Virus record (IMG/VR): IMGVR_UViG_3300020166_000004
DNA from: a virus
Direction: 5' to 3' (one strand)
Length of the DNA: 34,434 nt
Made by a program: the position numbers and the translations under genes. Under the pieces are notes generated by a model. The model had not been told where the DNA came from, did not search any database, and saw only the letters and a program-made list of their open reading frames with translations. Shown in pieces: positions 1-34,434 of this stretch (its first letter is position 1; each line of letters starts with the position of its first letter).

Positions 1-127
1 TACCAAATCGGAGGCTGTGGGAGCACCTGAGCCGCTTTTAGTTACAATTGTTGTAGCCATTGTTTAATTCCCTTGTTAGTAAGTGCCGCCTGAGAGCGTA
101 CCAGTTGTCATGTTGTCTGCGTTTAAA
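1..127. repeat. Terminal overlap identical to 34308-34434, as expected for a circular assembly; unique genome length 34,307 bp
   Basis: The first 127 nt (TACCAAATCGGAGGCTGTGG...TGTCTGCGTTTAAA) match the last 127 nt base for base. Confidence 0.95.
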
Positions 128-1071
128 TTTGATAAAGTAGCTACTGCTGCCGCTGCCGAAGCTGCCGCTGCCGTTGCGCTTGCTGCTGCGTTAGTTTCGC
201 TTGTACCTGCATTTGTTTCGCTTGTAGCCGCCGCTGTTGCACTGTTAGATGCGTTGGTTGCGGAGGTTGCAGCGTTGGTCTCGGAAGTAGAAGCATTGCT
301 TTCAGACGTAGCAGCAGCCGTTGCAGAGTTGCCAGCATTAGTAGCGGAAGTCGCTGCGTTTGTTTCCGAAGTTGCAGCGTTGGTTGCGCTTGTTGCTGCC
401 TCCGTTGCTTTGGTTGTAGCTGTAGTGGCGCTACCCGCTGAACTGGTGGCACTGGACGCTGCGTTGGTTTCTGAGGTAGCCGCATTGCTTTCACTCGTTG
501 CTGCGTTAGTAGCACTGGTGGATGCTTCCCCTGCCTTATCTGACGCTGTGCTGGCACTGGTGGAAGCGTTACTTTCACTTGTCCCAGCGTTAGTGGCGCT
601 GGTTGCTGCATTAGTTTCGCTAGTACTGGCCGCTGTAGCACTCCCAGAGGCATCTGAGGCGCTTGTGGCGGCTTCTGAAGCTTTAGTAGTAGCTGTGACA
701 GCACTAGCCGCTGCGTTCGTCTCTGACGTTCCTGAAGCGGTTGCAGAGGTTGCTGAATTAGTTGCGCTTGTGGCTGCGTTGGTCTCACTGGTTGCGGCGG
801 CGGTTGCACTATTGCCAGCACTAGTTTCCGAAGATGCAGCATTGGTTGCGCTAGTTGCCGCTGCGGTGGCGCTGATGGCTGCTGCAAGTGCGTCTGCGTC
901 TACCCCTACCTCGCTGATAGCAGCGTTAGTTGCACTTATGGCCGCTGCGCTTGCAGAAGCTGATGCTTCATTTGCTTTTGTAGTAGCAGTTTGAGCGTAG
1001 ACTGCTATTTGACTGGCGTAGGCATCCGTAGAACTATCTCCAGATCCTCCGTCCCCTCTAAATATCGCCAT
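76..1071 (-). CDS. Fibre-like structural protein made mostly of A/S/T/N heptad repeats
   Basis: 331-aa ORF downstream of the capsid gene. It has about 40 heptads of the type A-T-S-E/A-T-N-A (21-nt DNA period). The N-terminus (AYASQIAVYAQTATTKANEA) and the C-terminus (TGTLSGGTY) are fibre-like. The SD AAGGGA for the next gene follows the stop. Confidence 0.6.
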   Translation of the reverse strand: MAIFRGDGGSGDSSTDAYASQIAVYAQTATTKANEASASASAAAISATNAAISEVGVDADALAAAISATAAATSATNAASSETSAGNSATAAATSETNAATSATNSATSATASGTSETNAAASAVTATTKASEAATSASDASGSATAASTSETNAATSATNAGTSESNASTSASTASDKAGEASTSATNAATSESNAATSETNAASSATSSAGSATTATTKATEAATSATNAATSETNAATSATNAGNSATAAATSESNASTSETNAATSATNASNSATAAATSETNAGTSETNAAASATAAAASAAAAVATLSNLNADNMTTGTLSGGTY

Positions 1072-1104
1072 ACTTGCTCTCCGCTGTTACTAAAAAAATA
1101 AATG

Positions 1105-1144
1105 AATAAAAAGTGAGGTACTTGCCCTAAGGCTTTCCCTCACA
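1105..1144 (-). terminator. Rho-independent terminator or attenuator after the major capsid gene
   Basis: The minus strand reads GTGAGG-(19 nt)-CCTCAC followed by TTTTTATTCATTTATTTTTTT. It lies immediately 3' of the capsid stop at 1159. Confidence 0.5.
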
Positions 1145-1158
1145 CATATTTTTATAGA

Positions 1159-2088
1159 TTAAGCGGCTACAGCCAATACAAAACCTGATTCTGGTCGTAA
1201 CGTCTTAACACCGTAGAGCGTGTCTGCGGTATAAAGCGTACCCAAGAACTCTTGCTTGTACTGAGTCTGTGAGCGGATGCCCTGCTGTTCAGCCATAACC
1301 ATCGTGTCCTTATGGACAAGGAAGGCAGCTTTAACAGTCGTGGTGTACGTCAAAGGACAGTTGCTGGTGGTGAATACGTCAATGCCGTACAAGTTACCAA
1401 TCTTACCGTTCTGTACGCTGCGTCCGTCAACAAAGTCAGAAGATACATAACGCTCAACACCCATGATTGCATTACGCAGTGAAGGAGGTACAACAAATGA
1501 ACGGTTGTCCATTGGTACGTCTGCATCGTCCATCTTCTGAATCAAAGCTCGGAAGCCAGCGTCAGTAAATGCGTTTACAGTACCTGCGCCTGCATAAGCT
1601 TCAACACCAGTACCGCCTGAATTAACAATAAACGTAGCACTGTTAGTCCAGTCAGAACCGTCACCGTCACCAAAGGACTTGCCTAAAGTGAAGAGGTCGT
1701 TGTCCACTTGCTTGGCAAGGGCGTACCCTGCGTCACCAGTGTAGAACTGTCGTAGTGAAGACAAAGCTTGTGCTTCGGTGATGTCTTCAATCATGCGAGA
1801 GTATTCAAAGTGCTTGTCAATAACGACTTGTACTTCACTCTCAGTGTCTGCCTGAATCGTTACAGCGGTCTTTGCTGCTTTAGCAGTAGCAACGCCACGG
1901 GTAGGCTTAGGAATGTGGATGGTGTCCCCTTTCTTACCAGTCATTGCCATCTTCTTAACGAGATTAGCAAGTACTAAGTTAGCTTGATAAGCAGCGACAA
2001 TCTCGTCACTCCAAATTTCGGGGATAAACGTTGCGGCGCGAGCATTATCTACTGCACCTGTTTGGCTGGGCCATACTGAAGTAGCCAT
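1159..2088 (-). CDS. Major capsid protein (HK97-fold type)
   Basis: 309 aa, directly after the scaffold-like gene and followed by a terminator. The N-terminal FIPEIWSDEIVAAYQANLVLANLV and KGDTIHIPK motifs are typical of podovirus major capsid proteins. Confidence 0.85.
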   Translation of the reverse strand: MATSVWPSQTGAVDNARAATFIPEIWSDEIVAAYQANLVLANLVKKMAMTGKKGDTIHIPKPTRGVATAKAAKTAVTIQADTESEVQVVIDKHFEYSRMIEDITEAQALSSLRQFYTGDAGYALAKQVDNDLFTLGKSFGDGDGSDWTNSATFIVNSGGTGVEAYAGAGTVNAFTDAGFRALIQKMDDADVPMDNRSFVVPPSLRNAIMGVERYVSSDFVDGRSVQNGKIGNLYGIDVFTTSNCPLTYTTTVKAAFLVHKDTMVMAEQQGIRSQTQYKQEFLGTLYTADTLYGVKTLRPESGFVLAVAA

Positions 2089-2108
2089 AATATTTTTTCC
2101 TTAATAGA

Positions 2109-2894
2109 TTAGTTTCGTACCCTCCCCTCTTGGTAAGCCTTCATAATCTCATCGGACAATGATTGATACCGTTCAGGGTCTGTACGCATAAGTTTAATAA
2201 TGTCTGCCCTTCGGTAAATCTTTCTCGTTTTCGTTTCAGAACTACCAGTGGCTGCGCCAGTTGATGCGTTCTTTACAGCTTGCTTACGACCTTGCTTTTC
2301 AGCATTAGCTGTTTGTTGTACAACCTGCTTACGTTCTTTCCAAAGGGTAAACAGTTCGTGTGCAGCTTCATAGTCGTATTGCTTGTCTGCTTGTACGTAC
2401 AGTTGAGTCCGTATCTTTGAGCTTTTAATCCATTCCGCAAACTTATCATCCGTCAAAATGTTTTGCATGTCGGGATGATCTTTCTGAAGTTGAGACAGGG
2501 CAGTGGTCTTTTGGTACTGCTTACTGATGTTCTCAGCTTCTCTGATCTTTGGATGGTTATCAATGGCCCGTTTAACGGCCTCTTCTGGATCCGAGAAAAA
2601 ATCCACCTCATCAACAGTTTCTTGTTGTTGTGGTGCTTGTTGGTTTGAGAGTTGTGTCTGAATATAACTATCAACAACCTGTCTTAGTTCACCTACTTCA
2701 GAGCTTTGACGGCCCAAGAGCTTTTCAGCTTCTTGGTGCATCCGTACAAGATCTTCTGCGGATTTACCTCTGTACTTGTCTGGGATTTCTGATTGAGTTT
2801 CCTGCTCTACAGGGTCATTTTCAAAATCACCAGCCTGTTCAGTTTCGTCTGGTTGTTCTTCGTCATCAAGACGCTCATCTAAGAGTGTAGCCAT
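2109..2894 (-). CDS. Scaffolding protein (candidate)
   Basis: 261 aa, with an acidic N-terminus and a helical Q/E/K-rich body. It sits immediately upstream of the capsid gene in the transcription direction. Confidence 0.6.
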   Translation of the reverse strand: MATLLDERLDDEEQPDETEQAGDFENDPVEQETQSEIPDKYRGKSAEDLVRMHQEAEKLLGRQSSEVGELRQVVDSYIQTQLSNQQAPQQQETVDEVDFFSDPEEAVKRAIDNHPKIREAENISKQYQKTTALSQLQKDHPDMQNILTDDKFAEWIKSSKIRTQLYVQADKQYDYEAAHELFTLWKERKQVVQQTANAEKQGRKQAVKNASTGAATGSSETKTRKIYRRADIIKLMRTDPERYQSLSDEIMKAYQEGRVRN

Positions 2895-2949
2895 TATTAA
2901 ATCTCCGTACTAACGTATTATGGAGTGACATGGTTTGTATAAGAAAGGT

Positions 2950-3183
2950 CTACTCCGAGTTTGCCTTTCTTTCTAGTTTTATCTTCTGTTCGCGTTGTTT
3001 AGCCCACTTCATAGTAGCACCTACAAAGTCCCCACTAATGGGGTCAAGTGAGCAACGAACGGGAGATATGATTCTAGTTGCAATTTTATTACATAAACCA
3101 CAGGTGTGTTCTGTCTCGTCGGAGGCTACTAGGGCCTCCGTAACGTGATTGTCAGGGCATCTGAAGTCAAAAAGAAGACGCAT
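2950..3183 (-). CDS. Small zinc-ribbon protein
   Basis: 77 aa with CPDNH...CGLC cysteine pairs in an FmdB-like CxxC arrangement. Its start abuts the upstream ORF stop. Confidence 0.5.
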   Translation of the reverse strand: MRLLFDFRCPDNHVTEALVASDETEHTCGLCNKIATRIISPVRCSLDPISGDFVGATMKWAKQREQKIKLERKANSE

Positions 3184-3446
3184 TAAGCGGCTTCCTCCTG
3201 ATCGTTGTCCTGTGGGTTATTGCGTTCTTCAATAACGCTTTCTAGCTGTGCTTCAAGGTTAAGAACATTAGCCATGATTGCAAGCTGACCTTTACGAAAG
3301 AATAAGTCTGTTAAGTCTTTAGTGACCTCAACGGAGTTGACGTTTGGGACGCTTCCTCTGAGATCGTTTAAGAAATACTCCCAGCCTGAGCTTCGGAACA
3401 TTTCTTGCATACTTCTGGTATAGTCTTCAAATTCTTGATCGTTCAC
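3183..3446 (-). CDS. Hypothetical acidic protein
   Basis: 87 aa with a GTG start preceded by AAGGAGAAACA. It is the first gene after the sigma70-type promoter at 3498-3526. Confidence 0.5.
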   Translation of the reverse strand: MNDQEFEDYTRSMQEMFRSSGWEYFLNDLRGSVPNVNSVEVTKDLTDLFFRKGQLAIMANVLNLEAQLESVIEERNNPQDNDQEEAA

Positions 3447-3497
3447 TGTTTCTCCTTTAAAGGACAGATTAAAGTTGTGTACTTAATGTACAGGTAT

Positions 3498-3526
3498 ATT
3501 ATACCATATTTTAGACAAAAAGTCAA
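3498..3526 (-). promoter_or_regulatory. Sigma70-type promoter TTGACT-N17-TATAAT reading towards the scaffold and capsid genes
   Basis: On the minus strand, -35 TTGACT is at 3526-3521 and -10 TATAAT at 3503-3498, with a 17-nt spacer. It shares TTGACTTTT...CTAAAA..TG.TATAATATAC with the promoter at 8142-8170. Confidence 0.7.
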
Positions 3527-3527
3527 G

Positions 3528-3647
3528 CTATTTTTTAGTCTTCTTACTTGCCATTGTCATCTTCTTACCAGTCTTCTTAGCTGCTTTCTTAGCAGCCGCC
3601 ATACCAGCTTTGTCGTAACTATAGCTTTTTCCACCTACTTTTGGCAT
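3528..3647 (-). CDS. Small lysine-rich basic protein (39 aa, below the ORF-track cutoff)
   Basis: Hand translation gives MPKVGGKSYSYDKAGMAAAKKAAKKTGKKMTMASKKTKK. The ATG overlaps the upstream stop as TAATG. Confidence 0.4.
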   Translation of the reverse strand: MPKVGGKSYSYDKAGMAAAKKAAKKTGKKMTMASKKTKK

Positions 3648-3931
3648 TACCATTTCTCCTTGTTGGCCCAATAAGCCGCTGACATTTTACCTTTTGCAAT
3701 ATTTGCCGCATGACGAGCTTTAAATGACTTGCGTCTGGCTTTCTCTTTCTCAGTTGTAGGGGCTTTACCCGCACCACTCACACCTTGCTGTCCAAACCTA
3801 ATTGTCTTTGTTTTGTCACCTTCTTTGGCAACGACTACGTGGGACTTAGTTGGATGGTTAGGCGTTCTCTTTGGCTTGTTGTAACCGCTTACTCCCGCCC
3901 TTTCCAGCTTTGAGTCTTTCTTCTTCGGCAC
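3647..3931 (-). CDS. Highly basic small protein of unknown function
   Basis: 94 aa with a GTG start 9 nt after GGAGG. It is K/R-rich (KPKRTPNHPTKSHVVVAKEGDKTKTIRFGQQG) and lies between the portal and scaffold genes. Confidence 0.55.
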   Translation of the reverse strand: MPKKKDSKLERAGVSGYNKPKRTPNHPTKSHVVVAKEGDKTKTIRFGQQGVSGAGKAPTTEKEKARRKSFKARHAANIAKGKMSAAYWANKEKW

Positions 3932-4008
3932 TTTCTAAAACCTCCAGTCTTTCAAAAAGTAAAGCAAAGTTACGATTAACTTGTGCTACAATTTCTTCTA
4001 GTTCTCTG

Positions 4009-6027
4009 TTACTGACCATTAGGCCCTCTCGGTTGCATTGGGATAGTGTTGTTAGATGTAGTTTTTTTAGCAGCCTTCTCTTTTAACAGCATATCGGCTA
4101 CTTTAAGTCTACGCTCAAACTCTTTGTCGTCCTCAGTGCCAGACTTTAAGTTAGTCGTCACGGCCTTCATGCGATCAATCTCAAGCTCCTGAGGCATAAG
4201 TTGTGTTTCCATAGCAATCTTCTGCGCCCTTGCCTGAGACTCCTGAGCTTGCCCTGAGAGGGCCGCTGTCTGAGACTGCTGGAACTCCATCTGAGCCTGT
4301 TGCGTGGCTTGTTGAACCTGCTGCTGCTCTGGAGTGGGCTGTCCTGCTTGCTCTAGGCGTTGCATCAGCTCTTCACGGTTGGACAGGTTCATATTATCAA
4401 TGATTGCACTAATCAAAGACGTATACAACGGAGAGTCTGCCTTCATGGTCTGTAGGAGCTGTACAAGCTGTGTTACTTCGTACTCACGCGCCATGATGCC
4501 CAAAGTGGACGTAGCATTAAACTTATAGTCAGAGACAGGATAGTGCTCTGGGTCAAACTGCATGTATCGGTGTGCAGCTTTGGTTACAAAGGGGATTAGG
4601 AAGGACTCTTGGAAGTTAATCAGTGTACGCTTATGGCGCTTAATAATAGCACCAAGAGACATACTAATACCAGCAGCCGTTGCTTCACCGTTAATACTCC
4701 CTGAGATACCCGCAGAGTCTATGGCTCCTGTAGCGGTTTGTACCATCTTTTGTAATGCGTCAGCCTGTGCAAAGGTAATCTGACTGACCTGACCAAAGTT
4801 AAAGGGCTTTAGGATCTCGTCTGGATTACCATTGGTGAGGATAAGCTTACCCGCACGTACCTCAGGCTTAGAGCCTCTGGGGATACGTGTAGCGTCCATA
4901 GCCATCATAGGATGGACTGTAAGAGCCAGAGCGTCAATACGTGCTCTAATCTCTGCGTCCAGCGCCTTCTGGCTGTTGTAGCCCTTCTCACAGACTCCAC
5001 GACCCCAGAAGCGAGACGGTACAACGTCCCACGGGAATGCCACAATGGGTCTGTCCTGCATCATGTAGGGGTTTTCTTCCGCTTTGAGAAGAATACCACC
5101 ATTGGCAATAACCACGATGGCTTCTACGTAGTACTCTTCTGAATCAGTTTCCAGCTCACCGTCCATCTCAATGATTTCTTCTTCAACTTCATCGTCGTCG
5201 TCATCATTACTCTTAGCTAACTGAGCCTGAGCGTCAGCCAACAAGTAAGCAGGTACTAACCCATAGTACTTAGTAAGACGTACTTTGTCGTCTGCGTAGG
5301 TGGTTAGGTCTTGATCTGGCTCAATGTCAAAGTCTGGGGCTGCTGAACCTACGTGACACTTCTTGTAAACCCCAGCTTCCTGTAGCTGCTCAACGGTGTG
5401 TGCGGAGACAAACTCATCCACAGCAACGCCTAAAGCGTCCTCCACGGAGGTTGCTACGGGGTCAATAAGGAAGTTCTGAGGCATTACGGGGCGTAGGCGA
5501 CAGACAGTCCTGTCAACAATGTTAACACCCACAGCGGTTAAGTCCCCTCCCATAATGGGCTGGGTGGCTGGCATCATTTCTTTTTCATCGGAAAGAACAA
5601 CTTCCGCAATCCCCGTACCAAAGACAGCGGAATTGATAAGACACTCCGCAACAGCTTTTCTAACCTTAGTCTTCTCAAAGTCCTTATGCAGATTATTACG
5701 AAGATAAACAATGTCAGCTTTGTCAGGATCGTTAGCATCATCAGTGATGTCAAAGAACTTTCCTCTTCCAAAGGTTGCTTCTTCAATTTCCGCAACGGAA
5801 CTCTCCACGGCTTGTTGTAGGGCTGGGCTAATGATGCGAGAACGCTCTGAATCTCTGGTTACGTCTTCCTGCGCCCAGATGCCACGCCAAAGGCGATAGT
5901 ATTCATCAAACTTCTGTGCATAGTTGGCTTCAAAGTGATCCCGCCATGAGTCACATTTAGTAATGACCCAATCCTCCAAAGCCTCATCAATCATCAACGG
6001 CTTGTGTTCTTCGTTGTAATCTTCCAT
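4009..6027 (-). CDS. Portal (head-to-tail connector) protein
   Basis: 672 aa, immediately downstream of TerL. Its size, acidic insert (DDDDDEVEEE) and Q-rich C-terminal tail fit podovirus portals. Confidence 0.85.
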   Translation of the reverse strand: MEDYNEEHKPLMIDEALEDWVITKCDSWRDHFEANYAQKFDEYYRLWRGIWAQEDVTRDSERSRIISPALQQAVESSVAEIEEATFGRGKFFDITDDANDPDKADIVYLRNNLHKDFEKTKVRKAVAECLINSAVFGTGIAEVVLSDEKEMMPATQPIMGGDLTAVGVNIVDRTVCRLRPVMPQNFLIDPVATSVEDALGVAVDEFVSAHTVEQLQEAGVYKKCHVGSAAPDFDIEPDQDLTTYADDKVRLTKYYGLVPAYLLADAQAQLAKSNDDDDDEVEEEIIEMDGELETDSEEYYVEAIVVIANGGILLKAEENPYMMQDRPIVAFPWDVVPSRFWGRGVCEKGYNSQKALDAEIRARIDALALTVHPMMAMDATRIPRGSKPEVRAGKLILTNGNPDEILKPFNFGQVSQITFAQADALQKMVQTATGAIDSAGISGSINGEATAAGISMSLGAIIKRHKRTLINFQESFLIPFVTKAAHRYMQFDPEHYPVSDYKFNATSTLGIMAREYEVTQLVQLLQTMKADSPLYTSLISAIIDNMNLSNREELMQRLEQAGQPTPEQQQVQQATQQAQMEFQQSQTAALSGQAQESQARAQKIAMETQLMPQELEIDRMKAVTTNLKSGTEDDKEFERRLKVADMLLKEKAAKKTTSNNTIPMQPRGPNGQ

Positions 6028-6031
6028 ATAT

Positions 6032-7300
6032 TTAATATCCTGCTACGGAGTCTAAGGTTTCAAAATCATCGTACTGCTCAAAGTCCCCTGCGTAAGCAAC
6101 TTTGGCTAATTGATCCACGTAAGCTAAGGCGTCCACTAAGTCATCGTGAGTTAGCGGGTCGGGGAACTGAAAGAGTTCGTCCAAGAAACGACTATTCCAT
6201 TCTCCCTTGCTTAACTGTATAATATTATTCTCAAAGCGACCCTGTAAGGCCCACATGATACGGTCAGTCTTCTTCTGGTTGCCGTGAGTTAGTTCCTCAA
6301 CCCTAAAGAAGAAGCCGTTACGCTTCATCATGTCCGTTAGGGGAGACATAACCGCTTGCTTTGCTATACCCCTCTCAATACCCACTGAGATTGGCTTGTA
6401 GTCCCTGACGGCTTGAAAGATCTTCTGTGCTGTATCGTCCAAAGTCCATCTACCATAAATAATGTTCTCTACGTACCAACCGTCTTCATTCACAAAGACT
6501 ACCGCAATGGCTGTATTATCAAGACGAGTGTTTTTAGACTTCTTCTTAGATACGTCCTGAAACCCCGCCAAATCCACTGAGATGTAACAATCGTAGTGTT
6601 CTGGTTTTTTGTCTGCAAAAGTAACCCAGTCCTCTTTAAACATCTCTGAGCCTTTGGCTTCAAAGGAAGCCATAAATTCCTGCCTAAAGGCATAGCTGGA
6701 CATGGACTTTTTAGCTGTATTTATCTCTTCTTCGTCTAGTAATGGGTTGTCATAGCTGGTAAAGTGCCATGCTTTGTACGTTTCATCGTCACTTAGTTCT
6801 GCGTACTGATACAAGTCATAGAAGTGATTACGCCCCATAGGGGTTCCAATGAATAGTGCATGACCCTTTTGGTCAGCTAGGGCTGGTCTTAGGATTTGTT
6901 CCCATACGTCAGGCTTAATGTCTGCGTACTCGTCCAAGACTAAGTACCTTAAAGACACACCACGCATAGTTTCAGGTCTATCCCCACCCTTTAGGGAGAT
7001 TGTAGCACCGTTTACTAATTTTATTTGTAAATTGTTAATGTGACTGGACGCTATGACGGGTTGCCCTAAGCTCATTAGGGTTTCCCACATAATGTCCCTA
7101 GCCTGACCCTGCGTAGGGGCTACATAGAAGACAGTACCTCTGTCAGTCTGTAAGGCATTAACAATTAATAACCATGCTGCAAGTCTGGACTTACCTGTAC
7201 GTCTACCCGCAGCTACAATCTTAAAGCGTGTGGGGTCTTCCCAGACCTCCTGCTGCCACGGCAGTAAGTTAATATTTAGTTCAGACACTAATAAGACCAA
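6032..7300 (-). CDS. terL: Terminase large subunit
   Basis: 422 aa with Walker A AGRRTGKS, Walker B LVLDEY, and C-terminal nuclease-type acidic motifs (ISVDLAG, HDDLVDAL). Confidence 0.9.
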   Translation of the reverse strand: MVLLVSELNINLLPWQQEVWEDPTRFKIVAAGRRTGKSRLAAWLLIVNALQTDRGTVFYVAPTQGQARDIMWETLMSLGQPVIASSHINNLQIKLVNGATISLKGGDRPETMRGVSLRYLVLDEYADIKPDVWEQILRPALADQKGHALFIGTPMGRNHFYDLYQYAELSDDETYKAWHFTSYDNPLLDEEEINTAKKSMSSYAFRQEFMASFEAKGSEMFKEDWVTFADKKPEHYDCYISVDLAGFQDVSKKKSKNTRLDNTAIAVVFVNEDGWYVENIIYGRWTLDDTAQKIFQAVRDYKPISVGIERGIAKQAVMSPLTDMMKRNGFFFRVEELTHGNQKKTDRIMWALQGRFENNIIQLSKGEWNSRFLDELFQFPDPLTHDDLVDALAYVDQLAKVAYAGDFEQYDDFETLDSVAGY

Positions 7301-7641
7301 ACCACAGGGACACCCCTTCTGTCATCAACATGAATAAATGTTTTAGCAACCCCTACGCCCTTAAAGCCCATTTCCATAGCATGTTTAATAAGTACATGCT
7401 TTTGATTACCGTCCTTTACAGCTATATCAGCAGCCACACCTAAGACATGCTGACCCACAGTCTTTTTCTTAGCTTCCACGCTGTGAGTCCTGTCTCTATA
7501 GCCACTGGTGATAGTAAAGGGGAAACCACACTTTTCTCTTAGTTCATCCAAACGATGAATAAAAGCTATGGACATTTCATTCTTACCTGTCTCTTGACAG
7601 TTAAACTCTTCATAAGTAAAATATTTAAACTCTTTACTCAT
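7288..7641 (-). CDS. Peptidase M15 (VanY/LAS-type) cell-wall hydrolase, likely the endolysin
   Basis: 117 aa with SGYRDRTHS, HVLGVAADI and FIHVD, which form the H-x6-D...H zinc-ligand pattern of M15 peptidases. Confidence 0.8.
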   Translation of the reverse strand: MSKEFKYFTYEEFNCQETGKNEMSIAFIHRLDELREKCGFPFTITSGYRDRTHSVEAKKKTVGQHVLGVAADIAVKDGNQKHVLIKHAMEMGFKGVGVAKTFIHVDDRRGVPVVWSY

Positions 7642-8023
7642 ATTCTGTGTATTCCCCTTCCATAACTTCAGGATTATCAGTAATAGTTGTTTCTTGGGAA
7701 CCTAATCCCGTTATGTTGATGGATATGGAAGACCTACCTCCATTAAGCTTATCCTTCTCAAAGTAGCTTACGGGTAACATCCTGTCCATCATTAACTTCC
7801 ATGCTGCTGCTTGATGCTTATGGTCATCGTCCAAAGCAGCATTCATGATACTGTCCAACACTTTCTGTGACTTAGGGGAGGCTAACATACGAGCTTTGTA
7901 CTCATTAATGATAGCAGCGTCACCTTTGGGTCTACCTACGGCATTCCTACCACCCTTCTTGTTAGACTCAACAAGGACTTTCTTAGGTCTACCCCGTTTT
8001 CTTTTGGGTATTTCTTCAAGCAA
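7634..8023 (-). CDS. DNA-binding protein, candidate terminase small subunit
   Basis: 129 aa, first gene of the minus-strand unit and two genes upstream of TerL. It has an N-terminal AT-hook-like KRKRGRPKK...GRPKG. The call rests on position only. Confidence 0.4.
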   Translation of the reverse strand: MLEEIPKRKRGRPKKVLVESNKKGGRNAVGRPKGDAAIINEYKARMLASPKSQKVLDSIMNAALDDDHKHQAAAWKLMMDRMLPVSYFEKDKLNGGRSSISINITGLGSQETTITDNPEVMEGEYTEYE

Positions 8024-8058
8024 AAGTATTGCCTCCTAGTATTGCTATGAGATACTTT

Positions 8059-8137
8059 AGGATACCTAAGGCAGCTTTAGAATATTACTTTAATTAATTT
8101 CTTAAAAGTAATCTCTTTATGCTTCCTTAGTATACCT
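8059..8137 (-). promoter_or_regulatory. Long imperfect leader hairpin after the 8142-8170 promoter
   Basis: The arms AGGATACCTAAGGCAGC (8059-8075) and GCTTCCTTAGTATACCT (8121-8137) are near-complementary. There is an inner stem TTACTTT (8085-8091) / AAAGTAA (8105-8111). It contains the 17-bp box CTTTAGGATACCTAAGG (8055-8071). Confidence 0.5.
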
Positions 8138-8141
8138 GTAT

Positions 8142-8170
8142 ATTATAGCACATTTTTAGTTAAAAGTCAA
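8142..8170 (-). promoter_or_regulatory. Sigma70-type promoter TTGACT-N17-TATAAT for the packaging/structural unit
   Basis: On the minus strand, -35 TTGACT is at 8170-8165 and -10 TATAAT at 8147-8142. TGC precedes the -10 as TGCTATAAT, one base off the extended -10 TGn spacing. It lies about 120 nt upstream of the first minus-strand gene. Confidence 0.7.
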
Positions 8171-8236
8171 GAACTTTCTAGTAGAAACCCTAAACTATTT
8201 GTCTTAAGCCGCACCTGTGCGATGCTTGTTGTGTCT

Positions 8237-8273
8237 ACCATTAGCCCACCATTTGACCATTTAGTCAACCATT
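8237..8273 (+). repeat. Four closely spaced ACCATT iteron-like repeats
   Basis: ACCATT occurs at 8237, 8248, 8256 and 8268, inside non-coding DNA. Confidence 0.6.
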
Positions 8274-8322
8274 CACAAAATCTATGGAATTCAAGAAGTT
8301 GATCTACAGAATTACACAATAA

Positions 8323-8406
8323 TTAGTGCCTATTAGTGTACTAAAATGCTTCTTTTTGGTGCACTTTAGTGTTCAAAATGGCCCTTTTTAGTGCCTAAGG
8401 TGGTAC
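8323..8406 (+). repeat. TTAGTG-containing direct repeats
   Basis: TTAGTGCCTATTAGTGTAC (8323-8341) matches TTAGTGCCTAAGGTGGTAC (8388-8406). TTAGTGTACTAAAATG (8333-8348) matches TTAGTGTTCAAAATG (8366-8380). The region also contains GGTGCAC. Confidence 0.55.
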
Positions 8407-8428
8407 TACTAATAATAACCAATGGCTG

Positions 8429-8458
8429 CCCCCCTCCCCCGCCCCTAAAAGCAACCCC
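8429..8458. repeat. C-rich tract with four C-runs (G-runs on the minus strand)
   Basis: CCCCCCTCCCCCGCCCCTAAAAGCAACCCC, a local composition outlier next to an AT-rich stretch. Confidence 0.8.
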
Positions 8459-8470
8459 ATTGGAAACTAT

Positions 8471-8486
8471 TGGCACACTTCTTGCT
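8471..8486 (+). promoter_or_regulatory. Sigma54-type -24/-12 promoter-like element 1
   Basis: TGGCAC-ACTTC-TTGC-T, preceded by T. This matches the RpoN consensus YTGGCACG-N4-TTGCW except G to A at the position after TGGCAC. Confidence 0.55.
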
Positions 8487-8496
8487 TGCCTAAAGT

Positions 8497-8512
8497 TGGC
8501 ACGGATCTTGCA
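8497..8512 (+). promoter_or_regulatory. Sigma54-type -24/-12 promoter-like element 2
   Basis: TTGGCACGGATCTTGCA, a complete match to YTGGCACG-N4-TTGCW. Confidence 0.6.
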
Positions 8513-8523
8513 GGGCCTAGAGT

Positions 8524-8539
8524 TGGCATGATAGTTGCT
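8524..8539 (+). promoter_or_regulatory. Sigma54-type -24/-12 promoter-like element 3
   Basis: TTGGCATGATAGTTGCT. The GG and GC dinucleotides have the correct spacing. Confidence 0.5.
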
Positions 8540-8549
8540 AGGGGTAGCC

Positions 8550-8569
8550 TGTGGATAACCTGTGGATAA
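8550..8569 (+). promoter_or_regulatory. Two tandem DnaA boxes
   Basis: TGTGGATAA-CC-TGTGGATAA. Each 9-mer is the exact reverse complement of the consensus DnaA box TTATCCACA. Confidence 0.6.
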
Positions 8570-8573
8570 CTAT

Positions 8574-8589
8574 TGGCACGCTTATTGCT
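8574..8589 (+). promoter_or_regulatory. Sigma54-type -24/-12 promoter-like element 4
   Basis: TTGGCACGCTTATTGCT, a complete match to YTGGCACG-N4-TTGCW. Confidence 0.6.
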
Positions 8590-8599
8590 TGCCTAAAGT

Positions 8600-8615
8600 T
8601 GGCATGGGTCTTGCA
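8600..8615 (+). promoter_or_regulatory. Sigma54-type -24/-12 promoter-like element 5
   Basis: TTGGCATGGGTCTTGCA. Its -12 element is part of the palindrome CTTGCA-TAACG-TGCAAG (8610-8626). Confidence 0.5.
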
Positions 8616-8646
8616 TAACGTGCAAGAAGCATACCATTGGCAACAT

Positions 8647-8662
8647 TGGCACACTTATTGCT
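8647..8662 (+). promoter_or_regulatory. Sigma54-type -24/-12 promoter-like element 6
   Basis: TTGGCACACTTATTGCT, same orientation as the early genes and about 190 nt upstream of the first ORF. Confidence 0.55.
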
Positions 8663-8790
8663 AGGCGTGTGGGTCTAGTGGGGAGCCTATGGCGGCCCAT
8701 GTCCACCTATCACAGATTGGCAACCATTGGAAGACCTACAGACTACTATTGGTCTTACTTATGATGCGTTATATAGACAACAATCAGTGC

Positions 8791-8818
8791 TTGCATTGTC
8801 TAAACCATTTGATACTAT
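8791..8818 (+). promoter_or_regulatory. Possible sigma70-type early promoter
   Basis: TTGCAT-N16-TACTAT, about 35 nt upstream of the AGGAG SD and the ATG at 8854. Confidence 0.4.
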
Positions 8819-8853
8819 AGGTTCATCAATCAACTATATAGGAGCAACATAAG

Positions 8854-9054
8854 ATGCACATCAGGAACGGGATCAAAAAGGTTAGAGCAGGGCAATATAG
8901 AATTGACCATGATCACGGCTCTTGTTCTGTAGAGCGTGACGACTTCGGGCAATGGCTAGTGCTGGAGGAATGCACCGGCCACATTTACAAAGTCGCCCAG
9001 ACAAAGGCAAGCGCGATTGATTACGTTATTGACCATTGGGGTAGCTTTAAATAA
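8854..9054 (+). CDS. Early hypothetical protein
   Basis: 66 aa, ATG preceded by TATAGGAGCAACATAAG. It is the first plus-strand gene. Confidence 0.5.
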   Translation: MHIRNGIKKVRAGQYRIDHDHGSCSVERDDFGQWLVLEECTGHIYKVAQTKASAIDYVIDHWGSFK

Positions 9055-9124
9055 ACCCACTGATGAGCTTGTGAGATTCAAGCGAAACGCCTATATTGGG
9101 CGTCTGGGTAAACTAAACTTTACA

Positions 9125-9385
9125 ATGGAGCAGTACAACATGAAGACAGACTACAACGGTTGGACGAACCGAGAGACTTGGGTTATCAATCTATGGTTGG
9201 GCGCGTATTTCCAAGACGTAGCCAATGAGGGGCAAAGCTTGATGGCTGACTACATAGAAGAGACAGTGTGGGATATGCTAGAAGAGGCGGAAGTACCCCC
9301 AATGTTTAAAGACTTGATTGATCTAGGCGCTGTCAACTGGCAGGAATTGGCAGAGCATTACGTAACGGATGAGGAGGTAGCATAA
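9125..9385 (+). CDS. Early hypothetical protein (NGWTNRETWVINLW motif)
   Basis: This is the ORF-track frame 9017-9385. I trimmed it to the internal ATG at 9125 because 9017 overlaps the previous gene. An alternative ATG lies at 9140, after GGAG. Confidence 0.45.
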   Translation: MEQYNMKTDYNGWTNRETWVINLWLGAYFQDVANEGQSLMADYIEETVWDMLEEAEVPPMFKDLIDLGAVNWQELAEHYVTDEEVA

Positions 9386-9386
9386 C

Positions 9387-9590
9387 ATGAGAGACACTAG
9401 ACAGCAGGAACTAGCAAAGCACGGTGATTTAATATCGCCCTTCAATGGCAGGGTACTGACTCAAGTTGAGGTGGATGGATACAACCGCTACACCTTAGAC
9501 TTCAATCGGTTTACCTATGAGGCTGACAAGGAGTTTATGCTAGATCAGCGCCATAGGTTTATAGTCAATTGCTTTTATGAGGTAGCATAA
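9387..9590 (+). CDS. Early hypothetical protein
   Basis: 67 aa. The start is coupled to the upstream stop through the junction GAGGTAGCATAACATG. Confidence 0.5.
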   Translation: MRDTRQQELAKHGDLISPFNGRVLTQVEVDGYNRYTLDFNRFTYEADKEFMLDQRHRFIVNCFYEVA

Positions 9591-9591
9591 C

Positions 9592-9906
9592 ATGATCCAC
9601 ACTAACGACAGCCTAAGGGCACAGGACGGCGACTTTGAGAACTACCACTATCAATTAGAAGACGGGGAACAGTACACGCTGACAGACGACGAACTGAGCT
9701 GGCTTGATTTTGTCTCTGGACGCTACAGCATAGCGGACCACATAACCGACAACCTAGACGATGGAGTCTATACTGTAGACCTGTACGGCATGGGTGAGGC
9801 ATTAGAAGCGGACGGGATGTTCCCTAAGGCGGTTTGCTTGTCAGACGATACAGCTTTACAATCAATATTTTTCTATAGCGCAATGGAGGTGGAATATGAG
9901 AACTAG
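9592..9906 (+). CDS. Strongly acidic early protein
   Basis: 104 aa with the same GAGGTAGCATAACATG coupling junction. By hand count it has about two dozen D/E residues against three K/R. Confidence 0.55.
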   Translation: MIHTNDSLRAQDGDFENYHYQLEDGEQYTLTDDELSWLDFVSGRYSIADHITDNLDDGVYTVDLYGMGEALEADGMFPKAVCLSDDTALQSIFFYSAMEVEYEN

Positions 9907-10099
9907 AATAAGCAAGGTGGCTAAACATAACGGTAAACCCGTGGGCTACGTGGTGAAAATAAGAGGCATCAAGTTCCCACGGTCTACTCAAGGCTGGTAT
10001 TTCCCTAAAGACTGTAATCCAGAGACAGCCCTTAGAATGGCTTTAAACGATTATGAAAATTATTTAAAAGATAACATAGGTTTAAAATCCATTAAATAA
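9896..10099 (+). CDS. Small basic early protein
   Basis: 67 aa, overlaps the upstream gene by 11 nt. It is the last gene before the internal sigma70 promoter. Confidence 0.45.
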   Translation: MRTRISKVAKHNGKPVGYVVKIRGIKFPRSTQGWYFPKDCNPETALRMALNDYENYLKDNIGLKSIK

Positions 10100-10102
10100 T
10101 GC

Positions 10103-10131
10103 TTGACAGGTTTTGAGGTAGCTGTTAAAAT
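10103..10131 (+). promoter_or_regulatory. Sigma70-type promoter TTGACA-N17-TAAAAT
   Basis: -35 TTGACA at 10103-10108 and -10 TAAAAT at 10126-10131, with a 17-nt spacer. It lies in a 144-nt gap in front of the replication-gene block. Confidence 0.7.
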
Positions 10132-10139
10132 TTACCTAT

Positions 10140-10203
10140 GGTATCCTAAAGTAGCTTTAAGATATTACTTTAATAGTATATCTTAAAGTTGCCTTAGGTA
10201 TCC
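10140..10203 (+). promoter_or_regulatory. Long leader hairpin or operator palindrome after the 10103 promoter
   Basis: The arm GGTATCCTAAAGTAGCTTTAAGATAT (10140-10165) pairs with ATATCTTAAAGTTGCCTTAGGTATCC (10178-10203). It carries the 17-bp boxes CCTATGGTATCCTAAAG (10135-10151) and CCTTAGGTATCCTTAGG (10192-10208). Confidence 0.55.
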
Positions 10204-10243
10204 TTAGGGGAACTAATAGAAACATAAAATAGGAATAAAAATT

Positions 10244-10342
10244 ATGTCTAAAAATATGCGAGAAACATTTCTAGCCTTCATAGGCACTGGTATCATATTT
10301 GGTTTTGTCTTAGCCTTTGATCTGATAGGAGCTTCGCTATGA
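10244..10342 (+). CDS. Small hydrophobic peptide (32 aa, below the ORF-track cutoff)
   Basis: Hand translation gives MSKNMRETFLAFIGTGIIFGFVLAFDLIGASL, with one predicted TM helix. Its stop overlaps the next ATG as ATGA. Confidence 0.3.
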   Translation: MSKNMRETFLAFIGTGIIFGFVLAFDLIGASL

Positions 10343-10506
10343 CAATCAAAGCAACCCGCGAACAGATCCTACAGGCTTATGGAGTCTTGCATCAGCTGCA
10401 AGATGACCCGTCCACTGGTAAATACTTTAAGGCTACCTTGCGCGAATGTATGGACTTATTGAACAGCTTTCAGCGTGCTAGGTTGTACGAAAATGATAAC
10501 GATTGA
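10339..10506 (+). CDS. Hypothetical protein (55 aa, below the ORF-track cutoff)
   Basis: Hand translation gives MTIKATREQILQAYGVLHQLQDDPSTGKYFKATLRECMDLLNSFQRARLYENDND. Confidence 0.35.
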   Translation: MTIKATREQILQAYGVLHQLQDDPSTGKYFKATLRECMDLLNSFQRARLYENDND

Positions 10507-10681
10507 AGGACGAACCTTCCTACTAACCCAACAAAAAGAAGCCATTGCGTTTCTTGAGGGTATGCTGTACGATTTAGACAGACATGCACTTGTTATTGTC
10601 TCAGGGTACGGTATGCTGTTAGACGATCATTCACAACTAAAGGAGTTTTTAGACAATGAACCATGCGCATTTATTCACTGA
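10493..10681 (+). CDS. Hypothetical protein
   Basis: This is the ORF-track frame 10475-10681. I prefer the ATG at 10493 (MITIEGRTF...) because it minimises overlap. Confidence 0.45.
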   Translation: MITIEGRTFLLTQQKEAIAFLEGMLYDLDRHALVIVSGYGMLLDDHSQLKEFLDNEPCAFIH

Positions 10682-10919
10682 TCGTAAACACGGGCTGTTT
10701 ACTGACCATGATTATTGGACTATGCACGATGGGGATGAGATACGCTTCAACCTTGAAGACTATCAGCCCTATGAGCCTGAGAGCTGTCTGTACGAAGCGT
10801 ATCTGTTTTGCGATGTAACGGTAGGCGGTAAGCCTGTAACCCCTGAGAGCCTCACAGCGGCGCAGAACAGCGCAATGATTGAAGCTTATGAGGAAGAAAA
10901 GAGGAACATGCAAGAATGA
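10656..10919 (+). CDS. Hypothetical acidic protein
   Basis: 87 aa in a tightly packed same-strand gene array. Confidence 0.5.
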   Translation: MNHAHLFTDRKHGLFTDHDYWTMHDGDEIRFNLEDYQPYEPESCLYEAYLFCDVTVGGKPVTPESLTAAQNSAMIEAYEEEKRNMQE

Positions 10920-11266
10920 GTATATATTTAAAAAAAGAAGACGTAGCTAAAAAAATTAATAAAACCCTTGATGAGTTCTTGGAATGGTCGCAATCATTCA
11001 GAACAGATTGGATTATCAACGATGACCTAAAGGATGGGCCGCCCGTTTGTGTCTATACTGACGGGGATCAGGGCGTTATTGTCTTACAATGTTATTCAGA
11101 GATTTTTGAGGAGAATGGCTTGACGATGCGTTTTGTAAAAGACTTATCGTATTGTGACATAGACATTGAAAGCTTCTTTATTATTTTAGAAGAAATGACG
11201 GACGCAAACCAGAAGTGGTTCAATTATGATGAAACTTTAGAACAGGACGAAGAGGTTGCAGCATGA
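10916..11266 (+). CDS. Strongly acidic hypothetical protein
   Basis: 116 aa with an ATGA overlap to the upstream gene. By hand count it has about 27 D/E residues against 10 K/R. Confidence 0.55.
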   Translation: MSIYLKKEDVAKKINKTLDEFLEWSQSFRTDWIINDDLKDGPPVCVYTDGDQGVIVLQCYSEIFEENGLTMRFVKDLSYCDIDIESFFIILEEMTDANQKWFNYDETLEQDEEVAA

Positions 11267-11523
11267 ATATTGAAAAAGAGCATTGTGATTATTATTTAGA
11301 GGTCTATCACTGGGACCATAAGTTAGTTAATGGAGTCGTCACTCAAAAAGAGAAAATTGTCTTGGCCTTTATTGGGCTTTACCGAGACTGGGATCTTGAG
11401 TTTGAGGATCAATTGACAATCTTGACCAATCTTAGAGAAAACTTAATATCGGCGTACTTGAACTGGCCTGACGGCGAAGTCACAGTTTCTTTGGTCATTA
11501 AAGAAGAGGGGGTTAATTTATGA
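11263..11523 (+). CDS. Hypothetical protein
   Basis: 86 aa, overlapping both neighbours by 4 nt. Confidence 0.5.
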   Translation: MNIEKEHCDYYLEVYHWDHKLVNGVVTQKEKIVLAFIGLYRDWDLEFEDQLTILTNLRENLISAYLNWPDGEVTVSLVIKEEGVNL

Positions 11524-11711
11524 TAATCTTTACAAACAAAGAGGCGCGGGTTATCTCTTACTTGAAGATGGGCTACACTGACAAAGAGATAGCAAACTTA
11601 ACCTATAGCTCTGAGCGGACTGCTAAAGCTCACGTTCAGAACATTAGAGAAAAACTAAGCGCACGTAATAGGACTGTGGCGGCTTTAATGCTAAACGGGG
11701 TAAAGGTATGA
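11520..11711 (+). CDS. Standalone LuxR/GerE-type helix-turn-helix protein
   Basis: 63 aa. KEARVISYLKMGYTDKEIANLTYSSERTAKAHVQNIREKLSARNRTVAA matches the GerE/LuxR C-terminal HTH pattern. There is no receiver or ligand domain. Confidence 0.75.
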   Translation: MIIFTNKEARVISYLKMGYTDKEIANLTYSSERTAKAHVQNIREKLSARNRTVAALMLNGVKV

Positions 11712-11887
11712 ACATCTTTAAAAGGCTCTTTGGGTGGGCTGTGAGCGTCTTTAACGACATCTTAGAAGGTAATCTAACGGACACAGAAAAGGACAGTCTG
11801 TTCTGGATCTTTGTCACCCTTTGGGGTCTAGTTATGGTTACTTTTTTTATACTACACGAATCAACAGGGGCGGTATTTGAATTATGA
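11708..11887 (+). CDS. Small membrane protein (59 aa, below the ORF-track cutoff)
   Basis: Hand translation gives MNIFKRLFGWAVSVFNDILEGNLTDTEKDSLFWIFVTLWGLVMVTFFILHESTGAVFEL. It has ATGA overlaps at both ends. Confidence 0.4.
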   Translation: MNIFKRLFGWAVSVFNDILEGNLTDTEKDSLFWIFVTLWGLVMVTFFILHESTGAVFEL

Positions 11888-12531
11888 ACGTAACTCTACT
11901 AAATAGCATGGGGTCAGACATAACAGTAGCCAATGCAGCGAGGGTGTCCTTCGCTATGGAGTCTGAGGAGTTTGGCAGCAGGGACAAGAAACTAATTAGG
12001 TACTTGGCAGCTCATGGGCATTGGACACCGTTCGCACACGTACAGCTTCAATTTAGGATTAAAGCGCCGCTGTTCGTGGCTAGACAACTGCATAAGAGTT
12101 CTATAGGCTTGGCCGTCAATGAAATTTCTAGGCGGTACGTAGACTTTACACCAGAGTTTCACGCACCAGAGGCATGGCGTAAACGTGCGCCAGATAAGAA
12201 ACAAGGTTCACTTAATGAAACATTTGAAGGCAGGGACGAAGAAAGGTTTGATGAGAAATACTGGGACTTGATGACACGCTGTGAGACCATCTACAACAAC
12301 ATGCTGGCCTCTGGGGTAGCCCCTGAGCAAGCCCGTATGGTCTTGCCACAGTCCATGATGACTGAGTGGTACTGGACTGGATCCTTAGCCGCCTTTGGGC
12401 GTGTAGTGTCTCAGAGGATCTCAGAGGACGCACAGTACGAGTGCAGAGTAGTCGCAGAGAAGATTGACCAGATACTTGTAAACCATGAACCGATCAGCTA
12501 TAGTTGGTCTTGTTTAACAGGGAGAGTATAA
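11884..12531 (+). CDS. thyX: Flavin-dependent thymidylate synthase, ThyX-like
   Basis: 215 aa with ANAARVSF, ARQ...NEISRRYV and ARMVLPQS...WTGSLAAFGRVVSQR, matching the ThyX layout. The canonical RHR triad is not conserved here (HKSS). Confidence 0.7.
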   Translation: MNVTLLNSMGSDITVANAARVSFAMESEEFGSRDKKLIRYLAAHGHWTPFAHVQLQFRIKAPLFVARQLHKSSIGLAVNEISRRYVDFTPEFHAPEAWRKRAPDKKQGSLNETFEGRDEERFDEKYWDLMTRCETIYNNMLASGVAPEQARMVLPQSMMTEWYWTGSLAAFGRVVSQRISEDAQYECRVVAEKIDQILVNHEPISYSWSCLTGRV

Positions 12532-12532
12532 A

Positions 12533-12760
12533 ATGAATGATGAATTAGACGTAACAGATCCAATGGATGGTGAGGTAAGCGCGGAGCATCTTAAAAAGAT
12601 GGCTTTAGAGCTGGCTTATGATGAGCTACACTGCCTGAGGTTGTCCGAAGCACACTCAATGCTAAGAGACTTCCTGCAAGAAAAATATGAAACTATGTCC
12701 CCAAGCGCATTGTCCGATATGTACGAAGAACGCTTTTGGTACGTGACAGGGAAGAAATAA
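12533..12760 (+). CDS. Hypothetical acidic protein
   Basis: 75 aa, same-strand packing. Confidence 0.5.
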   Translation: MNDELDVTDPMDGEVSAEHLKKMALELAYDELHCLRLSEAHSMLRDFLQEKYETMSPSALSDMYEERFWYVTGKK

Positions 12761-12762
12761 CC

Positions 12763-13017
12763 ATGAGCAGATGCAGAGCCTGTAATAACGTCATGACGGA
12801 AACTGAAATGAAACGAAAGGATTCCAGTAGCGGAGACTATACGGACTTGTGCAGCTCTTGTTTGGTGGCGTCCGTTGAAGCATTGCTTGAGATGGACGGA
12901 TTGGTAACGGACATTGACACAATACAATTACTTGACGAAAGGGAGGTTGACTATATAGCGGAAGATGATATGATGTTTTATGTCCATAAGGACAATGACT
13001 TTGAAGATAACTACTAA
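12763..13017 (+). CDS. Zinc-ribbon protein
   Basis: This is the ORF-track frame 12736-13017. I prefer the ATG at 12763 (MSRCRACNNV...DLCSSCL, two CxxC pairs), just after the upstream stop. Confidence 0.5.
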   Translation: MSRCRACNNVMTETEMKRKDSSSGDYTDLCSSCLVASVEALLEMDGLVTDIDTIQLLDEREVDYIAEDDMMFYVHKDNDFEDNY

Positions 13018-13029
13018 TGGAGTTTGTGT

Positions 13030-13413
13030 ATGAATAATAAGTACATTGCTGAAGGTACAGTGGCCTTTCAATCACTGCGGGAGCATGACAGCTGGCAGGG
13101 ACAGTCTACGGGCAAGTACACCTTGACCTTAGGCTTGCCAGAGGACGTTGCTGAAGCGTTACAGAGTAACGGTGTTAAGCTGAAGGACTACGAAGGTACG
13201 GCACAACGTAAGTTTGTCAGCCAGTACAACGTACCAATCCTTAACGAAGACGGTTCGGAATTTGAAGGTGACGTTACCAGAGGATCCCATGTGCGCATTG
13301 TGTACAGCTTTGGCAAGCCTCACCCCGTACACGGTACGTCAACATACCTTGACCGAGTAAAGGTCTTAAAACTAGCGGATTTTGAGGGTGGTTCAACCCC
13401 CGACGAATTCTAA
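13030..13413 (+). CDS. Single-stranded DNA-binding protein, T7 gp2.5-like (candidate)
   Basis: About 127 aa, with the ATG at 13030 lying 7 nt after GGAG. It sits directly upstream of the primase-helicase and has an acidic C-terminal tail ending in Phe (GGSTPDEF). Confidence 0.55.
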   Translation: MNNKYIAEGTVAFQSLREHDSWQGQSTGKYTLTLGLPEDVAEALQSNGVKLKDYEGTAQRKFVSQYNVPILNEDGSEFEGDVTRGSHVRIVYSFGKPHPVHGTSTYLDRVKVLKLADFEGGSTPDEF

Positions 13414-13426
13414 GGAGTATCTTCTC

Positions 13427-15067
13427 ATGTCCGATAACAAGTTTACACGGCATGAGGAGTGTCCAAAGTGCAGTAGCAGGAACAATCTAGCCAGATACTC
13501 AGACGGCCACGCTTATTGTTTTAGCACAGGTTGTGGTTACTTTGAACCTGCCACTGACACTGCGGTACAATCTTCCTCATTTACTAATGGAACCTATAAA
13601 CAGGTGGTGGTAACGGAAATGACAGGAATTATAGCAGCAATACCAGACAGGAGACTGTCTAAGGACACATGCCAGAAGTACGGTGTGCGCGTAGAGTACG
13701 GTCAGAACGGTGAGATAGCAAAGCATCACTACCCTTTCAAAGACGCTAACACAGGTGAGGTTGTATGCACCAAAGTGCGTATAGTCAAGGACAAACAGTT
13801 TCTCATTAACGGCAGCTACGGCAGCAATATGGGCTTGTTTGGTCAGGACACTTGCAGAGGTAGAGGCAAGTACATAACGATCACTGAGGGTGAGCTAGAC
13901 TGCTTGTCAGTGTCCGAGATGTTTGACAGGAAGTGGGACGTAGTGTCCCTACGGACTGGTGCAGCCTCAGCAGCCAAAGAGGTCAAAGAGCAGTTAGAGT
14001 TTCTTGAGGGTTATGAGAATGTTGTTCTGTGCTTTGATAACGATAAAGCTGGTGAGATAGCCACAGAGAGCGTTAAGGCGTTGTTTAGTCCCAACAAGCT
14101 GAAGATCTGTAAGCTACCCATGAAAGACCCCAGCGAGATGCTTGTGGCTAACAAGATCCGAGACTTCACTGCGGCATGGTGGGACGCTAAAGTACACAGA
14201 CCTGACGGTATTGTGGCAGGATCTGAGACTTGGGATCATCTCATTAACTCACGAAAGGTTAAGTCCATACCGTATCCGTGGTCAGGTCTTAACGAGCTTG
14301 TCAAGGGCGTCAGACCCTTTGAGCTTGTTACGATTACGTCAGGCAGTGGCATGGGTAAGTCTCAGCTTGTCAAGGAGGTTGAATACTTCCTGTTTAACGC
14401 TACGGAGGACAACATAGGCATCCTAGCCCTTGAAGAGTCCTTGTCACGCACTACATTAGGGATTATGTCAATGGCGGCTAACAAGCCACTACACTTAGAC
14501 GAAGACGCAGACACACTCAGCTTCAAGCCTTACTGGGACAGCACGTTAGGATCCAATCGGTTCTTCATGCTGGATCATTGGGGGTCTACGGGTGAGGACA
14601 CCTTGATGTCACAAATCCGATACTTAGCTAAAGCTATGGACTGTAAGTGGATAATTTTAGACCATTTATCCATCGTAGTTAGCAGTCAGGAAGGCGGTGA
14701 CGAGCGCAAGAACATAGACGCAATCATGACAAAACTCAGGACTTTGGTTCAGGAGTTAGGCGTAGGTCTGTTCTTAGTCAGTCACCTCAAACGCAGCAGC
14801 GGTCAGGCTCATGAGGACGGTGGTAAGATCTCTTTGTCTGAACTCAGAGGGTCACAGGCCATCGCTCAGTTGTCGGACATTGTGCTGGGTCTTGAGAGGG
14901 ATCAGCAGCATGACGACGAAGCAGTACGCAATACGACCACACTCAGGGTGCTCAAGAATCGCTACACGGGCTTGACAGGCCCAGCGTGTTACTTGAAGTA
15001 CGACAAAGTGACTGGACGGATGCTAGAGACAAACAAACCAGCGGAGGTTATTAACGGTGATTTCTAG
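13427..15067 (+). CDS. Bifunctional primase-helicase (T7 gp4-like)
   Basis: The ATG at 13427 follows AAGGAG. Features are an N-terminal zinc finger CPKCSSRNN...CFSTGCG, a TOPRIM-like EGELD...DNDKAG, the DnaB-family Walker A SGSGMGKS, and a C-terminus NGDF. Confidence 0.9.
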   Translation: MSDNKFTRHEECPKCSSRNNLARYSDGHAYCFSTGCGYFEPATDTAVQSSSFTNGTYKQVVVTEMTGIIAAIPDRRLSKDTCQKYGVRVEYGQNGEIAKHHYPFKDANTGEVVCTKVRIVKDKQFLINGSYGSNMGLFGQDTCRGRGKYITITEGELDCLSVSEMFDRKWDVVSLRTGAASAAKEVKEQLEFLEGYENVVLCFDNDKAGEIATESVKALFSPNKLKICKLPMKDPSEMLVANKIRDFTAAWWDAKVHRPDGIVAGSETWDHLINSRKVKSIPYPWSGLNELVKGVRPFELVTITSGSGMGKSQLVKEVEYFLFNATEDNIGILALEESLSRTTLGIMSMAANKPLHLDEDADTLSFKPYWDSTLGSNRFFMLDHWGSTGEDTLMSQIRYLAKAMDCKWIILDHLSIVVSSQEGGDERKNIDAIMTKLRTLVQELGVGLFLVSHLKRSSGQAHEDGGKISLSELRGSQAIAQLSDIVLGLERDQQHDDEAVRNTTTLRVLKNRYTGLTGPACYLKYDKVTGRMLETNKPAEVINGDF

Positions 15068-15596
15068 TTACGATGACATTATAGAGCGGGTAGTGACAAC
15101 GCCCATCATGACGGCAGCGCATGAGAAGTCAATGGAGATGGGAACCCTGAAGAACTCAGTAACAAACGGAGCTGGTAATCTTGTAGGGTTTGTCGGTGAA
15201 GGTTTAGTTCATGAATACTTGCAGGATCAAGGCCAAATGTGCGGCTGGACTAACACGTATGATTATGATTTAATCCTTGAGGGTGACATAACGATTGACG
15301 TAAAGTCAAAGCGTACAGGTTTCCCACCCAGACTTGACTATGAGTGTTCAATCACAGCCTACAATACTAAACAGAAGTGTGACGTATACGTATTCACTAG
15401 AGTACGTAGCGACATGACTATAGGATGGATCTTAGGTTTCTTGCCAAAGAGCGAATACTTTGACAAAGCAACCTTTATGGAGAAGGGAACTGTTGACTCT
15501 TCTAATGGATGGAAGGTAAAGTCGGACTGCTACAACGTTCCGATTAATGAGCTGAGACCAATACATGAACTTATTAAACAAAACGCTGATACTTGA
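15057..15596 (+). CDS. PD-(D/E)XK nuclease-fold protein
   Basis: 179 aa with a GTG start 9 nt after GGAGG. It has the E...D...D-x-K pattern (GEGLVHEYL, YDYDLIL, IDVKSK). Confidence 0.5.
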   Translation: MISSYDDIIERVVTTPIMTAAHEKSMEMGTLKNSVTNGAGNLVGFVGEGLVHEYLQDQGQMCGWTNTYDYDLILEGDITIDVKSKRTGFPPRLDYECSITAYNTKQKCDVYVFTRVRSDMTIGWILGFLPKSEYFDKATFMEKGTVDSSNGWKVKSDCYNVPINELRPIHELIKQNADT

Positions 15597-17286
15597 CATT
15601 GAGACTGACGGTCTTGACCCCACTAAGATCTGGTGCTGTGCTACCAATCTGTTTGACACCGTGTACGATGCTGAGACATTTAACACAAAGTTAGCAGAGC
15701 TGGACGTACAGAGGATTGTAGCCCACAACGGCATAGGGTTTGACTATACTGTTATGTCTAAACTGTGGGATGTTGATTGGTCTGGTTACGAGCTTATGGA
15801 TTCGTTAGTCCTCTCAAGACTAGCCAACCCATCCAGAGAAGCTGGTCACAGCCTAAGACAGTGGGGTGAGCGTTTAGGCTTCCCCAAAGGAGACCATGAG
15901 GACTGGTCACAGTTAAGCCCAGAGATGGTCAAGTACTGTGAGCAGGACGTAGCGGTCACTGTTCGTGTTCTGGAGTGCTTACAGGACGAGCTGGTAGGTT
16001 TCAGTGAAGAGTCCGTAAAGCTTGAGCATGACGTTCAGAGGATCATTCAGCAGCAGATTAAGAATGGCTGGTTGATTGACCCTAAACACACTAACGATTT
16101 GATAGCATTATTGAAGGAGAAGAAATATGAATTGGAAGAGACTGTTCAGAGGACTTTTCTGCCTCTGCCTGTCTTTGTTAAAGAAGTTACTCCGAAAGTT
16201 AAGAAGGACGGTACGCTGTCTGCGGTTGGCCTAAAGTTTCTGGGGGATCAGTCTGAGAATGTGGCTGGCTGGTTTTCTCGTATAGACTATCCCCCTTTTA
16301 ACTTAGGATCAAGACAGCAGATAGGCAGGTACTTACAGTGGTTCGGTTGGAAGCCTAAGACTTTCACTGAGAAGGGACAACCCATTGTGGACGAATCAGT
16401 TTTAGAAACTGTTACGGATATACCTGAAGCAAAACTCATAGCCGAATACCTTATGATCCAGAAGCGTGTAGCTCAAGTACAGAGCTGGTTGGATGCTGTT
16501 CAGGATGACGGTAGAGTACATGGTTACGTAAACACTAATGGCGCTGTAACAGGCCGTATGACACACTCAAGCCCTAACATGGCTCAAGTACCTGCGGTGT
16601 ACTCACCGTATGGTCATGAGTGTAGATCTTGTTGGTCTGCACCTGAGGGTTACAGCATTGTAGGTTGTGACGCTAGTGGTCTTGAGTTACGTATGTTGGC
16701 ACACTACATGAAGGACGAGGACTACACAAATGAAATCATTAACGGAGATATACACACTGCTAACCAACGACTTGCAGGACTTGAATCAAGAAATCAGGCT
16801 AAAACTTTTATTTATGCCCTCTTATACGGCGCAGGAGATGAAAAACTTGGGTCTGTGGCTGGAGGAGGAAGAGAGGCTGGCAAACAGCTTAGAGAATCTT
16901 TCCTCAATAATCTCCCATCATTCGCAGCTCTTAAGGACAGAGTATCTGAAGCAGCTGGAAGAGGATACCTCATTGGACTTGACGGTAGAAAGCTCGGAGT
17001 CAGATCTGAACATTCCGCTCTAAACACCTTGCTACAGTCAGCAGGTTCTTTAGTAATGAAAAAAGCTTTGACACTTCTGGATGACTATGGTAAAATATGG
17101 GGTATAGACTATAAGTTTGTTGGTAACATTCACGATGAGATACAAGCTGAAGTTATTAATGAGCGTACAGATACCTTTGGGAGACTGGCCGTGTCCTGTA
17201 TACAGGCAGCGGGTCTTGAATGGAAACTTAACTGTCCTCTGGACGGAGAATATAAGGTAGGAAAGACATGGGCACAGACACACTAA
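15565..17286 (+). CDS. Family A DNA polymerase with 3'-5' exonuclease domain
   Basis: 573 aa with ExoI LILDIETDGL, motif A DASGLELR, motif B RNQAKTFIYALLYGAG and motif C NIHDEIQ. Confidence 0.92.
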   Translation: MNLLNKTLILDIETDGLDPTKIWCCATNLFDTVYDAETFNTKLAELDVQRIVAHNGIGFDYTVMSKLWDVDWSGYELMDSLVLSRLANPSREAGHSLRQWGERLGFPKGDHEDWSQLSPEMVKYCEQDVAVTVRVLECLQDELVGFSEESVKLEHDVQRIIQQQIKNGWLIDPKHTNDLIALLKEKKYELEETVQRTFLPLPVFVKEVTPKVKKDGTLSAVGLKFLGDQSENVAGWFSRIDYPPFNLGSRQQIGRYLQWFGWKPKTFTEKGQPIVDESVLETVTDIPEAKLIAEYLMIQKRVAQVQSWLDAVQDDGRVHGYVNTNGAVTGRMTHSSPNMAQVPAVYSPYGHECRSCWSAPEGYSIVGCDASGLELRMLAHYMKDEDYTNEIINGDIHTANQRLAGLESRNQAKTFIYALLYGAGDEKLGSVAGGGREAGKQLRESFLNNLPSFAALKDRVSEAAGRGYLIGLDGRKLGVRSEHSALNTLLQSAGSLVMKKALTLLDDYGKIWGIDYKFVGNIHDEIQAEVINERTDTFGRLAVSCIQAAGLEWKLNCPLDGEYKVGKTWAQTH

Positions 17287-18137
17287 TAGAAGACATCTAT
17301 GGCTTGGTGTCTACCAAAGAAGTTGCTGACGGGGTAGACATAGACAAAGAGATAGAAACATTCGGAGAAGCAATTAAAGAACTCATGAGGGCTGAGTTTA
17401 AATCGGAAGATAGACCTAAAGATACCAGAAAGCTACGCCTGTCAAGCATAGGCAGGACTGACAGGTATCTTTGGAATCAGTACCACAATACCGAAGGTGA
17501 GGAATTGCAGCCTCACACCCTAGTAAAGTTCCTGTACGGGCATGTCATTGAGGAGTTAGTCTTATTCCTAACTAGAGCCTCTGGGCATGAAGTCACCTGT
17601 GAACAGAAAAGGTGTGAGGTTGAGGGTGTTAAGGGCAGCATGGACTGTCGTATTGACGGTGTTGTTACGGACGTTAAGTCAGCCAGCGCCTTTGCCTTTA
17701 AGAAGTTTCAAGATAAAACTTTACCCCTAAACGATTCCTTTGGATACGTGGATCAGCTTAAAGCTTATGCTCATTCCGAAGGTGAACGGAAGATTGCTTG
17801 GCTGGCTATGGACAAAGCCAATGGTCACTTAACCTTCTGTGAGCATGATCTTGATAATGAGTTTGACCCCATGCACGAACACTTGAAAGGTGACATTGCG
17901 GAAAGGGTTAAGCACGTTAAGAAGATGGTCAAAGGCCCAGAGCCTAAGGAGTTCTGCTATGAAGACGTACCAGACGGTAAGTCAGGGAACCGTAAGCTTG
18001 CCATTGGCTGTTCTTACTGTCAGTTTAAAGATCACTGTTACCCTGATCTACGTACTTTTATCTACGCAAATGGGCCAAAGTACTTGACAAAGGTAGTTAA
18101 ACAACCACTCGTATCAGAGGTTCCAGATGGTTTCTAA
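17268..18137 (+). CDS. Cas4/RecB-like PD-(D/E)XK exonuclease with a C-terminal cysteine cluster
   Basis: 289 aa with MDCRIDGVVTDVKS (D...D-x-K) and CYED...CSYCQFKDHC. The C-terminus is VPDGF. Confidence 0.6.
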   Translation: MGTDTLIEDIYGLVSTKEVADGVDIDKEIETFGEAIKELMRAEFKSEDRPKDTRKLRLSSIGRTDRYLWNQYHNTEGEELQPHTLVKFLYGHVIEELVLFLTRASGHEVTCEQKRCEVEGVKGSMDCRIDGVVTDVKSASAFAFKKFQDKTLPLNDSFGYVDQLKAYAHSEGERKIAWLAMDKANGHLTFCEHDLDNEFDPMHEHLKGDIAERVKHVKKMVKGPEPKEFCYEDVPDGKSGNRKLAIGCSYCQFKDHCYPDLRTFIYANGPKYLTKVVKQPLVSEVPDGF

Positions 18138-18507
18138 GAATTATGGAAGGTACAGGTCAGGTCTTGAGAAGAAGTTTGCTGAAGCCTTACCCCGAAAGTT
18201 TATGGCTTACGAGCCTTTTGATATGCCCTACACGGTACATAGACATTACAAGCCTGACTTTGTGTATAAGGATTGGATGCTGGTGGAGTGCAAGGGATTC
18301 TTTAGGGAAGGAGACACACTTAAATATAAATCAATTAGGGATTGTCTGGAGGAAGATCAGGAGTTGGTCTTTCTTCTTTCAGATCCCAACAAGAAAGTAA
18401 GGAAGGGCGCTAAGATGACAATGGGACAATGGTGTGATAAGGAAAAGTTAAAGCACTTTACCCTAGCAACAACACAAGAGTTAATTGATTATGCCAATGC
18501 TAATTGA
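18127..18507 (+). CDS. Endodeoxyribonuclease I (T7 gp3-like Holliday junction resolvase)
   Basis: 126 aa. SGLEKKFAEAL...YEPFDMPYT...YKPDFVY...LVECKG...GQWCDKE is colinear with T7 endonuclease I motifs. Confidence 0.8.
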   Translation: MVSKNYGRYRSGLEKKFAEALPRKFMAYEPFDMPYTVHRHYKPDFVYKDWMLVECKGFFREGDTLKYKSIRDCLEEDQELVFLLSDPNKKVRKGAKMTMGQWCDKEKLKHFTLATTQELIDYANAN

Positions 18508-18664
18508 TGAGTTAAGAGAACGAATCCTTCAGGAGTACGATGTAGACTTACTGTGTGAAGTCTTGGACATAACTGCTGAAGACATTTTAGATGCCTTTGA
18601 GCATAGATTTATAGACAAGCAGGAGCTATTTAGAGAGTTGGAGGATTTGTATGTCGAAGATTAA
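18491..18664 (+). CDS. Small acidic hypothetical protein (57 aa, below the ORF-track cutoff)
   Basis: Hand translation gives MPMLIDELRERILQEYDVDLLCEVLDITAEDILDAFEHRFIDKQELFRELEDLYVED. It fills an otherwise unassigned gap. Confidence 0.4.
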   Translation: MPMLIDELRERILQEYDVDLLCEVLDITAEDILDAFEHRFIDKQELFRELEDLYVED

Positions 18665-18923
18665 TGACGTTATGCAGCTTAGGGCTGACCCTACACCTGA
18701 GGAGTGGAACGATGTAGTAAATAAACCCCCACACTACAATCAGGGCGGTATGGAAGCCATAGACTACATTAAACAACAATTAGGTGAAGGAATTGTTGAC
18801 TACTGTGAGGGAAATGTGCTAAAGTATTTACATAGGTGGCGCTACAAGAACGGGCTACAGGACTTGCAGAAGGCTCAGTGGTACTTAAACAAGATGGTCA
18901 AAGAACAATCGGAGCTAGAATGA
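18651..18923 (+). CDS. DUF3310-family phage protein
   Basis: 90 aa. NKPPHYNQGGMEAIDYI...NVLKYLHRWRYKNGLQDLQKAQWYL fits the DUF3310 signature. Confidence 0.7.
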   Translation: MSKINDVMQLRADPTPEEWNDVVNKPPHYNQGGMEAIDYIKQQLGEGIVDYCEGNVLKYLHRWRYKNGLQDLQKAQWYLNKMVKEQSELE

Positions 18924-19156
18924 AGGTAATTGAAGGAAACTTTGGTGAGAAAGCCAACGAAGACAAGATAACAGTACCTTTGGTATTCAACGCAATCACT
19001 GAGAAGGAAGACCTAACCACCTATGAAGATGCTTTCTGTGTTGTCAAGTCGGAGGAATTTATTGTTGTGTCTACCAATATGGACACTCTTGACTTATACT
19101 TCCTACTGGATCAATTAAAACTATCACTATTAACTGGAGGGGACTACGAACTCTAA
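18920..19156 (+). CDS. Hypothetical protein
   Basis: This is the ORF-track frame 18836-19156. I prefer the ATG at 18920, which overlaps the upstream stop as ATGA. Confidence 0.45.
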   Translation: MKVIEGNFGEKANEDKITVPLVFNAITEKEDLTTYEDAFCVVKSEEFIVVSTNMDTLDLYFLLDQLKLSLLTGGDYEL

Positions 19157-21027
19157 TGGATCAATATCAACAATACATACATAAATCACGGTACGCACGT
19201 TACTTGGACGATGAGGGACGCAGGGAGACTTGGGACGAGACAGTTAATCGCTACATTGATTTCTTTGCAGAGCGTGGCTCAATAGATCAGGGGCAAGCCT
19301 TTGAGCTGTTCAACGCCATCAGGGACATGCAGGTAATGCCCTCCATGCGCTGTATAATGACCGCAGGGACGGCTTTAAAGCGGGACAATGTTGCAGCCTT
19401 TAACTGTTCTTACCTGCCCATAGACAGCCCCAGATCCTTTGACGAGCTTATGTACATCCTCATGTGCGGTACGGGCGTAGGGTTCAGCGTTGAGCGGGAC
19501 TACGTTAATCAGCTCCCTGTGGTTGCTGACAGCTTCCATGACACAAAGACAACCGTTGTGGTGTCCGACAGTAAGGTAGGCTGGGCTAGTGCCTTCAGAG
19601 AGCTTATAAGCCTCCTGTACGCAGGTAAGGTTCCTAAGTGTGACTTGACTAAGGTTAGGGCTGCGGGTGCTAGACTCAAGACCTTTGGCGGTAGAGCCAG
19701 TGGGCCACAACCTTTGGCTGACTTGTTTAACTTCTCAGTGGACTTGTTTAAAGGTGCGGCAGGGCGCAAGCTAACGTCCCTTGAGTGCCATGACTTAGTG
19801 TGCAAGATTGCAGACATTGTAGTCGTTGGTGGTGTCCGAAGGTCTGCCCTAATCTCTTTGAGCAATGTTACTGACAATCGTATGGCTAACGCTAAGAACG
19901 GTGAGTGGTACATTAGCAACGGTCAAAGAGCCTTAGCAAACAACAGTGCTGTGTACTCTGAGAAGCCTGACTTTGACACTTACTCATCCGAGATGAAGCG
20001 TCTGTATGACTCTAAGTCTGGGGAGCGTGGGATCTTTAGCCGCATTGCAGCACAGAATGTAGCGGCACGTAACGAGCGCAGGGATGCGACACACAAGTTT
20101 GGGACTAACCCATGCTCTGAGATCATACTACGCCCCTATCAGTTCTGTAATCTCTCTGAGGTGATTGTACGTACAGACGATACATTGCAGACCCTTAAAG
20201 AGAAGGTACGCCTAGCGACCATCTTAGGGACTCTACAGGCTACCCTTACGGACTTCCGATACCTACGGAACATCTGGAAGCGTAACACTGAGGAAGAGGC
20301 TTTGCTGGGTGTCTCAATGACGGGCATCATGGACTGTAAGCTGACCAATGGGTCTACAGGTGAGGAGGCTTTGGGTAAGCTTCTGGACAACCTGAGGACT
20401 GTAGCTGTTGAGACTAACCGACAGTGGGCCTCAGCTCTGGGTATCAATCAGTCAGTAGCCATTACGTGCGTCAAGCCCTCTGGTACTGTCTCACAGTTGA
20501 CTGACAGCGCCAGTGGTATTCATCCACGCTTTAGTGACTACTATGTCCGTACTGTTAGGGCTGACAAGAAGGATCCTCTGGCTACCGCTATGATTGACAG
20601 AGGTTTTCCTCATGAAGAGGACGTAATGAATAACTCTAATTGGGTATTCTCGTTCCCTCAGAAGGCTCCGAGCAAGGCTGTGACTGTGGAAAGCATGGGC
20701 GCTATGGAACAGCTAAGGCTCTGGAAGACCTACCAAGACCATTGGTGTGAACATAAGCCCTCCATGACTTGCTACTACAACGACGACAATTTCTTTGCTG
20801 TCTGTCAGTGGATCTGGGAGAACTTTGATAGCGTTAGTGGGATCAGCTTCCTCCCAGAAGCCGAGCACGTATACAAGCAAGCTCCTTATCAGAAGATAGA
20901 TAAAGAAACATATCAGAAGCTGTCTAAAGAGATGCCTAAGGGGATGCAATGGGATATTGAGGAGTCCAGTGATAATACCGAAGGGGCGCAAACCTTAGCT
21001 TGTGTAGCTGGAGTCTGCGAGATATAA
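19156..21027 (+). CDS. nrdJ: Ribonucleotide reductase, probably class II (B12-dependent, monomeric type)
   Basis: 623 aa with the active-site loop NPCSEI and a C-terminal cysteine pair CVAGVCEI. The genome has no small-subunit (NrdB-like) gene, and the protein has no glycyl-radical C-terminus. Confidence 0.75.
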   Translation: MDQYQQYIHKSRYARYLDDEGRRETWDETVNRYIDFFAERGSIDQGQAFELFNAIRDMQVMPSMRCIMTAGTALKRDNVAAFNCSYLPIDSPRSFDELMYILMCGTGVGFSVERDYVNQLPVVADSFHDTKTTVVVSDSKVGWASAFRELISLLYAGKVPKCDLTKVRAAGARLKTFGGRASGPQPLADLFNFSVDLFKGAAGRKLTSLECHDLVCKIADIVVVGGVRRSALISLSNVTDNRMANAKNGEWYISNGQRALANNSAVYSEKPDFDTYSSEMKRLYDSKSGERGIFSRIAAQNVAARNERRDATHKFGTNPCSEIILRPYQFCNLSEVIVRTDDTLQTLKEKVRLATILGTLQATLTDFRYLRNIWKRNTEEEALLGVSMTGIMDCKLTNGSTGEEALGKLLDNLRTVAVETNRQWASALGINQSVAITCVKPSGTVSQLTDSASGIHPRFSDYYVRTVRADKKDPLATAMIDRGFPHEEDVMNNSNWVFSFPQKAPSKAVTVESMGAMEQLRLWKTYQDHWCEHKPSMTCYYNDDNFFAVCQWIWENFDSVSGISFLPEAEHVYKQAPYQKIDKETYQKLSKEMPKGMQWDIEESSDNTEGAQTLACVAGVCEI

Positions 21028-21031
21028 ACTT

Positions 21032-21058
21032 AGGGGGCGCAATGCCCCCTTTTGTTTA
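21032..21058 (+). terminator. Rho-independent terminator at the convergence point of the two units
   Basis: AGGGGGC-GCAAT-GCCCCCT followed by TTTTGTTT. It lies 5 nt after the RNR stop and overlaps the stop of the convergent 849-aa gene. Confidence 0.8.
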
Positions 21059-23605
21059 CTGTGCTTTTCTTTTTTCTACAGCAGCAATTAAAGACTTATA
21101 AACTTTAGGGTTTAATCTTTGTAACTCAGATAGTTTTCCAGACTTAGAAAGATTTTGATATGCTTTTATTTTTCTTTGGTCTGTTTGGGACATAAGAATA
21201 TCCATCTGAGTATAAGTGCCTTCTTCAGCACCCATAGCTCCAGAATCTCCAACACCAGCTAATCTGCTTATTGTCTTTTCTACTGGTTTTTTACTCATCA
21301 GATTAGCTAACCCTTGTTGCCAGCCTGTTTGACCAACCAAAGTTCTTTGAGCTGCTTGAGTTCCTAATCCAGAAGCTATACCAGCGCCAGTTATAGGAGC
21401 AGCCAAAATACCTCCTAAACCTAAACCTATCACAGGAGAAGCTAAAGAAGACGTATAGAAAACTTTTATAAGCGCAGAATCTTCAGAAGATTTTTTAAGA
21501 GAATCAAGTTCTTCTGTGAAACTTTTTAATTCTGCAAGCCTTTGGTTGGTTGAAGCAAGTTCTGTTTCTATTTCAGCAGTACGCTCGGCATTATAAACTT
21601 TAGTTTTTTGTTGTTTTTCTAAATCTTTTATTCTATTTTCTAAGTCTTTCTTAGCGGAAAGGTTGTTTTTCTTACTATTTCTTTCCATGTTTCTAATAGC
21701 TTCTTCTGAAAGCTCACTAATAGTCTCGTCTTGTTTAATGTTTAAATCTCTTAACTCTTCAGCTTCTCTTTGAAAGACTCCTCTTTTTTCTTGAGCATCT
21801 TTTGGAAAAAGCTTTTTAAGTGTACCTAAATAGTCATCAGCAGTAAAGGCTCCACTTTTCTTAGTGGATTGAAGAACGCTTTCCCTTAAAGCTAAGTTTG
21901 TTTTCCAGCGTTGCTTTTCAGCCTTAAAAGCTTCAAAGGCAGTCCCCGACAATTGCGATTCAATCCTGTCGTTAAGAACATCTATTAGTCTTTTTATTTG
22001 ATAACCTTGAGCAGCACCAGCACCTTGATCTGGATACATATTACCAATTCTTCCTAATTCTGAACGCATACTTGAAAGCTCTTCACCAGAAATCCAACCA
22101 TTTCTGTTTGTTTTTCTTTCTAAAAAAGAAGCAATAAAAGTAGCAACGTCTTCCCCTCCGTTGAGCTTAGGACTTAAAGCAGAAAGCTCAGTATTAATAA
22201 GATCCTCTAACTCTTTACTGATCTGTTCTTTATTAATTCTAAAGCTTCTATTTTTTAACATCCCAAATACAGAATCTGCGCTCCAAGCCTCGTTAATTAA
22301 ACGCTGTCTAATTTGAGGGTCTGCCGCATTTTTAATTTCCTCTACTATTTCTTTTGGGGCGTTTACAGGAATAGAATCTATAGCTAAGTTAACTCTAAAA
22401 GCGGCGTTTGCAAGGTTTATTGCGGAATCGCTTTCCTTAGCAGCATCGGTTTTTATTTTTAATTTAGCATCGGATAGGTTAAAAGACTCTTCTAAGTCTT
22501 CAGCTTTAGCTTCAGCTTTTAACTGAGAAACTTTTTGTTCTACAACAGTGCTATTTTTAGCTTGTGATAATTTAGCTTTTGCTACGTTAATCGCTTGTTC
22601 TGTTTTTACACCTTCTTTAGCAAGTTCTTGGTCTGCTCTTACACTAACCTGTTTAGCTTGGCTTTCTAAAAGACTATCACTTCCAAAGGCTTTATTTAAA
22701 ACTTTATTGTACATCCAACCTAAAGTTTTTTCATAAGTTCCTGCTGCTCTTTCTTTTAAAGCTATTGAAAGAGGAATAAAATCTTCTTTTTGACCTATTT
22801 GTTGTGCAATCCTATTTTTAGAAACTCCATTAAGAACATAGTTTAACCCCGTCATCATTGGAAGACCAAAAGCTACGCCCATCCCAGCGCCCGTAACCCC
22901 TGCTTCAACTAAATCAGAACCTTGCTCTGCATAACCTATTCCCGCTAAACCGCCTTCAGCGGCTAACAAAGGAGCATAAGGCGCTGCTTGTTTACCTGCT
23001 TGTAATAAACCACCCGCTACTGTAGGAGTAGCAGCTATTGAAGCTTCTAACGCTGTTGCAGGAGCTGGTGTTAAAGCAGCTCTTTGTAAAGCACTTTGTA
23101 ACCCTCTTTGCTGGATAGCCTGTACAGCGGGTTGAACAGCCCTTGTAGATGATAAGGCTTTTCCAGCCGATTGTAACCCTTTAAAAGCAGCGGTTCCAGA
23201 GCCTACCGCCCCTAATACATTTAAACCCAAAGCTAAACCAAAGTTATCATCAGCCCATTTAGCTTGCTGAGTTTCTAACTCTTTTATCATCTCCCGCCTA
23301 ACTTCCAAATAAGATTTATCTTCTACAAGTTCTGGCTGTAAAAGCTGAACCATTCCAGCAGAAATACTTGCCCCTATCTCATCGCTAAAACCATAGAAAA
23401 ATCCATCAAGAATAGCTCTTGAAGCCATCATTGGGTCTTCTAACCAGTTTTCTTTAGAAGAAGCTTCTTCATTCAGTTCAGACAACAAAACAGGGTCTGT
23501 AACAGACTCAGCAGAAAACTGTCTTTCTATGGAGGGAGTGTTTTTTTCAGACTCATAAAGCCCCCTAAGTTCTTCTAACAACGCGGGATCTGTAACTTTA
23601 TCCAT
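21056..23605 (-). CDS. Large internal virion / ejection protein candidate
   Basis: 849 aa, last gene of the tail/internal block. It has glycine-zipper hydrophobic segments (GLALGLNVLGAVGSG, VIGLGLGGILAAPITGAGIASGLG) and long K/E-rich coiled-coil stretches. Confidence 0.5.
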   Translation of the reverse strand: MDKVTDPALLEELRGLYESEKNTPSIERQFSAESVTDPVLLSELNEEASSKENWLEDPMMASRAILDGFFYGFSDEIGASISAGMVQLLQPELVEDKSYLEVRREMIKELETQQAKWADDNFGLALGLNVLGAVGSGTAAFKGLQSAGKALSSTRAVQPAVQAIQQRGLQSALQRAALTPAPATALEASIAATPTVAGGLLQAGKQAAPYAPLLAAEGGLAGIGYAEQGSDLVEAGVTGAGMGVAFGLPMMTGLNYVLNGVSKNRIAQQIGQKEDFIPLSIALKERAAGTYEKTLGWMYNKVLNKAFGSDSLLESQAKQVSVRADQELAKEGVKTEQAINVAKAKLSQAKNSTVVEQKVSQLKAEAKAEDLEESFNLSDAKLKIKTDAAKESDSAINLANAAFRVNLAIDSIPVNAPKEIVEEIKNAADPQIRQRLINEAWSADSVFGMLKNRSFRINKEQISKELEDLINTELSALSPKLNGGEDVATFIASFLERKTNRNGWISGEELSSMRSELGRIGNMYPDQGAGAAQGYQIKRLIDVLNDRIESQLSGTAFEAFKAEKQRWKTNLALRESVLQSTKKSGAFTADDYLGTLKKLFPKDAQEKRGVFQREAEELRDLNIKQDETISELSEEAIRNMERNSKKNNLSAKKDLENRIKDLEKQQKTKVYNAERTAEIETELASTNQRLAELKSFTEELDSLKKSSEDSALIKVFYTSSLASPVIGLGLGGILAAPITGAGIASGLGTQAAQRTLVGQTGWQQGLANLMSKKPVEKTISRLAGVGDSGAMGAEEGTYTQMDILMSQTDQRKIKAYQNLSKSGKLSELQRLNPKVYKSLIAAVEKRKAQ

Positions 23606-23631
23606 TATATTTTACCTTTAAAGATTTAAAC

Positions 23632-24987
23632 TTAAAACTTAATCCAGTTTTTACCACCATCTGTAGTTACATACCTATTACCGTCACTTGCTACTTTTGT
23701 ATAATTTTTATATTGCGAGTCTTCCCAGTTAATGTCTGGTATTTCGCCTGCACTTAATTTTAAAACATTATCATAGTGCCTTTTAATGTCTTCTAAAGTA
23801 TTAGGAAGATCTACTAAGTTAGCAGGATTTAAAGTTGCAATCTTGCTCTGCAAGGCTTGAAGTTCTATATTAGAAACAGCCCCTAAACCTGTTGACCCTG
23901 TAGAAGATGCAGCCTTTAGTTCTTTAATTGTGTCCAAACCTAAACTAGCTTTAATAGATTCAACAGTATCTTTTAAAGTAACATATTCTGGAAAAACTGA
24001 AGCTATAAAAGGAGAATTAGGATCTTGAGCAAGACGGGCAGTATATAAGTTATATTCACCTATATCCCCTTTAGAGTTTATAATGTCTACTGCTTTATCT
24101 ATTTTAGCTATTTGATTATCTCTTTCAACCATAAAAGAAAGTTGAGCCTGTGAGGCCACACTGGCTGCTTGTATTTGTTCAGCTTCAGATCTAGTATCAA
24201 CTCTCCACAGCTCAGCACCAGTCTCTTCATTAAGACCTATAAACCCATTTCCTGAGGGTTTAATAGTTACTTTAGGTACTGCTCCTTTAGGTCTTCCAGT
24301 AACACCTAAACTTCTAATGTCTGTTCCTGTCTCTTTATTAACAAGCCATCTTTCCGTAATACCGTCAGGTTTTACACGATCTACTGTTAAAGTTTCTACG
24401 CCCTTAGGTGCAACAGCTTTAATTTCTTCTTCTTGTAACTTTGCTACTTGTCCTTGTAAAGCATAAGCATCAGCTCCCCTTACGGCTGCTAGTCTTAATA
24501 AATTACTAGCTTGTTTAGCTATCTGAGGAGTTGTAGACCCTTGCAAGTCTGAAAGCTGATCCATTACAACTTGTGCAGAAGTACTTTTAATCTGTAAGTC
24601 AGCTTGTTGTTGAGCCGCTTTTTCTACCCTAGCTTGCTCAATAGACCTAAGCTGTCTAATCTTTTCAACAGCCTCCATCTGAGCCTGAGGTCTAAGCGTA
24701 GGAAGTTGAGCTTCCAACATAGCAATCATGCGACCCTCAGGAGACTCAAACTGTCCCTTACCAGCTTCAGCCATAGCTGCCCCAGCACGTTCCTCACCCG
24801 TCTGCATATAGCTTGTGTCTATACCTAAGTTGCCAAACAAACTGCCGACACGACGAGCTAAGGGGTCTGTGGTTCCCATTTGCTTGTACTGTGGCGCTGC
24901 TTGAGCTAACCTTCTCTGTGGCTGACTAGGATCCATTTTACCAAAATCAGAAATACCACTTAAAAACCCTTGTGAAAATTTAGCCAT
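23632..24987 (-). CDS. Internal virion protein candidate
   Basis: 451 aa, in the position of the T7 gp14/15 analogues. No recognisable catalytic motif. Confidence 0.4.
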   Translation of the reverse strand: MAKFSQGFLSGISDFGKMDPSQPQRRLAQAAPQYKQMGTTDPLARRVGSLFGNLGIDTSYMQTGEERAGAAMAEAGKGQFESPEGRMIAMLEAQLPTLRPQAQMEAVEKIRQLRSIEQARVEKAAQQQADLQIKSTSAQVVMDQLSDLQGSTTPQIAKQASNLLRLAAVRGADAYALQGQVAKLQEEEIKAVAPKGVETLTVDRVKPDGITERWLVNKETGTDIRSLGVTGRPKGAVPKVTIKPSGNGFIGLNEETGAELWRVDTRSEAEQIQAASVASQAQLSFMVERDNQIAKIDKAVDIINSKGDIGEYNLYTARLAQDPNSPFIASVFPEYVTLKDTVESIKASLGLDTIKELKAASSTGSTGLGAVSNIELQALQSKIATLNPANLVDLPNTLEDIKRHYDNVLKLSAGEIPDINWEDSQYKNYTKVASDGNRYVTTDGGKNWIKF

Positions 24988-24990
24988 TAT

Positions 24991-26736
24991 TTAAGTTCCT
25001 AATCCTAATAGTTTTTTAAGAAAGTCTGGAATATTAGAAGCATCGTCAACAGCTCCTGCAAGACTGCTAAACAAACCGCCGCCGCCTATACCACCACCTA
25101 TAACATCACCAGCAGAACCTAAGGCTTGTCCTAATAGACCAGCTCTTAGTTTCTGAGCTTCTAAGTTAGCCTCAAGCCCAGAAGCGTAAGATTCTGCTTT
25201 CTCCATAGCAGCTTGTCTACGCGCTACATCAGCAAGAGAGGCTATATTAGTGCCAACTTGCAATTGATTCAACATCTGAGCTTCTGGAGCGTAACCTGAC
25301 TGCATCAACGCTTGTAAGTTAGCAATGTCGCCTGCTTGTAGCTGTGAAGGTAAGCCAGCAGCTCCTCTGGATATATCAAACATACCCCCAGCAAGACCTA
25401 ATTGACCCTGTTGTAACTGTTGCTGTGCTCCAGCAGACCCTATGTCTGCTTGTTGCAAGCCTAATAGTTGCTGTAGTCTTTGAGCTTCTAAGCCAGCCCC
25501 TGCCTGTGTACCAGACATACCTAACTGACTTAACCCCAAGCCTCGCTGTAAAGCTTCTGATTCTAATCCAGAGGAAGCCTGTCTAAACTGACTGGATAAA
25601 CCAGCGGCCTGACCAGCTCTACCTAAACCTTCACTCTGTAAACGAGACTCAATCTGCTCTGCTGATAAGCCTAACTGAGACAACTCTGAGGCTCTGTTCT
25701 GAGCTGCTGATTGCAACTGTGAAGAAGTACCCGCAAGCTGCCCTGTTTGACCTGAAAGACTTAAAGCTCTTTGCAGTGCTTGCTGCTCTTCCGTACCCGC
25801 TTGCTGCATAGCCATTAAGGCTGCTTGATTCTGAGATTCTGACTGTGCTTTAGCCAGAGCAAACTGTTCGGGCGTGCTTCCGTACTGTGAAGAAGCAACA
25901 CCTAAACGACCTTGAGAAGCCAAACGATTCTCAAGGGAAAGTCTTTGTCTTTCTTCCTCAGGAGACTGTGCGGCTCTAATTCTTTCATAAACTTCCTGCT
26001 CTCTGTCCCCTCTTGGCTGCATTAAGCCACCAGCGGCTTGTCCTGCAAGACCTGCGTACTGTGACCGTAAAGCTTCTATGTCTGCTGGTGCAGCGCCTCC
26101 TAAGCCTTGTTGACCTAAAGCTAAAGCTTGAGAGCCTAATTGGCCTATTTGCTGTGAAGGTTGTTGCTGTAAAAGTTGAGAAACATTACCACCAAATAAC
26201 TGAGCTAGTTGATTAAGCTCTGAAGAAGGCCCAGCTCCTGCAATACGTTGTTGTCCCCCTGTCAAAGCTTGTTGTGTAAGACCTTCTAAACCCGTAGGAG
26301 CACCCATGCCCATTAATTGTTGACTAAAAAGATTGCCTACGCCAGCTCGCTGTAGAGCCATTGATAAGTCTTGTTGGTTTACACCACCTAACGCAGTAGT
26401 TGCTCCAGTTAAAGCTGAAGCTGCAAAAGGATCATAGGTTCCAGTTCTTGTAGTAGCCTGAGGCATTAAGCCCGTAGCGCCTGTTTCTAAACCTGTGGCT
26501 AAAGCTTGTTGCTCTGGAGATAAGCTTAATGTAGTACCGCCATCGGCAGTAGTAGTTGTTGCCCCAAGACCAGAAGTTACTGTAAAAGGTTTAAACGCCA
26601 TTTCAGAAGCAGCGGTATTACCTATAGTTTGCATACCTGTTTGAGAAGTACTTCCAAAACTTTTAAGTTCGTCGGAAAGGTTTTTATACTGACTTATGTC
26701 AAAACCTAATCCTAACAGATCATCAATAAGCGCCAT
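24991..26736 (-). CDS. Q/G/A/L-rich internal virion protein candidate
   Basis: 581 aa of low complexity with recurring GLSQLG / QQ.L...G units. It follows the gp12-like gene. Confidence 0.4.
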   Translation of the reverse strand: MALIDDLLGLGFDISQYKNLSDELKSFGSTSQTGMQTIGNTAASEMAFKPFTVTSGLGATTTTADGGTTLSLSPEQQALATGLETGATGLMPQATTRTGTYDPFAASALTGATTALGGVNQQDLSMALQRAGVGNLFSQQLMGMGAPTGLEGLTQQALTGGQQRIAGAGPSSELNQLAQLFGGNVSQLLQQQPSQQIGQLGSQALALGQQGLGGAAPADIEALRSQYAGLAGQAAGGLMQPRGDREQEVYERIRAAQSPEEERQRLSLENRLASQGRLGVASSQYGSTPEQFALAKAQSESQNQAALMAMQQAGTEEQQALQRALSLSGQTGQLAGTSSQLQSAAQNRASELSQLGLSAEQIESRLQSEGLGRAGQAAGLSSQFRQASSGLESEALQRGLGLSQLGMSGTQAGAGLEAQRLQQLLGLQQADIGSAGAQQQLQQGQLGLAGGMFDISRGAAGLPSQLQAGDIANLQALMQSGYAPEAQMLNQLQVGTNIASLADVARRQAAMEKAESYASGLEANLEAQKLRAGLLGQALGSAGDVIGGGIGGGGLFSSLAGAVDDASNIPDFLKKLLGLGT

Positions 26737-26969
26737 TAGTATGTACCTCCAGTAATTGTACCAGCAGTTAACACACCGTTTACATTAAGCGTTGGTATCG
26801 TAACTGTCCCTGTAAATGTTGGGCTTTCTGAATTAGACTTTGAAGCCACTGCTGTAACCAGTGCATCAAACTCAGTGTCAAAGTCAGAACCCTTGATAAT
26901 CTTCGCAGGGTTGCCCGTAGGAAGAGTATCTTTGGCTGTAAAGTTTGTAGTCTTTGTGTAATTGCTCAT
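26736..26969 (-). CDS. Small fibre-like protein
   Basis: 77 aa with fibre N-terminal motifs (KIIKGSDFDTEFDALV, SPTFTGTVTIPT). Its C-terminus GTITGGTY is shared with the 76-1071 protein. Confidence 0.5.
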   Translation of the reverse strand: MSNYTKTTNFTAKDTLPTGNPAKIIKGSDFDTEFDALVTAVASKSNSESPTFTGTVTIPTLNVNGVLTAGTITGGTY

Positions 26970-28501
26970 TAGATCATCCTACCTATTAAAGCTTGAATAT
27001 TAAGTTCTTGCAAAGATAACGCATTTTGATTAATAGTAGCGTCCACACCTATGGTCACTACCGTTCCTGAACCTGTTGTTTTAGTCTTTGGTCTGTCCAC
27101 AATGATTGAAGGACTGTACTCTGAAGTAGACACATTGTACTCACTTTGATTGTAATAAGCCGTCTTACTACCAGAGTTAATCTCAACAATCTGTTTAGTA
27201 TATGCTTGGCTGTAGTCATAGCCCCAGTTCACAACTGCCTGTGCTCCCTGACCACCAATAAACGTAACGATAATTTCTTTTAATATCTTAAGTCTTGAGC
27301 TATCCCCAAAGGAAAGTGGATTACTAAAGTAGCTCATGTCATAGGACTGACCATAATCCTGATAGTTGCTGTAAGTGGCAATACCATTGGTATTCCCTAC
27401 GTACAACAAGCCGTCCTGAGTCCTCTCAAGGGCTCTTAGGGTTGTGTCTGACCACGTAGTAACCCTATGCGCTCCGTCTTCCAAAGCAGTCCTCATATCA
27501 AAGCAGTAGACGTACTTAGAGTCACTAAAGGACAATAAGTAAAACGCTTCCTCTGGGCTGTATATAGATCGTAAAGGGCTATTGACTTGTTGTGCGTTTA
27601 TGTATAATAAATCATTACGAACATTCTTACTAATGTCCCTAACGGGCATTGACTTTTCTTGAATAGTCCTACCAAAGCTACGTAAACCTTCGTTGGACAT
27701 AAAAAGTAAATCAGTACCTGTGGGTTGTACAGTGTCTCTATCAATACAGCCTACGTTGGCTATAGTGTCAGCCAAAGACATTGTAGTAGGGTCACTAGCT
27801 CCTTGATAAACAACAATGGAGTTTTTACCAAAGATGATTAAAAAACCGTTATGAGCTGCTAAAGCTACAATTTCGTCAAGACCATTAGGCCATACTTTAG
27901 AAATGTCAATGGAGCCAGTAGAACCTCCAGACCATCCTGAGCCATTTAGTAAGTCAGACCAATAAATTGTAGACTTATCCGTTGAAAAATCAGCTACCCA
28001 AAGTCTGCCAAAGGCTGCTAAGACTTCGTTACCTTGAGGTGGAGTACCTGTAGCATGAGCGTGGTCAGACATTTTTTCCACAACGCCAGCATGAGCAGAG
28101 TACATCAAAGGCTCATATCCTAATTGAAACATATACAGGTGGTCGTTAAAGTTAACCATCTTCCAGTTATTAGCTGTAATAGTATAAGCTGCTGGGGTTA
28201 CGTCAGTAAGTGTAGTAGTACCTGTAAATATCTTATTGTTACCCGCAGATATAACTACATTAGCCCCTACAGGATCTATGTACTCTTTAATAACTTCAAT
28301 GCCATTACTGCCGTCTATAGGCGTTGTGCTAGTGGTGACAGCAGTAAAGCCTTTACGAGAGCCTATACGCCCGTACTGGTCAATAATACAGTTATCCGCA
28401 ATGGACGCAAAGGAAGCATCCAAACTAAGCGGAGAGTCCTGTGTGTTTAAACCTCTAAACGCAGGGGCTGCAATCGTTATATTCTGTCTGTCCTGAGCCA
28501 T
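26969..28501 (-). CDS. Tail tubular / nozzle protein (T7 gp12-like, candidate)
   Basis: 510 aa, directly after the gp11-like gene. The N-terminus FRGLNTQDSPLSLDASFASIADNCIIDQYGRIGSRKGF resembles the gp12 N-terminal pattern. Confidence 0.55.
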   Translation of the reverse strand: MAQDRQNITIAAPAFRGLNTQDSPLSLDASFASIADNCIIDQYGRIGSRKGFTAVTTSTTPIDGSNGIEVIKEYIDPVGANVVISAGNNKIFTGTTTLTDVTPAAYTITANNWKMVNFNDHLYMFQLGYEPLMYSAHAGVVEKMSDHAHATGTPPQGNEVLAAFGRLWVADFSTDKSTIYWSDLLNGSGWSGGSTGSIDISKVWPNGLDEIVALAAHNGFLIIFGKNSIVVYQGASDPTTMSLADTIANVGCIDRDTVQPTGTDLLFMSNEGLRSFGRTIQEKSMPVRDISKNVRNDLLYINAQQVNSPLRSIYSPEEAFYLLSFSDSKYVYCFDMRTALEDGAHRVTTWSDTTLRALERTQDGLLYVGNTNGIATYSNYQDYGQSYDMSYFSNPLSFGDSSRLKILKEIIVTFIGGQGAQAVVNWGYDYSQAYTKQIVEINSGSKTAYYNQSEYNVSTSEYSPSIIVDRPKTKTTGSGTVVTIGVDATINQNALSLQELNIQALIGRMI

Positions 28502-28504
28502 TGC

Positions 28505-29152
28505 TTAGACCGCCCTGTAGATAGTTTCTTCTGGGTGTTTGTATGCGTCCAAAGCAATTGCATCGGACATATAGTTCTGAGCAAATGCTAACATTTCCCC
28601 TGCTGATCTACCGCCAGTTTCCCCACGCTCTCTGGAAGCCAAAGCCAGTGCTAAGTGCAGTACGGGCATGTGTGGGATTTGAAGCTTGTCAGTGTCATTA
28701 ACTAAGTCAGGGTTACGTTGGACACAGTTTACTCGGATAGTATAAACAGCGTTAGGAATAGGATAAAGATCAACCTGAGTGTCCCCATTAGTATCCACAC
28801 CATTAAAGTTATAGAACGTAGGGCTTGACTTAGGGGGTGTTTCATTTAAGAAAGCATTGTCCATCCAATGCGTGTCTTTGTAAGTCATAAACCAGTTGGA
28901 CGTATCATTAATAACGTCAATAATCTTAATCCTATTACCACTACCTACAAGTACGTAGTTAAAGATGTCTTCCGTTGTAGTAATAGTAAGAGTTGTTCGC
29001 AACGCAGACCAATCCCAAGCATCCTCAACAGTCCTCTTAGCGTCATTAATAAGATCACCGATAAGAGCTGAATAAGGGTTTTGATTAACGGAGCCTACTT
29101 GATCTTCTCTGAGCCTTCTTAGGACTCCGTTTACTAATTCTAAATATGTCAT
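28505..29152 (-). CDS. Tail adaptor / tail tubular protein A (T7 gp11-like, candidate)
   Basis: 215 aa. Its size, position and N-terminal helix (ELVNGVLRRLREDQV...DLINDAKRTVEDAWDW) resemble gp11-type adaptors. Confidence 0.55.
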   Translation of the reverse strand: MTYLELVNGVLRRLREDQVGSVNQNPYSALIGDLINDAKRTVEDAWDWSALRTTLTITTTEDIFNYVLVGSGNRIKIIDVINDTSNWFMTYKDTHWMDNAFLNETPPKSSPTFYNFNGVDTNGDTQVDLYPIPNAVYTIRVNCVQRNPDLVNDTDKLQIPHMPVLHLALALASRERGETGGRSAGEMLAFAQNYMSDAIALDAYKHPEETIYRAV

Positions 29153-31989
29153 TTCAAATTCCTAAGAGGATTGTAGTCTATAAAATCAAATAAAGTTGGA
29201 GTTAGAAGTTGTGTATTGTACTCTAGTGGTTTATAGTTAGGTTGAAAAATATCAGTAGGAGAACCTTCTCTACCACCAAATAAACCTGTACCGCCTAAGC
29301 CACCGTCAGGCCCACCATCACCACCGTCACCACCGTCACCTCCGTTACCGCCCTCAGTACCCTCAGTACCCTCAGTACCCTCAGTACCCTCAGTACCCTC
29401 AGTACCCTCAGTACCCTCAGTAACCTCAGTACCCTCAGTACCCTCAGTAACCTCAGTAACCTCAGTAACCTCAGTACCCTCAGTAACCTCAGTAACCTCA
29501 GTAACATCAGTACCCTCAGTACCAACAATACCGTCACCATCGGAATCTGTGGTTAATTGATTAGGGTCTACTACTTCTGTAGTATCTGTAGTACTGGTTG
29601 AAGCACTGCCTGTAGTGTCTATATCGACAGGAACTGTAGGGTCTGATTTAGTAGCGTCATCAATAATAATGTCTACAATATCAACAGCATCAATTCCAGA
29701 GTTTAAAACAACATCAATTACTGAAGCGTCTTCTTCTGTGGCAGTACTATCGCCTACAGTTTCTGCAACACTAGGGTCAAAAGTACTTTCAGGAGGTTGC
29801 TCTGTTGTAGGGATAGGCTCGGGTTCACCAGCCCCACCCTCTAGCCAAGCTATTAACTCTTCCTTTAAATCTTCTTTTAACTCAGGATCAGTTTCAGCTT
29901 CATAAGCTTCTTTAATCTGTCTTCCTACAATATCTCCTTCGTTTACAATTAAAGGATCATCATCAACAGCCCCAACGTCCCTAGTAATAACAGGGTCTCC
30001 GTTAGCACCTCCAGCAGTATCAGTACCTCCAGCAGCATCAGTACCTCCAGCAGTAGCAGGAGTGCCAGCGCCAGCGGTACTAGCGCCTCCGCTTTCAGCG
30101 CCACCCCCGCCACCGTCAGGCGCACTACTACTGTCGTCAACAGCTTCTTCAGTGACTGTTTCTGGTTGTGTAAGATCTGGAGCTTCTACTTGTATTTCTA
30201 CAGTATCATCAACTTCACCAACTTCCACAGGTATTTCGTCTATTACTACTTCGTCAACTATAGTTTCTGAAGTAGGTAAAGGAGCAGTAGTAAAGTCTTC
30301 GTCACCTATGGTTTCCTCAACGGTTGAAGTACCCAATAGGTCTGAGTCTGGATCTAAGGAAACTACTTCCTCTACTTCTGCTGCTCGTTCTGCAAAAACA
30401 CTTTCTTGATACTCTAAAAGATCTGCAACTGTAGCAGGGTTGCCTTCCCTGTCCGTAAGTTTTGTAATATCGCCAACAAGAAAATAATCGCTGGGTGTAA
30501 GATCCTCAGGATTAAGACCTGCATTACGTGCCGCATTTTCTATGTCTTCTCTTGTAATTACTTGAACATCAGCTTCTGCATTACCAACGGAACCTATAGG
30601 GTCTACTACGCGAGTACTTCCCTGTTCAGTTGTAAAAACAGGAGCTTCTTTTAGCTCTGGGCCTTCAGTTAGTACAAACTCTTCTTCTGTTATTATGTCT
30701 TCTGGTACTTCTTTGTCAGGATCTATTGTACCCGCTACTTCAGATATTAAATCAGTAGCTGTTTCAATTTCTGAGGCAATCGTTGAAACATCTTGATAAA
30801 TAGATACTATGTCTGAAGCTGTATCTAAAAAGTCTTTAGTTTGGTCTGCCGTAGCAGCAGCATCTGAAAATGTCATTACTCCATTAGCTGTTTTTACCGT
30901 ACCGCCTGCGGCCTGAACCCCACCCGCTAACGCGGTAATAGCTGATGTTATTTCTCCTGTAACACCCGCTATTAAAACTGCTTCAAGAACAGCGGCAGCG
31001 ACCATTCCAACTTTATCAAGAGTATCAAAAGGTTCTACAGTTTGCTTATATCCTCCTAAAGGAACGTCATCAAACTGTCCTATATTAAGCTCATACTGTG
31101 CGCCATCGGGAGAAATAACGCTTATAGGTACGCCAGCTTGTGCAGCAGCAGCCTGTAAAGCACTTGAATATTGTGATTGAACTAAACGGGTTGCAGTTAC
31201 GGAAACACCTCTTTCGTTACCTTTAGGCCCGCCTAAGCCCTGTAAAGGAGCAAGAGATATATCTCCTAAACCTACGTCCTTATCGCCATACCACTCCTTA
31301 AGGTTTTCCCATTCTGATGCTAAATAAGAACCGAAATCACTGCCTTCAGTAAACTCTCCTAAACTGTAGGTATCGGCTCTAATAGCTGAAGCTAAGTTTT
31401 GAGCACCCCAGTTTTGAATTAGTTGATCCGCTGTGTACCTACCGTTTATTAAACCATTAAGAGCCGCAGCGCCTTTTACATTTCCCCACTCTTGTCTAAA
31501 CTGCTGTACTCGCTCTTTTTGTTCGTCTGTACGCTCACCCTGAACACCAAAGAAAGCCTTAGGGTCTGCTACGTCCCACCAACCTTTAGGTGCATTGCCC
31601 ACAGATCCTATTGGGTCTACAACTCTTGTACTTTCCGTAGAAGAACCTGTAGTAAGTGTTGCTAACGGTGCAGCTTCAGTAAGGACTTGTTGAGTTCCAG
31701 AGTTACCCACAGAGCCTATTGGGTCACTAATTCTTCTGCGCTCCATAGAACCTGTAGTAAGTGGTGCTAATGCGGGGGCTTCATACGCTACAGGTTTTAT
31801 ATCAGAGTCTAAGCTTCCGAGCATACCGTCTTCAGCTTCAATGGTTCTTTTTTGTGCAACAGGTTCTGCTTTAGGCACATACCTATCTTGATAGTAGTTG
31901 TACAAATCAGGGGTATTAGCCCTCATCTGATACTTCTTGTAGGCAGGTAGGCTATCCCACTGTTGCTTAGTAAGTACTTTATAAGCCAT
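29149..31989 (-). CDS. Large acidic repeat-containing virion protein of unknown role
   Basis: 946 aa with three copies of the DPIGSVGN motif, a long D/E/T/V-rich region, a (G/V)TE x ~20 tandem repeat, and a GGDGGDGGDGG tail. Confidence 0.5.
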   Translation of the reverse strand: MAYKVLTKQQWDSLPAYKKYQMRANTPDLYNYYQDRYVPKAEPVAQKRTIEAEDGMLGSLDSDIKPVAYEAPALAPLTTGSMERRRISDPIGSVGNSGTQQVLTEAAPLATLTTGSSTESTRVVDPIGSVGNAPKGWWDVADPKAFFGVQGERTDEQKERVQQFRQEWGNVKGAAALNGLINGRYTADQLIQNWGAQNLASAIRADTYSLGEFTEGSDFGSYLASEWENLKEWYGDKDVGLGDISLAPLQGLGGPKGNERGVSVTATRLVQSQYSSALQAAAAQAGVPISVISPDGAQYELNIGQFDDVPLGGYKQTVEPFDTLDKVGMVAAAVLEAVLIAGVTGEITSAITALAGGVQAAGGTVKTANGVMTFSDAAATADQTKDFLDTASDIVSIYQDVSTIASEIETATDLISEVAGTIDPDKEVPEDIITEEEFVLTEGPELKEAPVFTTEQGSTRVVDPIGSVGNAEADVQVITREDIENAARNAGLNPEDLTPSDYFLVGDITKLTDREGNPATVADLLEYQESVFAERAAEVEEVVSLDPDSDLLGTSTVEETIGDEDFTTAPLPTSETIVDEVVIDEIPVEVGEVDDTVEIQVEAPDLTQPETVTEEAVDDSSSAPDGGGGGAESGGASTAGAGTPATAGGTDAAGGTDTAGGANGDPVITRDVGAVDDDPLIVNEGDIVGRQIKEAYEAETDPELKEDLKEELIAWLEGGAGEPEPIPTTEQPPESTFDPSVAETVGDSTATEEDASVIDVVLNSGIDAVDIVDIIIDDATKSDPTVPVDIDTTGSASTSTTDTTEVVDPNQLTTDSDGDGIVGTEGTDVTEVTEVTEGTEVTEVTEVTEGTEGTEVTEGTEGTEGTEGTEGTEGTEGTEGGNGGDGGDGGDGGPDGGLGGTGLFGGREGSPTDIFQPNYKPLEYNTQLLTPTLFDFIDYNPLRNLK
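29351..29521 (-). repeat. In-frame 9-bp tandem repeat, about 19 units
   Basis: The plus strand reads CCCTCAGTA / ACCTCAGTA repeated head to tail, including 8 consecutive identical units. It encodes GTE/VTE tripeptides in the 946-aa protein. Confidence 0.9.
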
Positions 31990-32141
31990 TAGCTGTTCCG
32001 ATTATTCCAGAGGTCAAACAAAGTTTTAAGCTTTTCTTCCACTACGTCCATACGAGACATTAGCCTACCCAATGTAAGGACAAGCACAATGAAGCCCACA
32101 AAGATGGGCCAGATTGATCCAATAAGATCAATGTACTCCAC
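31989..32141 (-). CDS. Small single-TM protein (50 aa, below the ORF-track cutoff)
   Basis: GTG start 8 nt after AAGGA. Hand translation gives (M)EYIDLIGSIWPIFVGFIVLVLTLGRLMSRMDVVEEKLKTLFDLWNNRNS. The stop overlaps the next ATG as TAATG. Confidence 0.4.
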   Translation of the reverse strand: MEYIDLIGSIWPIFVGFIVLVLTLGRLMSRMDVVEEKLKTLFDLWNNRNS

Positions 32142-32142
32142 A

Positions 32143-32316
32143 TTAAGAGTCCTTCTTTTTATGGATTAAGTTTTGTATTGTCTCCGTCTCAAAGATCCTA
32201 ATGACAGTCCATATAATGCTCAAAGCAGCAGCCACAGCAGGTATCCAGCCCATTAGGGTGGACACTGTCGTAGTTACCGCCAGTGCGTCCACTGCGACTT
32301 TTGCTTCTTCCTGCAT
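32143..32316 (-). CDS. Small single-TM protein (57 aa, below the ORF-track cutoff)
   Basis: Hand translation gives MQEEAKVAVDALAVTTTVSTLMGWIPAVAAALSIIWTVIRIFETETIQNLIHKKKDS. The ATG directly follows the upstream stop. Confidence 0.4.
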   Translation of the reverse strand: MQEEAKVAVDALAVTTTVSTLMGWIPAVAAALSIIWTVIRIFETETIQNLIHKKKDS

Positions 32317-32475
32317 TTATCTTTTGGCCTTACCGATAACCAATGCACCAATCTCTAAGAACTTATAGAGCTTACCAATGAGCTTGTCGTCTTTAGGAGT
32401 AGGAGTGAGTGCCGTAATGGCGCTACAGGCCGTTACAAGGGCTGTGAGGGCGTTTAAGTAGTCTAGTAGTAGCAT
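32317..32475 (-). CDS. Small membrane protein (52 aa, below the ORF-track cutoff)
   Basis: Hand translation gives MLLLDYLNALTALVTACSAITALTPTPKDDKLIGKLYKFLEIGALVIGKAKR. It has a TAATG overlap with the upstream gene. Confidence 0.4.
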   Translation of the reverse strand: MLLLDYLNALTALVTACSAITALTPTPKDDKLIGKLYKFLEIGALVIGKAKR

Positions 32476-32795
32476 TACCACGGTACTCCTGATGCTTGCG
32501 TTGGGTTCTTCTGCGCTTCAATGTTAGCCGCCAGTGACGCTTCAATAGCGTCCTTATCAACACCGTTAGCCCAGCACCAGCCTAAAGCTACTTCTTCAGT
32601 GATGCTGTCGTAATCCACCCAGTCTGAGCTAGATGGGTCTGGTGTGAAGCCGCAAGTGCCGTAGTTGGTAGCTGAGTAGGTCACAGCGTCATCGCCAGTT
32701 CCTACGGTCTCTGATGCGTTAGCTCGCCAGTGACATACGACTACGCCACCGTCTGATAACTCACGTTCTAAAGTTGATATTGTCCAAGTTGTCAT
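32475..32795 (-). CDS. Hypothetical protein
   Basis: 106 aa with a 4-nt overlap to the upstream gene. It lies downstream of the tail fibre. Confidence 0.5.
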   Translation of the reverse strand: MTTWTISTLERELSDGGVVVCHWRANASETVGTGDDAVTYSATNYGTCGFTPDPSSSDWVDYDSITEEVALGWCWANGVDKDAIEASLAANIEAQKNPTQASGVPW

Positions 32796-33040
32796 GGTGC
32801 GTTTCCTTGTGAAGCTGCGTAAGCGTCTTTAATTTCTTGTGTCCAGACAGCGTTGCAGATTGCTTGAACTTCGGCAGATTCACCTGAGATGTCTGCGTCT
32901 GGTGCTAATGCGTGACGATGGTAAGACCGTGAAATCTCAACACCATCTCGTTCAATGATTGTTGCAGTGCGTACCTGTACGTGTTTGAAGTCTCCGACTA
33001 TTTCAATTTTATCTTCGACTGTTCTTTCTGTTAATGCCAT
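32792..33040 (-). CDS. Hypothetical protein
   Basis: 82 aa, SD GGAGA upstream, downstream of the tail fibre. Confidence 0.5.
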   Translation of the reverse strand: MALTERTVEDKIEIVGDFKHVQVRTATIIERDGVEISRSYHRHALAPDADISGESAEVQAICNAVWTQEIKDAYAASQGNAP

Positions 33041-33095
33041 TTTTATCTCCTATGGTTGGACTGTCTGTGCCTAGAGTCCACTAGGCGTATGGTTG

Positions 33096-34367
33096 TTATG
33101 CTGTGAAGTAAACGAATGTACAAAGGAAATTACCCGTTCCCATAACAGCGTGGGTTACAGCGACCGCACCTGATGTTGCTCCCGCCCCAGAATAGACGGC
33201 GGCAGAAGCCGTGTTTGGGAAAATAAGAACATTCAGACCTTCTGCGGCTGTCGTAAAGTTTTGAGCATGAATTGCGGAGGAACTTCCGTAAATGTAGCTC
33301 ATGTCTGACGAAGTAAAAGGTAGGGTGATCTCTAAAGACCCGCTTGCGGTTCCCAAAACATTAATGTCAATGTGAACTGACGCAGTAACTAGGTTGCCCA
33401 CCTTTGTATATCTTCCGACTTGAGTCGTATAAGTTCCTGTTCCCATGTTTGCAAAGGCAGGAGTCCACGTCCCTTCTTCGTAGTCGTCTAGCGTATTAGC
33501 TGCGTTATAAGTACCGACTGCTGTGCCTAATGTTACGCCAGCGGGGATAATGGCATGCCCGCTGGCATCGATGCGCATGCGTTCTGCGTCGGCAGTTCCA
33601 AAGATAACTGGGTATGCGTTGGCAGTTCCCATTGCTAAAGGGTAACTTGCGACCGAAAGGATTTTTGCCGCGTTTGTTTGACCGAAAGAGTTATTAGCTA
33701 GGTTCTGGCCTATGTATAAATCTGAAACTGTGCCTGTAAGCCGCAACCAGTTGACCGTGTCTGTTCCGTCACCGACTTGTAAAGCTGAGGTAGGAGAACT
33801 CGTCCCAATCCCCAAATTGCCCGAGGCATCCAGCGTCGCCGCAATTGTCGTAGCTTCTGTGGTGTTGTCGCCGCCAACTAAAAACTGAAGCTGACCTGCG
33901 CCTGCGCCTGTTACAGTAGGTTTGATTCCTGACCTACTTGCTCCCCCAGCAACAGCAGGAAAACCAAGCGTCATAGCGTCATAACCGACAACTTGTGTTT
34001 GCCCTGCGCTGGTTATGCGCATGCGTTCGGTGTCGTTAGTCTTGAAAACCATTGGGCCGTTATCGACATTGACAAGTTGAGCTTCGCCGCCACTAAAGTT
34101 TTTAATAAGGAAGCCAGACGTATTGCCCGTATGTCTTAGCGTAATTGACGCAGGGTCGGTAGATGTTTCAACAGTAAGCCCATCCGCCGTGACGCTGCCC
34201 GTGACGTCCACATTGCCACTGGGGTTTAACCCTAGTTCAAGAACAGTACCACCTGAGTCCTCAGTGTACAAACGTCCGTTAGTTAAATCTACGGCAAGCT
34301 CTCCAGCTACCAAATCGGAGGCTGTGGGAGCACCTGAGCCGCTTTTAGTTACAATTGTTGTAGCCAT
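33096..34367 (-). CDS. Tail fibre / receptor-binding protein
   Basis: 423 aa. The N-terminus DLVAGELAVDLTNGRLYTEDSGG and the C-terminal LDDYEEGTWTP...GRYTKVGNLV domain are typical fibre motifs. Its first 60 nt are repeated at window positions 1-60 because of the circular overlap. Confidence 0.7.
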   Translation of the reverse strand: MATTIVTKSGSGAPTASDLVAGELAVDLTNGRLYTEDSGGTVLELGLNPSGNVDVTGSVTADGLTVETSTDPASITLRHTGNTSGFLIKNFSGGEAQLVNVDNGPMVFKTNDTERMRITSAGQTQVVGYDAMTLGFPAVAGGASRSGIKPTVTGAGAGQLQFLVGGDNTTEATTIAATLDASGNLGIGTSSPTSALQVGDGTDTVNWLRLTGTVSDLYIGQNLANNSFGQTNAAKILSVASYPLAMGTANAYPVIFGTADAERMRIDASGHAIIPAGVTLGTAVGTYNAANTLDDYEEGTWTPAFANMGTGTYTTQVGRYTKVGNLVTASVHIDINVLGTASGSLEITLPFTSSDMSYIYGSSSAIHAQNFTTAAEGLNVLIFPNTASAAVYSGAGATSGAVAVTHAVMGTGNFLCTFVYFTA

Positions 34368-34434
34368 TGTTTAATTCCCTTGTTAGTAAGTGCCGCCTGA
34401 GAGCGTACCAGTTGTCATGTTGTCTGCGTTTAAA
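34308..34434. repeat. Second copy of the 127-nt circular overlap
   Basis: Identical to 1-127. Confidence 0.95.

Follow-up and report, generated by a model that had tools for sequence, protein, structure and literature searches.

The array of sigma-54-type (-24/-12) sites described here, from a window of 34,434 nucleotides (the whole stretch of viral DNA that was analyzed), may represent a bank of host sigma-54 sites, that is, poised enhancer-dependent promoters mostly aimed at the early genes and carried as an allele of a swappable host-factor cassette. This is the reading we prefer on the basis of sequence comparison, and we hold it tentatively; the narrower claim that the sites bind host sigma-54 is probably correct. 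Six sites on the plus strand match the pattern TGGCAY-N5-TTGCW exactly and were found where an earlier note on this DNA had placed them, at 8471..8486 (site 1, TGGCACACTTCTTGCT, 20.3 bits in the position weight matrix scan described below), 8497..8512 (site 2, TGGCACGGATCTTGCA, 15.9 bits), 8524..8539 (site 3, TGGCATGATAGTTGCT, 20.2 bits), 8574..8589 (site 4, TGGCACGCTTATTGCT, 21.7 bits, the top score of the window), 8600..8615 (site 5, TGGCATGGGTCTTGCA, 18.1 bits), and 8647..8662 (site 6, TGGCACACTTATTGCT, 20.0 bits). Two of them, sites 2 and 4, also fit YTGGCACG-N4-TTGCW exactly, as that note had said. Its description of a same-strand array holds for these six but not for a seventh, inverted site on the minus strand at 8621..8636 (TGGTATGCTTCTTGCA, 12.5 bits), which departs from the pattern only at the C of TGGCA, faces site 5 with 5 bp between them, and was also scored as an inverted repeat (I2). 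This seventh site is exact in relatives L003, L005, L006, L012, and L014, and in L202, whose terminase is identical to the window's. The array thus comprises six forward sites and one inverted, spaced about 26–27 bp from centre to centre, and it includes the 103-bp duplication noticed earlier, recovered here as 8465-8512 against 8568-8615 (48 nt, 92% identity). Between sites 3 and 4 are two perfect tandem DnaA boxes on the minus strand (TTATCCACA, 8550-8558 and 8561-8569), and no other perfect DnaA box occurs in the window; close relatives have the same pair and other relatives lack it. At the right end of the array, the TTGCT of site 6 occupies the place taken in relatives by the TTGACA of a conserved downstream element. 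The inverted site, the two DnaA boxes, and a sigma-70-type early promoter discussed below had been overlooked in the earlier note.

Agreement with the sigma-54 consensus is close. The window has six exact copies of TGGCAY-N5-TTGCW, all within the array, whereas 100 dinucleotide shuffles had 0.06 on average, in line with the expectation that such a motif should occur by chance well under once. When up to two mismatches were allowed, 39 matches were found outside the array against 32.8 expected, i.e. no enrichment. A position weight matrix built from 29 ChIP-validated sigma-54 sites of Salmonella (Table 3, PMC3844500) ranked the six sites above every other position in the window, with scores of 15.9–21.7 bits compared with 16.0–23.2 bits for the training sites. 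The mean maximum in simulated genomes was 14.0 bits, and on average only 0.16 sites per simulated genome reached the lowest training score, so that the matrix scan with controls proposed in the earlier note places the six forward sites as the best matches and above the mean simulated maximum. Sites of the phage family as a whole scored higher than the Salmonella sites themselves (median 19.9 versus 17.6 bits, leave-one-out scoring), and the strict pattern was met by only 10 of the 29 Salmonella sites. Outside the search pattern, family sites favored A at -31 (72%), R at -28 (90%), T at -27 (84%), and R at -20 (99%), preferences which we take to agree with the extended sigma-54 consensus. The array elements have the GG at -24, the GC at -12, and the fixed spacing of sigma-54 promoters, with scores like those of validated sites and a -24/-12 fit equal to or above that of validated host promoters.

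Comparison among relatives shows that the sites are maintained. In 18 distinct cassettes, 100 sites were exact and only 4 had one mismatch, whereas spacers and linkers drifted, and a population variant with identical terminase differed only at degenerate, spacer, or linker positions. The alignment with relatives that had been suggested thus gave the anticipated pattern of motif elements kept while spacers drift, and purifying selection on the array sites can be read from the sequences. The earlier idea of selection on the GG and GC dinucleotides stands in that variation in relatives sits in the spacer and the motif is kept, but needs widening in that the constraint spans all 11 defined positions. 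An origin by chance or as an artefact of recent duplication was rejected because the array is conserved across lineages with different linkers. An RNA hairpin formed by face-to-face pairs was likewise rejected because complementarity occurs at motif positions only and the spacers are not complementary.

Family arrays contain 6–9 sites packed 26–29 bp apart. Among 41 distinct arrays, 145 of 188 sites (77%) are aimed at the early genes and 43 are inverted, with 5 of the arrays wholly inverted. Face-to-face pairs 20–21 bp apart are conserved, and three lineages alternate orientation. The inverted arrays adjoin a conserved anchor and point into an AT-rich block beside it, whereas most arrays point away from that block. 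Three loci (L029, L031, and L051) have single sites directly upstream of genes. Unrelated phage contigs among the matches listed, with GC contents of 0.31–0.64, have the same motif at the same 26–29 bp spacing, which points to a universal host factor.

The array lies in a divergent control region that reads on the plus strand as the sigma-70 promoter of the structural arm, the AT-rich block, a C-rich anchor, the cassette, a conserved element, a sigma-70 early promoter, and the early genes. The first of these is a near-consensus promoter on the minus strand at 8142..8170 (TTGACT-17-TATAAT with TG, 11/12 matches in the promoter scan), which heads the lysis, packaging, and structural arm and has an 'aaagtcaa' element conserved in relatives. 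The AT-rich block spans 8260-8420, with 66% A+T in the 150 bp preceding the anchor, and includes three repeats of about 33 bp on the plus strand (TTAGTGCCTATTAGTGTACTA, 8323..8408, repeat family D4) and a weak NtrC-like site, also on the plus strand, with 2 mismatches (TGCTTCTTTTTGGTGCA, 8347-8363), 110–300 bp upstream of the sites. The anchor (CCCCCCTCCCCCGCCCC, 8429..8445, plus strand) is the left edge of the variable cassette and recurs at its position in about 48 related loci, and the right boundary is a plus-strand element, GTGTGGG...GGGGAGCCTATGG, at 8667..8692, kept across cassette types; homology with the type-C relative L013 starts again at 8684. The conserved TTGACA-AGTGTG element after the cassette was considered as a sigma-70 promoter and rejected, there being no -10 at 16–18 bp. 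Further along the plus strand, at 8791-8818, is a candidate sigma-70 early promoter read from the sequence (TTGCAT-16-TGaTACTAT, with an extended -10 TG), which scored under the promoter-scan threshold, lies 36 nt before the first ATG, and is common to L012, L013, and L015, including relatives whose cassette has no sigma-54-like site. The first early ORF (8854..9054, plus strand, 66 aa) has an AGGAG ribosome-binding site ahead of it, and the same gene was called in L201 and L202. No terminator-like site was found in a scan between the array and this gene, and the geometry permits transcripts starting about 12 nt downstream of a GC element to read into it. The previous proposal of an early promoter bank facing 8854 is therefore only partly retained: all six sites are aimed there, but the array does not stand alone as an early promoter, since a sigma-70-type promoter lies nearer the gene. 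The array is probably not the main early promoter and would not be needed for early transcription, because the nearer sigma-70 promoter appears to serve relatives without an array. Rfam and tRNA scans of the window gave no matches.

In the same slot between anchor and downstream element, with homologous flanks, relatives hold arrays of DnaA boxes, LexA boxes, Fur-like boxes, or unknown repeats. From these comparisons the sigma-54 array is best described as one allele of a swappable cassette, dispensable at the level of the family. Relatives' DnaA-box cassettes contain 5–8 perfect boxes, whereas the LexA and Fur-like cassettes have only 2–4 sites; many of the sigma-54 (type-A) arrays have no DnaA box. 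LexA boxes of the E. coli type (CTGT-N8-ACAG) occur in L063, L014, and L203, the last with a terminase identical to the window's, and L075 has a sigma-54 array within an early-gene background of the DnaA-box type. No description of such an arrangement of swappable host-factor sites in one phage control slot was found in the literature searched for it.

With PHROGs and Pfam, neither an RNA polymerase nor a sigma factor nor an AAA+ enhancer-binding protein was detected in the phage; for the polymerase and the enhancer-binding protein this agrees with what had been read from the sequence before. There was also no early gene that strictly co-occurred with the array. The best co-varying candidate was a 68-aa ORF present in 9/11 array-bearing loci versus 3/14 others, and neither it nor an acidic 104-aa ORF looks like a DNA binder. 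A small helix-turn-helix protein of GerE/LuxR type is encoded at 11520-11711, with its gene in only 2 other array-bearing loci, and a conserved gene of 129 aa adjoining the array does not differ in allele between relatives with and without the array. NtrC-like palindromes (GCAC-N7-GTGC) were found upstream of sites, in the same orientation, in L150 and L162 (inverted array) and in L185 (forward array), and good examples were restricted to these three loci, the site in the window having its 2 mismatches. A general NtrC-type enhancer accompanying the arrays was not found; local enrichment was 3.6-fold and driven by few loci. The host is probably a gammaproteobacterium; LexA boxes of the E. coli type and a canonical sigma-70 promoter fit a gamma- or betaproteobacterial host, and these lineages carry rpoN as far as is known. 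The phage itself is uncultured and marine, and it is abundant in samples such as those of the ENA assemblies ERZ27295558, ERZ23491194, and ERZ23491196. Its replication genes, a primase-helicase and a DNA polymerase, are T7-like, and searches with the primase-helicase, terminase, and capsid protein reached only distant cultured relatives with <50% identity (pelagiphages, roseophages, freshwater cyanopodoviruses, and Ralstonia phages). A nucleotide search of 7600-9600 against cultured phages gave no match, and when the terminase was searched for in 185,579 species genomes every hit was a misbinned MAG contig. Protein clusters yielded over 7,000 uncultured relatives, without a single named isolate among them. 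The top terminase hit, Vibrio phage 1.157.O, was discarded as an unrelated siphovirus.

Under our preferred explanation, and reasoning from known properties of sigma-54, the many better-than-host sites on a single incoming genome would capture scarce E-sigma54 as stable closed complexes. A host enhancer-binding ATPase, for example an NtrC-type activator in nutrient-limited cells, might then fire the sites, and the extra transcripts would run rightward through the region of the sigma-70 promoter into the early genes. Early expression would in this way be coupled to, or boosted by, the physiological state of the host. The promoter reading finds support in the orientation of 145/188 sites, the single sites placed before genes, the NtrC-like palindromes, and the terminator-free stretch. 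Against it are the lack of an encoded enhancer-binding protein and of a general upstream activator site with the arrays, the likelihood that a closed complex sitting on one site would stop polymerases that had started further upstream, and the allelic DnaA, LexA, and Fur-like cassettes, which are not promoters. A simple promoter bank is also awkward because of the conserved face-to-face pairs, the five inverted arrays, and the three alternating lineages.

An alternative explanation is that the sites bind sigma-54 or E-sigma54 without firing, so that the hundreds of sites on replicating genomes would titrate the scarce factor and silence the host sigma-54 regulon, or would act as a roadblock or barrier in the control region; by extension, allelic cassettes would act likewise on DnaA, LexA, or Fur. 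Sites that are nearly all perfect and above typical host promoters are consistent with such a sink, as is packing at about 2.5 helical turns, near the minimum for full occupancy, which recurs in unrelated phages among the matches listed. So too are the unfixed orientation (43/188 inverted, with face-to-face pairs conserved), the resemblance of relatives' 5–8 perfect DnaA boxes in the same slot to a titration locus, and the combination of no encoded activator, no general upstream activator site, and an array dispensable for early transcription. It is nevertheless unlikely in our view, since 77% of sites are aimed at the early genes (even if tandem duplication alone could give that), the single sites and the NtrC-like boxes seen in some relatives have the look of ordinary enhancer-promoter units, sequestration of E-sigma54 would also tie up core polymerase needed by the phage, and LexA and Fur-like cassettes with 2–4 sites are too few to titrate abundant repressors. 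A broader proposal, which we consider unlikely, is that phage control regions contain exchangeable, protein-free 'capture cassettes', in which packed sites for a host factor (sigma-54 polymerase here; DnaA, LexA, or Fur in sister genomes) seize or titrate that factor as the genome multiplies, allowing takeover or sensing of host state by DNA alone, with sigma-54 arrays the commonest form.

Two further explanations were considered. The array could be an auxiliary to an origin of replication, by analogy with the transcription-activated origins of T7 and lambda, with the AT-rich block by the anchor as unwinding element and the cassette bringing an opening factor, DnaA in the DnaA-box alleles or, here, transcription or supercoiling by sigma-54 polymerase. 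The AT-rich block, GC-rich cluster, and DnaA-box cluster of relatives do mirror a bacterial oriC, two perfect DnaA boxes lie within the array, the inverted arrays lie against the anchor and face the AT-rich block, and the primase-helicase and DNA polymerase are T7-like, T7-like replication starting at origins composed of a promoter plus an AT-rich region. The cumulative GC-skew minimum at 8–9 kb might be added to these, but it is uninformative on an origin because the skew switch coincides with the gene-strand switch; considering further that the majority of arrays face away from the AT-rich block, that an origin role is hard to see for the LexA and Fur-like alleles, and that many type-A arrays have no DnaA box, such a function seems decidedly unlikely. 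It is also improbable that the sites are iterons or operators for a phage or host protein other than sigma-54 that mimics the -24/-12 elements, e.g. a tandem binder of T(G/T)GCA with an 11-bp period. The core, TGGCA...TTGCA, does form a quasi-direct repeat with a period of one helical turn, the layout of regular arrays, AT-rich block, and DnaA boxes is reminiscent of iteron origins (e.g. P1 oriR), and the GerE/LuxR-type protein would offer a binder; yet no gene was found to track the array, only 2 other array-bearing loci contain the HTH gene, and the 129-aa neighbour has the same allele with or without array. In addition, both motif and spacing are found unchanged in unrelated phages at GC 0.31–0.64 among the matches listed, half-sites never swap (no TGGCA-N6-TGGCA or TTGCA-N6-TTGCA beyond chance linker overlaps), and the flanks follow the extended sigma-54 consensus. 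After these comparative tests, mimicry by another protein appears the least likely of the three possibilities raised originally, i.e. promoter bank, sink, and mimicry.

T7-like phages without their own RNA polymerase are very abundant in coastal seas, and how their programme starts and is timed is poorly understood. If the array binds sigma-54 polymerase, a large phage family and other array carriers would tap enhancer-dependent, nutrient-responsive host transcription, and infection would be linked to the nitrogen or stress state of the host; if it is a sink, it would be a new protein-free means of disarming a host regulon. Arrays of other host-factor sites in relatives suggest that phages may capture host regulators with DNA alone, and the sigma-54, DnaA, LexA, and Fur-like alleles in isogenic flanks amount to a natural experiment.

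Several known systems bear comparison. Sigma-54 elements hold the holoenzyme in a stable closed complex, and a host promoter consists of one site served by an enhancer 80–150 bp upstream (PMC3844500). The array elements are like bacterial sigma-54 promoters (glnAp2, pspA) in the TGGCAC-N5-TTGCW core with GG and GC ten bases apart, and unlike them in being packed, partly face to face, with no general enhancer and no activator gene, in a phage genome of lytic type. The only phage case found in the literature was the one sigma-54-like promoter of Pseudomonas phage YuA, an unrelated siphovirus for which no array is described, and no description of multi-copy sigma-54 arrays in phages was found, which bears out the novelty proposed earlier. 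The tandem early promoters A1, A2, and A3 of T7 are of sigma-70 type, about 100 bp apart, in one orientation, and constitutive. The array would resemble them if it acts as several strong promoters for host polymerase at the head of the early region, catching polymerase on a single incoming copy, but its sites are of sigma-54 type, 26 bp apart, in mixed orientation, and predicted to be enhancer-dependent; while all T7 promoters of the bank read into the early operon, this is so for 6/7 window sites and 145/188 family sites, and 5/41 arrays are inverted. In oriC, the titration locus datA, and P1 oriR, dense sites for host DNA-binding proteins lie next to an AT-rich region, and here too consensus sites cluster by such a region, with 5–8 DnaA boxes in relatives and two in the array; the difference is that the factor predicted here is sigma-54 polymerase and not an initiator. 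Like an iteron origin, the array has regular repeats (26–27 bp), an AT-rich neighbour (8260-8420), and DnaA boxes (two), but there is no encoded initiator co-varying with the repeats, no gene co-occurring with them, and the motif is also present in unrelated phages. For a comparison with a datA-type decoy, in which high-affinity sites sequester their factor whatever their orientation or promoter output, the observations are near-perfect sites, mixed orientation, and DnaA-box arrays in the same slot of relatives. Finally, marine phages have sites for host regulators, such as NtcA sites in cyanophages and PhoB boxes, which to our knowledge are single operator-type sites before individual genes and not packed, exchangeable arrays. 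As we propose for the array, these use a regulator of host nutrient status to drive or tune phage genes.

In the window, the pattern TGGCAY-N5-TTGCW, which resembles the -24/-12 promoter of sigma-54 (RpoN), occurs exactly six times by pattern scan, always on the plus strand (8471, 8497, 8524, 8574, 8600 and 8647), against a mean of 0.06 matches in shuffled sequence, in agreement with the six sites counted in an earlier note. Scoring with a position weight matrix drawn from 29 ChIP-validated intergenic sigma-54 sites of Salmonella (Table 3, PMC3844500), a check of a kind that the same note had proposed, placed these sites as the top six in the window on both strands, with 15.9-21.7 bits compared with 16.0-23.2 bits for the training sites and a mean maximum of 14.0 in simulated genomes. 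A two-mismatch search detected no excess beyond the array in the genome (39 found vs 32.8 expected) and yielded a seventh site, TGGTATGCTTCTTGCA, on the minus strand at 8621-8636, opposite site 5 with five bases between, so that the description of a same-strand array stands for the six plus-strand sites and fails for the seventh. The reported 103-bp duplication is also present (8465-8512 vs 8568-8615, 92% over 48 nt). Two perfect tandem DnaA boxes, the sole perfect ones in the window, lie between sites 3 and 4 (8550-8558 and 8561-8569) and are kept in some close relatives and missing from others. A CCATTGG motif is repeated around the array (8457-8467, 8634-8644, 8716-8734).

The two ends of the window share an exact direct repeat of 127 bp (1-127 and 34308-34434), which indicates a circular assembly and a true genome length of 34,307 bp. 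The genome is of podovirus type with three gene blocks: a rightward block from 8854 (small early genes, ThyX, T7-like primase-helicase, DNA polymerase, Cas4-type exonuclease, endonuclease VII and ribonucleotide reductase), a leftward block from 8023 (129-aa ORF, endolysin, large terminase, portal, scaffold, capsid and fibre) and a leftward block at 34367-21056 with the rest of the structural genes. The array lies in an 830-bp divergent region separating two gene arms. At its left, on the minus strand, is a near-consensus sigma-70 promoter (TTGACT-17-TATAAT with extended TG, 8170-8142) for the arm of lysis, packaging and structural genes, and unmodified host polymerase seems to transcribe the late genes. 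There follow an AT-rich block of three 33-bp repeats (8323-8408), a C-rich anchor (8429-8445), the sigma-54-type array (8471-8662), a conserved element GTGTGGG..GGGGAGCCTATGG (8667-8692) and a sigma-70-type promoter with extended -10, TTGCAT-16-TGaTACTAT (8791-8818), 36 nt upstream of the first ATG; no terminator-like site was found between array and first gene. PHROGs and Pfam searches of the window detected no RNA polymerase, sigma factor or AAA+ enhancer-binding protein, as the earlier note had held for polymerase and enhancer-binding protein.

On comparison of related loci, the sigma-54-type array is one allele of a cassette. The AT-rich block, C-rich anchor and downstream GTGTG element are conserved across the family, and the 150-250 bp from anchor to downstream element are hypervariable. 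The family-wide brackets are the anchor (window 8429-8445) and a G-rich element, GTGTGRGG..GGGAGCCTATRG (window 8667-8692), which in relatives begins TTGACA, without a -10 at sigma-70 distance. Between the window and the type-C relative L013 the flanks align (7619-8170 at 82%, 8684-8856 at 85.5%), with no alignment over the centre of the region, and the aligned right flank of this array-less locus holds the sigma-70 early promoter, so that early transcription would not need the array. Sigma-54-type arrays are the commonest allele and are scattered over the terminase tree. Seven related loci (L055, L057, L061, L067, L068, L074, L029) have, directly after the anchor and AT-rich block, 5-8 perfect DnaA boxes together with many degenerate, near-perfect ones in both orientations (e.g. 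L057 8533-8711 and L067 6018-6210, reverse-complement coordinates), a layout that is, by analogy, oriC-like or datA-like. Type-C loci (L007, L010, L011, L013) have five or six tandem CACCATTGGG units with an 11-bp period followed by CACAGGCACAC repeats, and the GCACCA core is similar to an NtrC half-site. Other alleles comprise repeated units with TTGACA (L019-L022, L038, L039), nine ACT-N-AGT palindromes (L031), two abutting E. coli-type LexA boxes (L063, reverse-complement 4172-4205) and Fur-like 7-1-7 boxes (L058); the L058 slot (reverse-complement 9160-9420) holds GATAACGATTCTCAATAGC twice and a 7-1-7 palindrome, TGAGAATGATTCTCA, adjoining a TTGACC -35 element.

No close cultured phage relative was found, primase-helicase identity being at most 48% to pelagiphages and roseophages and capsid identity about 30-39% to freshwater cyanopodoviruses. 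Uncultured marine relatives number in the thousands in IMG/VR and the protein collection, and several ENA metagenome assemblies contain a terminase identical to the window's; the study codes in their record names (e.g. KOPF15, KRUG19) look like ocean-survey samples. Of the first 80 related loci, 27 have an array, with up to nine copies of the motif, upstream of the arm that carries the terminase. Assemblies are often broken or gapped exactly at the array (a scaffold gap in L203; contig ends in L002, L003, L025, L033, L035 and L050), and assembled viral contigs probably give too low a count of arrays. Among 18 distinct cassettes, 100 sites match the pattern exactly and just 4 have a single mismatch; the 8 two-mismatch matches are near the chance level of 4. 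Spacers and linkers vary within and between lineages, and in L202, a population variant with a terminase identical to the window's, differences in the array are confined to Y, W, spacer and linker positions and the inverted site has the exact form. Outside the pattern, the family sites favor A at -31 (72%), purine at -28 (90%), T at -27 (84%), purine at -20 (99%) and T at -17 (77%), in agreement with the extended sigma-54 consensus. Only 10 of the 29 validated Salmonella sites have the strict pattern, and the median matrix score is higher for phage sites (19.9 bits) than for Salmonella sites (17.6 bits, leave-one-out). Such near-perfect conservation and high scores indicate that the sites are better than typical host promoters and, judging from these comparisons, all eleven defined positions are under strong purifying selection; the proposal of selection on GG/GC is thus upheld in that the motif is kept while spacers drift, but the constraint is not on GG/GC alone.

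Similar arrays were found in phages unrelated to this family. The scan covered IMG/VR; its criterion of two sites 8-16 bp apart, for which about one pair is estimated by chance in the whole collection, matched at least 120 DNA stretches. Among the matches listed, about half of the loci have no tested protein in common with the window, and these range in GC from 0.31 to 0.64, with some contigs up to 161 kb and clusters of up to ten sites. They include L086, which encodes a PurZ-type enzyme (Z-genome type) and has eight alternating sites at 12282-12706, L168 with an unrelated terminase, and L179, a viral contig with GC 0.64 and ten same-strand sites 26-28 bp apart between divergent ORFs (1964-2252). 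In 30 of the loci that have no tested protein in common with the window, the arrays occupy large intergenic regions, in many cases flanked by divergent genes, with spacing again 26-29 bp. Three unrelated loci (L121, L168 and L140, the last from a 161-kb contig) have many dispersed tandem TGGCAYGATATTTGCT pairs, copies 26-43 bp apart, with a conserved hairpin, CTGCCATTTTGGCAG, after the downstream copy, and these have the look of sigma-54-type promoter units that form a genome-wide set within a region of small genes. Unrelated phages whose base composition differs widely share this motif and geometry, an argument for a universal host factor as the binder and against a protein particular to the phage.

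Canonical sigma-70 promoters, consensus DnaA boxes and CTGT-N8-ACAG LexA boxes point to a gamma- or betaproteobacterial host. LexA boxes occur in the control regions of L063, L014 (3548) and L203, the last with a terminase identical to the window's, and in L014 and L203 one box stands before the first early gene, with a sigma-70 promoter on one side and that gene's ribosome-binding site on the other, which hints at SOS control. To our knowledge rpoN is carried by gamma- and betaproteobacterial lineages and is missing from SAR11 and cyanobacteria, which the nearest cultured relatives infect.

From their sequence, binding of sigma-54 by the array sites, taken alone, is probable. We more tentatively favor the full reading in which host E-sigma54, the sigma-54 holoenzyme, would bind the sites and be held there as poised enhancer-dependent promoters, a bank feeding the early operon in host conditions with the activator on; with many better-than-host sites, a single incoming genome could compete for scarce holoenzyme. 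In 41 distinct anchor-adjoining arrays, 145 sites are directed to the early genes, away from the anchor, and 43 are opposite; five arrays are wholly inverted (L125, L150, L161, L162, L195) and several lineages alternate. Same-orientation neighbors are 25-31 bp apart (mode 26-27 bp, about 2.5 helical turns), forward-then-reverse pairs 20-21 bp and reverse-then-forward pairs 26 or 36 bp. Face-to-face pairs are complementary only at motif positions, which rejects a hairpin and indicates constraint on protein sites. Four GCAC-N7-GTGC palindromes of NtrC-type geometry directly precede the inverted arrays of L150 (2446-2530) and L162 (1825-1909) in the array's own orientation, and the 15-mer is found again directly upstream of forward sites in L185 (5328-5344), an example from these loci being GCACCAATGTAGTGC; such boxes are not general upstream of arrays. 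In L029, L031 and L051, genes are closely preceded by single sites. A decoy or sink would better account for the perfect sites, close packing, mixed orientation, missing activator and DnaA-box alleles, but it fits the orientation bias and the single-site and enhancer-like cases less well, and we think it unlikely.

An auxiliary role of the array at a replication origin, with which the T7-like replisome and the resemblance of the DnaA alleles to oriC in layout are consistent, is quite unlikely; the GC-skew minimum, at 8-9 kb, falls at the strand switch and so is uninformative on an origin either way. Recognition by a protein other than sigma-54 is likewise quite unlikely, given the identical motif and geometry in unrelated phages with GC 0.31-0.64 and the outcome of clustering every ORF downstream of the anchor in 25 loci, where no family occurred in every array-bearing locus and in none of the rest. 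The best array-associated family, a 68-aa ORF, occurred in 9 of 11 array-bearing loci vs 3 of 14 others, and the two best array-associated ORFs had no resemblance to DNA-binding proteins. L075 has a three-site array within the early-gene background of the DnaA-box group, and the neighboring 129-aa gene has the same allele in relatives with or without an array. The sole recognizable DNA binder in the window, a 63-aa stand-alone GerE/LuxR helix-turn-helix protein (11520-11711), does not track the array, nor does a very acidic 104-aa early protein (9592-9906), possibly a DNA mimic or anti-restriction protein.

Sigma-54 promoters as such are an already known kind, and it is the cassette principle that has a chance of being something new. 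A literature search found no description of packed sigma-54 arrays in phage control regions, as the earlier note had claimed for multi-copy sigma-54 promoters, or of allelic host-factor cassettes. The preferred reading of poised promoters has a likeness in T7, which stacks three sigma-70 promoters, with the difference that those proposed here are of sigma-54 type. The packed array also differs from Pseudomonas phage YuA, for which a single sigma-54 promoter has been reported (PMC10914365).
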